Under the pieces are notes generated by a model that was not told the origin of the DNA, did no database searches, and saw only the letters and a program-made list of their open reading frames with translations. Positions 1-64,000 of a stretch of DNA of 64,000 nucleotides are shown here, piece by piece. Location of the stretch: the IMG/VR virus record IMGVR_UViG_3300033747_000014. One strand, written 5' to 3'. The position numbers were made by a program, and so were the translations under genes. Source of the stretch: a virus (taxonomy: Duplodnaviria; Heunggongvirae; Uroviricota; Caudoviricetes). Numbering within the stretch: position 1 is the stretch's first letter; each line of letters starts with the position of its first letter.

Positions 1-1
1 C

Positions 2-544
2 TGGTGTCAAAATGTTACAAATATAAATAGAATGTTTTATAATTGTTCATCATTAACAAATGTAGATATTAGTAATTGGAATATTTCTAATGTTTATACC
101 ACAAATTATATGTTTGGGTATTGTTCATCATTAACAAGCATAGATGTTACCAATTTAAATACATCTAATTTAATCGGTGTTGGTAGTATGTTTTCAAATT
201 GTACATCATTAATAAATGTAATAGGATTAAATACTTGGGATGTTTCTAATGTGAATATTATGAGTGGTATGTTTGCGAATTGCACATCGTTATCAAATGT
301 AGATGTTAGTAATTGGAATGTTTCTAATGTGACTGACATGGATGGTATGTTTTATAATGTACCATTAAATACCTCATCATACAATGATTTATTAATAGGT
401 TGGAGTTCATTAAGTCCAAATCTCCAAAACAATGTTAATTTTGATGCTAATTTAGCAATAGCGTCTAGTAGTGCTGCTTTATCTGGAAAAGATTTATTGG
501 TTAATAATTTTCAATGGATTATTTCTGATGCAACTCCAACTTAA
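2..544 (+). CDS. DUF285/BspA-like leucine-rich-repeat surface protein, C-terminal part (5' end lies outside window)
   Basis: Reading frame open to window edge. Tandem ~25-aa repeats FxxCxSLTxxDxSNWNxSNVTxMxxMF typical of PF03382-type lipoprotein LRR repeats. Confidence 0.6.
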   Translation, partial: WCQNVTNINRMFYNCSSLTNVDISNWNISNVYTTNYMFGYCSSLTSIDVTNLNTSNLIGVGSMFSNCTSLINVIGLNTWDVSNVNIMSGMFANCTSLSNVDVSNWNVSNVTDMDGMFYNVPLNTSSYNDLLIGWSSLSPNLQNNVNFDANLAIASSSAALSGKDLLVNNFQWIISDATPT

Positions 545-579
545 TTTTATTTTTAACTGTTTTTTCCATATAAAATTAT

Positions 580-587
580 TATATTTG
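580..587 (+). promoter_or_regulatory. TATATTTG -7 promoter box (Bacteroidota sigmaA-type TAnnTTTG) upstream of ORF 610
   Basis: Exact TATATTTG ~25 nt upstream of ATG. Same octamer recurs before many genes on both strands. Confidence 0.45.
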
Positions 588-609
588 TATCATTAAAAGA
601 ATTAATTAT

Positions 610-882
610 ATGGGAAATTTTATGTATTTTATTTATGAAGGATTGATGAATCTTTTAGGATTGGTTAGAATAATTGTATATTATTTAATTGAGTCGTTAG
701 TATTTGGACTTGTAATAAATATTATCTGGTTGTATTTATTACAAAAGTTTTTTGAGTTTAATATTGATTATTTAACTATCGTTGGTATTTTATTAATATA
801 TAGGTTAATATTCTTTGACGTAACAAAACAAAACACAAACAACATTGTGGAACATCAAGAAGAGGAAATCGAAGAAAAATGA
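610..882 (+). CDS. small hydrophobic membrane protein
   Basis: 90-aa ORF, mostly hydrophobic with acidic tail. Confidence 0.35.
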   Translation: MGNFMYFIYEGLMNLLGLVRIIVYYLIESLVFGLVINIIWLYLLQKFFEFNIDYLTIVGILLIYRLIFFDVTKQNTNNIVEHQEEEIEEK

Positions 883-904
883 ATAATAAAAAAAGAGAAG
901 TAAA

Positions 905-1114
905 TTACTTCTCTTTTTTTATTTCTTGTTTTTTACGTTCTTGATATTGTTTATTAGCGTATAAACCAACACTAAATCCGAATCCACTTGTAAAAATGGC
1001 ACTGGCAACACCTTCTAATTTATTATAAATAGCAAATGCAGTTAATAATGTGGTTATTATACCAATATACCAAGCGTATAATTTACTTCTGCTATAATTT
1101 TTAATAATACTCAT
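905..1114 (-). CDS. small membrane protein
   Basis: 69-aa ORF with two hydrophobic helices. Only minus-strand ORF in a plus-strand block. Confidence 0.3.
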   Translation of the reverse strand: MSIIKNYSRSKLYAWYIGIITTLLTAFAIYNKLEGVASAIFTSGFGFSVGLYANKQYQERKKQEIKKEK

Positions 1115-1167
1115 GTTTTTTTATATAAATAGTTTCAAATTAATTTGGTTGAAATAATTTTAAACAT

Positions 1168-1175
1168 TATATTTG
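1168..1175 (+). promoter_or_regulatory. TATATTTG promoter box upstream of dam-like gene
   Basis: TATATTTG 27 nt upstream of ATG 1202. Confidence 0.45.
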
Positions 1176-1201
1176 TAGTGTTAAAAATAAAAATATTTTA
1201 T

Positions 1202-2077
1202 ATGAAATATATTGAAACACCTTTTAATTATACTGGTTCAAAATATAAATTATTAAACCAATTGTTGAATGAATTTGATTATAAACAAAAAAACTTCATT
1301 GATTTATTTTCTGGTGGTGGTAGTGTTTGGACAAATATTTTAGATAAATATGAAAATGTTTATATTAATGATATTATTTATGAGTTGATATATATCCAAG
1401 AATTACTTCTATTAAACCCAAAAGATGTTATTGATAAGTTGAGAAGTGATTATTATTATATTGATAAATCTGATAAAGATAAATATTTAAGTTTGAGAGA
1501 TGAATTTAATAAAAATAGAGATCCATATATATTTTATTCATTGTTGTTATCTTGTACAAATAATATGATTAGATTTAATAAAAAAGGTGAATTTAATCAA
1601 ACATTTGGAAAAAGAAATTTCAATAAAAATACTGAATTTAAAATATATGAATGGTATAATCATGTAAATAAATGTAATTCAAAATATTTTTTTTATTCGG
1701 ATAAATTTCATAGATTTGTAATGAATTTATATAATAAAATTGAATTTGATGATTCTATATTTTATATTGATCCACCTTATGGGTATATTGATGATAATGG
1801 TGAAATTGGTAGAAAACAAATATCTGAAGCAGGATATAATGCATTTTGGAGTAGAGATGATGAAAGGTATTTATATGAAACCATTAAATTTATTAACATG
1901 AAACATGGTAAATTTGTCATATCTGGGTTATATGAACACAATGGTAATAAATCATGGTTGTTGGAGAAATTAATAGATGAAGGATATGTAAAAAAAGACT
2001 TTAATTTTAATTATGATAAAGTATCTAGAGTAAAAAACAATAAAAATTCAAAAGAAATAATAATCAAAAATTTTTAA
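1202..2077 (+). CDS. dam: DNA adenine methyltransferase, Dam family (alpha class)
   Basis: N-terminal YTGSKYKLL, motif I FSGGGSV, motif IV IDPPYGY. Start moved to internal Met (MKYIETPFNYTGSK), which matches Dam N-termini. Confidence 0.8.
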   Translation: MKYIETPFNYTGSKYKLLNQLLNEFDYKQKNFIDLFSGGGSVWTNILDKYENVYINDIIYELIYIQELLLLNPKDVIDKLRSDYYYIDKSDKDKYLSLRDEFNKNRDPYIFYSLLLSCTNNMIRFNKKGEFNQTFGKRNFNKNTEFKIYEWYNHVNKCNSKYFFYSDKFHRFVMNLYNKIEFDDSIFYIDPPYGYIDDNGEIGRKQISEAGYNAFWSRDDERYLYETIKFINMKHGKFVISGLYEHNGNKSWLLEKLIDEGYVKKDFNFNYDKVSRVKNNKNSKEIIIKNF

Positions 2078-2080
2078 ATT

Positions 2081-2302
2081 ATGGGTAAATTAGTTTATGC
2101 AAAAGAAACACCAAGATTAACGATTAAAGTTATTAATGGTGAAACAAACGAATTAATGTTTGAAGTTCCAAATAGAACTTGTTTAGATATTGGTGATTTT
2201 TTATCAGATAATTATATTAGTGAAATGATAAAAAATAAAAAATATGATGTTGATGTGAATTTAGTTAGAGTTTTAGTAATTGGTGATTTTTATAAACAAT
2301 AA
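2081..2302 (+). CDS. hypothetical protein
   Basis: 73-aa ORF tightly packed after dam. Confidence 0.3.
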   Translation: MGKLVYAKETPRLTIKVINGETNELMFEVPNRTCLDIGDFLSDNYISEMIKNKKYDVDVNLVRVLVIGDFYKQ

Positions 2303-2314
2303 AAAAATAAATTT

Positions 2315-2707
2315 ATGACTTACATAAAAAAAGGATCTCTCGTTCAAACAACAAAAGGTAAAATTGGTGAAGTTCTTGAATCTGAATCATGGGTAATTAA
2401 AGATAAAAATAATTTTACTGTTTCAGGGCCATTCATGGATAAAGAAACTTGTGAAGCTTACAAATATGAGATTAATCCAGAATATTCAGTAGACAACCTA
2501 CCATGTATTGTACAATTAGGTAAAAGTGCTCACCCTATTTTTTCTAAGAATCTAAAACATTTAAAAACGATTTATTTTAAATTCAAAGATTATAATAATA
2601 ATAATGTTGTATTAAAACAAACTCAAACAACAGGATTAATTTTAAAGAAATTTTTGGATAAATCAAACATTAAATATTTAATGTTTGAAAATGAAGACGA
2701 ATTGTAA
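2315..2707 (+). CDS. hypothetical protein
   Basis: 130-aa ORF in co-directional array. Confidence 0.35.
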   Translation: MTYIKKGSLVQTTKGKIGEVLESESWVIKDKNNFTVSGPFMDKETCEAYKYEINPEYSVDNLPCIVQLGKSAHPIFSKNLKHLKTIYFKFKDYNNNNVVLKQTQTTGLILKKFLDKSNIKYLMFENEDEL

Positions 2708-2716
2708 TAATTATTT

Positions 2717-3700
2717 ATGAGAGATTTAGGTAAAGAATTAAGTGAAAGTTTAAATATGAATAAAAATACTTATATAGAAGATGCTTCTTCTACTCCCCCG
2801 AATAAAGAATTAAATAATGTGGATGGGTATTGTCAATGGTTAAAAATAAAAGGTAATACTTATGTACCTAGTTTAAAAACTATTTTAAAAGATAAACTTG
2901 AAGCAGGTGTTTATAAATTAAAGTATGATCATCAAATGGATGAAGTTGTTTATCAGAAAAAAACAATATCGTTAGATGAGTTGTTATATTTACCAAATAA
3001 GATTTTTGACGAAATTATCGAAGATATTAATTATTTTTGGAATAATAAAGAAAAATTCGTAAAATATAAATTTACATATAAAAGAGGGATATTATTACAT
3101 GGTAGACCGGGTTGTGGTAAATCATCAATCTGTTTATTATTGTCAAATGAAATTATTAATCGTGGTGGTATTGTTATATATATTAATAATGCAGAAGATT
3201 TAACTAATTTTAATGAATCTATAAGTAAATTTAGAAGTATTCAACCAGATACACCAATTTTATGTATAATTGAAGATTTAGATGGTTTGAGCAAATTTCC
3301 AGAAATTGAAACAAGCTTATTGAATTTACTTGATGGTGTTAATCAATTGGATAATATTGTATATGTTGGAAATACAAACTATCCTGAACAACTTAAAGAA
3401 AGAATTACCAATAGACCATCTCGTTTTGATAGAAGATATAAAATTGATATTCCAAATGAAGAAGTCCGAAGATATTATTTCGATAAAAAAATAAAAGATT
3501 CAGATAAAAAGAATATTGATGTTGATTATTTAACTTCTAAAACAGAAGGATTAACTTTGGCACATTTAGGTGAAGTTGTTAAATCAATTTTTATTTTCAA
3601 TAAAAATATTGATGAATCGATAGAAGAAATAAAAAGTATGAGTGAATATATATCTTCAACACAATATTCAAATAATAAGAGTGCAGGTTTTAAAAGATGA
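2717..3700 (+). CDS. AAA-family ATPase
   Basis: Walker A LLHGRPGCGKSS, Walker B CIIEDLD, second region of homology with arginine finger NRPSRFDRR. Confidence 0.7.
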   Translation: MRDLGKELSESLNMNKNTYIEDASSTPPNKELNNVDGYCQWLKIKGNTYVPSLKTILKDKLEAGVYKLKYDHQMDEVVYQKKTISLDELLYLPNKIFDEIIEDINYFWNNKEKFVKYKFTYKRGILLHGRPGCGKSSICLLLSNEIINRGGIVIYINNAEDLTNFNESISKFRSIQPDTPILCIIEDLDGLSKFPEIETSLLNLLDGVNQLDNIVYVGNTNYPEQLKERITNRPSRFDRRYKIDIPNEEVRRYYFDKKIKDSDKKNIDVDYLTSKTEGLTLAHLGEVVKSIFIFNKNIDESIEEIKSMSEYISSTQYSNNKSAGFKR

Positions 3701-3704
3701 GTAT

Positions 3705-4016
3705 ATGAAGAGTAAAATTAAAACATTAACAGAAGAATATTTTGAAGGTACTAATAATTCAGTATCTGTGTTGGTTAATTATGTTGAAGATGGTAGAGTT
3801 GATGGTGATATCATATCAATTTATTTTCTTTATTATTATAATAATGTTTATATTGTCTTCGATACTATATTCGATTATATCAATTTTGTTTTTTATGGTA
3901 ATGAGAAAAATATGTCAAGAGGATATATTGATGAAGAAGACTTTGATGAATTGTATGATAAAGAATTTGAAGGTGTTTTTAAGGATAAAGTAGAGTGGGT
4001 TAATTGTAAAAAATAA
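3705..4016 (+). CDS. hypothetical protein
   Basis: ORF 3642..4016 trimmed to Met after upstream stop at 3698-3700. Acidic protein. Confidence 0.3.
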   Translation: MKSKIKTLTEEYFEGTNNSVSVLVNYVEDGRVDGDIISIYFLYYYNNVYIVFDTIFDYINFVFYGNEKNMSRGYIDEEDFDELYDKEFEGVFKDKVEWVNCKK

Positions 4017-4022
4017 TATATT

Positions 4023-4397
4023 ATGTATATAGAAGAAATTAGTGTGGATGTTCCAAATGATGAACAAGAAAGGAAAATTTTAGAGGAAGGTATTCAATCA
4101 TTGTATGCCGATATAAACTTTTATTATAATCGAAAAAGTATCACAAAAAAGAAATATGATGAATTGAGAGATAGAATTGAAGATTTAATATATGCTGTTG
4201 GTGATTTATCTATACCATATTTTAGAATTAGTGATAGATTGAGAGAGTTTTATATATTAAAACATAAAGGAAATCCTAATAAAGGTAGAGACGAATATTT
4301 GGAGAAATATCATAGTTTACATGAACCTTATGATTATTTGAAAAATAAGTGTTATGTTTTGTTTAGAAAAATTGATAAAATTAAAAAGAATGGGTGA
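4023..4397 (+). CDS. hypothetical protein
   Basis: 124-aa ORF. Confidence 0.35.
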   Translation: MYIEEISVDVPNDEQERKILEEGIQSLYADINFYYNRKSITKKKYDELRDRIEDLIYAVGDLSIPYFRISDRLREFYILKHKGNPNKGRDEYLEKYHSLHEPYDYLKNKCYVLFRKIDKIKKNG

Positions 4398-4499
4398 AAG
4401 AATATGTCCAAAGTGTAAGAAAGGTAAATTAAAATTGGTTAATGATTTTTATGATGATGTATATCTTTCTTGTTCGAATTGTGATTACATAAAAAAATA
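4390..4499 (+). CDS. small zinc-ribbon protein (36 aa)
   Basis: MGERICPKCKKGKLKLVNDFYDDVYLSCSNCDY has two CxxC pairs. Overlaps previous stop by 8 nt. Below the ORF-track size cut-off. Confidence 0.3.
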
Positions 4500-4508
4500 A
4501 AATTTAGT

Positions 4509-5081
4509 ATGGAGGATAATAATTTTGTTGATAATACAGGTCATTTAATGGTTGACATTGAAACAATGGGTATAGGTGCTAATACACCAATAACTAGCAT
4601 AGGTGCTGTTGAATTTAGTATGACTAGTGGTAAGACATTCAGAGAGTTTTACATGCCAGTATCATTAAAAAGTTCTATGAATTTAGGTACTAAACCAGAT
4701 CCAAATACCATTTTATGGTGGTTAAAACAATCTGATGAAGCACGAAAAACAATTACAGATGTAAAGGGTTATCATATTAAGTTGGTTCTTAAAGAGTTTA
4801 GAGAATTTATTCAAAAACTAAACCCAGAAAATTTACAAGTTTGGGGAAATTCAAATAGATTTGATTTGGGTATAATTGCTAATTCATATGAATTATTGGG
4901 GCAAGATTTACCTTGGAAACATACTCTTGAAAGAGATGTTAGAACATTAGTATCATTTAAACCACAAATAAAATCAAAAGTCTTGAATAATTTTGAAGGA
5001 ATTAAACATCATCCAATTTCTGATTGTAAAAATCAAATTAAATATTGTTCTGAGATATATAGAAAAATAATGTTAAAATAA
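4509..5081 (+). CDS. DEDDh-type 3'-5' exonuclease (DnaQ/RNase T-like)
   Basis: Exo I motif LMVDIETMG, C-terminal HHPISDCK (H-x4-D Exo III). Confidence 0.6.
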   Translation: MEDNNFVDNTGHLMVDIETMGIGANTPITSIGAVEFSMTSGKTFREFYMPVSLKSSMNLGTKPDPNTILWWLKQSDEARKTITDVKGYHIKLVLKEFREFIQKLNPENLQVWGNSNRFDLGIIANSYELLGQDLPWKHTLERDVRTLVSFKPQIKSKVLNNFEGIKHHPISDCKNQIKYCSEIYRKIMLK

Positions 5082-5309
5082 ATTAAATCCCTATGAAAGA
5101 CTTGCAAAATACAAATTAATATGGTATTTTTGTAATCAAAATAACATATATATGAAAAATAACATTTTAAAATGGTTGATTATTGCAATAGATGCAATAT
5201 TTTTATTTAATTTTCATTGGTTTTTTACAGTGGCCTCAACTGCAATGAATTATCTTGGGGTGTTATTAATAATTTTACTAATAGTATTAACAATTAAAAT
5301 TTTTAAAAA

Positions 5310-6170
5310 ATGAGAAAAAGTATTTTTGGATTGATTATGTTGGCAATGGTTGCCATGTTTACATTTAGTTCATGTGGTTATGAACGTATTGATGCTGGTC
5401 ATGTCGGCATAAAAGTTAACCTTTATGGTAATGATAAGGGTGTTGATGATGTTACTGAAGTAACTGGTGCTGTTTGGTATAATCCATTTAGAACCAAGAT
5501 TTTTGAAACACCTACATATGTTCAAAATGCTATTTGGACGGCAAATAAAACAGAAGGTAGTGAGAGTAATGAAGAATTTAGATTAACAACTAAAGACGGT
5601 ATGGAGATTGCCATTGATGTTAGTTTGAATTATTTGGTTCCTGCTGATAATGCAGTAACAATCTTTAAGAAATATCGTAAACCGTTGGATGTTGTAGCAA
5701 ATACTGTACTTCGTAATTATACTCGTGATGGATATAACAGTGCTGCTTCAGAATTTACGGCTGAAGAAGTATATTCTAATCGTAATGAGTTTAAAGCGGT
5801 TGCTGATAGTTTGGTAACTAATATTTTAGAAAGTGAGGGTTTTCAGGTTGAAAAATTGGTTTTAGTAAATTCAATTAGACTACCAAATTCAATTAAAGAA
5901 AGTATTGAAAGAAAAATTCAGGCTAGACAAATTGCATTGCAAAAACAAATGGAATTGGAACAAGCACAAGCTGATGCAGATAAAAAGATTGAAAAGGCAC
6001 GTGGAGAAGCTGAATCAATGCGTATTCAAGCAGATGCTGAAAGGTATGCATATGAGCAAAAGCAACGTGCTCTTACTAAATTGCTTGTTCAACAACAGTT
6101 TATTGAAAAATGGGATGGTGCATTACCCACATATGGTGCAGTGCCCGAACTATTTAAAGGTATTCAATAA
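5310..6170 (+). CDS. SPFH/band-7 (prohibitin-like) lipoprotein
   Basis: Signal peptide plus lipobox FSSC. Band-7 core followed by Ala/Glu/Gln-rich coiled coil. Confidence 0.65.
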   Translation: MRKSIFGLIMLAMVAMFTFSSCGYERIDAGHVGIKVNLYGNDKGVDDVTEVTGAVWYNPFRTKIFETPTYVQNAIWTANKTEGSESNEEFRLTTKDGMEIAIDVSLNYLVPADNAVTIFKKYRKPLDVVANTVLRNYTRDGYNSAASEFTAEEVYSNRNEFKAVADSLVTNILESEGFQVEKLVLVNSIRLPNSIKESIERKIQARQIALQKQMELEQAQADADKKIEKARGEAESMRIQADAERYAYEQKQRALTKLLVQQQFIEKWDGALPTYGAVPELFKGIQ

Positions 6171-6185
6171 AAAAATTAATAAAAA

Positions 6186-6214
6186 TAACACTGTAAATTA
6201 CAGTGTTATTTTTA
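6186..6214 (+). terminator. intrinsic terminator
   Basis: AACACTGT-AAATT-ACAGTGTT hairpin followed by a T-run, 16 nt after stop of SPFH gene. Confidence 0.6.
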
Positions 6215-6236
6215 TATTTTTAATTATATTTGTTTT

Positions 6237-6449
6237 ATGAATGAATTTGAAGAAATAATAAAAATACTCTCTTTATATAAAAAGAGTAATCCAGAATTGA
6301 GATTTGGTCAAATATTATTTAATTTAGGTGTTAATCAGTTCAATAATATTGAAAATCCAGAGAAAGATGATTTTTTATTAAAAGATATTCATTCTGATTC
6401 GGATGAAGAAATATTAAAAAGAATTTTAAAAAATATAAATAAAGTATAA
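6237..6449 (+). CDS. hypothetical protein
   Basis: 70-aa ORF preceded by TATATTTG at 6225-6232. Confidence 0.3.
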   Translation: MNEFEEIIKILSLYKKSNPELRFGQILFNLGVNQFNNIENPEKDDFLLKDIHSDSDEEILKRILKNINKV

Positions 6450-6674
6450 ATGGAAAATTTAATTGAAGCTTTAAATATTTTTAAGAAATATAGAAATATT
6501 GATAAACCGATCACCTGTGCATTAAAAACATTAATGATTAAAGAAATTACAAAGAAGATGGTTTCAAAAGAAGACCAAAAAAGATTAAATGAATTAGATT
6601 TTAAATGGGATGAAGAATATTCTTGTTGGATAATGGATATTATTGACGATGATGTTAAATCTTTAAATGCTTAG
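6450..6674 (+). CDS. hypothetical protein
   Basis: 74-aa ORF, start abuts previous stop. Confidence 0.3.
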   Translation: MENLIEALNIFKKYRNIDKPITCALKTLMIKEITKKMVSKEDQKRLNELDFKWDEEYSCWIMDIIDDDVKSLNA

Positions 6675-6677
6675 AAT

Positions 6678-7112
6678 ATGTTGAGTGATAAACAAGAAAA
6701 GGATTATTTAAATGGCTTTAAAAAAATATTAAATAATTATATTGGTGAAGAATATAATCATGGGATATTAATGCATTTATTAATAATGTTTAAAATTTTC
6801 TTGAAGAATTTTATACATGATTCTGATAAAATCATAATGTTTAATACTGATAGGAATATTGAATCTTTTGAAGATAGTATAAGTATAATTGAAAACGGTG
6901 GGTTTAAACCTATAGGTGTATCACAAATTTATCTTGAAGATGTATTTATCTTTGAAACAGAAGAAGAAGCGGAAAGGGCTTATAATACCTTAGATAAAGA
7001 AACCAATATGATTTCTGCTTTCTGGTATAGTAAATATAATTTTTTAGATGAAGTTATTAAATATGAGAAGGAATATGATAATAAATCAAAAGTAAAAATT
7101 ATATGGTTATGA
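6678..7112 (+). CDS. hypothetical protein
   Basis: 144-aa ORF. Confidence 0.35.
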   Translation: MLSDKQEKDYLNGFKKILNNYIGEEYNHGILMHLLIMFKIFLKNFIHDSDKIIMFNTDRNIESFEDSISIIENGGFKPIGVSQIYLEDVFIFETEEEAERAYNTLDKETNMISAFWYSKYNFLDEVIKYEKEYDNKSKVKIIWL

Positions 7113-7663
7113 GAATAGATAAGAAATATTCACATGTTCAAGATATTAGAAATATAGATTGGAAAAAAATAAACAATATAAAAATATATTCAATTCTAAA
7201 TCATAAACAAACAAATCATAAATATGATAAGGATAAACCATATTCACATCATCTAAAAATGGTTTATGGGTTTGGTTTGAAATATAATTATTTATTGGAT
7301 GATGATGAGTTATTTCTAGCATTGTCTGCTTGTTGGAGCCATGACTTGATCGAGGATTGTAGAGTTAATTATAATGATCTAAAATCCATGTTCGGTGAAG
7401 AAATCGCAGAAATTGTTTATTCTTTAACCAATGAGAAGGGTCGTAATAGGAAAGAAAGAGCAAATAGAAAATATTATCAAGGTATAATGGAAAATAATAT
7501 TTCAACATTTGTTAAAGTATGTGATAGATTAGCAAATATGACTTATTCTAAGGATAGTGGTTCTACAATGTATAATAAATATAAAAAAGAAAACAATGAA
7601 TTCATAGATTTATTATTTAAATATAGATTTTATGATATGTTTGTTGAATTAAAAAGATTGTAA
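7103..7663 (+). CDS. HD-domain (p)ppGpp hydrolase-like protein (SpoT/Mesh1-type small alarmone hydrolase)
   Basis: HHL...ALSACWSHDLIEDC...FGEEIAEIVYSLTNEK matches the RelA/SpoT HD hydrolase signature HDxxED...FG..VA.LV..LT. Confidence 0.5.
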   Translation: MVMRIDKKYSHVQDIRNIDWKKINNIKIYSILNHKQTNHKYDKDKPYSHHLKMVYGFGLKYNYLLDDDELFLALSACWSHDLIEDCRVNYNDLKSMFGEEIAEIVYSLTNEKGRNRKERANRKYYQGIMENNISTFVKVCDRLANMTYSKDSGSTMYNKYKKENNEFIDLLFKYRFYDMFVELKRL

Positions 7664-7668
7664 AGAAT

Positions 7669-7935
7669 ATGAAAAATAAATTAAAAGTACATTCAAAATA
7701 TGAGTTTTATGATAATGATAAAGTATTTGTAGAGAATAGTGATGGAACATTTTCTTTCTTTATTTTGTCTTATCAAGAATCTGTTGCTGCTTGGGTTTTA
7801 ATCCCATATAAAGACGAATATTTTAAAGAACCAATATCAGATAATAAAAATGTTGAATGTGAATTTTTATATGAATATGGTATTGATTGTATAAATCATA
7901 TAAATGAATTTAATTATGAGGAAGAAGAGAACTAA
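7669..7935 (+). CDS. hypothetical protein
   Basis: 88-aa ORF. Confidence 0.3.
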   Translation: MKNKLKVHSKYEFYDNDKVFVENSDGTFSFFILSYQESVAAWVLIPYKDEYFKEPISDNKNVECEFLYEYGIDCINHINEFNYEEEEN

Positions 7936-8503
7936 TATTGATTTTAGTAAACATAAACATAGTTTTGAGATTTTTAAAAATGATCTTGGGAGTGAAATAA
8001 GGGTTGATCATTTTAAAATTGATGGGAGTGTAATTGGTTATATTAAATTTATTAACACTGATGGTATTTTATCTATAACTGGAGATTATGGTAATTGGAT
8101 TTTTTGTAGACCTTTTATACCATCTGCTAATGGTTTTGTTTCTGATGGTTATTGGTTGGAAAAATTGAAAATTAATAGTGAACAACATTTTGTTGAATTA
8201 GATTTTGATAGTATTATTGAAGAGATTAATCATTTAATAGATCATGGTCTTGAAGATTATGGGTTTGATCATGATGAATTGAGAAAATCAATAGAATGGT
8301 TTCAAGATTTATTAGATGTTGCATTAATGGAAGATAAATATGATTATATATATAATGCATTTAGAAGTTATAGTATTCCTGATTGTTTATCTGATTTAGA
8401 ATTAATACCTTTGTATAAAAAAATACCTGAAAGATTAAATATTATATTCGATGCTTTTGATGAAATTTGTGAACGATTAAAAAACAATAAAAATGAAAAA
8501 TAA
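7916..8503 (+). CDS. hypothetical protein
   Basis: ORF 7904..8503. Start uncertain; it overlaps the previous ORF, so the internal Met at 7916 is used. Confidence 0.35.
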   Translation: MRKKRTNIDFSKHKHSFEIFKNDLGSEIRVDHFKIDGSVIGYIKFINTDGILSITGDYGNWIFCRPFIPSANGFVSDGYWLEKLKINSEQHFVELDFDSIIEEINHLIDHGLEDYGFDHDELRKSIEWFQDLLDVALMEDKYDYIYNAFRSYSIPDCLSDLELIPLYKKIPERLNIIFDAFDEICERLKNNKNEK

Positions 8504-8720
8504 TATTATCAAATATAAACATCACGGAACAGAAGTTTCTGTTCAAGAACATCTAAAAGGTAAACATAGAGAACATTGTTTGTGTTTTCAAAATTGTGTT
8601 CATTTTAAACCTGAAAATAGAGAAGAAAATTGTGAGATAGCAAATGCTAATTTTAAAACTTGTGTTGATTTTAATGTTGTTTTACCTGTTTGGGAATGTC
8701 CAAAATACAAACACGAATAG
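8493..8720 (+). CDS. Cys/His-rich small protein
   Basis: 75 aa with multiple Cys and His (HREHCLCFQNCVHF...CEIANANFKTC...WECPKYKHE). Confidence 0.3.
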   Translation: MKNNIIKYKHHGTEVSVQEHLKGKHREHCLCFQNCVHFKPENREENCEIANANFKTCVDFNVVLPVWECPKYKHE

Positions 8721-8888
8721 ATTTATTGTTAGGAAAGGAGTTTTGTAATGAAATTAAAAAATATAAAAAATAAAATAGATACATATTTTGAGAATAATAC
8801 ACCTCAAGAAATCATTGAGAATCTTAAAGCTTATGGGTGTGTGTTTGAAGATGTATTAGATGAATAAATATTAAACATTTTTTATAAT

Positions 8889-9098
8889 ATGAAAAAGGGT
8901 GTTATTGATAAGGCAGAAAGACTTGCTCTTAATGAATTTGATAAATGGAATGATATAACTGGTTTTGTCTCGGAATATACAAGCTATTATTATGAAATGC
9001 AAAGTCTAATTGAAGATGCAGTACATATTGGAATTCAAATGGCTTCAAACGGTAAAGTTCAATATGATGAATTTGGTAATGTAAAACGTGAAGATTAA
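8889..9098 (+). CDS. hypothetical protein
   Basis: 69-aa ORF. Several sub-60-aa ORFs fill 8730-9590. Confidence 0.25.
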   Translation: MKKGVIDKAERLALNEFDKWNDITGFVSEYTSYYYEMQSLIEDAVHIGIQMASNGKVQYDEFGNVKRED

Positions 9099-9589
9099 AA
9101 TTATGAATTATACTTTCGAAATAAATATAAATACTGATAAAGAATTAGATGTTGATGATTTATCAATCATTAAATATGATTTTTGGGCAAGATTGCAAGG
9201 TTATTATACTGAATGCCCAGAACAATTAAAAGGGGTTGATATTGAAATTAAATATAAAAAGTAAACATATGGTTAATGAAAGTGAAAAAATAATAATTAA
9301 AGAATTCATAGAATGGTATGAATGGAGTGGTCATGATGCTTTTGATTTGTTTGATAATACTGACGAAATCGTAAACGAATATATTAATTATAAAAATAAT
9401 ATATAATAATATGGTTGAAATTGATGAAAAAGAATTAAGTGTATTAAAAGCTAAGGCTAAAAAATGGGAAGAACTTGAAATTGAAATCTGTAAATGTTAC
9501 GAAAGTGATGATTCTGATGTTGATTTGATTACTATTGGTGAGATTGCAGCATCAGCTTGTGATATGCTTTAAATTTAAATAAAAATCAA

Positions 9590-9913
9590 ATGAAATTTAA
9601 TAATTTAGAAAGAGTACCAGACTATGAGGTTAATGATTGGTTATGTAAAAACATTCCAAATATTACCCCTGAACAAGAAGATGCATTAATGGAACTTATT
9701 GAAAGTAGAGGTGATTGTCCATATTATTTTTATAAAAAGAATAAATATAAGGCTACACCATTAATGAGACTAACCATATTCCTAATTATTCCTTTTACTA
9801 TAATTTTAGTGCTTGGAATGCCTTTTAATTATTTTTTGACTGGTCAGTTTAGATATGAAGAGGGAAAACTTATGGATTTTTATCAAAAATGGATGTATGC
9901 TGTATTTCAATAA
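9590..9913 (+). CDS. hypothetical membrane-anchored protein
   Basis: 107 aa with C-terminal hydrophobic helix. Confidence 0.3.
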   Translation: MKFNNLERVPDYEVNDWLCKNIPNITPEQEDALMELIESRGDCPYYFYKKNKYKATPLMRLTIFLIIPFTIILVLGMPFNYFLTGQFRYEEGKLMDFYQKWMYAVFQ

Positions 9914-10132
9914 TTTAAATTTAGAAATATGAAAGAATTAACTAAGTTTTGGGAAATTCAAGAACATATAGAAGAATTAGATAATCATAGAATAAATGAA
10001 CAAAAACAAAATAAAGACTATGATTATGATGAGAATGGTAATATTGAGTATTGTGAATGTGGAAGACCTCTAAATTCACATGGTTGGTGTTTTAGATGTG
10101 ATTGTTAATATAAACAAATAAAATAAATCAAT

Positions 10133-10321
10133 ATGGAAAATTTTGTAACAAAAAATCAAGAAGATTTGATTAAAGAATTGACAAGAATTAAATGGAAATA
10201 TAAACAAAAACATGAACAAAAAATAGGAGTTAGTCAACAATTTATTAGAGAGAATATTGAAGGTTTTGAAAAAGCTATTAGTATTGTAGACGAATCATTG
10301 AGAAAATTAAGAGAAATGTAA
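10133..10321 (+). CDS. hypothetical protein
   Basis: 62-aa ORF. Confidence 0.25.
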   Translation: MENFVTKNQEDLIKELTRIKWKYKQKHEQKIGVSQQFIRENIEGFEKAISIVDESLRKLREM

Positions 10322-10341
10322 AATATTATAAATTTAAATAT

Positions 10342-10875
10342 ATGAATGAATTAGAAACACGGATGTATTTTTTTGTACCGTACAACATATCTGAAATTCA
10401 GAAGGGTATACAAGCAGGACATGCCGCTTTAGAATATGCAAATAAATATCATAATACAGATATTTATAAAAGATTTATAGAATATGACAAAACTTGGATT
10501 GTTCTAAATGGTGGTACAACAAATAATAACTATGAACTTGGTAGTGGTGAATCTCTTCATAGTTTAAATAAAATTGCTGATGGTTTAGTTGTTAATAATA
10601 TTGAATTTGCATATTTTAAAGAACCAGATTTAAATGATGCATTAACAGCAGTTTGTTTTATCGTTGATGAAAGAGTTTATAATTATAAAAAATATCCAGA
10701 TTTTAAAGAATGGATTATTGATAATTCAAATTATAATTATAAACAAATAAATATTTTGGAAGTAGATATTTTAATTGATAAATATAAAGCACATTATTTA
10801 GAATGGGTTGAATTAATTGGTGGTGAAAAGAATGTATTTTTAAGAGATTTGATTAGAAATAAAAAATTGGCATAA
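10342..10875 (+). CDS. hypothetical protein, possible PTH2-like peptidyl-tRNA hydrolase fold
   Basis: N-terminal KGIQAGHAALEYA resembles the PTH2 GKxAAQxxHAAL motif. Weak, motif-level only. Confidence 0.25.
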   Translation: MNELETRMYFFVPYNISEIQKGIQAGHAALEYANKYHNTDIYKRFIEYDKTWIVLNGGTTNNNYELGSGESLHSLNKIADGLVVNNIEFAYFKEPDLNDALTAVCFIVDERVYNYKKYPDFKEWIIDNSNYNYKQINILEVDILIDKYKAHYLEWVELIGGEKNVFLRDLIRNKKLA

Positions 10876-10876
10876 T

Positions 10877-11086
10877 ATGGCATGTAGTAAAAAACTTAGA
10901 TATTTAGAAGATAATAGAATTGTTTTTATTGACGATAAAGATTCATTATTAAGTAGTATTGCTAAAGTATTAAAAGAAAATGCTTTTCAAGCAAGAGAGA
11001 ATGATTGGACTGAGGATAAAATGGATGAAAGATCAAGATATGATGCTTATAAAATAATGAAAACTGTTGAGGACTTTTTAAGATGA
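10877..11086 (+). CDS. hypothetical protein
   Basis: 69-aa ORF. Confidence 0.25.
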   Translation: MACSKKLRYLEDNRIVFIDDKDSLLSSIAKVLKENAFQARENDWTEDKMDERSRYDAYKIMKTVEDFLR

Positions 11087-11093
11087 ATAAGTT

Positions 11094-11393
11094 ATGGGTA
11101 AAAAAATTTTAAATAATATAACTGGAGATAAAAGGGAACATGTTATTATTTTGAATGATAAATTAATTAAATTTATCATGGAGTCTACCAAAAGATTTGA
11201 ATTTGTTGATTACTCAATGATGAATACTCTTATTTTTTGGGATAATATTGTTGAGAATGAATTTCATGTACATAGTAATGTTAGTATTGATGATTTAATG
11301 GATACATTGAAAAATCTATATGTTAATGAAGCTGAATATAAAGGTCGTTCAAAAATACAATTAGAAATGAAAAAACTTTTAAATATTTATTAA
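11094..11393 (+). CDS. hypothetical protein
   Basis: 99-aa ORF. Confidence 0.3.
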   Translation: MGKKILNNITGDKREHVIILNDKLIKFIMESTKRFEFVDYSMMNTLIFWDNIVENEFHVHSNVSIDDLMDTLKNLYVNEAEYKGRSKIQLEMKKLLNIY

Positions 11394-11395
11394 TT

Positions 11396-11776
11396 ATGAC
11401 TGAATTTAATAAGATTAGAGAAAATTTACAAGAAATAATAAATGAGAATGATGATTATGTTTTAAAAACAAATGAAGAGTTGATTGATATTATTTCAGAA
11501 TATGGTATGGGTGAAACTGAGTTTCATACTACGGATATTGAAAGATTGATAGAAGAAAATAATTATTTTAAAAGAAATTTTAAAAATAAGGAAGATATAT
11601 TATCAATGATTAATGTTTTTGAAAAATTATTGTTAGAGACAAAAAAATCAATGGTAATAATTGGAAAAGATAGTGATAAAGAAGTAGCTAAAAATTTTCT
11701 TGATAGTAATACATTACTTTGTGAATCATATAAATCCTTTATTGAAGGTATGAAATATTGTATTAATGAAAAATAA
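11396..11776 (+). CDS. hypothetical protein
   Basis: 126-aa acidic ORF. Confidence 0.3.
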   Translation: MTEFNKIRENLQEIINENDDYVLKTNEELIDIISEYGMGETEFHTTDIERLIEENNYFKRNFKNKEDILSMINVFEKLLLETKKSMVIIGKDSDKEVAKNFLDSNTLLCESYKSFIEGMKYCINEK

Positions 11777-11847
11777 TAAAAAAAACTTGCATAATTTATA
11801 ACTTTTTTGTAAGTTTGTACTATTTATTAGTAATTAATAAAAATTTT

Positions 11848-12024
11848 ATGAGTAAAGAAAAAACAAATATTATTTCAGATATATTATGTAGAGGTGGTTT
11901 CATTACTTCAACTGAGGATAATTATAAATATATTGATGAAAATTTTGATTTATTATGTAATTTTTTTAAAAAAAATAATTTTATACTTAAACATAGTAAA
12001 AATTTCTTTTATTTATCAAATTAA
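11848..12024 (+). CDS. hypothetical small protein
   Basis: ORF 11815..12024 trimmed to MSKEKTNII because a TAAGTTTG promoter-like box at 11809-11816 would lie inside the longer ORF. Confidence 0.25.
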   Translation: MSKEKTNIISDILCRGGFITSTEDNYKYIDENFDLLCNFFKKNNFILKHSKNFFYLSN

Positions 12025-12153
12025 AAAATTAGATTATATTATGACATATAAAGTAAACACATATAACCCACAGCAACAACCACAACATCCACAAATGTTG
12101 AATGGGTATGCTATGTTTACTTGAACTATATATAATTACAAGAATAAACAAAA

Positions 12154-12188
12154 ACCCATTCAATATAATAATTGAGTGGGTTTTTTTA
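12154..12188 (+). terminator. intrinsic terminator
   Basis: ACCCATTCAAT...ATTGAGTGGGT hairpin plus T7 run. Confidence 0.6.
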
Positions 12189-12189
12189 T

Positions 12190-12261
12190 ATGGTAGTAGT
12201 TCAGTGATAGAACACCATGTTTGGGACATGGGGGTCGTAGGTTTGATCCCTACCTACCATA
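12190..12261 (+). tRNA. tRNA-Pro (anticodon TGG)
   Basis: Manual cloverleaf: acceptor ATGGTAG/CTACCAT, D-stem GTTC/GAAC, anticodon stem CCATG/CATGG with loop TTTGGGA, T-arm GTAGG-TTTGATC-CCTAC. Confidence 0.7.
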
Positions 12262-12293
12262 CTAATAATCAAATAATTAGATTATTTGAGATG

Positions 12294-12364
12294 GTGATTT
12301 TGTTGTAGTGGTAGCATGACACACTGTGAATGTGTTGGGGAGGGTTCGAATCCCTCATTTCACC
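12294..12364 (+). tRNA. tRNA-His (anticodon GTG) with G-1:C73
   Basis: Anticodon arm ACACA-CTGTGAA-TGTGT. T-arm GAGGG-TTCGAAT-CCCTC. Extra 5' G pairs with discriminator C. D-arm and two acceptor pairs are imperfect. Confidence 0.5.
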
Positions 12365-12374
12365 CTTATTCTAT

Positions 12375-12448
12375 TACCCTATGGTGTAATTGGTTTAGCA
12401 CTTCAGATTTTGATTCTGAAAATGTAGGTTCAAGTCCTACTAGGGTAA
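12375..12448 (+). tRNA. tRNA-Gln (anticodon TTG)
   Basis: Acceptor TACCCTA/TAGGGTA, D-stem GTGT/GCAC, anticodon arm TCAGA-TTTTGAT-TCTGA, T-arm GTAGG-TTCAAGT-CCTAC. Confidence 0.7.
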
Positions 12449-12497
12449 CAATTTATTTTTTTATAATTTAATACTATTTATATAAAAATAAATTAAT

Positions 12498-13025
12498 ATG
12501 AAACATGATAAAGAAACATTAATGAAATTAATGGAAAGTGTGAATCCTGATTTTAGATTTAAGATAAATGAAGAAGGAATGGCACAAGTACCAACAGAAT
12601 TAGACAATGTTGATAATGATATATTAAGAGCAGGTATCATGTCTGAAATGGATGCTATCAATTTATATGAACAACTTGCAGCAAAAACAGAGAATGAAAA
12701 TATAAAAAAGGTTCTATTGGATATTGCAAAAGAAGAAAAAACACATATTGGTGAGTTCCAAAGTTTATTGACAAAAATAGATCCTGAATATTCGGAAGAA
12801 TTAATTAATGGTAATGAAGAAGTTGGTGAAATTATTGAATCTTTAAATTCAGAAGAGAGTTGTGGTGTTGATTTTGAGAGATTCTTCAGAGAATTACTTA
12901 ATTCTTATGGATATGAACCAAGTCAGATAGATGAAATGCCGGAAGAAGAAAGAAGACAATTCTTTGATGATTTAGATAAAAAATGGACTTCAAATAAAGA
13001 AGAAAAATACTTGGACGAAGAATAA
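12498..13025 (+). CDS. ferritin-like domain protein (putative) with acidic C-terminus
   Basis: EMDAINLYEQLA...EEKTHIGEF resembles a diiron E..(n)..ExxH half-site. Motif-level only. Confidence 0.3.
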   Translation: MKHDKETLMKLMESVNPDFRFKINEEGMAQVPTELDNVDNDILRAGIMSEMDAINLYEQLAAKTENENIKKVLLDIAKEEKTHIGEFQSLLTKIDPEYSEELINGNEEVGEIIESLNSEESCGVDFERFFRELLNSYGYEPSQIDEMPEEERRQFFDDLDKKWTSNKEEKYLDEE

Positions 13026-13059
13026 TTTTATATTATATTTGTTATTTAAAATATAATAT

Positions 13060-13464
13060 ATGAATAAATATTTGAAAGTACAAAAAGACCAACTTGAATC
13101 TTTATCTGTTTTAGAAGTATTATTTAAAAATAATAAAGATGTTTTAAATAAAAATCTAACTAATATAGAATTAAAACATATATTCATAAAAAAAATGATA
13201 TATTGGTTTGATTTTAATGGTGAATATGAAAATGGTGAAAAAATAGTGAATCTGGATGATGTTTTTCTTGTTTGTAATAAAGAAATAATATATGAAGATC
13301 GAGAAAAAGACTTTAAAAAGTTTAATTTGGAGTTTATATTGGTAAAATCAAGTGATTTAGAAAATAAACACTATATTATTGTAGATGAGTTTCATCCATC
13401 AGCTTTGGATGATTTTTTTGTACCATATGTAAGAAAAAATATAAAAAAAATAAAACTTTTTTGA
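13060..13464 (+). CDS. hypothetical protein
   Basis: 134-aa ORF. Confidence 0.35.
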   Translation: MNKYLKVQKDQLESLSVLEVLFKNNKDVLNKNLTNIELKHIFIKKMIYWFDFNGEYENGEKIVNLDDVFLVCNKEIIYEDREKDFKKFNLEFILVKSSDLENKHYIIVDEFHPSALDDFFVPYVRKNIKKIKLF

Positions 13465-13499
13465 AATTTTTTTATAAAAAGACTATTTATTTAAAAATA

Positions 13500-13530
13500 A
13501 ATGCTTATATTTGCATTATTATATTTGGTA
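13500..13530 (+). promoter_or_regulatory. tandem TATATTTG promoter boxes
   Basis: TATATTTG at 13506-13513 and 13520-13527, upstream of a 37-aa ORF (13589..13702) and the tRNA pair. Confidence 0.4.
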
Positions 13531-13721
13531 AAGCCTCTTTCTAATAAGATTAGAAACGTAACCAAACTTTAAAATTAATAAAAAAGATATGATTAAACTT
13601 AATAAAAATATTAATCTCATAAATACAGAAGCGAAAGCTTTTGATTCGTCATTTTATTATGATGAAGAGGAAAAGTTATATCATGTCGGGAAATATTAAA
13701 TAAATTATAATGTGTATTATA

Positions 13722-13758
13722 AAACCCGACAATCAGAATACGATAGTCGGGTTTTTTT
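13722..13758 (+). terminator. intrinsic terminator
   Basis: ACCCGACAATC-AGAATAC-GATAGTCGGGT hairpin plus T7 run. Confidence 0.65.
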
Positions 13759-13785
13759 GTTCTTTGAAATTGTTGGAAAATATAT

Positions 13786-13871
13786 GCTGCGTTATACAAG
13801 TGGACAAAGTACTCAGACCTTCACTCTGATGTCTATTATGACTTCGAGGGGTTCGAATCCCCCACGCAGTA
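13786..13871 (+). tRNA. type-II (long variable arm) tRNA-like gene, anticodon loop CCTTCAC (nominal TTC), identity unresolved
   Basis: Acceptor GCTGCGT/ACGCAGT, anticodon stem TCAGA/TCTGA, variable arm GTC-TATTAT-GAC, T-arm GGGG-TTCGAAT-CCCC. C at position 33 and a poorly formed D-arm are non-canonical. Confidence 0.4.
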
Positions 13872-13881
13872 CAATATAAAT

Positions 13882-13959
13882 GGTTATGTGTGCTCGACTG
13901 GCGTGCGGGATATGGACTGTCACTCCATAAAAACGAGGGTTCGAATCCCTCCATAACCG
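13882..13959 (+). tRNA. tRNA-Asp (anticodon GTC)
   Basis: Acceptor GGTTATG/CATAACC, anticodon arm ATGGA-CTGTCAC-TCCAT, T-arm GAGGG-TTCGAAT-CCCTC. D region is 4 nt longer than canonical. Confidence 0.5.
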
Positions 13960-13977
13960 CTTAAAAAAATATTAATC

Positions 13978-14247
13978 ATGGAACAAAACGTTAATAGAAT
14001 TACTGAATTGGTTAGAGAAAATGATTCATTAAAATTAAAAATTTTTAATTTAAAAAATGAAAAGAAATATTCTAAGGAAAATGAATTAAAAGAATTTATT
14101 GGAGAATTATATAATAGTGTTATTGAAGAATTAAATAAAAAAGATTCCAGATATGATGCAGATGAATACAATAAATTAACTAAAGAAGATATATTGGGTA
14201 ATCTAAAACAATATATCGAAGAATTTAAAAGAGAATATCGACTTTAA
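13978..14247 (+). CDS. hypothetical coiled-coil protein
   Basis: 89-aa Lys/Glu-rich ORF. Confidence 0.3.
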   Translation: MEQNVNRITELVRENDSLKLKIFNLKNEKKYSKENELKEFIGELYNSVIEELNKKDSRYDADEYNKLTKEDILGNLKQYIEEFKREYRL

Positions 14248-14288
14248 AGACAATAATTCAAAATATCGGTTTATTGGTCGATAAAAAA

Positions 14289-14369
14289 TGCCTAAGTGGT
14301 TGAATGCAGACACAATGCTCTTAGAAAGCATGGCTGAAAGGCGTACAGGTTCGAGTCCTGTCTTTAAAA
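14289..14369 (+). tRNA. tRNA-Leu (anticodon TAG)-like gene with unpaired 5' acceptor strand (possible pseudogene or split gene)
   Basis: D-stem GTG/CAC, perfect anticodon arm ATGCT-CTTAGAA-AGCAT, variable arm GCT-GAAA-GGC, T-arm ACAGG-TTCGAGT-CCTGT, 3' acceptor CTTTAAA. Adjacent 5' strand is TGCCTAA, not TTTAAAG. Confidence 0.45.
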
Positions 14370-14460
14370 AGTTTTCAATAAAAGATAGAAAAAAATATAT
14401 TTTTATTTATTCTTTTTATTTATTTCACTATTTATATTTAAAGTCTTAAATAGACATTTT

Positions 14461-15675
14461 ATGTTGAAAGCTATTAAAATAAGATTATACCCTAATAATG
14501 GTCAAGAGATTTATATGAATAAACTTCTTGGTTCTTATAGATTTGTATATAATCAATCTCTTAATTTTGCAATTCAACAATATAAAGAAGATAAAAAATC
14601 TGTAAATATTAAGATATTAGGTAATTTTTTATTTCAAAATCTTTTAAAAAATGAAGAACTTCACTTTCTTAATGAACACAATACTAAAGTATTAAATCAA
14701 ACACTAATAAATCTATTAGATTCATATAAAAGATTTTTTATTAATGGAAATGGATTTCCTAAATTTAAATCGAAAAATAATAATCAACAATCTTGCAGGT
14801 TCCCTGCACAAGCAATTAGTAAAAATAATGATTATGAATCAGGAAGATTAACATTAACTAAACAATTAAAGAATCTAAAATTTAGATGTTCAAAACAATA
14901 TAAAAAACAATTAAATGAATCAATAGTTAAATCAGCAACGTTAACTAAAACTAAATCTAATAAATATTATCTATCTATATTAGTAGAAACTGAATTAAAT
15001 AAACAATTACCAGAATCTAATAATATTATTGGTATTGATTTAGGAATTAAAGATTTTATTATCACTTCCGAAGGTGAAACCTTCGACAATATTAAAATCA
15101 AACGAAACAATCAAAAGAAGATTGCTAAATTACATAGAAAATTAAGTAGAAAGAAAAAAGGAAGTAATAATAGAAACAAGGCAAAAATTAAATTAGCAAA
15201 ATATTATGAAAAACTAAACAATAAGAAAGAATATTATTTACATAAAATTAGCAATAAATTACTAAACGAAAACCAAGTTATAGTAATGGAGTCTTTAAGT
15301 GTAAGTAATATGGTTAAGAATCATAAATTAGCTAAATCTTTACAAGAACTTAGTTTATATAGATTTAAGGAAATCTTAAGATATAAATCTAGTTGGTATG
15401 GAAGAGATTTAGTAGAAATAGATAGATGGTTTCCTTCAAGTAAATTATGTAATAACTGTGGATATAAGAATAATGGTTTGACTTTAAAGGATAGGACATG
15501 GATATGTCCAGAATGTAGTAAAAGTCATGATCGAGATATTAATGCAGCAATAAACATAAAGAAAGAGGGAATAAAGATATTAACAAATAAAGTACCTGAT
15601 AGTATCGGGGAATTAACGCTTCAGGAGAGTAGTCTGTTAGGATCTCGAAGAATGAAGAAGAATAATTTTCTATAA
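14461..15675 (+). mobile_element. tnpB: IS200/IS605-family TnpB (OrfB) RNA-guided nuclease gene, copy 1
   Basis: 404 aa. RuvC-I IGIDLGIKDF, RuvC-II VIVMESLSV, zinc ribbon CNNCGYKN...CPECSKSHDRDINAAINI with RuvC-III Asp. No adjacent tnpA. Confidence 0.8.
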
Positions 15676-15705
15676 TTATTCATACTCTTAGGTACAAAAA
15701 TATAT

Positions 15706-15780
15706 GGGGGCGCATGTACCAAGGCTGGCGAGAAATCCTTGCAAGATTTCTGTGGATCGATTCGATTTCGACCGTCTCCA
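15706..15780 (+). tRNA. tRNA-Ala (TGC)-like element immediately 3' of tnpB (tRNA or IS right-end RNA)
   Basis: Acceptor GGGGGCG/CGTCTCC with a G3:T70 wobble as in tRNA-Ala, anticodon arm AAATC-CTTGCAA-GATTT, T-loop TTCGATT. No D-stem can be formed. Confidence 0.3.
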
Positions 15781-15835
15781 CTATAAACATCTATAATTCA
15801 AATAGTCATCAAATATTAAATTATTTTTTTTATTA

Positions 15836-15918
15836 GGGAGTGTTGAGCAACAGATTGGCTCACCTGACTGTAAATCAGGCTTCTACGGAACATGTAGGTT
15901 TGAATCCTACCACTCCCA
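15836..15918 (+). tRNA. tRNA-Tyr (anticodon GTA), bacterial type with long variable arm
   Basis: Acceptor GGGAGTG/CACTCCC, D-stem GAGC/GCTC, anticodon arm CCTGA-CTGTAAA-TCAGG, 14-nt variable arm, T-arm GTAGG-TTTGAAT-CCTAC. Confidence 0.7.
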
Positions 15919-15925
15919 CATTTTT

Positions 15926-15999
15926 GTGCTTGTAGTTTAATTGGTAAAACCCCATACTTTTAATATGTGAGAGTACAGGTTCGAATCCTGTCGGGCACA
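15926..15999 (+). tRNA. tRNA-Lys (anticodon TTT)
   Basis: Acceptor GTGCTTG/CGGGCAC (two G:T wobbles), D-stem GTTT/AAAC, anticodon loop CTTTTAA, T-arm ACAGG-TTCGAAT-CCTGT. Confidence 0.65.
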
Positions 16000-16006
16000 C
16001 TTTTTT

Positions 16007-16079
16007 GAAACAGTAACTCAGTTGGTAGAGTGTTAGATTGAAGATCTGATTGTCGTAGGTTCGATCCCTACCTGTTTCA
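16007..16079 (+). tRNA. tRNA-Phe (anticodon GAA)
   Basis: Acceptor GAAACAG/CTGTTTC, D-arm ACTC-AGTTGGTA-GAGT, anticodon loop TTGAAGA, T-arm GTAGG-TTCGATC-CCTAC. Confidence 0.7.
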
Positions 16080-16124
16080 CTTTTTAACAATAATTAACAT
16101 TATAAAATTTGTGTATTATAAAAT

Positions 16125-16145
16125 ATTTATTTATATTTGCATTAT
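16125..16145 (+). promoter_or_regulatory. TATATTTG promoter box upstream of ORF 16213
   Basis: TATATTTG at 16132-16139. Confidence 0.45.
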
Positions 16146-16212
16146 ATCTAAAAGGGTATAATATTAGAAATAAACAACAAAATATACCCAATAACATATA
16201 AAATTATGAATC

Positions 16213-16926
16213 ATGTTAATATTGAGTAAATTTAAAGATTATTATGATGGTGTTGTGGGAAGTATGGGTGTTGATAAGACTATTGTATATGATCGACAAC
16301 AAAAAATAATTGAGAGAAGAGATAAGGATTTTCCTGAGAGGTTAAAATACAAACCATTTAAAGAAAGGATGAAATCAAATAATGTTTTTCAACATATATC
16401 AGATTTCTCACATAATATGTATTATGGCTTTAGAAGGAATGATGATTATGTTGAGGTAAATCCTTTTTTAATTGGTTTTTGTGGAAAATATTATTTGGGT
16501 TGGAAAAAAACAACACCCTCAGATATAAATATCACATATAATTTTGATGATGTTAAGGAATATGTTAATGATAAATATAATACAGTTTTTAATTCTGTAA
16601 ATATTCATGACCTCATTAGAGATATTGAAAACATGGATGATATGAGTTTTTTTAGAGATTATAACACACCAACATTTGTTGTTGACTATAGTCTTGGTAG
16701 AAAAAAAGACGATGAGTTTATAATCAATCCAATTTTAAAAAAATATGATTTTTATAAAATATTTGATGCTTTTACAGCATTTCAAGAAATTCAAATGTTT
16801 ATTAGTGGTGTGTTAGGATCAAATGAGAACAATATTATTGAAATAGATGATAAACATAAAATTCAACAACATGGATTTGATTATAAATGGAGTTTTAGAA
16901 AAAAATCTAATAAAAAGAAAAAATAG
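16213..16926 (+). CDS. hypothetical protein
   Basis: 237-aa ORF with Lys-rich C-terminus. Confidence 0.4.
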   Translation: MLILSKFKDYYDGVVGSMGVDKTIVYDRQQKIIERRDKDFPERLKYKPFKERMKSNNVFQHISDFSHNMYYGFRRNDDYVEVNPFLIGFCGKYYLGWKKTTPSDINITYNFDDVKEYVNDKYNTVFNSVNIHDLIRDIENMDDMSFFRDYNTPTFVVDYSLGRKKDDEFIINPILKKYDFYKIFDAFTAFQEIQMFISGVLGSNENNIIEIDDKHKIQQHGFDYKWSFRKKSNKKKK

Positions 16927-16935
16927 TTATTGACT

Positions 16936-17018
16936 GGAGAGTAGCAGACAATGGTGTCTAAGCGGACTTGAAATCCGTGCCATCTTTCGGGATGAGGGTT
17001 CGATTCCTTTACTCTCCG
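16936..17018 (+). tRNA. tRNA-Ser (anticodon TGA)
   Basis: Acceptor GGAGAGT/ACTCTCC, anticodon arm GCGGA-CTTGAAA-TCCGT, long variable arm, T-loop TTCGATT. Confidence 0.7.
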
Positions 17019-17032
17019 CAAAATACAAAATA

Positions 17033-17365
17033 ATGAGAAAATACGAAGCAATAAATTTAGCTAGATATCATAAATTCACAAAGAAAGAACTTTATAATAT
17101 TTTAAAGGATGCTTTAGAAAATGAACCGGATGAATATTGGGATAAACCAAATAGAATAAATAAATTGTTTAATAATGGTTATTATTTCAACCAATGTAGA
17201 AAATGGTTACAATATGAAAAGGGTGTTAATGATAATGATATCCCTGCTGAGATAGTAGTTGTTAGAATATTGGAAATTTTCGGTAAATACAGTAAAGTTC
17301 AATTACCAAAAAAAGAAAAACCTGAAATAAAAACAACTGTATTTGAAAAACCAAAATTAGATTAG
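17033..17365 (+). CDS. hypothetical protein
   Basis: 110-aa ORF. Confidence 0.35.
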   Translation: MRKYEAINLARYHKFTKKELYNILKDALENEPDEYWDKPNRINKLFNNGYYFNQCRKWLQYEKGVNDNDIPAEIVVVRILEIFGKYSKVQLPKKEKPEIKTTVFEKPKLD

Positions 17366-17367
17366 AT

Positions 17368-17616
17368 ATGATTTATATTTTAAAATGGGTTATATATATC
17401 CCAAGATTCGTGTTTGTATTATTTTTTCATTTATTGTTTTATATTATAAATGTTGTTTTATTTTTTGAGATTCCTTCTTGGAATGAATACAAAAGAGAAT
17501 CTTATGAAGCTAATAACTTTATACCTGAATATTTACCTAATTATGATTATGAGGTAATTAAAGAAGAAAAATTTTTAGAAACAATAAAAAGGTGGTTAAA
17601 AAACAAATATTATTAA
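17368..17616 (+). CDS. small membrane protein
   Basis: 82 aa with hydrophobic N-terminal half. Confidence 0.3.
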   Translation: MIYILKWVIYIPRFVFVLFFHLLFYIINVVLFFEIPSWNEYKRESYEANNFIPEYLPNYDYEVIKEEKFLETIKRWLKNKYY

Positions 17617-17632
17617 TTTTAAATTTTAAAAT

Positions 17633-18025
17633 ATGACAATTCAAGAACAAGTAAAAAAAGACATGATTAATGCAATGAAAAATAAAGAGACTGACAAGGT
17701 TTCTTTACTTAAAGTCCTTATGGGTGAGTTTAGTCGTGTCGGTAAAGAGTTAACAGATGAGCAAGCGATCAAACAAATTAGATCTATGTTTGAAAATGCT
17801 AAACAAATGAATAATCAATTTGAAGTTGATATTTTAAATAAATATTTACCTCAAATGTTGGATGAAGAAGAAACAAGAAAGATTGTTCTTGGTATCATAG
17901 AAACTCAAAATTGCTCTTCTATGAAAGATATGGGTAAAGTGATGGGTGGACTAAAAAAACACTCTAAATCGACTCAAATTGATAATAAATTGGCTAGCAA
18001 TATTGTTAAAGATATATTGAAATAA
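17633..18025 (+). CDS. GatB/YqeY-domain protein
   Basis: 130 aa. N-terminal MTIQEQVKKDMINAMKNKETDKVSLLKVLMGEF matches the YqeY pattern (E-x-L-K-x-AMK..D......LR....). Confidence 0.55.
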   Translation: MTIQEQVKKDMINAMKNKETDKVSLLKVLMGEFSRVGKELTDEQAIKQIRSMFENAKQMNNQFEVDILNKYLPQMLDEEETRKIVLGIIETQNCSSMKDMGKVMGGLKKHSKSTQIDNKLASNIVKDILK

Positions 18026-18032
18026 AATACTA

Positions 18033-18080
18033 TTTATGCTTGCAGGATTAAAATATTTGTTTTATATTTGCAAGCATAAA
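18033..18080 (+). promoter_or_regulatory. TATATTTG promoter box bracketed by a perfect 12-bp inverted repeat (candidate operator) ahead of the tRNA cluster
   Basis: TTTATGCTTGCA (18033-18044) and TGCAAGCATAAA (18069-18080) flank TATATTTG at 18063-18070. Confidence 0.45.
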
Positions 18081-18084
18081 TAAC

Positions 18085-18158
18085 GCAGAATGTAGCTTAA
18101 TTGGTTTAAAGCATCTGATTTCCAATCAGAGGAAGCGGTTCAAGTCCGACATTCTGCT
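18085..18158 (+). tRNA. tRNA-Gly (anticodon TCC)
   Basis: Acceptor GCAGAAT/ATTCTGC, anticodon arm TCTGA-TTTCCAA-TCAGA, T-loop TTCAAGT with a weak T-stem. Confidence 0.6.
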
Positions 18159-18169
18159 CAAAAATATTT

Positions 18170-18241
18170 GCTTCGATGGCTCAACGATAGAGCAACTGGC
18201 TGTTAACCAGTAGGTTATAGGTTTGAATCCTATTCGAAGCG
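18170..18241 (+). tRNA. tRNA-Asn (anticodon GTT)
   Basis: Acceptor GCTTCGA/TCGAAGC, D-stem GCTC/GAGC, anticodon arm ACTGG-CTGTTAA-CCAGT, T-arm ATAGG-TTTGAAT-CCTAT. Confidence 0.7.
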
Positions 18242-18243
18242 CA

Positions 18244-18437
18244 AAATTGATTGGGTGTGCAGTGAAAGCAAATAATAGCGCAATTGTATGTGAGGTGGGT
18301 TCAACTCCTGTTTTAATAAAATCCGTTTGGTGGATGCCAAGTATCTGATAACACATCATAACCCTCTGCCGATGCATCGTAAAAGTTTAATAAAGCAGTA
18401 CATAGTTGGATGTAACGGGTTTCCAACCAATCAATTT
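18244..18437 (+). ncRNA. structured ~194-nt RNA with 11-bp terminal helix and an internal T-arm-like element (candidate Y-RNA/YrlA-like or highly unusual tRNA)
   Basis: AAATTGATTGG (18244-18254) is the exact reverse complement of CCAATCAATTT (18427-18437). The element fills the gap between tRNA-Asn and tRNA-Thr. Internal GGTGGGTTCAACTCC T-loop-like motif and GATGCATC palindrome. No cloverleaf can be drawn. Confidence 0.4.
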
Positions 18438-18440
18438 AAT

Positions 18441-18514
18441 GCCGACATAGCTTTAATTGGTAGAGCATCTGATTTGTAATCAGAGGGTTGGGGGTTCGAC
18501 TCCCTCTGTCGGCT
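18441..18514 (+). tRNA. tRNA-Thr (anticodon TGT)
   Basis: Acceptor GCCGACA/TGTCGGC, anticodon arm TCTGA-TTTGTAA-TCAGA, T-arm GGGGG-TTCGACT-CCCTC. Confidence 0.7.
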
Positions 18515-18521
18515 CAAATAT

Positions 18522-18597
18522 TGCGGAGTAGCTGGAGGGGTTCCAGTCCAGTCTCATAAGCTGGGGTACGTGGGTTCAAATCCCACCTCCGCTACCA
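18522..18597 (+). tRNA. tRNA-Met (anticodon CAT; 1:72 mismatch, possibly initiator-like) with encoded CCA
   Basis: D-arm CTGG-AGGGGTT-CCAG, anticodon arm CCAGT-CTCATAA-GCTGG, T-arm GTGGG-TTCAAAT-CCCAC. Acceptor pairs 2-7 with a T:T at 1:72. Followed by ACCA. Confidence 0.55.
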
Positions 18598-18600
18598 TAA

Positions 18601-18672
18601 GTCCCTGTAGTTTAACGAATAGAATCAGAGGTTTCTACCCTCTAGGTATAGGTTTGATTCCTATCGGGGACA
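18601..18672 (+). tRNA. tRNA-Arg (anticodon TCT)
   Basis: Acceptor GTCCCTG/CGGGGAC, anticodon arm AGAGG-TTTCTAC-CCTCT, T-arm ATAGG-TTTGATT-CCTAT. Confidence 0.65.
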
Positions 18673-18749
18673 CTAATTAAAAATCTAACAATTATGAAAA
18701 GGATAAAAGAAAGGGCATGTGTTTTTTAGGTAATTAAAACTTAAAAAAC

Positions 18750-19061
18750 ATGGTAAAAAAAAGTAAAAAGATTGTAGAAACAACCACTAATCGTAAAGTA
18801 TTTAATCGTGCTTATAAAGAATATGTTAGTGGTAAGAATGGTGATTGTCCACGTTGTAGATATCATAAATGTGAAAATTATGAGGGTAAGTATTATGGTG
18901 GGTATTCTGATTATAACAGAATTACATATCCAAGTTGGAAATTAGTTTCCAAAAATCGTAAACAATGGATGAAAAAACCTATGAATATTGAAGCAGATTA
19001 TAATAATTATAGAAATGAAAAATATGTCCGATTTAAATTCAAAAGGGGTAAAAATTTCTAA
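18750..19061 (+). CDS. hypothetical Cys-rich protein
   Basis: 103 aa with CPRCRYHKC motif. Overlapping ORF 18988..19197 probably starts internally (~19024). Confidence 0.3.
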   Translation: MVKKSKKIVETTTNRKVFNRAYKEYVSGKNGDCPRCRYHKCENYEGKYYGGYSDYNRITYPSWKLVSKNRKQWMKKPMNIEADYNNYRNEKYVRFKFKRGKNF

Positions 19062-19197
19062 TCAAGTAAGATTTTGTATTGATAATGATATTTATATTGG
19101 TGAAGTTGTACAAATCAATGATGATAATGTAGATATTATAACTTATATGGGTATGATTAAAGGTATTCCAATTAATATTCTAAATGAAGTGAATTAA

Positions 19198-19677
19198 ATG
19201 GGATATAGGAAATTCAACAAGGATGCATATGATGCATTTGATATGAGTAGTAAATTACAACTGGTCAAGATTATTGAAAAGAATAGTCCTTATAAATTAA
19301 ATGATGATTTAGATATAGAACGATATAAGGATGGGGATGTTGAATTCATATTTAATAATAAGAAAGTTCTTTTTGAAAATGAAGTAAGAAGGAATTTTGA
19401 TGATATTGTCAGTATTTACAAAACAATCCATATCCCAATTAGGAAAAAAGATACTCCTGCTAATTTTTATATTGTTTGGAAAGAAGATTTATGTCAATTT
19501 ATTTTGATAGACCGGAAGACAATTCAAAAGTATAAAAATAAACCAATAAGGGTAAAATGTAATAATGAAATGAATTATGATGAAGAGTATGTTGAGGAAT
19601 TTGTTGATATACCTAAATCAGAAACCCAATGGTATTTAGTTGGTAAAGAATTTAAATTAAAAAAGTTAGAATATTAA
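19198..19677 (+). CDS. hypothetical protein
   Basis: 159-aa ORF. Confidence 0.35.
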   Translation: MGYRKFNKDAYDAFDMSSKLQLVKIIEKNSPYKLNDDLDIERYKDGDVEFIFNNKKVLFENEVRRNFDDIVSIYKTIHIPIRKKDTPANFYIVWKEDLCQFILIDRKTIQKYKNKPIRVKCNNEMNYDEEYVEEFVDIPKSETQWYLVGKEFKLKKLEY

Positions 19678-19714
19678 CAAAATTTAACATTAAATTACTT
19701 GGTTATTAAAAATA

Positions 19715-19735
19715 ATACCTTTATATTTGCAGTAT
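19715..19735 (+). promoter_or_regulatory. TATATTTG promoter box upstream of vWA gene
   Basis: TATATTTG at 19722-19729, ~50 nt upstream of ATG 19781. Confidence 0.45.
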
Positions 19736-19780
19736 TGAAATTATAAATATATTAATTGTTTAATCTTAAAAATTAGAAAG

Positions 19781-21502
19781 ATGTTCGACAGCAAAAGAGA
19801 AACTTTGTTTACAAAAGACGATGTTAAAAACAACAAAACATCTGTGAAAAATGGATTCCTTAATCAAGGAATGAAAGAATCGTCTATGACGACTGAATTT
19901 GGTAATGGTGCAGTAAAATACACTACCACCAATGATGATTTTGTAGATCAATTTGGTTTGATTTCAAATTATCGTAATCCAAGGGAATTTTCAGAAATTT
20001 CTAAAGATATGAGTATTCTTTGGGGTGTAAATCCTAAAGATGCTATTAAATTGGCTTTTTATATTCGTATGATTAGTCGAAAAACTCAAATTTTTGATGG
20101 TACTACAACTGAAAAGGTTCAAATCGGTCAAGGTTTGAAGCATGAAGGTATTATGAGAATGATTTGGCTTGCTGTTAATCATCCTGACGAATTTTGGAAT
20201 AATGCATATTTATATGTTGCCATTTCAAGTTGGAAAGATATTATTCAAATGTTGTCATACGACTTGCAATATAATGGTTGGGATGAAAGGAAATTGGATT
20301 GGAACAAAATGGGTAAATTAATCCTTAGTGGATTGGAAAACCCTAATACAACCAATCTTGTTAGAAAATATCTTCCAACTATTAAATCAAATAGTAAATG
20401 TAAGACTTTGGAAGCACAAGCTGATAATATTATTGGTAAATGGTTTGCAAACATTCTATTTAAAGGTGAAAATGATTCATATGCAAAATATAGGAAAGTT
20501 AAATCATCTGGTACTGCACACGAATGGCAAAAATTGATTAGTCAGGGTAAAATGCTTGATATTAATTTTGATACTGTTCATGGTCGTGCATTATCACTAA
20601 TGGTTAGTAGTAAATTCATTAATAATAATGGTCTGGGTGCTAAGTTTGATGAATGGCTTGATAAACAACCAATAATGAAATTTACTGGATATGTTTATGA
20701 ATTGTTTAAACCATTGATGAATAATTTCAATGTTGATCTTAGGAATAAGAAAGTAATCAATAAGCAATTCAAAATGCTTGTTGATCAAGTCAAGGAACAA
20801 ACAGATGTAAACAGTTCATTTATTGCTGTTCTTGATACTAGTGCTAGTATGGGTGGTTCTGTTAGCGGTTTAAACATATCTGCTATGCATGTAGCTAAAT
20901 CAATTGGTATTTATTTTAGTGAACTGTTGGAAGGAACATTCAAAAATCATTGGATTGAATTTCATAGTGAAGCTAAAATGAGACAATGGAAAGGTGAAAC
21001 ACCAGTAGATAAATATATTAATGATAATAGTAGTTATGTCGGTAGTACTAACTTCTTAGATGTTGCCAGAGTATTTATAGATATTAAAAATAAAGGTGTT
21101 TCAGAAGATGAATTTCCTACTGGTATTGTTTGTATTAGTGATGGGAATTTTAATCAAGCGAATGATTATGGATACATGAGTCGTAAGAATGGTAGTCATG
21201 AAACAAATACTAAGCATTTTAAAGAAATGTTGTTGAGTGCTGGATTTACGCAAGAATTTGTGGATAATTTTAAAATTGTTCTGTGGGATATTCCAAATAA
21301 TTTCTATGGTGGTGAAATTGAATCAAAATTTGAAGACTTTGCTGATGCGCCAAATCTTTATTATATGAGTGGTTTTGACCCAAGTGCTTTGAGTTTCCTG
21401 CTTGGTTCTGTCGACCAAAAAGACAAACCAACACCTAAGAATGCAAGAGAGTTGTTTGAAGCAGCAATGGATCAAGAGATTTTGAATTTTATTAATATTT
21501 AA
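19781..21502 (+). CDS. vWA-domain protein with helical N-terminal region (Ro60/Rsr TROVE-like architecture, putative)
   Basis: 573 aa. MIDAS motif VLDTSASMGG near residue 345 then a vWA-like region. N-terminal ~340 aa alpha-helical. Size and domain order match Ro60-type proteins. Sequence match to TROVE not verifiable by eye. Confidence 0.4.
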   Translation: MFDSKRETLFTKDDVKNNKTSVKNGFLNQGMKESSMTTEFGNGAVKYTTTNDDFVDQFGLISNYRNPREFSEISKDMSILWGVNPKDAIKLAFYIRMISRKTQIFDGTTTEKVQIGQGLKHEGIMRMIWLAVNHPDEFWNNAYLYVAISSWKDIIQMLSYDLQYNGWDERKLDWNKMGKLILSGLENPNTTNLVRKYLPTIKSNSKCKTLEAQADNIIGKWFANILFKGENDSYAKYRKVKSSGTAHEWQKLISQGKMLDINFDTVHGRALSLMVSSKFINNNGLGAKFDEWLDKQPIMKFTGYVYELFKPLMNNFNVDLRNKKVINKQFKMLVDQVKEQTDVNSSFIAVLDTSASMGGSVSGLNISAMHVAKSIGIYFSELLEGTFKNHWIEFHSEAKMRQWKGETPVDKYINDNSSYVGSTNFLDVARVFIDIKNKGVSEDEFPTGIVCISDGNFNQANDYGYMSRKNGSHETNTKHFKEMLLSAGFTQEFVDNFKIVLWDIPNNFYGGEIESKFEDFADAPNLYYMSGFDPSALSFLLGSVDQKDKPTPKNARELFEAAMDQEILNFINI

Positions 21503-21712
21503 AAAATAAAAATATGAAAAAAGAAGTTTTAATTGAAAAATTGAATGAATTGCCGGATAATTGTGATGTCTATTTGTTCGATTATCAGAAAAAGGAAAAT
21601 AATGCTGGATTAATTAATGCTTATAGTGTTGAAGAAATTGATTCAGACGAAGGGAATTTTGGTATTATTTCTTTTGAATAAATTTGAAGAATAAAATAAT
21701 ATATTTATCTTT

Positions 21713-21748
21713 AACCACCTATTTATATGAATAGGTGGTTTTTTTTAC
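21713..21748 (+). terminator. intrinsic terminator
   Basis: AACCACCTATT-TATATGA-AATAGGTGGTT hairpin plus T8 run. Confidence 0.65.
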
Positions 21749-21763
21749 ATTAAATTTATTGTT

Positions 21764-22369
21764 ATGAAAAATATATTAAAAATAATTAAAGAAGAGGTTG
21801 CTACATATTTCAACGAAGATGTGGGTGATGAATATTTAAAAAGGAAATATCATATGAAAGGTGAATTTGATGATTTTGAGAATAAATATATTAGTCATCA
21901 ACAAAATGATGATAAAGTTATATATCGAGAAGGTGATTGGAAGTTAATAAAAAATCCAGAATCATTGAAAGATATGGGTCGTAGTGCTAGAGGAATAATT
22001 ATGAGTAATGGTGATCTATATTTAGAATCTTTTAGCGGTAAAAAAATTCATAATGACTTGTTGAAAATATTATATAATAAGGGTATATTATCTTATTTAC
22101 CAAAGAAAAATTGGGGTAGGAAATCACCAAATGAAACAGGATTTTTAACTGTTCAAAGATATAAAACTTCACCATACATTGCTATTGGAGAAAGTAATAG
22201 ACGTATATATGATGAGGAAGAATATCAAGAACATATTGATGAGTATGAATCTTTTTTAAATAAAGCAAAGCAAAAGAATCCAAATATTAGATTTGAAAAT
22301 AAATTAGTTGGTACTAAATCACCTTTAAAAACAAAGGGTGGTAATATGATGAATGAATCTTATTTATAA
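21764..22369 (+). CDS. hypothetical protein, paralog family member
   Basis: 201 aa. N-terminus MKNILKIIKEEVATYF resembles N-termini of the next three genes. Confidence 0.35.
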   Translation: MKNILKIIKEEVATYFNEDVGDEYLKRKYHMKGEFDDFENKYISHQQNDDKVIYREGDWKLIKNPESLKDMGRSARGIIMSNGDLYLESFSGKKIHNDLLKILYNKGILSYLPKKNWGRKSPNETGFLTVQRYKTSPYIAIGESNRRIYDEEEYQEHIDEYESFLNKAKQKNPNIRFENKLVGTKSPLKTKGGNMMNESYL

Positions 22370-22401
22370 AATTAAACTATTTATTTTAAATACCATGACT
22401 A

Positions 22402-23043
22402 ATGAAAATATTTAATTTAATTGTGGAAGAGTTTGATAATTATATTGAAGAAGATTATCCTGCATCTTTTGATATGGAAGAATTTAAATCTTTAAAATCT
22501 TTTAATAAACGAATAAAATACTGTGAAGAACATTTATCAAGAATCAGTTCTGGTAGTGGTCGAATAGTATATAAAATCGATGATGAAAAAGCCTTAAAAT
22601 TAGCAAAAAATAAAAAAGGTGTAGCACAAAATGATGTCGAAGTTGATTATAGTCAAGATAATTATATAAATCATTTATTTGCTGAGACATATGAATTTCA
22701 TCCAGATTTTTTATGGTTAGAAATGGAATATTGTAAAAAATTGAATTTTAGAAGATTTAAAGAATTAACAGGGGTTGATTTTAGAGCATATTCTAATATG
22801 ATTTTATATGAAAAAGAACGTATTACCAGTAGAAGTAGTAGATTAAAAATTCCTCAACCTGAAAATTATGATGAATTGATTGAGAATGAATTTATATTCG
22901 ATGTTGTGGATTATATGGCTAGTTATGATATTCCTGCAGGTGATTTGACAAGAATGTCAACTTATGGTGAAAATTCAGATAGTGAAGTTGTTATAATTGA
23001 TTATGGATTAACACAAGAAGTTTATGATGATTATTATTCTTAA
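22402..23043 (+). CDS. hypothetical protein, paralog family member
   Basis: 213 aa. N-terminus MKIFNLIVEEFDNYIEEDY. Confidence 0.35.
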   Translation: MKIFNLIVEEFDNYIEEDYPASFDMEEFKSLKSFNKRIKYCEEHLSRISSGSGRIVYKIDDEKALKLAKNKKGVAQNDVEVDYSQDNYINHLFAETYEFHPDFLWLEMEYCKKLNFRRFKELTGVDFRAYSNMILYEKERITSRSSRLKIPQPENYDELIENEFIFDVVDYMASYDIPAGDLTRMSTYGENSDSEVVIIDYGLTQEVYDDYYS

Positions 23044-23054
23044 TTTTGATATAT

Positions 23055-23783
23055 ATGAAAAAAATAAAAAATATTATTCTTGAAGAATATAATAAAATTA
23101 TTAACGAGACATTATCACCTAAACAGTTTGCATTGAAGTTATCTGATAAAGTTGGTGTATTGGATGCTGGTTTTGGTGAAAAAGCTTATAACTATAAAAA
23201 TAAAAATGGTGTTGAGGTTACCATTACAGATGATTATGGTGATTTTGAAATTCGTGGAAATCAAGTTCAAGCAGATATTCATATAGATTATATTGGTGTT
23301 GATAAAAATAGAGGTGAGGGTTTTGCTTCACAAGAATTGAATAAAATTATTAATCTTGCTGATTCTTTAAATTTATCATTATCTGTTGTAGTCGATCCAG
23401 AAAAAGCAACAACAAATATAACAGGAGAAAAATCAAACACCATCGGTTTAGATGGTAGTAAAATACAGTCATGGCTATCAAAAAGAGGTTTTATATTTGA
23501 TGGTAAATTTGGTTATAGACCAAGTAATGAGGAAGATAAATCGAAATATATATTAAAGACTATAAGAGTTAATCCTAAAGATGTTGATCCAAATAAAATA
23601 GATGAATATTCTTGTCCAGAAGATTTCTTTGATTCAGTTAAATATAATAATTTGGGAGATGGATATTATTCTGATGGTGATGAAAATATTTATTTAATAA
23701 AGAATAGTGATTTATATTTTGTAGAAAATCTAAAATTGTATTATGATTATAAGAATTTTAAATATGAACTTGTGAAAAGATGA
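23055..23783 (+). CDS. hypothetical protein, paralog family member
   Basis: Starts MKKIKNIILEEYNK. First 42 nt are identical to the start of the next gene. Confidence 0.35.
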   Translation: MKKIKNIILEEYNKIINETLSPKQFALKLSDKVGVLDAGFGEKAYNYKNKNGVEVTITDDYGDFEIRGNQVQADIHIDYIGVDKNRGEGFASQELNKIINLADSLNLSLSVVVDPEKATTNITGEKSNTIGLDGSKIQSWLSKRGFIFDGKFGYRPSNEEDKSKYILKTIRVNPKDVDPNKIDEYSCPEDFFDSVKYNNLGDGYYSDGDENIYLIKNSDLYFVENLKLYYDYKNFKYELVKR

Positions 23784-24304
23784 AAAAAATAAAAAATATT
23801 ATTCTTGAAGAATATAATAAATGCATTTTAACTAATGAAGAACAGAATATTATTGATGATATTCTATCAATAAATGAAAATTATGGAACTATATTAGATA
23901 AAATAAAAAAGTATGGTAAAAGAGGTTTGTTAACGTTGGGAATTTTATTAACTGTTGCAGGATCAGTAGAAGCTAAAGGTGGGGAAGGAATAGATGTCCT
24001 TAAAACTGGAGTTGAATATGTTGATGATGATGAGAAGACTAAATTTTATTCATTTTTAGTTGGTGTTATTACTGACCAAGTTAAAGATGCAATGAAAAGT
24101 GGTAATATTGAAGATGCTGCAGCATTAAAAGAACTCAGAGATTATTATGTTAAATTAAGAGATAAGCAACAACCAAATGAACTTAGTGATTCAGGTAAAG
24201 TTGCAGAAAAAGTAATAAAAAAACAGTTAGACTCTAAAACCTTTTCAAGAAGTATTTTTGATTATTATATAAAAAAAGGTAGAAATCTTAAACCTCTACC
24301 TTAA
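23780..24304 (+). CDS. hypothetical membrane-anchored protein, paralog family member
   Basis: Starts MKKIKNIILEEYNK. One hydrophobic helix. Confidence 0.35.
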   Translation: MKKIKNIILEEYNKCILTNEEQNIIDDILSINENYGTILDKIKKYGKRGLLTLGILLTVAGSVEAKGGEGIDVLKTGVEYVDDDEKTKFYSFLVGVITDQVKDAMKSGNIEDAAALKELRDYYVKLRDKQQPNELSDSGKVAEKVIKKQLDSKTFSRSIFDYYIKKGRNLKPLP

Positions 24305-24611
24305 CTTTACCAATTATTTTCATATTTTTAGCTAAAAACCATTTCCCTCCCTGATTCTTAGGTCTATCAAATTCCTCATAATCCTTTATTTTAACCATAT
24401 ACCATTCTCTATCCTTCATTGATAAATGTGGTGCTTCTGGCTTAGAAGTACAATGCCAATATGGTCTGTGTGCATAACCTTTTGTTGGGTGGTCTTCGCA
24501 TTTCATCCATTCATTTAATGGTAACCTTTTTCTCCTATTAATAAATAGAGAACCTAAACTACCATCTTTTCTTATCTTAAATAATTTATAAACAATAATA
24601 CTATTCTTCAT
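24288..24611 (-). CDS. hypothetical protein
   Basis: 107-aa ORF, first gene of a minus-strand block converging on the plus block. Confidence 0.3.
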   Translation of the reverse strand: MKNSIIVYKLFKIRKDGSLGSLFINRRKRLPLNEWMKCEDHPTKGYAHRPYWHCTSKPEAPHLSMKDREWYMVKIKDYEEFDRPKNQGGKWFLAKNMKIIGKVKVEV

Positions 24612-24666
24612 TTTTTTTTAATTTAAATATTAATAGATGTGTTTCTTCTTTTATTAAAACAAATAC

Positions 24667-25134
24667 TTAAACAAATATTTTTTCTAAGAAACCTTCTGGT
24701 AACATGGAAAGTATTTCATTTAATTTATCATCATCTGAATTTTGTGTCACCCAATAATAAATAAGACCTTTAACGGTAACATTAAAATCATCACAAATTA
24801 ATTTCAATAAACCAAATAAATCTTCATGAGTAAATTTATCGAGAGATAATGGTTTGTTTTTCCTTGTATAATCATAAAAATAATCTTCAAAAGTATATTT
24901 TTTCTTTTTTAAATAAAAGGTTAATAAACCAGAATCATCTATATCAATATCAACATATGGTTCTTTGGATAAATTTAATTCATAATTCTCTGGAATGTAT
25001 TTTTTTATTGATGTATCATTAATATCTTTAATGGTTTCACCTGTTGCTTCAGGGTATTTTTCCCAAAGCATACCATCTACTATTAATTTAATATATTCAT
25101 CGAATGTTAAATCTTTTAATTTCTTCATAATCAA
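24667..25134 (-). CDS. hypothetical protein
   Basis: 155-aa ORF. Confidence 0.35.
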   Translation of the reverse strand: MIMKKLKDLTFDEYIKLIVDGMLWEKYPEATGETIKDINDTSIKKYIPENYELNLSKEPYVDIDIDDSGLLTFYLKKKKYTFEDYFYDYTRKNKPLSLDKFTHEDLFGLLKLICDDFNVTVKGLIYYWVTQNSDDDKLNEILSMLPEGFLEKIFV

Positions 25135-25349
25135 ATATTTTTTAAAAAATTATTTGATTTTTTTATTGCCACACCTAAATCTATTAAAGATTCATAAGGT
25201 TTATCATCGTACATGAACCCCCAATACTTATCAAAAAGATTAAACATTGTTGTTCTTGCTTCATTACTATTTTTTGCAAAGATTTCCACGCAATAGTTTT
25301 TTAATTCGGGTGCATTAAACCCTCCAAATGTGAAATAATATTTGTTCAT
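25131..25349 (-). CDS. hypothetical protein
   Basis: 72-aa ORF, 4-nt overlap with downstream gene. Confidence 0.3.
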   Translation of the reverse strand: MNKYYFTFGGFNAPELKNYCVEIFAKNSNEARTTMFNLFDKYWGFMYDDKPYESLIDLGVAIKKSNNFLKNI

Positions 25350-25367
25350 AGTTTAAATTTAAAATTA

Positions 25368-26018
25368 TTAATCAATACCAATAAAAAGATCAAATAAATC
25401 ACCAGATGAAATTGTATCATCATCTTTTACTTCATCATTATTATTAGGTTCAAAATCATTATCAATATCGTCTTCAATATTATTTATCTTGGCTCTTTCC
25501 TCTTCTTGAATAGAAGCAATAATTTTATATAGTTCACCATTACAAATATTAAAACCTTTCTTTAAGTATCTAACCATTCTACTAGTAGTAGATAAAGGGT
25601 ATGTTATCTTATTAATCATTAATTGTCTCTTTGCAAGATCAATAAATGATGTATCTCCAAAATACACATCATCCTTATCAACAGCAAACATTGAAACAGT
25701 GAAATCAAAATTATTAATGGTTTCTTTTGGATCTTTAAAATATTTTTTAACCAAATCAAAAGTTTTCTTTTTATAAAGAACTTTCATACCATTATCAGAC
25801 TCCCATTTAATCTCAGCATCTTTACCTCTAAAAAACTTTTCAGCTTTTTTATATTCATCTTCATTGGGGAAGAATATATCAATATCTGTTTTTACAGGAA
25901 CACCCATAAAATAATCTCTTACAGAACCACCAGCGATCCAACAATTAATTTCTTCATTTATTAATTCTGTTAGGATCACTTCTTTAAATTTCTTTATACA
26001 ATTATCTATTTGTATCAT
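25368..26018 (-). CDS. pol-beta superfamily nucleotidyltransferase, CCA-adding-enzyme head-like
   Basis: IAGGSVRDYFMGVPVKTDIDIFF carries the GGxVRD...DxD signature of tRNA nucleotidyltransferase/poly(A) polymerase heads. At 216 aa it is only a head domain. Confidence 0.5.
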   Translation of the reverse strand: MIQIDNCIKKFKEVILTELINEEINCWIAGGSVRDYFMGVPVKTDIDIFFPNEDEYKKAEKFFRGKDAEIKWESDNGMKVLYKKKTFDLVKKYFKDPKETINNFDFTVSMFAVDKDDVYFGDTSFIDLAKRQLMINKITYPLSTTSRMVRYLKKGFNICNGELYKIIASIQEEERAKINNIEDDIDNDFEPNNNDEVKDDDTISSGDLFDLFIGID

Positions 26019-26023
26019 ATTAT

Positions 26024-26212
26024 TTATTGATTTTTTAGTTTTAAATCGTATTCTTTAGGAAGTCGAATTAATGGTTTATCACTTAAAACCTTTACAAGTT
26101 CTTGGAGAAGATCGCTTTGGTGTTGTGTTAAACCAATTTGAGTAATTCTTCCATCGGCAGTTTCTTGTATTAAACCGATTTTACCTATTTCTAAATTTTG
26201 AAAGTTTTCCAT
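26024..26212 (-). CDS. hypothetical protein
   Basis: 62-aa ORF. Confidence 0.25.
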   Translation of the reverse strand: MENFQNLEIGKIGLIQETADGRITQIGLTQHQSDLLQELVKVLSDKPLIRLPKEYDLKLKNQ

Positions 26213-26215
26213 AAA

Positions 26216-27088
26216 TTATAAATGTTCTATATTTAAACGATTTTCAATTATTTCAATATTTTTATAATCATTGTCCATAAGAATGTATTGTCTGTTAGTG
26301 TTTTCACAAGCAACACCAGTAGTTCCTGATCCTGCAACATTATCCAATACTATTTCACCTTCATTTGTGTAAGTTTTAATTAACCATTCAATACATTGTA
26401 CAGACTTTTCAGTTCTATGTAACGCTTTGCTTGGATGAGGTTTCTGATAACTAATAATAGTTTTAGGATACTTTAATGTTTCTCCAGCTCTACTATCATC
26501 GCCCTTTCCATACTTACCATAGTTGTTATTTATTTCATCTTTATCTATATATGATTTACCTTTAGAATGTAATGGTTTACCTTTAACCATTTGAGGGTTA
26601 TATGTTGGTTGTTTCTTATAAAAAATGCCAATTTGTTCATGAACCCTTAATGGTTTTCTTTTAGCATTTAAGAAATCGGAAACCAAGTGTTTATCCCAAA
26701 CAATATCATATCTAAAATTAGATAAATTAGAATTAACCATTTCAGTGTAAAATTTACCTTGACCAAATAAAGCAATTACACCATTATCCTTTATAATTCT
26801 GTTATAATGAGTCCAAAGACCATCTTTTTTATGATAATTAAAAAATTTTAGAACAATATCACGAGGGTTACCCATTTTATATTGATATAATAAATATTCA
26901 TCTAAAGTTACATTCTTAAATTTACCCGGACGATATTCAAATTCAAGATAATCCTCAAAAGGTATTTTCACATCTAATTTGTTTTGTGTTACAGCATAGG
27001 GTAAATCTGCACAAACCATATCAATAGATTTATCTGGTATATTATACATTAATTTAGTACAATCTCCATAATACAATTCTTTTCTCAT
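26216..27088 (-). CDS. DNA methyltransferase, beta-class (N6A or N4C)
   Basis: Motif IV VCADLPYAV near N-terminus, motif I VLDNVAGSGTTGVACE near C-terminus. Confidence 0.6.
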   Translation of the reverse strand: MRKELYYGDCTKLMYNIPDKSIDMVCADLPYAVTQNKLDVKIPFEDYLEFEYRPGKFKNVTLDEYLLYQYKMGNPRDIVLKFFNYHKKDGLWTHYNRIIKDNGVIALFGQGKFYTEMVNSNLSNFRYDIVWDKHLVSDFLNAKRKPLRVHEQIGIFYKKQPTYNPQMVKGKPLHSKGKSYIDKDEINNNYGKYGKGDDSRAGETLKYPKTIISYQKPHPSKALHRTEKSVQCIEWLIKTYTNEGEIVLDNVAGSGTTGVACENTNRQYILMDNDYKNIEIIENRLNIEHL

Positions 27089-27130
27089 ATAAAGATATAT
27101 TTTTTATTAGAGTACAAATATATAAATTTT

Positions 27131-27571
27131 TTAATATTCCAACAAATTAATTGCTTTTTTTTTATCTATTTTTTCACTATAATATCTTGGAATTTGTTTA
27201 CTTTCACTAATTCTTATGGATATTCTTTCTATTAATAAATTTTGATCTTCCTTTGATGGAATGTAATTATTCATATATTTATTTGGAATAATTTTTAATC
27301 TATCCTCATCAAATTCGTAAAATTTATTGTATCTATTATAATATTCTTCTCGTAATAGTTGATGCCTATCTTTCAAATAATCACATTTATTATAAAAGAA
27401 AGTTACATGTCCACTACCCAATTTAAATTTGGGTGGGATATTTATTATTAATTTATTTTCCTTAATTTTTTTTATTACCGCAGTAAATATTCTGGGTAAC
27501 TCTCTTAGTTCAGCAATTAAATGTTGATCTGTTAATTTGATTGGTTCAATCCCACAATTAATTCTTGTCAT
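27131..27571 (-). CDS. denV: pyrimidine-dimer DNA glycosylase (T4 endonuclease V / DenV homolog)
   Basis: MTRINCGI...LTDQHLIAELRELPRIF...LGSGHVTFFYNKCDYL closely parallels T4 EndoV ([28 protein letters not shown]...GAGHVTFFYDK). Confidence 0.8.
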   Translation of the reverse strand: MTRINCGIEPIKLTDQHLIAELRELPRIFTAVIKKIKENKLIINIPPKFKLGSGHVTFFYNKCDYLKDRHQLLREEYYNRYNKFYEFDEDRLKIIPNKYMNNYIPSKEDQNLLIERISIRISESKQIPRYYSEKIDKKKAINLLEY

Positions 27572-27600
27572 GTATTTTTATATGTTTTGTAATTAATAAT

Positions 27601-27615
27601 AGTGCAAATATATCT
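27601..27615 (-). promoter_or_regulatory. TATATTTG promoter box (minus strand) for denV block
   Basis: CAAATATA on plus strand at 27605-27612, ~35 nt upstream of the denV start. Confidence 0.45.
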
Positions 27616-27649
27616 TATTTTTTAGAAAAAACAAAAAAAGTTTGGTGTT

Positions 27650-27958
27650 TTGAATTATTTATTTTACATTTGTACTGTTATTAATAAACCAATTATAGAT
27701 ATGATAAATAAATGGAATAAACTTAGAATATTAATTCAATGGTTAGAGCAAGGTAGAGAACTGGAGATAGAAGACGTAAAATATGGAATATCTGAAGATG
27801 GAAATATACTTAGAATGTATTGTGAAGATATGGGTGTGGAATTACCAACACTTTCTCATATTTGGGCTTTGATAGAAAAAATACCAGATGATCAATTATT
27901 TGTGATGGGTGGTGAGAATGCTTTAACAAAAATAAATTTTGAATTAAATAATCATTAA
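27650..27958 (+). CDS. hypothetical protein
   Basis: 102-aa ORF. Confidence 0.3.
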   Translation: MNYLFYICTVINKPIIDMINKWNKLRILIQWLEQGRELEIEDVKYGISEDGNILRMYCEDMGVELPTLSHIWALIEKIPDDQLFVMGGENALTKINFELNNH

Positions 27959-28044
27959 ATAAAACAATAAATTTATTAGTATATGAAACCAATTGAAAAA
28001 CTTTTTATTGCTCCAATGTTTTAAAATATTTACCGAAAATAATT

Positions 28045-28311
28045 ATGAAAAAAGAAGGAAAATTACAAACAGCAAAACAACAGGCATTAAATATTCCTAT
28101 TGTTAGTAATCATAAATCTTTTTATGATAAAGATGGTTATGTTTTAAATGAAGATGGATTGGTAGCATCTAAGCAAATGAAAGAAGCTATTTCAAGAATA
28201 TATTGTGAATGGATGGATAAGGGATTTAGTCCATATGAATGCAGGGAGATGTTATTGACACAAGTTTGGACAATAAGTACTTTTGAAAATGCAATACGTA
28301 GCTGTGAGTAA
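28045..28311 (+). CDS. hypothetical protein
   Basis: 88-aa ORF. Confidence 0.3.
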   Translation: MKKEGKLQTAKQQALNIPIVSNHKSFYDKDGYVLNEDGLVASKQMKEAISRIYCEWMDKGFSPYECREMLLTQVWTISTFENAIRSCE

Positions 28312-28342
28312 GAATGTAATTTGAAACACTAAACTTAACAAT

Positions 28343-28549
28343 ATGAAAAAGAATAATTTGAAGAACGAACAGCAATGTACTATACATGATGTCAGTATTA
28401 GTTCATTGGTTGAAAAATCTAGAATTGAAAATGCTGAAAATGGACGTAAAATGTATAGTAATATAAATAAAGCAACAAAGGACATTGAACCTTTTGAAAA
28501 TAAAGCATTTTTAGAAATGGTTGGTGCTGTTATGTATGCTTTGAATTAA
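28343..28549 (+). CDS. hypothetical protein
   Basis: 68-aa ORF. Confidence 0.25.
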   Translation: MKKNNLKNEQQCTIHDVSISSLVEKSRIENAENGRKMYSNINKATKDIEPFENKAFLEMVGAVMYALN

Positions 28550-28582
28550 TACTAACGTTTACAAATAAAAACAGTAACGGAT

Positions 28583-28780
28583 ATGAAAAACGAAATAATA
28601 TTTATAGCAGAACAGCTTAATTGTGGAGATATAAGTGAAAAAGAAGCAATAAGAGAGTTATTGGTTTTATTTGGTGTTAGCAATATCTTACGTAGATTAA
28701 AAAATCATGCAGAAATATATAGCTATCCAAGTAAAAGTTTTAAACTAAAGCTGAAAAAATTCATAAGCGATTATTGCTAA
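28583..28780 (+). CDS. hypothetical protein
   Basis: 65-aa ORF, last gene before the GC-richer island. Confidence 0.25.
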   Translation: MKNEIIFIAEQLNCGDISEKEAIRELLVLFGVSNILRRLKNHAEIYSYPSKSFKLKLKKFISDYC

Positions 28781-29232
28781 CGCTTTGTGTAAGATTTGAA
28801 GCGTAAACCACTACACTTGATTAAATGCGTAAAACGCCATATTGCGCTTTTAATCTTACAGTTTGTTATGGCGAATTAATTTAAAGACATGATAGATATT
28901 GAAAAATCAACAAAAGAAGAACTAATTAAGGAGTATGAATTAGTGACTGTTGATACTTGGAGTAAGTATAGTTGCGATTGTTTGGGGTTTTATATATCAG
29001 CCCTTCATCGCAAAATAGTAGAACTTGGTGGATGGCTTTAATTCACTATAACGAATGGTTGTATGTGTTCGGTTTTGCCACACACATACTCCGATTCAAA
29101 GCGATAAAGCCAATTAGCAAAACTGACATATACAACGTGTTAGCAGTAGTACAGATTTAAACCACAAATTGTTCAATCGAAGAACTGAACCTTTTTCTTT
29201 TTTTGTGTGGAGGGAAAAATAAAAATTGAATA

Positions 29233-30030
29233 ATGAAACGAAATATAATTTATAACGAAGATTGTAAGATTACCTTGAAAAGACTTCAAGATAAATCTAT
29301 TGATGGTATAATCACATCACCACCATATAACATCAATACAGAAAGAAGTGATTGCTATTACAACAATGGTTATTCTGAATTGGATGGTTTGAGTGAGAAT
29401 GATTACCTTGAAGTTAGAACAAATGAATTTAAAGAATTTTCAAGAGTGATAAATGATACTGGCGTAATTTGCTACAACATATCTTATGCAAAAGAAAATC
29501 CAATTTTACCAACATTATTAGTTGCGAAAATTCATAATGAAACTGATTTAACTATTGCAGATATTATTTGTTGGAAGAAACCAAATGCAATACCTTTTCA
29601 GACTTCACCGACCAAATTAAGTAGAATAACTGAATTGATTTATGTTTTTGTAAAAAAAGAGCATTTACACACATTCAAAACCAACAAGGAAGTAAGTAAG
29701 GTAAATGAAAAAACAGGGCAGAAGTTTTACAAAAACTATGTGAATTACATTGAAGCACGAAATAATGATGGATACAAATCTCAATTAAAAGCATCATTTT
29801 CACAAGATTTGGTAAACCAACTTATAAACATTTACTTTCCAAAAGGTAGTTTGATTTATGAACCTTTTACTGGAATAGGAACTACGCAACTAAGTTGTAT
29901 TGAAAATGATTGTGATTATATTGGTAGCGAATTAGTAAAAGACCACTATGAAATTGCTTTAAAAAGGGTGGAAGAAAAAAGAAAAGAAAAAGAGAACACG
30001 CCACAAACTTTATTCGATGAACCGAACTAA
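29233..30030 (+). CDS. DNA methyltransferase, beta-class (SPPY motif; N4C or N6A)
   Basis: Motif IV IITSPPYNI then C-terminal motif I EPFTGIGTTQLSC. Preceded by AAAATTGA 3 nt before ATG. Confidence 0.7.
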   Translation: MKRNIIYNEDCKITLKRLQDKSIDGIITSPPYNINTERSDCYYNNGYSELDGLSENDYLEVRTNEFKEFSRVINDTGVICYNISYAKENPILPTLLVAKIHNETDLTIADIICWKKPNAIPFQTSPTKLSRITELIYVFVKKEHLHTFKTNKEVSKVNEKTGQKFYKNYVNYIEARNNDGYKSQLKASFSQDLVNQLINIYFPKGSLIYEPFTGIGTTQLSCIENDCDYIGSELVKDHYEIALKRVEEKRKEKENTPQTLFDEPN

Positions 30031-30107
30031 GCACTTGTGGCTAACGAAAATAATATGGGGTGATTGCCCTTAAAAATTAGTAGGAACTTAATAAAATATA
30101 ATGACTT

Positions 30108-30320
30108 ATGAATACAGATAAATCAACAACAGAGAACGGCAATTTGCCTATATTTAGTGTTAGGCAACGTTTATTGAATAGAATGAATGAGTTTATAAAA
30201 CAATATGAAATAATGGGACTATACCCCAATGAATTATATACATTAATGAGTAGTTATGCACACATAAACAAATTAGAATATGATATGGAAACACATACTG
30301 ATTTGTTAAATGTTGCTTAA
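30108..30320 (+). CDS. hypothetical protein
   Basis: 70-aa ORF in GC-richer island. Confidence 0.25.
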   Translation: MNTDKSTTENGNLPIFSVRQRLLNRMNEFIKQYEIMGLYPNELYTLMSSYAHINKLEYDMETHTDLLNVA

Positions 30321-30377
30321 CGTGCTATTGTAAGAATAGTAGCCGATTTTGAGACACGAATTTTGAAATAATTACAA

Positions 30378-30662
30378 ATGTTAAACAAAGTAAATAGCCC
30401 TAATAAACGCACTACAACGGCTATTACTTATATAAATTGTTGTAGTGCGTTTTTAGCGATGGCAAAATATAGAATAAAAGAGTATGATTACGGAACTCGT
30501 AAAAATTATGTAGTACAGCGAAGGTCAATTTTTGGTTTTTGGTACAATCCTGATAATATAGATGGATGCACAACAGGATGGTATGATAGTATGGAAGAAG
30601 CAAAAGAAGTTATAAACCAAAAATTGACACCAACTAAAACGAAGGTTGTGTGGGGTGGATAA
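30378..30662 (+). CDS. hypothetical protein
   Basis: 94-aa ORF. Its 5' end contains a 14-bp-stem hairpin (30404-30452). Confidence 0.3.
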   Translation: MLNKVNSPNKRTTTAITYINCCSAFLAMAKYRIKEYDYGTRKNYVVQRRSIFGFWYNPDNIDGCTTGWYDSMEEAKEVINQKLTPTKTKVVWGG

Positions 30663-30726
30663 CGGTTTGGCTATGTGTAGTGCCGACCTTCAATAAATTA
30701 CTACACTAATTTAAAAGACTAAAACA

Positions 30727-30945
30727 ATGAGTGAAGAACAAAACTTAGAAAACAAAGACAAGGCATTACATATAGGTGGTGTTGTGCGTAGTATTTCGGT
30801 TTACTCTAATTGTGAAGATGAGCGATTAGATTATCGTAAAGATTATGTATTTCACCATTTTATATCTAAACGAAAAGCCTTGATTGAAGATGAAGAAAGC
30901 GGAAAGTTAATGGAAGTGCATTATGCTAACTTTAAATTCTCCTAA
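30727..30945 (+). CDS. hypothetical protein
   Basis: 72-aa ORF. Confidence 0.25.
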   Translation: MSEEQNLENKDKALHIGGVVRSISVYSNCEDERLDYRKDYVFHHFISKRKALIEDEESGKLMEVHYANFKFS

Positions 30946-30976
30946 TATTACGCACAACGGCTAAGTATATGAAGCG

Positions 30977-31297
30977 GTGGCGATTAATAGCTGTAAGATT
31001 GCCAACACGCTTAAACTAATTAAACAGCTAAAAGTGGTTAAAAAGACGTACAACGCCACTGATTTATATACAATGTTGTGCGCAGTACGGATTATGGAAA
31101 TTAAATTTGAAACAGTACAAGAGTTTGTTAGTTGGTTGATTGAAAACCCCACAAAAGAAATTGCAGACGGTTACGGCAGAAAATGGAAATACAGAAACTT
31201 TAAATTCTACTTTAAGGATATTGGAACTAAAGATGAATACCAAGAGGGAATAAAGTGCCTTCACTTATACCAAACTCCTTTGTATGCGCTTTCGTAG
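30977..31297 (+). CDS. hypothetical protein
   Basis: 106-aa ORF. Confidence 0.3.
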   Translation: MAINSCKIANTLKLIKQLKVVKKTYNATDLYTMLCAVRIMEIKFETVQEFVSWLIENPTKEIADGYGRKWKYRNFKFYFKDIGTKDEYQEGIKCLHLYQTPLYALS

Positions 31298-31376
31298 TAT
31301 TGCGCACAACGTGCTGGCGGTATGCACCTGTGCCGCATACAAAGAATGAATTTATCAATTTAAAAATAATTTAGAT

Positions 31377-31619
31377 ATGAAAACCGAACAGACAAATGCA
31401 AAAGACAAAAGGCATGGTGTATTACCGCATGTTAACGGTAGTATTCCGAAGCGGCATAATCATGACCATTTTTGGGTTGAAGATGGTGTTTTATTTGAAA
31501 GCTATAATACCATAAGAGGAATGAGGTATGATGCAATTAAAAATGTTCCGGGAATGCCTGACTTGGATATATGCGGGTGTGCTGCTATAAGCTACATAGC
31601 GAAGGAATATTACCGTTAA
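31377..31619 (+). CDS. hypothetical protein
   Basis: 80-aa ORF. Confidence 0.25.
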   Translation: MKTEQTNAKDKRHGVLPHVNGSIPKRHNHDHFWVEDGVLFESYNTIRGMRYDAIKNVPGMPDLDICGCAAISYIAKEYYR

Positions 31620-31776
31620 CGGTGAGTATATGCGAAGTGCTGACGATAGGAAGCATTGCGTATATACATTGTTGTACACTGTATGGCGACTTAACAGAAC
31701 GAAACTTATACCGAAGCACAGAACTTAGTATTTATTTTTTGTGCGGTGGCAAATATTAATTTGAAAAATTAAAACA

Positions 31777-32487
31777 ATGAAATACTTAGGAAGCAAGAAT
31801 AGAATTGCAAAACATATACTACCAATAATGCTTGAACATAAAACACCTGAAATGATTTGGGTAGAGCCTTTTGTTGGTGGTGCAAATATGATTGATAAAG
31901 TAGAAGGTAAGCGAATAGGTGCAGACTTGAATGAATACTTGATTGAAGCATTGATATTGATTAGGGATAACCCCGAAAAAATACCTGACTTAATAACAGA
32001 GGAAGATTACCAAAAACTAAAACAAGAAATGAGAGTTGATGGACTAACTGGATTTACTGGATTTGCAATGAGTTTTGGTGGTAAATTTTTTGGAGGATAC
32101 AGAAGAGATGTAGCTGGAACAAAAGGGTGTATTGAAAATATGAAAACACAAACCCGAAGAAGTAAGCAAAACGCAATAAAGCAAAGTAAGAATTTAAAAG
32201 GCGTGAAGCTGATTAATTGTAGCTATGATGAATTACCTTTGAATAGTGATAATTGCTTGATTTATTGCGACCCACCATATGAAGGAACGACAAGCTACCG
32301 TGATGGATTTGACCACATTAAGTTTTGGAACTGGTGTAGGGAAATGAGCGACAGAGGACACGTTGTTTTTATTAGTGAATACAATGCTCCTACCGACTTT
32401 AAATGTGTATGGCAAAAAGAAGTAGCCACCACAATAAGCAAGCAACAAGGCAAGAAGGATATTGAAAAACTTTTTATTGCCCCATAA
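31777..32487 (+). CDS. dam: DNA adenine methyltransferase, Dam family (second copy)
   Basis: MKYLGSKNRIAKHILPIM (YxGSK), motif I FVGGANM, motif IV IYCDPPYEGT. Confidence 0.8.
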   Translation: MKYLGSKNRIAKHILPIMLEHKTPEMIWVEPFVGGANMIDKVEGKRIGADLNEYLIEALILIRDNPEKIPDLITEEDYQKLKQEMRVDGLTGFTGFAMSFGGKFFGGYRRDVAGTKGCIENMKTQTRRSKQNAIKQSKNLKGVKLINCSYDELPLNSDNCLIYCDPPYEGTTSYRDGFDHIKFWNWCREMSDRGHVVFISEYNAPTDFKCVWQKEVATTISKQQGKKDIEKLFIAP

Positions 32488-32654
32488 GGGCAAAAGAGGG
32501 AAGGAAAAATAAATACGGTATGATTAGCACTAACCTTGATACGAGAACGGAACTAAGCCATATTGTGTACAACGTTGATGCTGTATGAGGCGTTTTGCCC
32601 TACAAACAGCACTGCACTTGATTAGAATTATAAACTTACAAAACAGTAGAAACG

Positions 32655-33023
32655 ATGAAAAAAGATAGCAAAATGACTTATGACAGCTTGTTAGCATTTC
32701 GTTGCGGTTATAGTCGCAGAGTGATTCTTTTTAGCAGATACGCTTTTAAAATAGCCCGTGATAAAAACGGTAGACGTTGCAATATAGGAGAATTGCATTG
32801 CTCAACAAGCTATACAGATGCACCAATAGCAAAAGTGATACTTAGCTTGTTTAATGGATGGTTGATTGTTATGAATAGGTGCAATGAGATTGATAAGGAT
32901 GATTACGAAAGTGCTTTTAAAATCGATAATGCAATTCGTGATTATAACCTAAATGCAGAGGCTTTACCGCAGAATGTAGGGCTATTTTATGATAGATTAG
33001 TACTTGTTGACTACTGGCAGTAG
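32655..33023 (+). CDS. hypothetical protein
   Basis: 122-aa ORF. Confidence 0.3.
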   Translation: MKKDSKMTYDSLLAFRCGYSRRVILFSRYAFKIARDKNGRRCNIGELHCSTSYTDAPIAKVILSLFNGWLIVMNRCNEIDKDDYESAFKIDNAIRDYNLNAEALPQNVGLFYDRLVLVDYWQ

Positions 33024-33162
33024 CAATGAATGCTAACGGTTAGTATATGAGGCGTTGCCCTCACAAACTTTGATAAAATGAATAAAATTAATTATTTAGT
33101 ATAAACTTAAAAAAGACCACAGAGGCAATGCCTTATATACATTGTTATGTGGCGTTATTTAT

Positions 33163-33417
33163 ATGAAAAATAAAGAGAAGTTAGTATTTACTGATGATTA
33201 TAAAAAAGCGGACAAACTCGGATTGACTGAATTGAATAGATGGGAAGATGGAATCGACCACCATCCGATGAGTGAAAGATTAGTTAGGTTTATGGCAGAC
33301 CATGACTTTAATGACTACAACGATAGTATGTGTATAAAGGTGGGGGGTGATGGTGATAATGGAGAGCAATTAATGTATTTAATGGATGCTTTTTTTGAAA
33401 TGTTGGATAATACTTAA
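33163..33417 (+). CDS. hypothetical protein
   Basis: ORF 33142..33417 trimmed to MKNKEKLVF. Confidence 0.3.
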   Translation: MKNKEKLVFTDDYKKADKLGLTELNRWEDGIDHHPMSERLVRFMADHDFNDYNDSMCIKVGGDGDNGEQLMYLMDAFFEMLDNT

Positions 33418-33482
33418 TGCCACATAACGGATTATAAATGCACTATACATTTGTACATCCACATTAATCATCTATTAGTCAA

Positions 33483-33716
33483 ATGATAACACAAAAACAA
33501 ATATCTAATTTACACAAACTACCACTATCTGACATTAGTCTGATATTAGACGAATGTATAGAAGCTTTAGGGTTATGTGATATTAAAACATCTTGTGAAG
33601 CTTTAGGAGTACAAAGATCTAGAATTTATCAATTAATGGATGAGAACAATGTGAAAAATATTGGTATACATAAATTTTTAATGATTAATATTTTAAACGA
33701 TGAAAAGAAAAATTAA
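33483..33716 (+). CDS. helix-turn-helix DNA-binding protein (putative)
   Basis: CEALGVQRSRIYQLMDENNV is HTH-like. Confidence 0.35.
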   Translation: MITQKQISNLHKLPLSDISLILDECIEALGLCDIKTSCEALGVQRSRIYQLMDENNVKNIGIHKFLMINILNDEKKN

Positions 33717-34029
33717 AGAAATAATTCATAAAATAAATTTTGATGGTGAATATGCTGAAATAAGATTTTCTGATTTTCCTAAAGATATTAAAGAAGATGA
33801 TATTATTAATATCGTTAGAGAAGAATCTTATAGTAGTGAAAATGATTCGTATGATGGTTATAGTGAATTATGGATTATTCGTGAAAGAGATGAAACTGAT
33901 GAGGAATATCAAAAAAGACAGTTGGAAAGAGAAAATTATTTTAAAGAACGTAAGAAGAATAGATATGAAACATATTTAAAATTGAAGTCTGAATTTGAAG
34001 ATAATCATAATTTGTTTGAAAAGAAATGA
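33700..34029 (+). CDS. hypothetical acidic protein
   Basis: 109-aa ORF. Confidence 0.3.
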   Translation: MKRKIKEIIHKINFDGEYAEIRFSDFPKDIKEDDIINIVREESYSSENDSYDGYSELWIIRERDETDEEYQKRQLERENYFKERKKNRYETYLKLKSEFEDNHNLFEKK

Positions 34030-34064
34030 TTTTAATTTGTATATTGTTTGTTAATTATGAAAAT

Positions 34065-34085
34065 TAATCATATATTTGTATTATA
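34065..34085 (+). promoter_or_regulatory. TATATTTG promoter box upstream of RNA ligase gene
   Basis: TATATTTG at 34071-34078. Confidence 0.45.
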
Positions 34086-34155
34086 AATATTTTTATTTAA
34101 ATAAAAGAGAATTTAATACAAGAGAACATATTTCTTAAATTAAAAAATATAAATC

Positions 34156-35463
34156 ATGAAATTAAAAAAACCAGAAAATCAAAATTATTCAGCAATAGTT
34201 GTTGAATTGAATCGTTTTGTAGATTTAGAAAACTGTGATAATGTGAAAGCTGCCATTATCATGGGTAATCAAGTGATAGTATCAAAAGATACACAAGAGG
34301 GTGAAATAGGTGTTTATTTTCCTGTTGAATCACAATTATCACATGAATTTGTATCAAATAACAATCTTTATAGACATTCAGATAATAATGTAGATATAAA
34401 TAAAAGAGGTTATTTTGAAGATAATAGACGTGTTCGATGTGTAAAATTTAGAGGTAATAAATCTGAGGGTATGTATATTCCTTTAGAGTCTCTTAAATTT
34501 GTTTTGGGTGATAAAATAAAAGAACTCAAAGTTGGTGATGAGTTTGATGAGTTAGAGGGTGTAAATATTTGTAAAAAATATGTTATTAAAAAGAAAGAAT
34601 CAAATCCAACATCAAAAAAGAATAAAGGTAAGAAAGCAAAAGAAAGTAAAATTATTGAAAATCAGTTTAGATTTCATGATGATACTGTTCAATTGTACAG
34701 GAATTTACACAAAGTAAATTTGGATGATTATATCTCTATATCTTATAAGATCCACGGAACATCCAGCATTAGTAGTAAAGTGTTATGCAAGAAGAAATTA
34801 AATATTGTTGAGAAAGCATTGAAAACTTTAGGAGTAAATATTGTTGATAAACAGTATGATAATCTTTATGCTTCAAGAAGAGTTATTAAAAATGAGGATT
34901 TAAACCCTCAAGCTGAACATTATTATGGTGAAGATATTTGGGGTCTTGCAAATGAAAGATTGAAAGATGTTCTTTTAGATGGAATGACTATCTATTATGA
35001 AATTGTTGGTTTTACACCAACAGGTACACCAATTCAAAAAGGATTTGATTATGGGTGTAGGGATGGTCATTTTGAAATTTATGTTTATAGAATCACTTTT
35101 ACAAATCCATCTGGAAATGTTTTTGAGTTCTCTTTTAAACAAATGGAAGAATGGTGTAAATCCAGAGATATAAAAACTGTACCATTGTTGTTTTATGGAA
35201 CAGTTAAAGATCTCTTCATAAAAAATCATAAAGAAATTCCAGAAGATGATCGTGATTGGAGAGATACATTCTTACAAATATTGAAAGACAATTATAATGA
35301 AAAGAATTGTTATATGTGTTTAAATCCTGTTCCAGAAGAAGGTTGTGTTGTTAGGATTGAAAAATTGGATTTTGAAGGATATAAATGCAAATCTGAAAGA
35401 TTTTATAATTGGGAAACAAAGATGTTAGATAAAGGTGAATCTGATATTGAAAGTGAAAATTAA
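34156..35463 (+). CDS. ATP-dependent RNA ligase (Rnl2/Rnl5-like nucleotidyltransferase domain with N-terminal extension)
   Basis: Motif I SYKIHGTSS (KxHGT), motif IV EGCVVRIEKL, motif V EGYKCKSERF. Confidence 0.5.
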   Translation: MKLKKPENQNYSAIVVELNRFVDLENCDNVKAAIIMGNQVIVSKDTQEGEIGVYFPVESQLSHEFVSNNNLYRHSDNNVDINKRGYFEDNRRVRCVKFRGNKSEGMYIPLESLKFVLGDKIKELKVGDEFDELEGVNICKKYVIKKKESNPTSKKNKGKKAKESKIIENQFRFHDDTVQLYRNLHKVNLDDYISISYKIHGTSSISSKVLCKKKLNIVEKALKTLGVNIVDKQYDNLYASRRVIKNEDLNPQAEHYYGEDIWGLANERLKDVLLDGMTIYYEIVGFTPTGTPIQKGFDYGCRDGHFEIYVYRITFTNPSGNVFEFSFKQMEEWCKSRDIKTVPLLFYGTVKDLFIKNHKEIPEDDRDWRDTFLQILKDNYNEKNCYMCLNPVPEEGCVVRIEKLDFEGYKCKSERFYNWETKMLDKGESDIESEN

Positions 35464-35468
35464 AAAAT

Positions 35469-35510
35469 AAAGAAGAATTATTGTTTTTACGATAATTCTT
35501 CTTTATTTTT
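35469..35510 (+). terminator. intrinsic terminator
   Basis: AAGAAGAATTAT...ATAATTCTTCTTT hairpin plus T-run. Confidence 0.6.
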
Positions 35511-35536
35511 GTATAATAATAAATTAACTAAAATAC

Positions 35537-36571
35537 ATGGATGATATTTTTGAGAATATGTTTATGACTTCTGATAAGATTGTTGACTTATTAAGTAATA
35601 AGTTGATATCTCAATTAGAGGTCATAAACAATGTTAAATTTGAAGAATCAGAAATTAATAATGGTGTTGCATCCAGAATTAAACATACAAATGTTAAAGG
35701 TTTTGACATATATTATGAAGACGATGCACACGTTTATTATATTATTAAAGATGGTGTTCGATTACCATTAATCTCAGTAACAACATTAATTGGGTTATTC
35801 AATATACCATTTGATACATATAATCAAGCAATACGATGTGCAAACAAAACAGAATATGATTGTAATTGTTTAGATATTACCAATTGGGATTATATTACAA
35901 TAGATGAAAGAACAAAGAGAATTTTAAAAGCATGGGATGAAAATAATCGTATAGCAACAGAATATGGTACTGCAGTTCACATGGCTTGCGAATATTTAGC
36001 GAACAATATAAACATGGATTTTGACGAAATACTTGATATTGTTGTTAGTAGATGTGGAGATGTTTTAAAAGATAGAAAATTAGTTTACAAATATCTTGTT
36101 AAATTTAAAAAATTTTTACAATATTATTTAGATCAAGGATTTGAAATTATTACAGAACCAGTTGTAGTTGATTTAATTTTAGGTTCAGCAGGGCAATCAG
36201 ATTTAATTTTAATTCATCATGAAAAAAAAATAATTAAAACTTTAGATCATAAAACCAATGCTGAAAATCCTGTTGAAGAAAAAGCATATAATAAAATGAG
36301 AGGAATCTTTTCACATTTAGATTCTTATGCGTATACTCATTATTGTATTCAAATTCCATATTATTCTTTTATGCTTAAACAAATATATAAAGATTATACT
36401 GTTGATGAGATGACTCTACTGTGGTTTAACGAGGAAGATGAGGGTTATAAATTAATACCGATTGATATGGATTATTGGAATAAACAAATTCAAAACATGA
36501 GAGAATATTTTATTAAACATAATATTTCTAAACGAGTTTATGATAAAATAAAGGAGTATAATGAAAACTAA
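35537..36571 (+). CDS. hypothetical protein
   Basis: 344-aa ORF. Confidence 0.4.
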   Translation: MDDIFENMFMTSDKIVDLLSNKLISQLEVINNVKFEESEINNGVASRIKHTNVKGFDIYYEDDAHVYYIIKDGVRLPLISVTTLIGLFNIPFDTYNQAIRCANKTEYDCNCLDITNWDYITIDERTKRILKAWDENNRIATEYGTAVHMACEYLANNINMDFDEILDIVVSRCGDVLKDRKLVYKYLVKFKKFLQYYLDQGFEIITEPVVVDLILGSAGQSDLILIHHEKKIIKTLDHKTNAENPVEEKAYNKMRGIFSHLDSYAYTHYCIQIPYYSFMLKQIYKDYTVDEMTLLWFNEEDEGYKLIPIDMDYWNKQIQNMREYFIKHNISKRVYDKIKEYNEN

Positions 36572-36770
36572 ATTATTAAGAAAATTGAGAAAATTAAATT
36601 GGATTATTTATGTTCCATCTGAAACAGAATATAGAATAAAAGATAATCTAAGAGGTCGTGTTGTTTATATAAAAAATTACGATATGGCTATAAAAAATAG
36701 AAGAGAATTCATATTGGAAAATGCACACGCTAAATATGAAAAATATATGAAAATAAAAATAATTGAATAA
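36561..36770 (+). CDS. hypothetical protein
   Basis: 69-aa ORF. Confidence 0.25.
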   Translation: MKTKLLRKLRKLNWIIYVPSETEYRIKDNLRGRVVYIKNYDMAIKNRREFILENAHAKYEKYMKIKIIE

Positions 36771-36776
36771 TTTATT

Positions 36777-37196
36777 ATGGAAGAACAATTAATAACATTA
36801 GAGACAGCTAAAATAGCTAAAGAAAAAGGTTTTAAACTTAATCATGGATGTGATAGTTATTATGTAGTTTTAGAAGATAGTTATTTAGAAGACCACTATA
36901 AACATGAAGATGTCCTATTGTATTCTAAAGGTCAAATAAAACTTTCAAGTAAATCTTTATATAATACTATGTGTGAGAATGTAGGTGATGCACCAAGCCA
37001 ATCAATACTTCAGAAATGGTTAAGAGATGAACATAATATTGATATAGAAATAAGTGTACATCTAAGAAATGGTGGTAGACGGTATAGATCAGATATCTTT
37101 ATATATGGTTTTCACGATAAAGAGATGGAAGAACAAGAAACTTATGAAGATGCATTAGAAGAAGGTTTACAAGAAGCATTAAAACTTATAAAATAA
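36777..37196 (+). CDS. hypothetical protein (paralog of 54025..54426)
   Basis: N-terminus LETAKIAKEKGF and C-terminus YEDALEEGLQEALKLIK parallel the minus-strand gene at 54 kb. Confidence 0.35.
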   Translation: MEEQLITLETAKIAKEKGFKLNHGCDSYYVVLEDSYLEDHYKHEDVLLYSKGQIKLSSKSLYNTMCENVGDAPSQSILQKWLRDEHNIDIEISVHLRNGGRRYRSDIFIYGFHDKEMEEQETYEDALEEGLQEALKLIK

Positions 37197-37201
37197 AGAA
37201 T

Positions 37202-37612
37202 ATGAAAAGAATAACTCCAGATAATATACAAGAATTAAAAGAAAATGAAATATTTGTTTTCGGGTCAAATCTAAGTGGTATTCATGGTAAAGGTGCTGCA
37301 AGGTTAGCATGTGATAAATTTGGTGCTATTTGGGGTAAATCAGAGGGTTTACAGGGAGAATCATATGCTATTCCCACGAAAGATAAAACAGTCTTAAACA
37401 CCCTTAAAATTGAATATATTATTGAGTATGTAGATAAATTTATTAACTTTGCAAAAGAAAACACAAATTTAATATTTTTAGTTACTGAAATTGGTTGTGG
37501 ATATGCAGGATATAACCCTAAAGATATTGCACCGTTGTTTAAAGAGTGTGAGAATCTTGAAAATGTTTATTTACCTGAGAGTTTTTGGGAAATAATAAAA
37601 GAGAAGATTTAA
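37202..37612 (+). CDS. hypothetical protein with FGSNxxGxHGxGAA motif
   Basis: 136-aa ORF. Conserved-looking glycine-rich motif of unknown family. Confidence 0.3.
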   Translation: MKRITPDNIQELKENEIFVFGSNLSGIHGKGAARLACDKFGAIWGKSEGLQGESYAIPTKDKTVLNTLKIEYIIEYVDKFINFAKENTNLIFLVTEIGCGYAGYNPKDIAPLFKECENLENVYLPESFWEIIKEKI

Positions 37613-37622
37613 TTTAAAAATA

Positions 37623-37889
37623 ATGGGAAAAGAATGTTTTACATGTGCAAATAAAATTTGTACAGAACTTTCACAAGATGAAAGAAAAGAATTAAAAGAA
37701 CAATATAAAAAGGAAGGTAAAAGTGTTTTACGTGTTCCAGAAATGTTGTTTCATTGTGATATAACAAAAGAACAAATAAATCAAACAGATCCAGCTTGTG
37801 AACATTATCAATCAAATAAAGATATGGTTGATATTAGAAAAATGTTGAGCGATAAAGCAAAAGAATTACGTAAAGAATTAAATAAATAA
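37623..37889 (+). CDS. hypothetical protein
   Basis: 88-aa ORF. Confidence 0.3.
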   Translation: MGKECFTCANKICTELSQDERKELKEQYKKEGKSVLRVPEMLFHCDITKEQINQTDPACEHYQSNKDMVDIRKMLSDKAKELRKELNK

Positions 37890-37891
37890 GT

Positions 37892-38164
37892 ATGAGAATT
37901 GAACATTGGAAACATGAAGATATTATGCCTGATGGTAAATGTTTATCTGGTGGTGCAGTAGAAGTAAAAGAAAATATTAAATTGTCAAAATCAATAAATG
38001 GTGGGTGTAGTATTGAAAATTGTAAATGTAGTGATGGTCATTGGATGTGCATTAATTATGGATATAATAAAGATAATATGAGTGTTTCTGGAATAACTAT
38101 TTATTTTGATAACTATAAAGAAATGTGTAAACTTTTAAATTATAATTTCAACATATTAAATTAA
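37892..38164 (+). CDS. hypothetical Cys-rich protein
   Basis: 90-aa ORF. Confidence 0.3.
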   Translation: MRIEHWKHEDIMPDGKCLSGGAVEVKENIKLSKSINGGCSIENCKCSDGHWMCINYGYNKDNMSVSGITIYFDNYKEMCKLLNYNFNILN

Positions 38165-38172
38165 TTAGTGTA

Positions 38173-38433
38173 ATGAGTAAAACATATACAAAAGGAAATA
38201 TTATTGTTGAAGAAATCCAAATTGGTGATATTCATTATGAATTTTCATATGGACTTCATACTAAAGCCAAAGTATTAACTAAACCAGTTAGAGATGATAA
38301 TGGTTTTTGGACTTGGAAGAGTGAGAATATTTTAACAAATGAGATTATTAAATATGGTGTAAATGAAAAATATTCTCATTACGGGCCAAATTTATATAAT
38401 TACGAAGCTTATATAGGAACAAAACAGATATGA
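38173..38433 (+). CDS. hypothetical protein
   Basis: 86-aa ORF. Confidence 0.3.
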   Translation: MSKTYTKGNIIVEEIQIGDIHYEFSYGLHTKAKVLTKPVRDDNGFWTWKSENILTNEIIKYGVNEKYSHYGPNLYNYEAYIGTKQI

Positions 38434-38666
38434 AAAATATTAGATTAGCACTAGAAAAATCCAAAGAATTGTTGGAATTTTACATTGATAATGATGATTA
38501 TATAGATTACGATGATGATGATATGAATACAATCAAACATTATATTGATGCTTTGGATTGTGGATGTCAATGTGATTCATATAATGGTTTTGATTGTGGA
38601 TGCGGTGAACGACTTTTTAATATGAAAGAAGCTTATAAAGATATTGATAAAATAAAGAAAGAATAA
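38430..38666 (+). CDS. hypothetical Cys-rich protein
   Basis: 78-aa ORF with CGCQCD...CGCG. Confidence 0.3.
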   Translation: MKNIRLALEKSKELLEFYIDNDDYIDYDDDDMNTIKHYIDALDCGCQCDSYNGFDCGCGERLFNMKEAYKDIDKIKKE

Positions 38667-38671
38667 ACAAG

Positions 38672-39175
38672 ATGGGGGTAATTGGTAAAAGAAACAAAGA
38701 TAAAAAACCGATAAAGAAAAAAAGAGAATATAACAATGATTCACACAAAGAATTGATTGAAATAGTAGCTAAATGGTTAAAGAAACACACCAACAATGCT
38801 CAAATACCAAATTGTCCGTATATTGCTAAGGATTTAATGACAAATACTGATAATGGTGAGATACCTGATGTTATTGGTTGGAATTACTGGACTAGTGTTT
38901 TAATTGAAGTTAAAGTTAGTAGACAAGATTTTCTTAAAGACCAGAATAAGAAATTTAGATATATGCCTGAATTAGGAATGGGTGAATTTAGATATTATTG
39001 TTGTCCAGAAGGATTAATCAAAGAAGAAGAACTACCGGAAGGATGGGGTTTATTATATTTAAATGATAAAAATAAAATAGATACCATTAAAATTGCAGAT
39101 AGAAAAGAATCGAATTTAATGTGTGAAAGAACAATGCTATTGAGTTTAATTAGGAGAAATAAAATTGCTTTATGA
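38672..39175 (+). CDS. PD-(D/E)xK nuclease-fold protein (putative)
   Basis: IPDVIGW...LIEVKVS matches a D...(E/D)xK core. Confidence 0.35.
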   Translation: MGVIGKRNKDKKPIKKKREYNNDSHKELIEIVAKWLKKHTNNAQIPNCPYIAKDLMTNTDNGEIPDVIGWNYWTSVLIEVKVSRQDFLKDQNKKFRYMPELGMGEFRYYCCPEGLIKEEELPEGWGLLYLNDKNKIDTIKIADRKESNLMCERTMLLSLIRRNKIAL

Positions 39176-39331
39176 ATATGAAAGTAAAAGTATATTATGA
39201 AGATATGGGATCAACAATGGGTGGATGGGAAATTGTTAATATTTTTAAGTTGATGTGGTGGATATTTATTGGTAGCATAAGACCGAAGGACAAATCTGCA
39301 AGATATTACATAAGAAAAATTGAAACAATAG

Positions 39332-39643
39332 ATGGTTTTAGAATTTAAAACGAACACTATGAAAATAAAAAATATTGAAGTAAATTTGGATGCTAATGGA
39401 ATGGAAGTTTCTAATCATTACTATGTAATGAATTATTATCCTTTCATTGTTACATATAAATCTTGGTTTAAAACAAAAACAATGAATGTTTATCCAACAC
39501 AGGTTTATGGATATCCTGTAGATTATGTTGCTTATTGTAATGAACTTGGCAAAGAATTACCTATAAGCATTTGTAAGCAATTAAATAATTATTCGGAAAT
39601 GTTATATAATAATAAAGAATATAAAGTTAAAGAAAAAAAATAA
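39332..39643 (+). CDS. hypothetical protein
   Basis: 103-aa ORF. Confidence 0.3.
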   Translation: MVLEFKTNTMKIKNIEVNLDANGMEVSNHYYVMNYYPFIVTYKSWFKTKTMNVYPTQVYGYPVDYVAYCNELGKELPISICKQLNNYSEMLYNNKEYKVKEKK

Positions 39644-39647
39644 AATT

Positions 39648-40034
39648 ATGGATATTAGTAAAAATACAGTAATATTAGATCTCAATCGTTATAATGAATT
39701 AATGACATATGAGAAATTTGCATTAGAAGATATTGAAGAAAATGCTATCTATATTAATAGAGATTATGGTGGGATTACTAAATATAATATTTTAACCACT
39801 GATGAATGTTTAAAAGAAATCGGTGAGAAATATAATTTTGTTCTTGAAAATACAGTTTCGTTAACACTCTATAATGATTTAAGAGATAAGAATAAAATAT
39901 TAGATGAAAGAAATGATGAATTATTACGTGAAGTTAATAAAATGGCTGAAGATTTTGAAATAATTGCAAAAGAATTAAGAACATTTAAAGCCATGTCAGT
40001 TAAAGAGTTTAAAGAGTATAAAAAAAACAAATAA
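39648..40034 (+). CDS. hypothetical protein
   Basis: 128-aa ORF. Confidence 0.3.
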   Translation: MDISKNTVILDLNRYNELMTYEKFALEDIEENAIYINRDYGGITKYNILTTDECLKEIGEKYNFVLENTVSLTLYNDLRDKNKILDERNDELLREVNKMAEDFEIIAKELRTFKAMSVKEFKEYKKNK

Positions 40035-40190
40035 TATGCGAGTAGAATTTAATGTTTTAGAATTAGATGAATTAGCTTTAGGAATATTCATGGGTTATGG
40101 TAATGATAATTTCGGTGATTTTCATATTACAACAATAGGATTATTATTATTTGAAATAAATTTAGTTTTATATGTTAAAGGTTAAATGTT

Positions 40191-40889
40191 ATGAATTTTT
40201 TAATACAAACAATAAATGGTGAAGTTAAATATGATTTTTCTTTCACATTATTACAATCGATTGAATATCAAAATTGGTTAACTCCTGATTCAATTTCTTA
40301 TAAATTATCTGATGATTTCAATGAACCTAATTATATCCCTATTGGTAGTGTGGAATTTGTTTCATCTTATTTAGAAACTTTTTATGGTCGAAAACCAAAA
40401 CCTAAAAACATACCATATGATTTGATGGACGAATATTTCACCGGAAGAAAAGTTTTAAACGGTACAAATATTAATTTAAGTAAAGGAAATAGAAAATTTG
40501 TTAAATCAAATGATACTATCAAATCGTTTACTGAATTAACAGATGAAGCCCCTGTTGGTAATTATCAAATATCAGATATTGTTAATTTTGAATCTGAATA
40601 TCGATGTTTTGTATATAAAAATGAATTAGTGGGATTACAACATTATTTGGGTGATTTTACAATATTTCCAAACATATCTAAAATAAAGGATATGATATAC
40701 CATTATAAAACTAATGCTCCAGTAGCATACACATTAGATGTTGGTATTTTATCTAATTCGGAAGATACTGTGGTAGTTGAAGTTCACGATTTTTTTAGTT
40801 GTGGATTATATGGGTTTTCAAATTACAAAATATTACCATTTATGTTTTCAAGATGGTTTAATGAGTTCATAAACAAAAAAAACACTTAG
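40191..40889 (+). CDS. hypothetical protein
   Basis: 232-aa ORF, last plus-strand gene before the strand switch. Confidence 0.4.
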   Translation: MNFLIQTINGEVKYDFSFTLLQSIEYQNWLTPDSISYKLSDDFNEPNYIPIGSVEFVSSYLETFYGRKPKPKNIPYDLMDEYFTGRKVLNGTNINLSKGNRKFVKSNDTIKSFTELTDEAPVGNYQISDIVNFESEYRCFVYKNELVGLQHYLGDFTIFPNISKIKDMIYHYKTNAPVAYTLDVGILSNSEDTVVVEVHDFFSCGLYGFSNYKILPFMFSRWFNEFINKKNT

Positions 40890-40912
40890 AAATATTTCTA
40901 AGTGTTTTTTTT
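40873..40912. terminator. bidirectional intrinsic terminator between convergent genes
   Basis: Perfect palindrome AAAAAAAACACTTAGAAATATTTCTAAGTGTTTTTTTT. Confidence 0.7.
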
Positions 40913-40913
40913 G

Positions 40914-41588
40914 TTATTTACTAGATTTAGAAAAACCCACTATTTTTTTACCATTCCAATGATAAGTTTTAATTCCGAATAACCAAGCGAAATCTAAATA
41001 TTTTTTTTCGTTGTCAATATAAAACATGTAATCATATTTTTTATTGATTTCAAGCAATCTTTTAAATTTCTTCTTCTTACCTTTCATTGAATGAATTTTA
41101 TCTGGTAGAGGTAATTCTCTTTTAATAAACCATTCTTCTGTGATTGTTGGATTAGCAGAACAAATATGAACTTTCGATCTTTCAATACATAGATTGTACA
41201 GTCTTTCAAACTTTCTGTCAGTAACCACACCATCAAAATCTAAGACAATAATATTGTTTAAACCCTTAAATAGTTCCAATGATGGAAAAAATCTATCAAA
41301 TCTATGCTTTACAACTCTTTCTGGTTTCTCTAATGAAAATTCTCTTGTAAAATTATGTATTTTTCTAATTCTATTTGTCATATATTCCATATAATAGAAT
41401 AAATCCATATCAACATCCTTTAAGTGTTTTGAAATATTAATTGTTTTTCTAACAAATATTTCTGTTAAAATATGTTTAATGTGAATAACTTCACTTCGAA
41501 CACTTAAAACTTTACTAATCCCATAATCATTTGCAGAGGAAGGGATATTTGTTAAATAATTCATAATATTTGGTTTTATTATATACAA
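40914..41588 (-). CDS. HAD-superfamily phosphatase-like protein
   Basis: Motif I VLDFDGVVTD, later ICSANP and YIDNE. Confidence 0.45.
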   Translation of the reverse strand: MYIIKPNIMNYLTNIPSSANDYGISKVLSVRSEVIHIKHILTEIFVRKTINISKHLKDVDMDLFYYMEYMTNRIRKIHNFTREFSLEKPERVVKHRFDRFFPSLELFKGLNNIIVLDFDGVVTDRKFERLYNLCIERSKVHICSANPTITEEWFIKRELPLPDKIHSMKGKKKKFKRLLEINKKYDYMFYIDNEKKYLDFAWLFGIKTYHWNGKKIVGFSKSSK

Positions 41589-41682
41589 TGTCCAGTTTTT
41601 TATTTAATAAACTGGACAAATAATTCAACAATGTACAATTATATCAATATATTGAACAAATTAACCTACAATGTACAATATA

Positions 41683-42000
41683 TTAAGGTGCAATTCCAAA
41701 TTCATAACTATATGTTTCTGGCCCATCTTCACCATTTTTCATCTCTTCAACCCAATCCCAATATTTTTGAGGTGGTTTATCTAAATCAAATATATATTCT
41801 TCATGTTTATCATCATATACCCTTCTTTTAATAATAACATTTGTATCATTTAATATTCTTGCTATTTGATCGATTAACCAATCTTTATGATGGGAACCAT
41901 CAATTCCAGAATACATTTCAATCCAATACATTGCCCAATCATGTTTGTTATATAAAGCATAAGGGGTGTTTTTTACATTTATTGTTTCTTCTTTCAACAT
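41683..42000 (-). CDS. hypothetical protein
   Basis: 105-aa ORF. Confidence 0.3.
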   Translation of the reverse strand: MLKEETINVKNTPYALYNKHDWAMYWIEMYSGIDGSHHKDWLIDQIARILNDTNVIIKRRVYDDKHEEYIFDLDKPPQKYWDWVEEMKNGEDGPETYSYEFGIAP

Positions 42001-42006
42001 AGTAAT

Positions 42007-42222
42007 TTATTTTGAATTATCATCAACAAGAATTCTATATTCTTCTTTTTTACCTCTTAGATCCAATGAACCATCTTTATAACATTTAACGTTAACGATT
42101 GTATCATCAGGTAAATTGAGTTGTAAGAACTTATGAGAGCATTTAGATTTATCTAAATCAGAAACTTTCATTTCTCTAACAAATGTAATCCAATCTTTCC
42201 TTGTTATTGTTTTTATTTTCAT
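42007..42222 (-). CDS. hypothetical protein
   Basis: 71-aa ORF. Confidence 0.25.
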   Translation of the reverse strand: MKIKTITRKDWITFVREMKVSDLDKSKCSHKFLQLNLPDDTIVNVKCYKDGSLDLRGKKEEYRILVDDNSK

Positions 42223-42224
42223 AA

Positions 42225-42494
42225 TTATCTTTCTATTATTTGATCAACATAATTTAAAGCTTGTTCCCAACAAGAACGTCTACCAAATCTACCCCAACCC
42301 ATAGTGTTTTTAGGATTAGTTTCAAAAACAGTAGGATCATCATCTCTTGATATAACTAAATAACAATTGGAAAACCCATCATTATATATTTGCTCTCTCC
42401 ATTGAAAACCACATTGAATAAAATAGTTCTGAGTTTTCATAATGAATATGTCATCATGAGACAAATGATTATTATAATTTATTTTTTCTTTCAT
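42225..42494 (-). CDS. hypothetical protein
   Basis: 89-aa ORF immediately downstream (minus sense) of CRISPR array 1. Confidence 0.3.
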   Translation of the reverse strand: MKEKINYNNHLSHDDIFIMKTQNYFIQCGFQWREQIYNDGFSNCYLVISRDDDPTVFETNPKNTMGWGRFGRRSCWEQALNYVDQIIER

Positions 42495-42540
42495 AATCGT
42501 TTTATTTTTGTTTAAATTTTGGTAGTCTCACTACTCTTAT

Positions 42541-42555
42541 GGTTACAAATATAAG
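42541..42555 (-). promoter_or_regulatory. TATATTTG promoter box (minus strand)
   Basis: CAAATATA at 42546-42553 upstream of the 42494 start. Confidence 0.45.
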
Positions 42556-42704
42556 AAAATTGTTTAAATATTAAAGTTAAACGATGTTAAAAATAACAAA
42601 AAACTGCACAATAACATTGTGTTGGTTATTGTGCAGAAAATAAATGTGTTAATTTTTTATTCCTAATTGGCTTAGATTATTAATTTAAATTGAATACACA
42701 TATA

Positions 42705-43466
42705 TTTGTGATTCTCTTTCAGAATAAGTTTATTACTACTTTTGGAATGCTTGTCAATAACTATGAATGTGTTGTGATTCCCCTTTGGAATGAGGTTATT
42801 ACTACTATCCAGATAACAACGGTTTACCAAGTCTTTGTTGTGATTCCCTTTCGGAATGAGGTTATTACTATTATTTGTGCTTCTCTGTTGTGTTCCCTGT
42901 TCGTTGTGATTCCCTTTCAGAATAAGTCTATTACTATTATATTCATTCTGGAGGTGCTTATAAGCATCGTTGTGATTCCCTTTCAGAATAAGTCTATTAC
43001 CATTTTTTTAGCCAAAACGGCCTTAGAATCGTCTGTTGTGATTCCCTTTCAGAATAAGTCTATTACCATTCGCAATTCCAGCACCTGCAAGGATTCCACC
43101 GTTGTGATTCCCTTTCAGAATAAGTCTATTACCATTTTCTGTAAATGCACCACCTAAAGAATTTGTGTTGTGATTCCCTTTCAGAATAAGTCTATTACCA
43201 TTATTAGAATTATTAGAAATGTGGGATGAATAGTTGTGATTCCCTTTCAGAATAAGTCTATTACCATTTCCACCATACAGTTTAAAGAATGAAGTATTGT
43301 TGTGATTCCCTTTCAGAATAAGTCTATTACCATTTTTTGATTTACTATATTTTTTAAATAGTCTGTTGTGATTCCCTTTCAGAATAAGTCTATTACCATT
43401 TAGAGGGTGTTATGTCCGAGCCGGATGATGGTTGTGATTCCCTTTCAGAATAAGTCTATTACCATT
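42705..43466 (-). CRISPR. CRISPR array 1: 12 repeats of 36 nt, 11 spacers of 30 nt; leader at high-coordinate end
   Basis: Plus-strand repeat GTTGTGATTCCCTTTCAGAATAAGTCTATTACCATT at 42903, 42969, 43035, 43101, 43167, 43233, 43299, 43365, 43431. Three progressively degenerate copies at 42705, 42771, 42837. Repeats abut conserved ATACCCACATATAAAT. Confidence 0.95.
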
Positions 43467-43573
43467 ATACCCACATATAAATCATTGTTAATGAATAACA
43501 TATTATAAAATTTTGATGAAAAAAATGATTAAATATATGTGATTGGTATGTTATCATGATGAAAATTTTAATT

Positions 43574-44278
43574 CTACTTATATAAATGATTAAATTGTGT
43601 TGTATGTATCACACCAAAACCAGAACCTGTTGATTGTCCAATACCATAATTATATATAGCTTCGGCAACCTTTCTATTTGTTTTAATTCTGATTTGACAA
43701 ATATTTGCACGATTTAAAACATTTTTACTATAAATATTTCTAACCTTATGGCTATTATGATTATCAATAACCAATTCAAAATCATTAAAGTTTAATTTAG
43801 AATCAATTTTTTTGAATTTATTAATAATTTGATTTTTCAAAGCATTAACAAGGTTAGAATCATTAAGAGTATAAAAATTTTCATTTGATTTCCCTTCATC
43901 ATGTTTTTTTAGAATAAACCCAGATGTTAAGGTTTTAAAATAGTTCCATCCATTATAGAATTGCTCTTGAATATAATCAACAGATTTAAAATCCATCCCA
44001 TATCCAATTGTTTTTGCTTCCATTGCTCCAATAAGAATTTTATTTAAAATCTCTTGGTCTGGTGATGTTACAATTAAATACCCACCATTTGGATAGTTAA
44101 TGTGTTTACCATTATCAACGATAACACCACCCTCTAATCTACTAATATTGTAGTTTGATACACCGTTATGATATTCATTATTATCACCAAAACATTTGGT
44201 GTGTATGAATGAATTAACAACGCTAAGGTTATTTGGTACTTTATCAGTATTTGGTGTAAAGTTTATTTTTAATCTCAT
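43574..44278 (-). CDS. cas6: Cas6-like RAMP protein (putative crRNA endoribonuclease)
   Basis: 234 aa. C-terminal glycine-rich loop GIGQSTGSGFGVI typical of Cas6/Cas5 RAMPs. Last gene of cas operon, adjacent to array leader. Confidence 0.5.
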   Translation of the reverse strand: MRLKINFTPNTDKVPNNLSVVNSFIHTKCFGDNNEYHNGVSNYNISRLEGGVIVDNGKHINYPNGGYLIVTSPDQEILNKILIGAMEAKTIGYGMDFKSVDYIQEQFYNGWNYFKTLTSGFILKKHDEGKSNENFYTLNDSNLVNALKNQIINKFKKIDSKLNFNDFELVIDNHNSHKVRNIYSKNVLNRANICQIRIKTNRKVAEAIYNYGIGQSTGSGFGVIHTTQFNHLYK

Positions 44279-44292
44279 AACAAATAAGTTTA

Positions 44293-45189
44293 TTAAAATT
44301 TCATTCTTTCATCTGAAATATCAGATACTTTAGTAAATTCATCAATAGACACAGCAGTATCATTTTTTATTGTATCAATCCAAACCAAACCATTATCAAG
44401 TAATGTGGCACTACCTTTGGAATTAGTGTTAAGCACATCAATCATTTCATCAGTAACAGGGACTAATATTTGTCCATGTAAAGATGCAAAATTATCAACA
44501 CCATTTACAGTTGTTCTCGCCAACCTATTTCGTGTACTAGTCATTTTTGATGGATCAGGTTGTTCAAAACTACCGTTTTTATATCGACCAAAAGCATATA
44601 TCAATGCACCACAACCACCTAAATTAGTAATTTTATTATAAAACTCTAATCTACGATTGGTTTCAACATTTTGAACATCATCAACAATTTTCATAAATGG
44701 TTTGGTTTTTGCATCAAAACCAAGACAATAATTTAAATCAGTTACAAATGTATTAAATTTTTCTGAATTATCAATATAATCCTGAACCATTCTCCAATTT
44801 AATGTTATCATCATTGACCAAGCATTATCAAGTGCTTTGTTTGTTTGAATAAATTCCATATGGTAAACATCTTTCTCCAAGAGTTTATTATGAAATTTAG
44901 GTGTATCAATTCTTATGTATGAATTTTGTGCTGCATTAAAATAAACCTCATTACGTTCATAAAATACTTTTCTATTACTAGGTACAGGACGTTCGTTGAA
45001 CAAAACATGTAACATGTTTGATATTTGATGTACTGTTATCGGTTCAACAAAGGGTTCAATATCTTTCCTTTTCTTTATAGTTGAGTTATAAGAGGTGAAG
45101 GAAATATCCTTACACCTCTTGTTATCTGAAACTCTATCTTTTCTGAAAAGTTTTGCATCTTTAAAATTAAGAATCAAATACTTACTCAT
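44293..45189 (-). CDS. Cascade subunit candidate (Cas7- or Cas5-like), unclassified
   Basis: Start trimmed to MSKYLILNF to avoid a 65-nt overlap. Contains GGCGALIYAFGRYKNG. Position matches a backbone or Cas5 subunit. Confidence 0.4.
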   Translation of the reverse strand: MSKYLILNFKDAKLFRKDRVSDNKRCKDISFTSYNSTIKKRKDIEPFVEPITVHQISNMLHVLFNERPVPSNRKVFYERNEVYFNAAQNSYIRIDTPKFHNKLLEKDVYHMEFIQTNKALDNAWSMMITLNWRMVQDYIDNSEKFNTFVTDLNYCLGFDAKTKPFMKIVDDVQNVETNRRLEFYNKITNLGGCGALIYAFGRYKNGSFEQPDPSKMTSTRNRLARTTVNGVDNFASLHGQILVPVTDEMIDVLNTNSKGSATLLDNGLVWIDTIKNDTAVSIDEFTKVSDISDERMKF

Positions 45190-46237
45190 CTTTTTTCTTT
45201 TTTGATGTTTTCGATTTCTTTTGTTTTTTCTCTTCATCAAGGACACGTTTCATTTCATCCTTAATTTCTTGCCTTTTGATTTTGGCTACTTCAATGTCAA
45301 TTAACTCATAAAACATATATGGATCAAAATCAAGGTTATCAATGTCTTCTTCAGATTTTATTTCAATCCAACCATCTTCATTGTTGAAAGTATCTTCTGC
45401 AGGTTTCTCAACCAGTTTAACTTTCAATGTTTCAACTGTTGCAAAAGCATCTTTCTTTTTAATGTTAATATTAAACACTTTTTTCAATGAGTCTTTAACA
45501 AGTTGAACAACATTTTCCTCACTCAACAACACACCATATTCAGGAATTTCGATTGATGTGTTTTTCATTTGATGATAACCCAATTCTGAATTAAACCCTG
45601 ATAGTTTTTGTGCAAGGAATTGTTTATATAGATGATATTTGTCGGGATTAAATGAATATCTATCAAATACAGAATCACAACTAATAAATTGAAGAGTCAT
45701 TAAATCGATATTACCCATTGCTTCATATTTAATATTACCAATGGTTTCTTTTTGATAATAAGTAGTATCATTCTTATCCGAATCCTCATTTTGAACAACC
45801 TTTTCACCACTACGTGAAAATACTTCAATTTTTGACATTGCATTACAAGTTTGTTCTGCACTACTTAAAGTAATTGCACCTTTTCGTTTAACTGTTTCAG
45901 GTTTATTTGCAAACAAATAACCTCTAACAAGCGAAAGGGGCGATGCAATATAAGAATACAATAATGCATCGTGATGTGCAATGTTTGGGGTTTGAGCGAT
46001 AACATCATGCCTAAACATATTGTTTTTCAATGCATCACTACTGATTTTGAGTTTGTAGGTAATTTTTCCTTCATCATCTTTATACAAATTTTTCTTTGCA
46101 TAAGATACATTTGAATGCCCACCTACGTTTCTTAAATGTGTATCTTTCAACACATATTTTTGATCATTTGAATCATAGTTTACAACACCATGACCATTCA
46201 TTTCCATTTTAAACAAAATGTTCTTTACATTTTTCAT
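45182..46237 (-). CDS. Cascade subunit candidate (Cas7/Cas5/Cas8-like), unclassified, Lys/Glu-rich C-terminal tail
   Basis: 351-aa ORF, first gene after the tandem promoters. Co-operonic with cas6-like and cas3. Confidence 0.4.
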   Translation of the reverse strand: MKNVKNILFKMEMNGHGVVNYDSNDQKYVLKDTHLRNVGGHSNVSYAKKNLYKDDEGKITYKLKISSDALKNNMFRHDVIAQTPNIAHHDALLYSYIASPLSLVRGYLFANKPETVKRKGAITLSSAEQTCNAMSKIEVFSRSGEKVVQNEDSDKNDTTYYQKETIGNIKYEAMGNIDLMTLQFISCDSVFDRYSFNPDKYHLYKQFLAQKLSGFNSELGYHQMKNTSIEIPEYGVLLSEENVVQLVKDSLKKVFNINIKKKDAFATVETLKVKLVEKPAEDTFNNEDGWIEIKSEEDIDNLDFDPYMFYELIDIEVAKIKRQEIKDEMKRVLDEEKKQKKSKTSKKKKDE

Positions 46238-46282
46238 TTTTAAAAAATTTAAGTTAATAAAATATTAATTGTTTTTGATTAC

Positions 46283-46349
46283 GATACAAATATATAAAAC
46301 TTTTTTGAAACAACAAAAAAAATTATACAAATATATAAAACTTTTTTGT
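46283..46349 (-). promoter_or_regulatory. tandemly duplicated TATATTTG promoters (minus strand) driving the cas operon
   Basis: Two copies of ATACAAATATATAAAACTTTTTTG, with CAAATATA at 46287-46294 and 46328-46335. Confidence 0.5.
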
Positions 46350-46435
46350 ATTGTTTTAAAAATCAATTTAATACAATTCCCATATGGTATAAGATTATTA
46401 ATACTATGTTCAAAATAATTGATATACCCAACATC

Positions 46436-46801
46436 GTTGTGATTCCCTTTCAGAATAAGTCTATTACCATTAAAGTTAAGTTTGCATATTAAAAACCTCT
46501 GGTTGTGATTCTCTTTCAGAATAAGTCTATTACCATTAGAAACAGCTTTATTTTGTCCGATCCAACTGTTGTGATTCCCTTTCAGAATAAGTCTATTACC
46601 ATTATATAACTTTTTATCTTTTCCCTCAATGGTGTTGTGATTCCCTTTCAGAATAAGTCTATTACCATTTCTGCCTGTGGTTACTAAACTAACATCAATG
46701 TTGTGATTCCCTTTCAGAATAAGTCTATTACCATTTATCAGGGAAAAAAGAACCACTTTGAGTTGGTTGTGATTCCCTTTCAGAATAAGTCTATTACCAT
46801 T
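46436..46801 (-). CRISPR. CRISPR array 2: 6 repeats of 36 nt, 5 spacers of 30 nt
   Basis: Same repeat at 46436, 46502 (one mismatch), 46568, 46634, 46700, 46766. Followed by the same ATACCCACATATAAAT junction as array 1. Confidence 0.95.
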
Positions 46802-46903
46802 ATACCCACATATAAATATGTGATAAACAGTTATTTAAAGATAAATAATTAAATAAAATTACTTTATTTGTTTGATTAAACGATGGTTTATTTTTCATTT
46901 TTT

Positions 46904-49207
46904 TTATCCTATGTTTAAATCTTCTATATTAATTAAACCAAATTCTGGATGATAAACTTTATCGAATCGAATATATGGTGTGTTTGATTTTTTTCCATAT
47001 ATTCTTAAATGATCTATTGTTAAATTTTTAAATTTATATTTGTTCTTTGTAAGTTCAGAGTAATCAAAGTTTTTATTTGTTGATAAAAACTCAATTGTTT
47101 TTTTCATCTTTTTTAATGTGTTTGAATCCTCATTAAAATCTTTTACAAATGAATTATATATTGTTGTATTAAAAGGCCCAACAAATTCATTTTTATTATA
47201 ATGTTTAACAATACAAAAAATTTCATTACCGTTACATCTTAGTTTATTACTTCCAGCACTAATAATATTATTGTCTTCATTTTTACTTTTAAACTTAAAA
47301 GGATATATATTTTTCAATCGATCTGAACTTTCAATAAACATTTGATTAAAAAGTATTTTCCTTTTATTTTTATATTTTGTTGTGTGTGAGTTATATATAT
47401 CATATAATTCATTTAAGGTTAATTCTCTGTTATTATATTGCTTCATTTCATCATACCATAAATCTCGTAAATATTCTTTATAAAAAATCCCAACAACAAA
47501 ATCATTGGATTTATTATTTTCTTTAAAGATAGTATAAATACTCTGTTCAGAAAAATTACCAAATCTGTTACATCTTCCAAGTCTTTGCATAGATGCTTCT
47601 GGTGATAATACTGATTCATATAATTTGTTGAATGATACGTCTAAACTAGCTTGCATAATTAAAGAACTAGTAACTGAAACTTTATTTGTATTATTACCAC
47701 TGTATTTGTTAAATTTTGAAAAAATTTCATTATAAATATCATTCTTTCGTTCATCAACAAAACCACTATGATATAAAATTTGTGAGTTTGTATTAGCTTT
47801 GATCCTTTGTGAATTTGAGATAGTATTTGAAATAACAAGGTCTGAACCTTTTAAATCATAATTAAATTCTTTTTGTACCCTAATTAAATATTTATCGTTG
47901 TGTTTTGCTTCATAATGTTCATGTTTATTTGGTAAAATAGATGTTTGATTATTAATTGTGTCCCAAAAATATTCAATATTTATTGGTGTTGCTGATAACA
48001 ATAAGTTATTACTATTAGTGTATCTATGTCTCATTCTCATAATATTAATAAAATTTGAGAATATTGGTAGTGTAGATATAAATTCATGATATTCATCGAA
48101 AACAACATTAGCTGATAATATTGTAAACAATCTTTTACTAATATTATCTTTAAAAGTTGGAGATTCAAAATTATCAATATTTGTAATTATTATATCACTA
48201 TTAAAAACATCATCATTATCATGATTCTTTTCTAAAACAGTATTATTTAAAAACAATTCAATTTTAACATTAGTTTCTTTAAATTCTTTTAATTCGTTTA
48301 GAATTGAATCGTATACACTTTTAGCTACGACATTTCTAGGACAAACCCATATAGTTTTTTTATTTGATTTTGAAGCCCAAAGCATACCCAGCAATGTTTT
48401 ACCGAAACCTGCAGGTGCTTTAATTATTGTCGTTTTTTTACATTGTTTAACTATTTCTTTTTGTTTATTAAATCTATTTATATTTGAGTCACCATATGGA
48501 AAATTATTTAAATTTAAATTTTCCTTCTTATACAATTCTATTTTTACATATTTGATATATAAATTTAAATATTCTTCTTTAGATAGATCCAATTCTAAAT
48601 ATGTTTCTTCTAATTCAGAAATTATTTTATCAGCATTAACAATACAAGTGTGAGTAATTCCAAATATTTCATTATAATCATCGTTAATTATATTCTCATC
48701 ATCATAAATGTAATACGATGGTGATTTTTTCGGATTAAATTCAGGATTTTTTAAATAGGTTTCATCTAATAATTCAGATACAATCTGTCTCATTAAATCA
48801 ATAGAATCTTCTGAAACAAATTCAGATTCTAAAATATCATTTGATGTATATTTTGACATTTTTTTTGAAATCCCATGATGCCAATAAATATTATTAATTA
48901 TATATTTTTTTAAATTTGAATTAATTTTTAAATGTTCATGTAAAAAAGCCCAAGCAATTTCATTATGTGCGAATTTATTATCTTTATATTTCTTGTCTTT
49001 TTTATTTGTTGATAAAATTTCTTGAAACATCTCAGTCATTTTACCAATATCATGTAACAATGAGGATATTTCGATAATTTTTAAAATATTATTATCAATA
49101 TTATTAGTAATATATTTGTAAAGATATCTACTTGCAATAGAAACATTTTTATTATGTTTTAACAATTTAATACCGTTACTTTTTGCCAATGCATCATGAA
49201 TATTCAT
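46904..49207 (-). CDS. cas3: Cas3 HD nuclease / SF2 helicase
   Basis: N-terminal HD motifs LLHDIGK, FAHNEIAW, WHHG. Helicase Walker A APAGFGKT, DExH FDEYHEF, motif III SAT, motif VI QRLGRCNR. Confidence 0.85.
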   Translation of the reverse strand: MNIHDALAKSNGIKLLKHNKNVSIASRYLYKYITNNIDNNILKIIEISSLLHDIGKMTEMFQEILSTNKKDKKYKDNKFAHNEIAWAFLHEHLKINSNLKKYIINNIYWHHGISKKMSKYTSNDILESEFVSEDSIDLMRQIVSELLDETYLKNPEFNPKKSPSYYIYDDENIINDDYNEIFGITHTCIVNADKIISELEETYLELDLSKEEYLNLYIKYVKIELYKKENLNLNNFPYGDSNINRFNKQKEIVKQCKKTTIIKAPAGFGKTLLGMLWASKSNKKTIWVCPRNVVAKSVYDSILNELKEFKETNVKIELFLNNTVLEKNHDNDDVFNSDIIITNIDNFESPTFKDNISKRLFTILSANVVFDEYHEFISTLPIFSNFINIMRMRHRYTNSNNLLLSATPINIEYFWDTINNQTSILPNKHEHYEAKHNDKYLIRVQKEFNYDLKGSDLVISNTISNSQRIKANTNSQILYHSGFVDERKNDIYNEIFSKFNKYSGNNTNKVSVTSSLIMQASLDVSFNKLYESVLSPEASMQRLGRCNRFGNFSEQSIYTIFKENNKSNDFVVGIFYKEYLRDLWYDEMKQYNNRELTLNELYDIYNSHTTKYKNKRKILFNQMFIESSDRLKNIYPFKFKSKNEDNNIISAGSNKLRCNGNEIFCIVKHYNKNEFVGPFNTTIYNSFVKDFNEDSNTLKKMKKTIEFLSTNKNFDYSELTKNKYKFKNLTIDHLRIYGKKSNTPYIRFDKVYHPEFGLINIEDLNIG

Positions 49208-49246
49208 ATATAATAAATTATGCGGTGAATAATGGTTCTAATCTCC

Positions 49247-49933
49247 TTAATAAATGCAACGAATAATAAAATTAAAGATTTTCATAAAAAATAATTTAAA
49301 TCTACTTAGTTTTTCACACTCCAGTTCTAGATTATTAAAATAAACATTTTTAATTGAACCAGTTGTACAACCATATCTTGTTTTGGGAACACTAATTTTT
49401 AAGAGACTATTTTTTTTATCTTGATGTTCTAAGATTAGAATATTATTGGCTGAATATTTTAATTTATCATTTCTAATAGAAGTTAGATCAAGTTTACTAT
49501 CTCTAATTAACTGAGTTGTTAGAATAATTGGTTTGTTTAATAAAGACAATATACCGATTAATTTATCAAATTTATTTTTCTCTAACATAACCGCATCTAG
49601 CAAAATGATATCATATGTAATCTCATTTACCACATCAACAATTTCTTTAACTGTTGGTTCTGGATTGGTAATTTGTTGAACATATAAAGTATTGTTCAAA
49701 TTATATATTAATTTACTTCTATAATATTTATCCACAATAAGATTTGCAGAATCTTCAAAAGCTAAATGAAGAACGTTGTAATTGTTTTCATGTAGCTTTT
49801 TACACAACATCATAGAAAAAGATGTTTTTCCTACTCCAGATTGTGAACCAATAACATTAATACCATTAGATAGACCACCACCTAATTGTTTATCTAAGAA
49901 TTTAAGACCTGTGGGAGTAATTTGATTTTTCAT
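49247..49933 (-). CDS. RecA-superfamily ATPase resembling DnaB helicase C-terminal domain
   Basis: TGLKFLDKQLGGGLSNGINVIGSQSGVGKTSFSMML parallels the DnaB-C Walker A neighbourhood. 228 aa, no N-terminal helicase domain. Confidence 0.45.
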   Translation of the reverse strand: MKNQITPTGLKFLDKQLGGGLSNGINVIGSQSGVGKTSFSMMLCKKLHENNYNVLHLAFEDSANLIVDKYYRSKLIYNLNNTLYVQQITNPEPTVKEIVDVVNEITYDIILLDAVMLEKNKFDKLIGILSLLNKPIILTTQLIRDSKLDLTSIRNDKLKYSANNILILEHQDKKNSLLKISVPKTRYGCTTGSIKNVYFNNLELECEKLSRFKLFFMKIFNFIIRCIY

Positions 49934-49937
49934 AAAT

Positions 49938-50186
49938 TTAAATTATTTTGTTTACATTGTACAGTTTATATGCTCTTTCTATAATATTACTCGCTTTATA
50001 TGGTTCTATTTCTTTGTTAAACAACTTAAACAACCATTTATTTTCCAATTCTGAGTTTTCGAATTTATTACTATTTTCATAAACATTAAAATAAAACTTA
50101 TTCGAAAAGGACTCATAAACTTCTTCATAATATGGAGTGAAGTCGTCAATAGGTATATTAGTTATATATTCATCTAAGTTTTTCAT
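49938..50186 (-). CDS. hypothetical protein
   Basis: 82-aa ORF between the DUF262 and ATPase genes. Confidence 0.3.
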   Translation of the reverse strand: MKNLDEYITNIPIDDFTPYYEEVYESFSNKFYFNVYENSNKFENSELENKWLFKLFNKEIEPYKASNIIERAYKLYNVNKII

Positions 50187-50745
50187 TGTTTAAGTATGTT
50201 TTATATGAGTTTTTTAATGTATTTAAATGATTAATATCTTGTGGTGTATCAAAGAAATTAATTCGTTCAAACCAATCTATTTTTTCTTTATCAGTAAATG
50301 GAGTATTATAATCTTCATATGCTATTTGTGCTTTTATGTGATAATGGTTGAAATATATTTGATATTCTTTTGGTAAATCTTTCAAATAATACAATTCATC
50401 ATCGATGATAATTTCAAATTGGTTATCAAGAAAACCCATCATTGCCGACAATCTTTGTTTACCATCAATAACTTGCAATATATCATCTTTAGTTGATTCA
50501 TCAGTTCTATCAACTAAAGACATAATATGAAGATGTGGAATATACCTATCCATAAAAATAGACATAATCAATTGTCTTTTTTGATGTAAAGACCAAACAT
50601 CACCTCTTTGTAGATTAGCTTCAATAGAAGGTAACCATACATTTAAATCGATTTTCCTATTGGGAAGATCTTTAATTCTTGAAAAGGCTAATTCTGTTGA
50701 TGAAACCTTTAAAGGATTATCTCTTAATTCTTTTAATGTTTTCAT
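50170..50745 (-). CDS. DUF262 / ParB-like nuclease-domain protein (standalone GmrSD N-domain)
   Basis: QRGDVWSLHQKRQLIMSIFMDRYIPHL...VIDGKQRLSAMMGF matches the DUF262 DGQQR core. No DUF1524/HNH half. Confidence 0.6.
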   Translation of the reverse strand: MKTLKELRDNPLKVSSTELAFSRIKDLPNRKIDLNVWLPSIEANLQRGDVWSLHQKRQLIMSIFMDRYIPHLHIMSLVDRTDESTKDDILQVIDGKQRLSAMMGFLDNQFEIIIDDELYYLKDLPKEYQIYFNHYHIKAQIAYEDYNTPFTDKEKIDWFERINFFDTPQDINHLNTLKNSYKTYLNNEKLR

Positions 50746-50770
50746 GTTTTATTTGATTATTAATTTAATA

Positions 50771-50785
50771 TTACAAATATAGGTA
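50771..50785 (-). promoter_or_regulatory. TATATTTG promoter box (minus strand) for the DUF262 gene
   Basis: CAAATATA at 50774-50781, ~30 nt upstream of the start at 50745. Confidence 0.45.
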
Positions 50786-50793
50786 TAAAAAAA

Positions 50794-50846
50794 ACACAAA
50801 CAAAAAAATATCTGTTAAAAGATGTTAACTTGTTTGTGTTTTTTTA
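50794..50846. terminator. long-loop hairpin terminator
   Basis: ACACAAACAA...TTGTTTGTGT with flanking A-run and T-run, so it reads as a terminator on both strands. Confidence 0.45.
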
Positions 50847-50861
50847 TGTATAAAAAAAATA

Positions 50862-51077
50862 TTAATTCACATATTCCAATTCATAATATGTTGCACCACC
50901 AATATCACTTCCTAAATCATTATGATTAAACGTTGCAATATCATCATCAAATTCTAAATTTTGAACACCATTATTAGTTAAATAATTTTGAATAGAATTT
51001 AAATCATCTCCAATAAATGATTGTGGAATATTATCTAATGTTGAATCATTATTAAAAATAAATACGATTTTTTTCAT
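50862..51077 (-). CDS. hypothetical protein
   Basis: 71-aa ORF. Confidence 0.25.
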   Translation of the reverse strand: MKKIVFIFNNDSTLDNIPQSFIGDDLNSIQNYLTNNGVQNLEFDDDIATFNHNDLGSDIGGATYYELEYVN

Positions 51078-51110
51078 AATATGTTTTGATTATAAATAGT
51101 CTTTATCTTA

Positions 51111-51371
51111 TTATTTGTTAAACTTATAATAATTAGTCAGGACTTTTTTTGCAGCTTTTTGAACACCCTCAAATGTCTTGTATTTGTTTTTGGAGAGTTT
51201 TTCAATAAACTCATATGGTTTAATGAGTTTATCTTCAACATTATTTGTTTCTTTAATAATAATATTTCCTTCTTTAACCATCTCATTGAGATCAGCATAC
51301 AATCCATCTCTAAGAGCCTTGATTGTTTCAATAAATACATATTCTTGTGTCATATCTATATTATTTATCAT
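51111..51371 (-). CDS. hypothetical protein
   Basis: 86-aa ORF. Overlapping alternative-frame ORFs judged spurious. Confidence 0.3.
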   Translation of the reverse strand: MINNIDMTQEYVFIETIKALRDGLYADLNEMVKEGNIIIKETNNVEDKLIKPYEFIEKLSKNKYKTFEGVQKAAKKVLTNYYKFNK

Positions 51372-51660
51372 TTATAAATGTTTTTACGTCTTCTATTGGT
51401 ACAATATCCAATTGTTTTACTAATTCATAACCCTCATCGGTGAAATCATACCAATTTTCTTTTTTATTTCTTTCAAGTTCATTAATTTTCATCAAACCTC
51501 TTTCTTTCAAAGGTCTTACATTTGAAGAATATGTTAAAATTACTTTATTAATACTTAACATATTGTTACTTCTAAAATTAATATAACTCTTCAATAAGAA
51601 TAAATATTCTTTTTTTCGAAGTTTGTTCTGTTTGATCCAATTTAATATTTTATCTCTCAT
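51361..51660 (-). CDS. hypothetical protein
   Basis: 99-aa ORF. Confidence 0.3.
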   Translation of the reverse strand: MRDKILNWIKQNKLRKKEYLFLLKSYINFRSNNMLSINKVILTYSSNVRPLKERGLMKINELERNKKENWYDFTDEGYELVKQLDIVPIEDVKTFINDK

Positions 51661-51666
51661 AGTTTA

Positions 51667-52065
51667 TTATTTTTGAAAAGGGTTTTTATCATAATTCCAA
51701 TTAATATCTTCAGAAATATTATCAGTTATTTCTGATATGTTGTTTAGTTTATATATAAGTTCATCTATTTTATTAGATGTTTGTTCCTTAACCATTTTAG
51801 TGGCTTCTTTTTTTACAATTGATGTAAATTGATGCGCTAGTTCATTAAAGAAATTTCTAAGATCAGCCTCTTCACCTTCAATGAAAAGTTTCATATCAAC
51901 AACTCTTTGTTCTTGAATTTCACTATTACTCAATTTGTCCACATCATACATTTTTTTTGTTCCCTCAGCGATTTTTTCACTTATATGCATCGGACAAGAA
52001 TTTAGAAATACATGTGAAAGCATTTCATTCTCTGACAGAAGTTCTTTATATAGTTTAAATTTCAT
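51667..52065 (-). CDS. hypothetical protein
   Basis: 132-aa ORF. Confidence 0.3.
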   Translation of the reverse strand: MKFKLYKELLSENEMLSHVFLNSCPMHISEKIAEGTKKMYDVDKLSNSEIQEQRVVDMKLFIEGEEADLRNFFNELAHQFTSIVKKEATKMVKEQTSNKIDELIYKLNNISEITDNISEDINWNYDKNPFQK

Positions 52066-52082
52066 AATATTAGTTTTTAAGA

Positions 52083-52307
52083 TTATTTAATTTTAAAATT
52101 AACTTTGTATGGTTTCTCAAAATTAGATGGTATCGGATCATTATCTTCTTTCATCCCATCAAGATGAAATTCAATACCTTTAAGTACTTCCATCTTGATG
52201 TTTGCTAAACTATCAGAAGTACAAACAAAACCATCTAAACCTTCAACACCTGCACAATAATTATTTGGTGTTTGTTCTATAATAACATTAACTGTATTTT
52301 CTTTCAT
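52083..52307 (-). CDS. hypothetical protein
   Basis: 74-aa ORF. Confidence 0.25.
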   Translation of the reverse strand: MKENTVNVIIEQTPNNYCAGVEGLDGFVCTSDSLANIKMEVLKGIEFHLDGMKEDNDPIPSNFEKPYKVNFKIK

Positions 52308-52402
52308 AACTAATCGTTTTAATATTACAATACAAAAATAAGAGAAATAACTGGATCAACCAAATTATTTCTCTTAAAAAATGTTAAAAGTTATAAATGA
52401 TT

Positions 52403-52627
52403 CTACAAATTACTTTTTAATTCATTTATTTTTCCTTTTGAATACCAATTAACTATAAATACTTCAACATCAAGATTAATTTCTCCTAATTTTGAATACA
52501 AAGTTTTATGTTTATTTATTGAATCTTTTACTTCTTTAAAAATTATTAATAATTCGTTTCTATCAAAACTAACTTCTCTTCCAATTTTATATATAATTGG
52601 AAATATTATAGTATTTATTTTTTTCAT
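52403..52627 (-). CDS. hypothetical protein
   Basis: 74-aa ORF. Confidence 0.25.
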   Translation of the reverse strand: MKKINTIIFPIIYKIGREVSFDRNELLIIFKEVKDSINKHKTLYSKLGEINLDVEVFIVNWYSKGKINELKSNL

Positions 52628-52874
52628 TAGTATGGATTTCAGAACCCATCATAATATCTTTTGCTTCTTCAAACATGTATGCAATGAATGGTTTTTTATC
52701 ATCAGGTAAATTATCTAATAATCCATAATCTTCCCATAATGTGACAACATTATTAAGATCTTTATTACAATTTTTACATGTACAATTATTAATATCAACA
52801 ACAATATTATCATTTTTTACGTTAACACCACATAACGTTTTATTGAATGTTTTTTGTAAATGGTATTTTCTCAT
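52587..52874 (-). CDS. hypothetical Cys-containing protein
   Basis: 95-aa ORF with CTCKNCNK. Confidence 0.3.
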   Translation of the reverse strand: MRKYHLQKTFNKTLCGVNVKNDNIVVDINNCTCKNCNKDLNNVVTLWEDYGLLDNLPDDKKPFIAYMFEEAKDIMMGSEIHTNEKNKYYNISNYI

Positions 52875-52889
52875 GATTTATTTTTAAAT

Positions 52890-53075
52890 TTAAAAAAGAT
52901 CGATTTGATTGCCACTTCTAGGTTGCACATTGATAATATCTGAATCACCATCAGATATTTTTGTTATTTCTAATCTACCAAAACTTTCTTTACAAGTATA
53001 TCGATCTTCACCAATATAGATAATTACTTGTTTAACTTCTTGAGGTGTTTCATCTCTTTCTACTCTGATTTTCAT
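52890..53075 (-). CDS. hypothetical protein
   Basis: 61-aa ORF. Confidence 0.25.
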   Translation of the reverse strand: MKIRVERDETPQEVKQVIIYIGEDRYTCKESFGRLEITKISDGDSDIINVQPRSGNQIDLF

Positions 53076-53087
53076 AGTTTTTTAAAT

Positions 53088-53339
53088 TTATTTATTAAAC
53101 ATATTGAAATATTTATTATCCTTGGAGTCAACTTCTTTTGATTTGATTAGTTCTGGATACAATTCATCCACAACTTTAATAGAGGGGTCTATTGATGTTT
53201 CAACAAACACATCATGATTTTTAACTGTAATATATCGATCCATCTTATTAAAAAATCTAATAGCATTAGCTTTTCTATAAGATTTTACATATAGTTTCTC
53301 GTTATTGATTATTGTTGAGTATATTCTTTGTCTTGCCAT
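53088..53339 (-). CDS. hypothetical protein
   Basis: 83-aa ORF. Confidence 0.3.
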   Translation of the reverse strand: MARQRIYSTIINNEKLYVKSYRKANAIRFFNKMDRYITVKNHDVFVETSIDPSIKVVDELYPELIKSKEVDSKDNKYFNMFNK

Positions 53340-53345
53340 AATGAT

Positions 53346-53549
53346 TTAATTTTCTTGAATAATTCTTTTCATATATAATTTATATTCGACTCTATTATGG
53401 GGTTCACCATAAGTGTTCCATTGTTCAACAATTCGTTCATTAACTGAAAAGATTTCCCATCTTTCAGCACCAAATTTATCCATTTCCATAGCGATTTCAT
53501 AATCATTTGGATCTTCAAGATATATTATTCTTATTTCATATTCCCACAT
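53346..53549 (-). CDS. hypothetical protein
   Basis: 67-aa ORF. TATGTTTG-type box on minus strand at ~53575-53590. Confidence 0.25.
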   Translation of the reverse strand: MWEYEIRIIYLEDPNDYEIAMEMDKFGAERWEIFSVNERIVEQWNTYGEPHNRVEYKLYMKRIIQEN

Positions 53550-53628
53550 AACTAATTTGTTTTATGATTAATAAGTACAAACATATAATATAAAATTTAC
53601 AACACCAAATAATAATAGTTAAAAGATG

Positions 53629-53669
53629 TAAAAAAAACACCTCATAAAATATAAATTCTATGAGGTGTT
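53629..53669 (-). terminator. intrinsic terminator (minus strand) downstream of the interrupted tRNA
   Basis: AACACCTCATA...TATGAGGTGTT hairpin followed on the minus strand by a T7 run. Confidence 0.6.
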
Positions 53670-53692
53670 TTAAAAAGGAAAAAAACAAGTTG

Positions 53693-53814
53693 TGGAGATG
53701 GTAGGATTCGAACCCACGACCACGTGCTCCCAATGCAAGTTTTTGATATGCTGTTAATAATCTTAAAAACAGATTATATTAAAATACGTGCTCTACCACT
53801 GAGCTACATCTCCA
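53693..53814 (-). tRNA. tRNA gene with ~49-nt internal insertion (putative intron); anticodon unresolved (TAA/TTA/TTT candidates)
   Basis: Minus strand: acceptor GGAGATG ... CATCTCC-A, D-arm GCTC-AGTGGTA-GAGC, T-arm GTGGG-TTCGAAT-CCTAC. A 49-nt AT-rich insert between D-arm and T-arm contains a 7-bp hairpin ATAATCT-GTTTTTA-AGATTAT and is bounded by GAGCACGT direct repeats. Confidence 0.55.
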
Positions 53815-54024
53815 ATTTTAATAAAACAAATATAAGGTATTTTATTTTCTTATGCAAGGAATTTTAAATAAAAAGCATAAGAAAATATAAAAATACAGAT
53901 ATAAATAGTAATACTCATAATAATTTCAGTTTTTTTTAAACACTCATTATTTGAGGATGTTCTAAATAATAATAACTCTTTTAAATATCTCAAGAATAAT
54001 TTAATAATTATCATAACTTTAAAT

Positions 54025-54426
54025 TTAAATTAATTTTTTAATTGCTTTACGTAAACCTTTGTCTAATGCTTCTTCGTAAGTTTTAAATTCTTTAGCACTA
54101 GAATTATCATTAAAATAATCACATCTCGGTGGATTATAAAAAAAATCATAATAATATTTACCACGATCAGTAACACATACTTCAACAATAATATTATATT
54201 TTTCTCTTAATTCTTTTTGAAGTTCATATAAAGTAAATGCATGAATATCATCTTCATAACCATCACCACCATATTGTATTTTCCTCGGTTTGGTTTTATA
54301 ATGAGTTTTGTTATATTTATATTGATTCAATTGATAATATTTATAATCATCAATATCAGTATAATTACCATTAATCCCATGTTCTTTTGCTACTTTAGCA
54401 GTTTTAAAACTTACAAATTCAAACAT
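54025..54426 (-). CDS. hypothetical protein (paralog of 36777..37196)
   Basis: Shared N- and C-terminal motifs with the 36.8-kb gene. Confidence 0.35.
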   Translation of the reverse strand: MFEFVSFKTAKVAKEHGINGNYTDIDDYKYYQLNQYKYNKTHYKTKPRKIQYGGDGYEDDIHAFTLYELQKELREKYNIIVEVCVTDRGKYYYDFFYNPPRCDYFNDNSSAKEFKTYEEALDKGLRKAIKKLI

Positions 54427-54430
54427 AATT

Positions 54431-54787
54431 TTAAATTTTTTCTGTTGTTATATATTTATCGAATTCTAAATAATTTTCATTAAATTCAAATCCATCTAAT
54501 TCTATTAATTTAACTCCAGATGTACCATCCAAAGCAATAAACCCTTCAATTTTTTCAAACTCTTTAATTATACCGTTTATATTTAAATAGTTGTAATAAG
54601 AAGTTAATTTTATAATTTCCAAACTATATTTGATCAATAGTTCATCAATAGGGTTTTCATAATAATCATAATCCCATGAATAAAAATCTAAAAGTGTTTT
54701 TGCTGATTCTTCAGTAAATAGTTTTTCATCTACTAAAAAAACAATCTTAGCTTCATCTGATCCATACTTAAAAACATATTTTTTCAT
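54431..54787 (-). CDS. hypothetical protein
   Basis: 118-aa ORF. Confidence 0.3.
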   Translation of the reverse strand: MKKYVFKYGSDEAKIVFLVDEKLFTEESAKTLLDFYSWDYDYYENPIDELLIKYSLEIIKLTSYYNYLNINGIIKEFEKIEGFIALDGTSGVKLIELDGFEFNENYLEFDKYITTEKI

Positions 54788-54977
54788 CCTATATCAGCTT
54801 CAATAATAATATTATTAATAATTGTTAAATTAACTCTGTTAAAGTTAAAATCGCATGTTATCATATAATCTTTCCCATCTTCATGAACAATTCTATATTC
54901 ATAATCATAGTTTTTACATATTTTAATTGCATCATCTTTTGTTATACCAATCAAATTCATTATATGTTTTCATAATA

Positions 54978-55394
54978 TTAAATATTAATTAAATTTTCTT
55001 TTACTTTTTTGATTGCTTCATTTAAATTTTTAGGGTTGTCGTATACACCAACAAAATTCTTTAAAGCATTTTCTTTTGTAACAGAGATAATAGATTTTGA
55101 GAAATAATTTTCAGTTAGAAATCTACTATTGGCTTCACAAAGATTAATACCGTCTTCTGTTGTTGATAAGGGAATTGCATAAACAATATCTTTATCAACT
55201 TTAATTACAACACATGGCCTGACTTTCCACCCACCCATTGCTTTAATAATATCACCTTTTTTTAAGTATTTAGGTTTTTTTGTTTCAGTTGTTACAGATG
55301 TAACTGAATTAAGATGGTGTAAAACTTGATTTTTAGTGCATTTAGCACTATCTGGTAAACCATTAATGTGTTCTTTAACTTTGTCTAATTCCAT
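54978..55394 (-). CDS. hypothetical protein
   Basis: 138-aa ORF. Confidence 0.3.
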   Translation of the reverse strand: MELDKVKEHINGLPDSAKCTKNQVLHHLNSVTSVTTETKKPKYLKKGDIIKAMGGWKVRPCVVIKVDKDIVYAIPLSTTEDGINLCEANSRFLTENYFSKSIISVTKENALKNFVGVYDNPKNLNEAIKKVKENLINI

Positions 55395-55462
55395 TGTATA
55401 TATGTTTTGATTATTACACTACAAATGTATGAATTTTATTCATTATTACAAAATTAAAAATG

Positions 55463-55858
55463 TTAAATATTATTATATTGAAATAATACACCTTCTATGG
55501 GTAACCAATCTCTTTGAATTACATTATGAGTACCACCAGAATAATCACCTTCAAGTTCAACCTCATTTTTTCGAATACCAACTATTTCCATTAGTTCACG
55601 ACCAGAATAAATTTCTTTATGATAAACTTTCTGTCCTAATGCTAATATTTTTATATTTGGTTTTTGAGTGAGTTGTTCTGAAAATTTTTGATTTAATTCA
55701 AAAATCATTTCACACAAATCTTCTATTATTTTATATAATGAATTACCTTGTAATATTGTGTTAATAATACTATTAAAAAGTGGTGAAGTATTATATAATT
55801 CTTTCCCATTTTTAAATTTATTAATCACGTCCACCAATGATTGACTATTTTGACTCAT
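55463..55858 (-). CDS. hypothetical protein
   Basis: 131-aa ORF. Confidence 0.3.
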   Translation of the reverse strand: MSQNSQSLVDVINKFKNGKELYNTSPLFNSIINTILQGNSLYKIIEDLCEMIFELNQKFSEQLTQKPNIKILALGQKVYHKEIYSGRELMEIVGIRKNEVELEGDYSGGTHNVIQRDWLPIEGVLFQYNNI

Positions 55859-55863
55859 AACAA

Positions 55864-56160
55864 TTATTTTAAGGTTTCTTTAACTAATCTAAAGTTCTTT
55901 TTTTCTTTTCTATACCTTGTTTTTAATGATTTTTTATGAATTTTAGAAATCTCTTCCATACTAAATTTAGCATTAACAGTTCCCTCACATAAATCATTAA
56001 ATTCATCGGTTTCGAAATCATTAATTAATACATTAGGTGTATAAACAGCTTTAAAACCATTTAACATACCCTTGATGGGTTTTAATATTAGTTTTATCTT
56101 CGTTTCTTCTGGATCACCATCAACAGTGAATTTTATAGTATAAGTGCTTTTTAATATCAT
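55864..56160 (-). CDS. hypothetical protein
   Basis: ORF 55864..56295 trimmed to an internal Met so it does not overlap the zinc-ribbon ORF. Confidence 0.3.
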   Translation of the reverse strand: MILKSTYTIKFTVDGDPEETKIKLILKPIKGMLNGFKAVYTPNVLINDFETDEFNDLCEGTVNAKFSMEEISKIHKKSLKTRYRKEKKNFRLVKETLK

Positions 56161-56167
56161 AATATAT

Positions 56168-56398
56168 TTAATACGTGGGATTACATTTTGGACAAGGACA
56201 ACTAATAAAATGAATACATTTTTCACCATTTGCTTTATTTCCGGTACCATTACATTCGGGGCATTGCTCATGTAAACAAGGTACGTTAGATTCATTGTTA
56301 TTATTAAAGTTAAGTATATCTTTAAGCTTATTTATACTTTCTATTTCAGTAGCAGAGTCAATGTATAACTCTTTTAATTTATTGTTAAAATAATTCAT
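56168..56398 (-). CDS. zinc-ribbon protein
   Basis: CPECNGTGN...CPCPKCN. Confidence 0.3.
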   Translation of the reverse strand: MNYFNNKLKELYIDSATEIESINKLKDILNFNNNNESNVPCLHEQCPECNGTGNKANGEKCIHFISCPCPKCNPTY

Positions 56399-56409
56399 AA
56401 TATAATAAA

Positions 56410-56874
56410 TTAATAATTACCAGTTGCACCTTCAACTATCTCCAATATATTGTCATCAGGGATTGTGTTTCTATCCAATTTCTTAATTTCTCGAACAATA
56501 TAACCATGTTCATTCATAAGTTCTTTGAAAGTTTCAAAACTAGTGCTATGTCTTCCTGCTCCTGCAGGTTCATAACTAATTTCTTTCATAGTCTCTACAG
56601 ATATATCAGCATTAGTTTCGAAAACAACTGGAGTAAAATAATACATTTGTGCATCTTCTTTATAAATTAAAGTTCGATTAATACTATTTTCTTTATGTTT
56701 TTCACTTATTTCTGTAAATTCTTTAAACTCTTGATAAATTCTATTTAAATCTGTAAAATGATGTCCGGTTATTCTCCAGTGTTTTGAATCAACACTTTTA
56801 CTAAAATCATCATATTGATTAATCAAGTTTTCAAGATTAGTAAGAATATTTTGTTTTTTATCTGTAAAACTCAT
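56410..56874 (-). CDS. hypothetical protein
   Basis: 154-aa ORF. Confidence 0.35.
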   Translation of the reverse strand: MSFTDKKQNILTNLENLINQYDDFSKSVDSKHWRITGHHFTDLNRIYQEFKEFTEISEKHKENSINRTLIYKEDAQMYYFTPVVFETNADISVETMKEISYEPAGAGRHSTSFETFKELMNEHGYIVREIKKLDRNTIPDDNILEIVEGATGNY

Positions 56875-56876
56875 AA

Positions 56877-57086
56877 TTATATTTTTTTAAGAAATGATTT
56901 AGGAATATTAAAAGAATTTGTAAATTTAAAACCATCTACTTCATGTTCCACTTCTAAACAATACCAACCAGTAGGGTATTTTGATTTTAGAACACCAATT
57001 AGACCAGTTATATCATATGATATTCCCAACCTCTCTAATTGGTCTTTATTTGCTTTAATTTTATATTTGGGTGTGTCTTTATTCAT
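56877..57086 (-). CDS. hypothetical protein
   Basis: 69-aa ORF, first gene after the promoter at 57187. Confidence 0.25.
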   Translation of the reverse strand: MNKDTPKYKIKANKDQLERLGISYDITGLIGVLKSKYPTGWYCLEVEHEVDGFKFTNSFNIPKSFLKKI

Positions 57087-57184
57087 GTCTAGATTCTAAT
57101 TTTCTTATTAATTGGAATATTTGGTTATCAATTTCATAAATCAGATCTTTGTTTGTGTTAAAAGGTACAGTATTTTAAAAACAT

Positions 57185-57197
57185 CACAAATATAGAG
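57185..57197 (-). promoter_or_regulatory. TATATTTG promoter box (minus strand)
   Basis: CAAATATA at 57187-57194. Confidence 0.45.
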
Positions 57198-57471
57198 AAA
57201 TATTTTGAAAAAAATATGTTTTTTTTACTATTTATAATAAAGTTCTTTGATATTGTTGGTTGTTAAGAAAATACACCCTCTTAACGTAAAATCAAAAAAG
57301 GTTTAAATAAAAAGTATTCTTAAAAGCATTTTGCTAATAAGATATAGGGTGGAGTAGTTCATCCTTTGATGTTAAATATTTAACTCATAAAATTAATTTC
57401 ATTAATTTTAATATAAATTAATAACTATAACTATATGATTTAGTTAAAACTCTTCCAGTACCATTATAATT

Positions 57472-57684
57472 TTATTTTTTTATTTCTAATCCACAGTTAA
57501 AACACTCACAATTACCATCTTCATCAATTGGTTTTTCATATTGACGAAACAAACAAGTACAATATTTAATATTAGTTGATTGTTGCTCTTGTTTACCATC
57601 AAAAAATCTTTTCGGAATACCTAAACTACTATTTATTATCTTTTCTTGAAACTTTAATATTTCATTGTAATTATTCATACTCAT
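57472..57684 (-). CDS. hypothetical Cys-rich protein
   Basis: 70 aa with CTCLF...CECFNCG. Confidence 0.25.
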   Translation of the reverse strand: MSMNNYNEILKFQEKIINSSLGIPKRFFDGKQEQQSTNIKYCTCLFRQYEKPIDEDGNCECFNCGLEIKK

Positions 57685-57694
57685 TATTAAAAGT

Positions 57695-58081
57695 TTATTT
57701 ATTTTGCAATCTGACCCAATTATTTAGTTTTTTAAATTCATCTGAATCAAAATAAAAATCTTGATAACAACCATCATTTGGGGAATACATTATAATATAT
57801 TTTTTACCAAATTTATAAATATCAATGTTACCCATTCCATCAGTATAATATAATATATCTTTTTCACCGTTATTAAACCATTCATTAATTTCTTTTATAA
57901 ATTTAGATTGGTCTATTGTAATATATTTTGTTTCATGTAAAAAATCCTCATCATTATATTTATATAATATTTCAATCATATAACTATTATGTATACTGTC
58001 AGGTAATTTTTTATATAAACCTTTTATTTTACAATTTGTTATTTTAGTGAATCTATCATCACTTTTATTTCTTTCAACCAT
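57695..58081 (-). CDS. hypothetical protein
   Basis: 128-aa ORF. Confidence 0.3.
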   Translation of the reverse strand: MVERNKSDDRFTKITNCKIKGLYKKLPDSIHNSYMIEILYKYNDEDFLHETKYITIDQSKFIKEINEWFNNGEKDILYYTDGMGNIDIYKFGKKYIIMYSPNDGCYQDFYFDSDEFKKLNNWVRLQNK

Positions 58082-58083
58082 AA

Positions 58084-59070
58084 TTAATTAGTTTTAATGA
58101 AATATTCTTCTAATTCTCTATTCCAAGACAAAGATAATTCATTATTTGGTAATAATTTAATATTATTGATTTTATTTTCTTCTTTTACTTTTTTCATCAT
58201 ACCTGTAAAATCTCCAAAATTCCAATTTAAAATAATTGGTGTTTTTAATGGTATCAAACTATTTTTTACAAACCCAAATTGTAAATCATTTTCAATAATA
58301 GATATATTATGAGCGTTGGAAAAATATTCGTGAATAGAATTAAATAAATTCAGTATATGCTCATCATCCAATCTATTTTCTTTAGCCCATTTAATTTTTT
58401 TATTAACAACTGAAAAATCATCAACTTCTAAGATAGGACTAAATTTGATTGAATCACATGAATCTTTAATATTATTGTAAAAAGTAAGAAGATCTTTTAG
58501 ATTATCATTATTGCTTTTAAAAATATTATTATTAATTCTTAAATTAACATTATATTTTTTTGCATCAAGATATATTCTTCTAATATCACCTAATGATATA
58601 TAATGATTTGTATTGTTTATTTTTTGTTGTTGGTCTTTAAATTGACTCATATAAGAGATATTAATATGAGTCAAACCGCTTTCAAATAATTCTTTTCTAT
58701 ATTTTTCATCATTAGCCAATCTAATACCATTAGTTGTCATGACAATCTTATCTAAGAGATTAATATCACTTAACCACTTGATTAGTGGTATTAAATGTTT
58801 ACTAACAGTTGGTTCACCACCTAACAACAATACTTCATTTACATTCATTTTTTCAATTGCATATAATATTTTTTCTTTAAAAATATTAATATCACAATTC
58901 AACTTATTATGAATTAAATCTGCAATACAAAAATTACAATTTGAATTGCAATGATCAGTTAGAACAATGTCCAAATAAGGGTGTTTATTTAACAAATATG
59001 TTTTATTATTATTAAATGTTGAATATTCGTTTTCACCAAATTTAAATATTTCAAAATCTTCAATTTTCAT
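58084..59070 (-). CDS. radical SAM domain protein
   Basis: CxxxCxxC cluster HCNSNCNFC near N-terminus and VLLLGGEPT glycine-rich SAM-binding motif. Confidence 0.6.
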   Translation of the reverse strand: MKIEDFEIFKFGENEYSTFNNNKTYLLNKHPYLDIVLTDHCNSNCNFCIADLIHNKLNCDINIFKEKILYAIEKMNVNEVLLLGGEPTVSKHLIPLIKWLSDINLLDKIVMTTNGIRLANDEKYRKELFESGLTHINISYMSQFKDQQQKINNTNHYISLGDIRRIYLDAKKYNVNLRINNNIFKSNNDNLKDLLTFYNNIKDSCDSIKFSPILEVDDFSVVNKKIKWAKENRLDDEHILNLFNSIHEYFSNAHNISIIENDLQFGFVKNSLIPLKTPIILNWNFGDFTGMMKKVKEENKINNIKLLPNNELSLSWNRELEEYFIKTN

Positions 59071-59071
59071 A

Positions 59072-59362
59072 TTATTTTAATTTAAATCCGTTGAATTGAA
59101 ATTTAACACTACTAAACCCAGAGAACCCATTTAAATCTCTAAAAACGAACTTTGTCCACCAAAGCATAAATGATGATAAATCTTGACTATATTTTTCATA
59201 GTCCATAAATCCATTTGAACAATAGTATGGTGTCACTATTACTGGTTCACTCAAATCTAAACAAGATTTAAATGTAAAATATTGACAACCATGCTCCAGT
59301 GATTCTTTTCTATCTTCTTGGGTCAACATCCCTCGTTTATTTAAAATGTTTATTCTATCCAA
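59072..59362 (-). CDS. hypothetical protein
   Basis: 96-aa ORF, abuts radical SAM gene. Confidence 0.3.
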   Translation of the reverse strand: MDRINILNKRGMLTQEDRKESLEHGCQYFTFKSCLDLSEPVIVTPYYCSNGFMDYEKYSQDLSSFMLWWTKFVFRDLNGFSGFSSVKFQFNGFKLK

Positions 59363-59366
59363 ATTT

Positions 59367-59699
59367 CTATTTATTTAAATTAAAAAAATCATAAATCTCA
59401 CCAATTGAATTTTTATATGCAAATTTATATTTCTTGGCAATGGAATGTGTCATAAATGGGTTTGTAAAAACCTTATCATTCTTTATACAATTAGCTATAT
59501 CAACAAAATTAGCTTCTCCAAATTGATCAGATTTACCATAAAGAATAAATTCATCATTTTTAAAATCAAAAAGACCACCACCTTTAACCATATCATAATT
59601 CACAGCTAAATCTCTATGATATGTACATTTGGAAATGATTAGGCAGTCACCTAATTCTTCATCAGTTTCAATTATAAATTTAGGAAATAAATCTACCAT
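59367..59699 (-). CDS. hypothetical protein
   Basis: 110-aa ORF. Confidence 0.3.
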   Translation of the reverse strand: MVDLFPKFIIETDEELGDCLIISKCTYHRDLAVNYDMVKGGGLFDFKNDEFILYGKSDQFGEANFVDIANCIKNDKVFTNPFMTHSIAKKYKFAYKNSIGEIYDFFNLNK

Positions 59700-59704
59700 A
59701 ATAT

Positions 59705-60049
59705 CTAGTTGAAATAATACACACCATTATAAATAAAAACTAAGCAAGAAAACAATATAATAATAAAGAAACCCCTGATTGGTATTTCTATATGAGGTTT
59801 TTTGTACTGATCTTTTATGGGCATAAATAATCCCAATAAATATATAAATGTTATAAATATAACACTACCTTTAAATAAAAGTAAATCAAACATTGATAAA
59901 AAAAGCAATAATATTAATGCTCGATTGTAATATTTAAAATAGAAATGTTTTAGTTTGTTCATAATTTTATTTTTAATGTTTAAATAAAAAGAAGATTGAT
60001 TAAGAGAATTATTTTGGCGGTTGATTAAGCTTTCATATGAACAACACAA
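59705..60049 (-). CDS. membrane protein
   Basis: 114 aa, three hydrophobic helices. Confidence 0.35.
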   Translation of the reverse strand: MCCSYESLINRQNNSLNQSSFYLNIKNKIMNKLKHFYFKYYNRALILLLFLSMFDLLLFKGSVIFITFIYLLGLFMPIKDQYKKPHIEIPIRGFFIIILFSCLVFIYNGVYYFN

Positions 60050-60110
60050 ATAATTCTCTCAGGTGGATTAAGCATTTATTATTTACCACACAATCAATCT
60101 TCTTATTTTG

Positions 60111-60127
60111 TTAATACAAATATAGAT
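60111..60127 (-). promoter_or_regulatory. TATATTTG promoter box (minus strand)
   Basis: CAAATATA at 60117-60124. Confidence 0.45.
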
Positions 60128-60194
60128 GTTTTATTTTTAATAACCAAATTTTATTTATTAAAAAATGTTAAGTTTTCATTCACAATCATAGGAT

Positions 60195-60410
60195 TTAATA
60201 CTCAAGATATTCCTCATAATTATCATCTTCGAGAGGTTCTACACTCAGGGTATATATAGCATGTGTTGTTATTTCCATTGGAAAATCACAATGTAAACAT
60301 TCAATCGTAGTTGTATCTGAATCATCAACTAATTCATCATGCCAATTATCATCACTAAAATCATTCACCCTTTTACAAAATGGACATTTTACTTTAAAAT
60401 TACTTCTCAT
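60195..60410 (-). CDS. zinc-ribbon protein
   Basis: CPFCKRV...CLHCDF. Confidence 0.3.
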   Translation of the reverse strand: MRSNFKVKCPFCKRVNDFSDDNWHDELVDDSDTTTIECLHCDFPMEITTHAIYTLSVEPLEDDNYEEYLEY

Positions 60411-60520
60411 TTATTTTTAATTTCAATTAAATAATCAATAACCTCATTAATCTCTTCTTTAGTTAATCTCATAGTTCCGTAATAACATGAAAATCCATGA
60501 AATTACATTTTTTTCTTCAT

Positions 60521-61702
60521 TCATTGAGATCCTAACGGACTACTCTCCTGAAGCGTTAATTCGGGTGAACTAAACCCTATTTGTTTTATATTTAATATCC
60601 TTATTCCCTCTTTCTTTATATTAATCGCTGCGTTGATATCCCTATCATGACTTTTACTACATTCTGGACATATCCATGTCCTGTCTTTTAAAGTCAAACC
60701 ATTATTCTTATATCCACAGTTATTACATAATTTACTTGATGGGAACCATTTATCTATCTCCACTAAGTCTCTTCCGTACCATTTAGATTTATATTTTAAC
60801 ATTTCCTTAAATCTATATAAACTAAGTTCCTGAAGAGATATAGCTAATTTATGATTCTTAATCATATTACTTACACTTAAAGATTCCATTACTATAACTT
60901 GGTTTTCGTTTAGTAATTTATTACTTATTTCATGTAAATAATGTTCTTTCTTATTGTTTAGTTTTTCATAATATTTTGCTAATTTAAATTTACATTTATT
61001 TCTATTATTACTTCCCTTCTTTTTTCTTGATAATTCTCTATGTAATTTAGCTATTTTCTTTTTATTATTTCTTTTAATTTTAATATTATCGAAGGTTTCA
61101 CCTTCGGAAGTAATAACAAAATCTTTAATCCCTAAATCAATACCTATAGAATTATTAGATTCTGGTAATTGTTTATCTAAAGGTAAATCCACTAAAATAG
61201 ATAAGAAATATTTACCAGATTTATTTTTGGATAACGTTGCTGATTTAATTATTTTCTGATATTTATTTAATAATATTTCATCTCTTCTTGATGATTTAAA
61301 ATGAATATTTGATAATTTTCTAATTATAGTAATTCTATTACCAATAATTTTACCAATAGCATCAGATGGAAATCTACAAGATTGTTTATTATTATTTTTT
61401 GATTTAAATTTAGGAAATCCACTTCCATTCTTAAAGAAAGAATTATAAGCTTTATTAAGATCGATTAATGATTGTTGTAAGACTTTAGAATGAACATTTC
61501 TAAGCCATTCATATTCAGATTTAAGTTCAACTAATTTTTTACCTTGTTCTCCGAAGGAGACTGATTTATTATTAGAATTATATTCTTCTATACGATAAGC
61601 TAAGATATTATTATAAACAAATCTGGAACAACCTAAAAGATTACTAACGTAATCAGATTGTTCAGGATTTAGATATAATCTTATTTTAATAGCTTTAAGC
61701 AT
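60521..61702 (-). mobile_element. tnpB: IS200/IS605-family TnpB (OrfB) gene, copy 2 (inverted relative to copy 1)
   Basis: Start placed at MLKAIKIRLY as in copy 1. C-terminal ~270 aa are ~90% nt-identical to copy 1. RuvC and zinc-ribbon residues conserved. N-terminal third is divergent. Confidence 0.8.
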
Positions 61703-61919
61703 ATAGTATATTATTTTTATACTTATAAATAGTATTGAATTCAAAAAAAATATAAGATATTCATTATATTTTCAAAATATTTCTTTATTTATGTGATGTT
61801 TAAATAATACTTGTATAATTCATACAATCCTCAGTCATCATATCAATACTTAACAATTTACCATGTTCTTTAATAAATTCGATTGTGGTTTCTTCTTTAC
61901 AAATAATAAGTTCCATAAT

Positions 61920-62150
61920 TTAATCTTTATAAGGTTCAACATAAAAAAAGTGGCATAATTCAGTATGACAATATAAATAGGGTTTAGCCATATAATGAAT
62001 TACCCCTTTTTGTTTATACATATTTAAACCTATGAATATATGTATTACTGCAGATGGGATTGAAAATGGGATAGTAATTATTAAGCCTATTATAATTAAA
62101 AAGAATTTAAGTAATTTTATCATATTATCACCGTTTAAAATACATTTCAA
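61920..62150 (-). CDS. small membrane protein
   Basis: 76-aa hydrophobic ORF. Confidence 0.25.
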   Translation of the reverse strand: MKCILNGDNMIKLLKFFLIIIGLIITIPFSIPSAVIHIFIGLNMYKQKGVIHYMAKPYLYCHTELCHFFYVEPYKD

Positions 62151-62346
62151 ATAAATTTATTAAAATATTTCCATCACAATTGTAAAATTCAGATAATGTT
62201 GAATTATTTTCTTTACAAATAACCGCCAAATATTCATCATAAATTACTTCTTTATGACCAGATTCATAATTTTGAAAATTTTTATATTTGTCTTTAATTC
62301 TAACCTCAGCATCTTGAATTATTTTTATTCTAGTAAACATATCCAT
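62128..62346 (-). CDS. hypothetical protein
   Basis: 72-aa ORF. Confidence 0.25.
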   Translation of the reverse strand: MDMFTRIKIIQDAEVRIKDKYKNFQNYESGHKEVIYDEYLAVICKENNSTLSEFYNCDGNILINLFEMYFKR

Positions 62347-62349
62347 ATT

Positions 62350-62411
62350 ATATAATTTTAAAGTTGATCAAATTCAGGAATCCATTTATTTGGTAATCTT
62401 TTAAATTTAGT
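62350..62411. repeat. ~62-nt direct repeat copy A (duplicate of 62776-62837)
   Basis: TATAATTTTARAGTTGATCAAATTCAGGAATCCATTTATTKGGTAATCTTTTAAATTTA present twice, 3 mismatches. Copy A would encode the same C-terminal peptide KFKRLPNKWIPEFDQL-stop as gene 62784..63383. Confidence 0.7.
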
Positions 62412-62797
62412 TATTTATCTCTATAAAATTCATGATTTTCTAATGAATATTTTCCATTCATAGCTTTAAATTTACTTGCTGGGTCATAAAAATGGTAAAC
62501 TTGACCATTTGATCCATACATCATAAAATATGCAGTCCCACTACCAGTATCCCAAGCTTTAGTAGCAACAGTAAATATAGAGGGAAACAAATCAAGATTA
62601 AAATGTTTTTTTATTACCTTAGAAATTTTTATTGCTGAGGCTGTTATTTTTTGAGTTTCACTTAGAAACAACCTAACATACCCATATTCACTTTCTGGAT
62701 ATTTAGAAGGTATTTTCCATTTCTCTTCGAAAGGAATTGAATGTGAAAAATATCTGGATGGTATATGTTCCATTATTATAATTTTAGAGTTGATCAA
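62411..62797 (-). CDS. hypothetical protein bracketed by direct repeats
   Basis: 128-aa ORF lying exactly between the two repeat copies. Confidence 0.35.
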   Translation of the reverse strand: MINSKIIIMEHIPSRYFSHSIPFEEKWKIPSKYPESEYGYVRLFLSETQKITASAIKISKVIKKHFNLDLFPSIFTVATKAWDTGSGTAYFMMYGSNGQVYHFYDPASKFKAMNGKYSLENHEFYRDK

Positions 62798-62837
62798 ATT
62801 CAGGAATCCATTTATTGGGTAATCTTTTAAATTTAAA
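62776..62837. repeat. ~62-nt direct repeat copy B (3' end of gene 62784..63383)
   Basis: See copy A. Confidence 0.7.
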
Positions 62838-63383
62838 TTTCTTCTTTGTTAATGAATTTTTAACAACGAAATGATATTTTTCAAAAGTTTTACTATTTTT
62901 TAAAGTTGGTTCATGAATATACACATCATCATTATGGAAACTCCAATACCCACGTTCAATTCCGTAATGATACATTGATTTATAATAAAAGAATTTATAT
63001 CCTTTATTTTTTAAATATTTAAAATATTTATCAATATCTCCGATCCAACCTTTTAAAACAAAATTACCTTTATTAGAATAAACAAAACATAGTGTATATG
63101 CACCTAAACTCCAACATTTCTCTGTTACATTTGGCACATAGATCTCAGGCCAATGCTTCTTATTTGAAATTCTTTCTTGTTTCTTTTTTTCAATATCTTC
63201 ATATAAAGCAACAACATCATCAAGTGTAACCCCATCACTCTTTTTATCCATAAACTTATATCCATGAAGATAATACCAATTGGCTATTTTCTTAGTTATT
63301 TTTTTACTCATAGTTTTTTTATATATAAAAATTGAAAAATTTAAAATGTCTTCATTATAATAGAATGAATTTCTGTAAAGCAC
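62784..63383 (-). CDS. hypothetical protein
   Basis: 199-aa ORF. Confidence 0.35.
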   Translation of the reverse strand: MLYRNSFYYNEDILNFSIFIYKKTMSKKITKKIANWYYLHGYKFMDKKSDGVTLDDVVALYEDIEKKKQERISNKKHWPEIYVPNVTEKCWSLGAYTLCFVYSNKGNFVLKGWIGDIDKYFKYLKNKGYKFFYYKSMYHYGIERGYWSFHNDDVYIHEPTLKNSKTFEKYHFVVKNSLTKKKFKFKRLPNKWIPEFDQL

Positions 63384-63940
63384 TACCCACTATATTTCGC
63401 TTGTAGTTTTGCTAATTTAGCTTTTTCTTGTTTTTCTTTTCGTTTATTTTCAGAAGCTTTTCTAAGTTTTGGTAATGTTCGTTTCATCCTATCACAAAAG
63501 GTTTCATAAAGTTTTTTTGCATCATTAAAGTATTCAGGTGCTTCAACTTTTACCCTTTGTTCACAAATGTATTTTTCGCCTTTTACTTCTACCCATTTTT
63601 CGATTGAAAAAGAAAAACAATTCATTCCGCACGAACCATTGAAAGGGAAATCAATAAATGAATGAGCATCACGTCTATGTAGATCTTTCATATATTGAAA
63701 TAAATCTTCTACGTTTTCAATGGTTCTTTCATCACTCCACGTATCTTCTGGATATTCTGGGTGTCCAGTTTGCGAATATTCTGCTATTAATTTCTGATTA
63801 ATTTCCATCTTTTTTATAGCCCATAGTGCTCCTGCTGCAAAATCATCTCTAGCGTTGTCATGCTCGTTTGGTTTATCAATAACACTCCAGTTTGCATTTG
63901 CGTATTCATCAGCCTGATTAAATATCTCTTCTTTATCCAT
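63383..63940 (-). CDS. hypothetical protein
   Basis: 185-aa ORF with Lys-rich C-terminus. Confidence 0.35.
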   Translation of the reverse strand: MDKEEIFNQADEYANANWSVIDKPNEHDNARDDFAAGALWAIKKMEINQKLIAEYSQTGHPEYPEDTWSDERTIENVEDLFQYMKDLHRRDAHSFIDFPFNGSCGMNCFSFSIEKWVEVKGEKYICEQRVKVEAPEYFNDAKKLYETFCDRMKRTLPKLRKASENKRKEKQEKAKLAKLQAKYSG

Positions 63941-64000
63941 TTTCTGTGTTTTTATTAATATGTAAAAATAACAACCATTTAAATTTTTTCCATAATCAAT

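What the first reader, a model, noticed from the sequence alone, without database searches (positions are those of the whole stretch)
53693..53814. Minus-strand tRNA gene interrupted by a ~49-nt AT-rich insertion
Acceptor stem, D-arm and T-arm are canonical, but about 49 nt separate the D-arm from the variable/T region. The insert has a perfect 7-bp hairpin ATAATCT-GTTTTTA-AGATTAT and is bounded by GAGCACGT direct repeats. A canonical anticodon arm cannot be drawn. Candidate anticodons are TAA, TTA (ochre-reading) and TTT. Small non-group-I insertions in bacterial or phage tRNAs are unusual. If spliced or if the hairpin is the anticodon arm, this could be a suppressor or an anticodon-nuclease-resistant tRNA.
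Basis: seen in the sequence. Interest (0 to 1): 0.6.

Follow-up and report, generated by a model that had tools for sequence, protein, structure and literature searches.

The report
Phage Y-RNA-like tRNA mimic
The "interrupted tRNA" is most likely not a broken or intron-bearing tRNA: it is a tRNA-shaped small RNA with a built-in docking module for a phage Ro60-like protein, which probably also explains the long "pseudo-tRNAs" seen in many large phages.

Summary
The 121-nt element (minus strand, 53813..53693) is real. Rfam's tRNA model scores it 53.7 bits, with about 50 nt looped out.

A canonical anticodon arm can be drawn. Removing 49 nt from the 5' strand of the anticodon stem (after nt 28/29) gives a perfect 73-nt tRNA-Pro(UGG).

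The same architecture recurs in at least 72 distinct viral RNAs, including KVP40-like phages, Aeh1/Ah1, CBB and cyanophage B3. The inserted hairpin covaries and is followed by a near-invariant ACAGCAA.

In 29 of 59 viral loci the RNA lies on the same strand as a Ro60-like gene, usually 40-1200 nt upstream of it. The window encodes that protein at 19781-21502; its predicted fold matches Ro60 over the full length. In bacteria, analogous long tRNAs sit beside rsr, or beside RtcB and a WYL regulator. In two bacterial tandem arrays they overlap YrlA model hits in circularly permuted register.

Best reading: a Y RNA of the tRNA-mimic (YrlA-like) kind that keeps tRNA order, a free acceptor end and an anticodon-like loop. 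The insert is the Ro-binding module.

Decoding is unlikely. An ordinary tRNA-Pro(UGG) is present in the window. Relatives carry Ser, Leu or Tyr triplets without long variable arms, A34 triplets or irregular loops.

This is a new variant of a known kind. Protein binding and RNA processing are untested.

The parts
53693..53813 (-). Whole 121-nt tRNA-shaped RNA gene, from the acceptor 5' end to discriminator A73. No CCA is encoded.
   Evidence: Rfam tRNA 53.7 bits. Family covariance model R1 100.7 bits, E 5e-23. Sequence read.
53807..53813 (-). Acceptor stem, 5' strand GGAGATG. It pairs with 53694-53700.
   Evidence: 7/7 Watson-Crick pairs. All 7 pairs covary in the family.
53790..53804 (-). D arm GCTC-AGTGGTA-GAGC.
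   Evidence: The sequence matches the D arm of the Rfam YrlA consensus shown.
53787..53788 (-). First two bases (CG, tRNA nt 27-28) of the anticodon stem. They pair with 53723-53724.
   Evidence: Both pairs covary: 97-98% of cells paired, 40-42 double changes in 72 sequences.
53738..53786 (-). 49-nt insert in the 5' strand of the anticodon stem, proposed as the Ro-binding module. The junction is ambiguous by one T.
   Evidence: Deleting it restores a canonical tRNA-Pro(UGG). The same position (after nt 28/29) is found in about 40 viral relatives.
53757..53777 (-). Hairpin P2 of the insert: ATAATCT-GTTTTTA-AGATTAT.
   Evidence: All 7 pairs show changes on both sides in relatives; 90-93% of cells paired. 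It is also kept in the minimum-free-energy fold.
53749..53754 (-). Conserved single-stranded motif ACAGCA (family consensus ACAGCAA) just 3' of P2. It occupies the position that GNCGAA(N)G holds in YrlA.
   Evidence: C61, G63, C64 and A65 are invariant in 24 sequences. The motif is present in most of the 72 distinct members. Its role as a protein contact is inferred.
53725..53737 (-). Anticodon-like hairpin TGC-ATTGGGA-GCA. The triplet UGG is at 53730-53732, with U33 and G37.
   Evidence: The inner two pairs covary. 61 of 72 relatives have a 7-nt loop, 56 of those with U33 and all 61 with a purine at 37.
53701..53717 (-). T arm GTGGG-TTCGAAT-CCTAC.
53634..53671 (-). Intrinsic terminator: 17-bp stem followed by a T run, 22 nt after the RNA's 3' end.
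   Evidence: one site found against 0.2 expected.
53839..53868 (-). Weak sigma-70-like promoter match (TTTAAA-18-TAAAAT) about 25 nt upstream.
   Evidence: Such matches are no more frequent than in shuffled sequence, so this is only a suggestion.
19781..21502 (+). Ro60-like protein (573 aa; Pfam DUF2828 and DUF7788; alpha-helical ring plus vWA/MIDAS domain). Proposed protein partner.
   Evidence: The top 7 Foldseek hits in the PDB are all Ro60/Rsr over the full length. hhalign against bacterial Ro60: probability 87%, E 4e-6 over the vWA domain. Homologues are annotated 'Ro-like RNA binding protein' in mycobacteriophages. Homologues lie next to the RNA in 26 viral loci.
34156..35463 (+). Rnl2-family RNA ligase. 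It is a possible functional companion, by analogy with the rsr-yrlBA-rtcBA RNA-repair operon; no link has been shown.
   Evidence: PHROG 968 'RNA ligase'. Pfam RNA_ligase PF09414 plus the PHA02142 OB domain.
12190..12262 (+). Ordinary tRNA-Pro(UGG). It is not part of the element; it shows that the triplet is redundant.

Best explanation
The element is a phage-encoded Y RNA of the tRNA-mimic (YrlA-like) kind, in tRNA gene order.

Proposed structure: the transcript folds into a complete tRNA body, with a free 7-bp acceptor stem, D arm, T arm and an anticodon-like stem-loop reading UGG. A 49-nt side module branches out of the anticodon stem between nt 28 and 29/30. The module consists of a short A-U helix (tentative), an internal loop carrying ACAGCA, and a 7-bp hairpin.

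Proposed function: the module is the docking site for the phage's Ro60-like ring protein, encoded at 19781-21502. The tRNA-like body is the effector end. It would either present a tRNA look-alike to tRNA-binding enzymes or anticodon nucleases (as a decoy or competitive inhibitor), or tether the Ro-like protein to an exoribonuclease or RNA-repair enzyme, as Y RNAs do in Deinococcus and Salmonella.

Shown here: the fold with covariation, the conserved motif, the gene linkage, and the Ro60-like fold of the protein.

Inferred: RNA-protein binding, the effector role, and the absence of splicing and decoding.
For: 1. Structure. On 24 sequences, 96.1% of cells pair, against 65% in shuffles and about 40% when the partners are slid. 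On 72 distinct sequences the figure is 96.6%. All 7 pairs of the inserted hairpin and the split anticodon stem covary.
2. A conserved ACAGCAA follows the hairpin directly.
3. Family size. 59 viral loci have a model R1 hit of at least 64 bits. Many carry 2-5 copies, as bacteria carry several Y RNAs.
4. Linkage. 29 of the 59 loci hold a Ro-like gene (26 loci) or a classical Ro60 gene (3 loci) within the fetched stretch. All 29 are on the same strand as the RNA, and in 24 the RNA lies 37-1200 nt upstream of the gene. In Aeh1, three such RNAs lie 2.5-2.8 kb downstream of the Ro-like gene on the same strand.
5. The window protein is Ro60-like by predicted fold, by profile comparison and by its annotated homologues.
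6. In bacterial genomes, long tRNAs with an insert at the same position lie next to rsr in about 28 loci, or next to RtcB and a WYL regulator. Some of these inserts carry GCCGAAG and GUUAYC, matching the published YrlA motifs GNCGAAN0-1G and YUAY (PMC4201824).
7. In L116 and L080 (bacterial tandem arrays upstream of rsr) the Rfam YrlA model aligns to these elements in circularly permuted register (31-44 bits; E 1e-8 in the restricted scan, up to 6e-3).
8. Against decoding. An ordinary tRNA with the same anticodon is present in the window and in 7 other tRNA-rich loci. Family triplets include Ser, Leu and Tyr types with only a 5-nt variable loop, and A34 triplets. 11 of 72 members have loops that are not 7 nt. 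Orthologous Flavobacterium loci differ, TTT against TCT.
Against: - In the window itself the RNA is about 32 kb from the Ro-like gene and on the opposite strand. Relatives keep the two adjacent.
- The Rfam YrlA model scores the window element only 14.6 bits (gathering score 69, E 7.5). It gives only weak hits on tandem phage copies (23.7-33.5 bits).
- The window has ACAGCAU where YrlA has GNCGAA.
- The anticodon-like loop is strikingly canonical: U33 in 56 of 61 and a purine at 37 in 61 of 61 (the alignment was fitted to the model). The stem becomes perfect after excision. A plain protein tether does not obviously need this.
- There is no expression, binding or processing data.
- 30 of the 59 loci show no Ro-like gene, although the stretches fetched are short.
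Confidence: 0.7

Rival explanations
1. It is a functional tRNA-Pro(UGG) gene with a new kind of small intron in the anticodon stem. The 49 nt would be cut out, by a phage or host endonuclease or by the RNA itself. The nick, bridged by the 3' strand of the stem, would then be sealed by the phage Rnl2-type ligase (RtcB in bacteria). The product would be a 73-nt decoding tRNA.
For: - Excision gives a perfect cloverleaf with a 5-bp Watson-Crick stem, U33 and G37.
- The same holds for about 40 relatives with many different triplets.
- Some close relatives change the triplet synonymously: GGT to TGT (Thr), TTC to CTC (Glu).
- An Rnl2-family ligase is in the window, and RtcB is next to the bacterial versions.
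Against: - No self-cleaving ribozyme or group I match was found in or around the insert (E up to 10).
- No splicing endonuclease is known in bacteria (stated in 10.1101/312249).
- The triplet is redundant with an ordinary tRNA in 8 of the 21 loci checked; those 8 include most of the tRNA-rich ones.
- Ser, Leu and Tyr triplets occur in bodies with a short variable loop. A34 triplets, and loops of 4-16 nt, occur in members that are otherwise well conserved.
- The insert's conserved features track a Ro-like protein gene, not a nuclease.
Confidence: 0.12
2. It is a tRNA-shaped decoy or sensor that works without the Ro-like protein. For example, it could soak up a host anticodon nuclease or a tRNA-modifying enzyme, with the insert only stabilising the RNA or blocking its entry into the ribosome.
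For: - The anticodon-like loop is well kept, and its triplets vary between related phages, as might be expected in an arms race.
- In the window the RNA has its own terminator and lies far from the Ro-like gene.
- Hughes et al. proposed that the YrlA tRNA-like domain may inhibit an anticodon nuclease (PMC7790460).
Against: This does not explain why the insert has a conserved motif, nor why the RNA genes lie directly beside Ro-like genes on the same strand in 29 loci. It is also compatible with the main explanation, as the role of the effector end.
Confidence: 0.1
3. It is a dead tRNA gene: a pseudogene disrupted by a small mobile insertion flanked by the 8-nt repeat GAGCACGT.
For: Genome papers and records label such genes as pseudo-tRNAs (PMC3468402, PMC1524935). 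A direct repeat flanks the insert in the window.
Against: - All helices, including the split stem, are kept by compensatory changes across 72 distinct sequences.
- The repeat is absent in most relatives.
- The element has its own terminator.
- The insert is conserved in different tRNA bodies and is linked to a specific protein gene.
Confidence: 0.03

Closest known systems
YrlA (Y RNA-like A; Rfam RF02553; Chen et al. 2014, PMC4201824; Wang et al. 2018, bioRxiv 10.1101/312249)
   Same: - A tRNA-mimicking domain with tRNA-like D and T arms and an acceptor stem.
- A separate module on the anticodon-stem side next to a conserved single-stranded motif. In YrlA this motif is tied to Ro60 binding.
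- Genetic linkage to a Ro60-type gene on the same strand.
- Several copies per genome, and presence in phages.
- The circular order of the elements is the same: D arm, stem, Ro module, YUAY, small hairpin, T arm, acceptor.
   Different: - YrlA is circularly permuted. Its 5' and 3' ends lie in the Ro-binding stem, and its acceptor stem is closed by a loop. It is described as lacking a free CCA end and an anticodon loop.
- Here the ends are in the acceptor stem, as in a real tRNA. The Ro-type module is closed by a hairpin loop, and a canonical 7-nt anticodon-like loop is present.
- The motif is ACAGCA(A), not GNCGAAN0-1G.
- The partner protein is of the divergent DUF2828/DUF7788 type.
- The Rfam model scores the window element 14.6 bits against a gathering score of 69.
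Deinococcus radiodurans Yrn1 (Rfam RF01053)
   Same: A Y RNA with tRNA-like features in D, anticodon-arm, T order. It binds Rsr and tethers it to PNPase (as summarised in PMC4201824).
   Different: In Yrn1 the 5' and 3' ends form the Ro-binding helix at the place of the acceptor stem, the loop has 6 nt, and the D arm is doubtful. Here the Ro-type module is an internal branch of the anticodon stem and the acceptor stem is free.
Intron-containing and permuted pre-tRNAs of archaea and algae (bulge-helix-bulge introns at non-canonical positions; PMC4090602)
   Same: There is an intervening sequence inside the anticodon stem, not at position 37/38. Removing it restores a canonical tRNA.
   Different: Those introns are defined by a bulge-helix-bulge motif cut by a splicing endonuclease, an enzyme absent from bacteria and their phages. 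Their sequences are not conserved. Here the insert has a conserved motif and hairpin and is linked to a Ro-like protein.
Group I introns in bacterial and phage tRNA genes (PMC3984707)
   Same: A tRNA gene interrupted in the anticodon arm, in bacteria or phages.
   Different: Group I introns are about 200 nt or longer, sit in the anticodon loop and have a catalytic core. This insert is 49 nt, sits in the stem, and matches no Rfam intron or ribozyme model.
Phage T4 stable RNAs, species 1 and 2 (rnaC, rnaD)
   Same: Small stable RNAs of unknown function in a T4-type tRNA region. rnaC ends in a T-arm-like element and an acceptor-like 3' end.
   Different: They have no D arm, no hairpin-ACAGCAA module and no sequence similarity. 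T4 was not among the hits.

Membership tests
YrlA (Rfam RF02553) | Scores at or above the family's gathering score (69 bits) with the Rfam covariance model. | tested here: not met
   Window 53643-53745(-): 14.6 bits, E 7.5. Bacterial relatives in L116 and L080: 31-44 bits, E 1e-8 to 6e-3. Phage tandem copies: 23.7-33.5 bits.
YrlA (Rfam RF02553) | Circularly permuted order: Ro motif, then T arm, then closed acceptor stem-loop, then D arm, with the 5' and 3' ends in the Ro-binding stem (PMC4201824; 10.1101/312249). | tested here: not met
   The order here is acceptor 5' strand, D arm, insert, anticodon-like hairpin, T arm, acceptor 3' strand. The acceptor stem is a free 7-bp helix and a terminator follows it directly.
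YrlA (Rfam RF02553) | tRNA-like D and T arms with tRNA-type conserved nucleotides. | tested here: met
   Rfam tRNA model 53.7 bits. The D arm UAGCUCAGUGGUAGAGC matches the YrlA consensus GUAGCUCAauuuGGUAGAGC shown. The search patterns selected for this D arm in the relatives, but the window sequence was not selected in this way.
YrlA (Rfam RF02553) | GNCGAAN0-1G motif, proposed for Ro60 recognition, followed by YUAY. | tested here: not met
   The window has UAACAGCAU at the equivalent place. Some bacterial relatives do have GCCGAAG ... GUUAYC.
YrlA (Rfam RF02553) | Encoded within about 4 kb of the Ro60 ortholog on the same strand. | tested here: inconclusive
   Not met in the window: the RNA is at 53.7 kb on the minus strand and the Ro-like gene at 19.8-21.5 kb on the plus strand. 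Met for the family: 29 of 59 viral loci, all on the same strand, and about 28 bacterial loci.
Y RNA (functional class) | Bound by a Ro60-family protein. | not testable with these tools
   Only gene linkage and the Ro60-like fold of the window protein are available.
Ordinary decoding tRNA-Pro | An uninterrupted cloverleaf of about 73-77 nt with a 5-bp anticodon stem. | tested here: not met
   121 nt. ARAGORN finds nothing without the intron option. With that option it returns only a poor tRNA-Gln model, with a 4-pair anticodon stem containing an A-C mismatch.
Ordinary decoding tRNA-Pro | Supplies an anticodon that the genome otherwise lacks, and has an identity consistent with its body. | tested here: not met
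   tRNA-Pro(UGG) is already present at 12190-12262. In relatives, Ser, Leu and Tyr triplets occur with a 5-nt variable loop.
Group I intron-interrupted tRNA | An intron with a group I catalytic core inserted in the anticodon loop. | tested here: not met
   The insert is 49 nt, lies in the stem after nt 28/29, and gives no Rfam intron hit at E up to 10.
Small self-cleaving ribozymes (hammerhead, twister, pistol, hatchet, HDV-like) | A match to the family covariance model. | tested here: not met
   No such family appears among the hits in 53300-54200 at E up to 10.
Archaeal-type bulge-helix-bulge tRNA intron | Both splice sites lie in 3-nt bulges separated by a 4-bp helix, and a splicing endonuclease is encoded. 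| not tested
   No such motif was obvious by eye at the two junctions. No systematic search for the motif or for an EndA-like gene was made.

The most novel reading that the evidence does not exclude
The RNA is both a Y RNA and a usable tRNA. It would be a reserve tRNA kept in a Ro-like particle, with the insert in its anticodon stem keeping it off the ribosome and perhaps shielding it from anticodon nucleases. On demand the insert would be excised and the nicked stem sealed, by the phage Rnl2-type ligase or by RtcB in bacteria. Alternatively its free acceptor end would be CCA-tailed and aminoacylated while it is still bound. This would give a protein-assisted, non-group-I tRNA splicing pathway in bacteria and phages, and a natural substrate for nick-sealing RNA ligases.
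Probability: 0.1. Interest if true: 0.9.

Novelty: new variant of a known kind. Interest (0 to 1): 0.62.

Why it matters
1. It gives a concrete, testable identity to the long "pseudo-tRNAs" reported and set aside in KVP40, phi-pp2, Aeh1, 44RR, CBB and cyanophage B3. These records annotate them as tRNA-Pseudo-GCA, a 119-nt tRNA-Ser or a 122-nt tRNA-Val.
2. It pairs a large, unnamed phage protein family with a candidate RNA partner. The family (DUF2828/DUF7788) has 2303 homologues in the protein search and hits in 537 phage records.
3. Published YrlA RNAs are circularly permuted tRNA mimics whose origin is debated. A version in normal tRNA order, with a free acceptor end and a near-canonical anticodon loop, looks like the ancestral arrangement: a tRNA that acquired a Ro-binding branch. 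It also raises the question of whether such RNAs can be CCA-tailed, charged, or cut by anticodon nucleases.
4. Practically, tRNA finders either miss these genes or mis-call their anticodon from the insert. This distorts phage tRNA inventories and claims about suppressor tRNAs.

Tried and rejected
- Megablast of 53000-54600 against the phage collection found nothing. Only a sensitive blastn search found relatives.
- ARAGORN with the intron option forces a loop intron and returns a poor tRNA-Gln(ttg). I rejected this in favour of the stem-insert model.
- I first read the conserved GCA as a Cys anticodon, as tRNAscan does for the "Pseudo-GCA" calls. I rejected this because the motif is constant while the downstream 7-nt loop varies.
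- Self-cleaving ribozyme or group I intron: no Rfam hit.
- T4 rnaC and rnaD as relatives: no D arm and no shared module.
- Target-site duplication or a MITE-like insertion: the repeat is not conserved.
- The conserved 746-aa Bacteroidota protein as a hidden Ro60: hhalign gave probability 0.3%.
- phmmer of the window protein against PDB sequences gave nothing. Only the fold comparison showed the Ro60 relationship.
- The YrlA model on tandem phage copies gave only weak hits, so sequence-level membership in RF02553 cannot be claimed.
- In L116 the "long tRNA" reading is probably an artefact of two adjacent canonical YrlA genes. I therefore do not count tandem bacterial arrays as evidence for the tRNA-ordered form.
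- A helix P1 in the insert (TTTT with AAAA in the window; AAGA/TCTT, ATGA/TCAT and GAA/TTC in relatives) was seen by eye only. I could not test it column-wise because its spacing varies.
- Nine literature searches found no paper linking phage pseudo-tRNAs to Ro-like proteins. The KVP40 genome paper and two Wolin-lab reviews are not held, so prior description cannot be excluded.
Full report
**1. What is in the sequence**

On the minus strand, 53813..53693 reads: GGAGATG TA GCTC-AGTGGTA-GAGC A CG [TATTTTAAT ATAATCT-GTTTTTA-AGATTAT TAACAGCATATCAAAAACT] TGC-ATTGGGA-GCA CG TGGTC GTGGG-TTCGAAT-CCTAC CATCTCC A.
- ARAGORN finds 14 ordinary tRNAs at 12-19 kb but not this element.
- The Rfam tRNA model scores it 53.7 bits (gathering score 29), with about 53 nt looped out of the anticodon region.
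The start coordinate is one base off.
- A strong intrinsic terminator (17-bp stem plus T run, 53671..53634) follows the 3' end. The upstream promoter-like match is weak.

**2. The anticodon arm is present but split**

Aligning relatives by eye and then by script showed that the insert does not replace the anticodon arm.
- Deleting 49 nt after tRNA position 28/29 joins CG to TGC. This gives the stem CGTGC/GCACG and the loop AUUGGGA.
- ARAGORN then calls a perfect 73-nt tRNA-Pro(UGG).
- With its intron option on the intact sequence, ARAGORN gives only a poor tRNA-Gln.
- The same operation restores five Watson-Crick pairs and a 7-nt loop with U33 in about 40 distinct viral sequences, with many different triplets.

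**3. It belongs to a large family**

A sensitive blastn search found the same architecture in several phages:
- Aeromonas phage Ah1, where it is unannotated;
- Synechococcus phage B3, annotated "tRNA-Pseudo-GCA";
- the Vibrio phage D482 group;
- Pectobacterium phage CBB, annotated as a 119-nt "tRNA-Ser".

Two pattern scans of viral contigs added many more.

Covariation supports the proposed structure:

| Measure | 24 sequences, MAFFT | 72 distinct sequences, model-fitted |
|---|---|---|
| Cells forming a standard pair | 96.1% | 96.6% |
| Same, 3' letters shuffled | 65.0% | 63.3% |
| Same, partners slid 1-3 columns | 38-41% | 39-46% |
| Inserted hairpin: pairs with changes on both sides | 7 of 7 | 7 of 7 |

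The two-base-pair foot of the stem and the inner pairs of the anticodon-like hairpin also covary. C61, G63, C64 and A65 are invariant in the 24 sequences. The family consensus just 3' of the hairpin is ACAGCAA.

A covariance model of the family, R1, scores the window element 100.7 bits. Ordinary tRNAs reach at most 52 bits, and there is only one such element in the window. The second alignment was fitted to the model and so leans towards its structure.

Copies found by the model alone were not selected by my search patterns. They have different D arms but the same hairpin-ACAGCAA module. The module therefore occurs in different tRNA bodies.

**4. What it is linked to**

Bacterial genomes. The genome scan showed inserts at the same stem position in many bacterial genomes. 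Their neighbours are telling:
- classical Ro60/Rsr (TROVE plus vWA domains) in about 28 loci from Chloroflexi, Verrucomicrobia, Pseudanabaena/Phormidium, Planctomycetota and others;
- RtcB plus a WYL regulator in Bacteroidota.

Several of these inserts carry GCCGAAG ... GUUAYC. These match the YrlA motifs GNCGAAN0-1G and YUAY described by Chen et al. (PMC4201824).

In L116 and L080 the Rfam YrlA model aligns to the same elements in circularly permuted register (31-44 bits; E 1e-8 in the restricted scan, up to 6e-3). In L116 the units are tandem canonical YrlAs, so the tRNA-ordered reading there is probably an artefact. Elsewhere the acceptor stem is a perfect 7 bp (for example L085, L099, L102, L161), and the loci scanned (L085, L098, L122, L160, L141) gave no YrlA hit, so the tRNA-ordered form appears real.

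The window protein. The window encodes a 573-aa protein at 19781-21502 that matches PHROG 850 "RNA-binding protein" and Pfam DUF2828 and DUF7788.
- Its AlphaFold model has mean pLDDT 79.6 and pTM 0.80.
- The top seven PDB matches are all Ro60/Rsr. Six align 524-584 columns at E 1e-5 to 6e-5; Deinococcus Rsr aligns 502 columns at E 2.5e-4. TM-scores are only 0.31-0.45.
- hhalign against bacterial Ro60 gives probability 87% and E 4e-6 over the vWA/MIDAS domain.
- tblastn finds homologues in 537 phage records. Some are annotated "Ro-like RNA binding protein" in mycobacteriophages, the phages in which YrlA was first reported. Others are "RNA-binding protein" in Aeh1 and GAP32.

Viral loci. Among 59 viral loci with an R1 hit of at least 64 bits:
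- 29 hold a Ro-like gene (26 loci) or a classical Ro60 gene (3 loci) within the short stretch fetched;
- all 29 have the gene on the same strand as the RNA;
- in 24 the RNA lies 37-1200 nt upstream of the gene.

In Aeh1, three tandem long RNAs lie 2.5-2.8 kb downstream of the Ro-like gene Aeh1p164. These are very likely the "3 pseudo tRNAs" of the Aeh1 genome paper (PMC1524935). KVP40 and phi-pp2 likewise list three low-scoring "pseudo" tRNAs read as GCA or TGC (PMC3468402).

**5. How it most likely works**

The simplest reading is a Y RNA of the tRNA-mimic kind. The insert (hairpin plus ACAGCAA in an internal loop) would be the docking site for the Ro-like ring protein. The tRNA body would be the effector end.

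Its circular order of elements equals that of YrlA. The break point differs. Published YrlAs have their ends in the Ro stem and a closed acceptor stem, "lack a free CCA end" and "lack the anticodon loop" (10.1101/312249). This RNA has tRNA ends, a closed Ro-type hairpin and an anticodon-like loop.

What the effector end does is inferred from published work, not shown here. Possibilities are tethering to PNPase (Deinococcus, Thermus phage phiLo; PMC4201824, PMC12135203), or competition with an anticodon nuclease within an RNA-repair setting (PMC7790460). The window also encodes an Rnl2-family RNA ligase.

**6. Why it is probably not a decoding tRNA**
- The window already has tRNA-Pro(UGG) at 12190-12262. 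The same redundancy holds in 7 other tRNA-rich loci.
- Family triplets include GCT, TGA, GGA and ACT (Ser), CAA (Leu) and GTA (Tyr) in bodies with a 5-nt variable loop. They also include A34 triplets (ATT, ATC).
- 11 of 72 members have loops of 1-16 nt that are not 7 nt.
- Orthologous Flavobacterium loci differ, TTT against TCT.
- From my own recollection of ribosome structures, the 5' strand of the anticodon stem at nt 28-30 contacts 16S rRNA in the P site. A 49-nt branch there should block translation unless it is removed. I did not check this here.

**7. What argues the other way**
- The loop is remarkably anticodon-like: 61 of 72 members have 7 nt, 56 of those have U33 and all 61 have a purine at 37.
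- The stem is perfect after excision.
- Some close relatives change the triplet synonymously.

A spliced "reserve tRNA" therefore cannot be excluded; I give it about 0.1.

In the window the RNA and the Ro-like gene are 32 kb apart on opposite strands. The Rfam YrlA model does not recognise the phage insert (14.6 bits in the window; 23.7-33.5 bits on tandem phage copies). I therefore claim that it works like a Y RNA. I do not claim that it is a member of RF02553.

**8. Novelty and limits**

Within the searchable library I found no paper that connects these phage pseudo-tRNAs with Ro-like proteins, or that describes a tRNA-ordered YrlA-type RNA. Two reviews from the Wolin laboratory and the KVP40 genome paper were not available.

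I rate it a new variant of a known kind. Everything beyond structure, conservation and gene linkage is inference. No expression, binding or processing data exist for this element.

Noticed in passing
window 13786-13872 (+) and 13882-13960 (+): ARAGORN calls an 87-nt tRNA-Glu(ttc) with a long variable region and a Ser/Leu-like D arm. The Rfam gathering scan misses it. Next to it is a 79-nt tRNA-Asp(gtc) with an oversized D arm. A class II-shaped tRNA carrying a Glu anticodon is odd.
   Followed up: partly
window 14461-15675 (+) and 60521-61744 (-): Two TnpB / IS605 OrfB-type genes (Pfam OrfB_IS605, Cas12f1-like TNB). One lies inside the tRNA cluster.
   Followed up: no
window 46904-49207 (-): A 767-aa Cas3-like protein (HD nuclease plus DEAD helicase plus Cas3 C-terminal domain) in phage-like DNA. 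I saw no CRISPR array, but I did not look for one.
   Followed up: no
window 34156-35463 (+), 40191-40889 (+), 58084-59070 (-): An Rnl2-family RNA ligase with a PHA02142 OB domain, an R2K-clade ATP-grasp protein and a radical SAM protein. These may be RNA-repair or modification functions.
   Followed up: no
L093, L094, L100, L101, L115, L121, L125, L148, L150 (Bacteroidota genomes): Long tRNA-like RNAs with a different insert (P1 - ATTA - hairpin - GGTCAAT - P1' - TTACTTC). They sit beside a conserved 746-aa protein with no Pfam match (not Ro60-like by hhalign), a WYL/WCX regulator and often RtcB. This may be a separate protein partner for the same kind of RNA.
   Followed up: partly
L116 1650-2950 and L080 5440-5910: Upstream of rsr lie dense arrays of ordinary tRNAs, a unit resembling the Deinococcus Y RNA (48.6 bits) and tandem YrlA-like units. 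In such tandem arrays both the permuted and the tRNA-ordered readings are possible.
   Followed up: partly
L071, L110, L124, L133, L142, L184 (Saccharibacteria and other Patescibacteria): These pattern hits look like a 5' tRNA fragment (acceptor, D arm and the start of the anticodon stem) fused just upstream of a complete tRNA. They differ from the Ro-type inserts.
   Followed up: no
L303 8237-8621 (Aeromonas phage Aeh1, record 96384-96770): Three tandem long tRNA-like RNAs lie downstream of the Ro-like gene Aeh1p164. One is annotated in RefSeq as a 122-nt tRNA-Val(CAC).
   Followed up: yes
L009, L012, L034, L042, L044, L045 and L011, L058, L060, L064 (viral contigs): Other long tRNAs of 100-118 nt carry unrelated inserts in the anticodon arm, for example GCGCG[TTTCATTTTGTTG...]TTTTCAT CGCGC. 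They do not belong to the ACAGCAA family and have no obvious protein partner.
   Followed up: no
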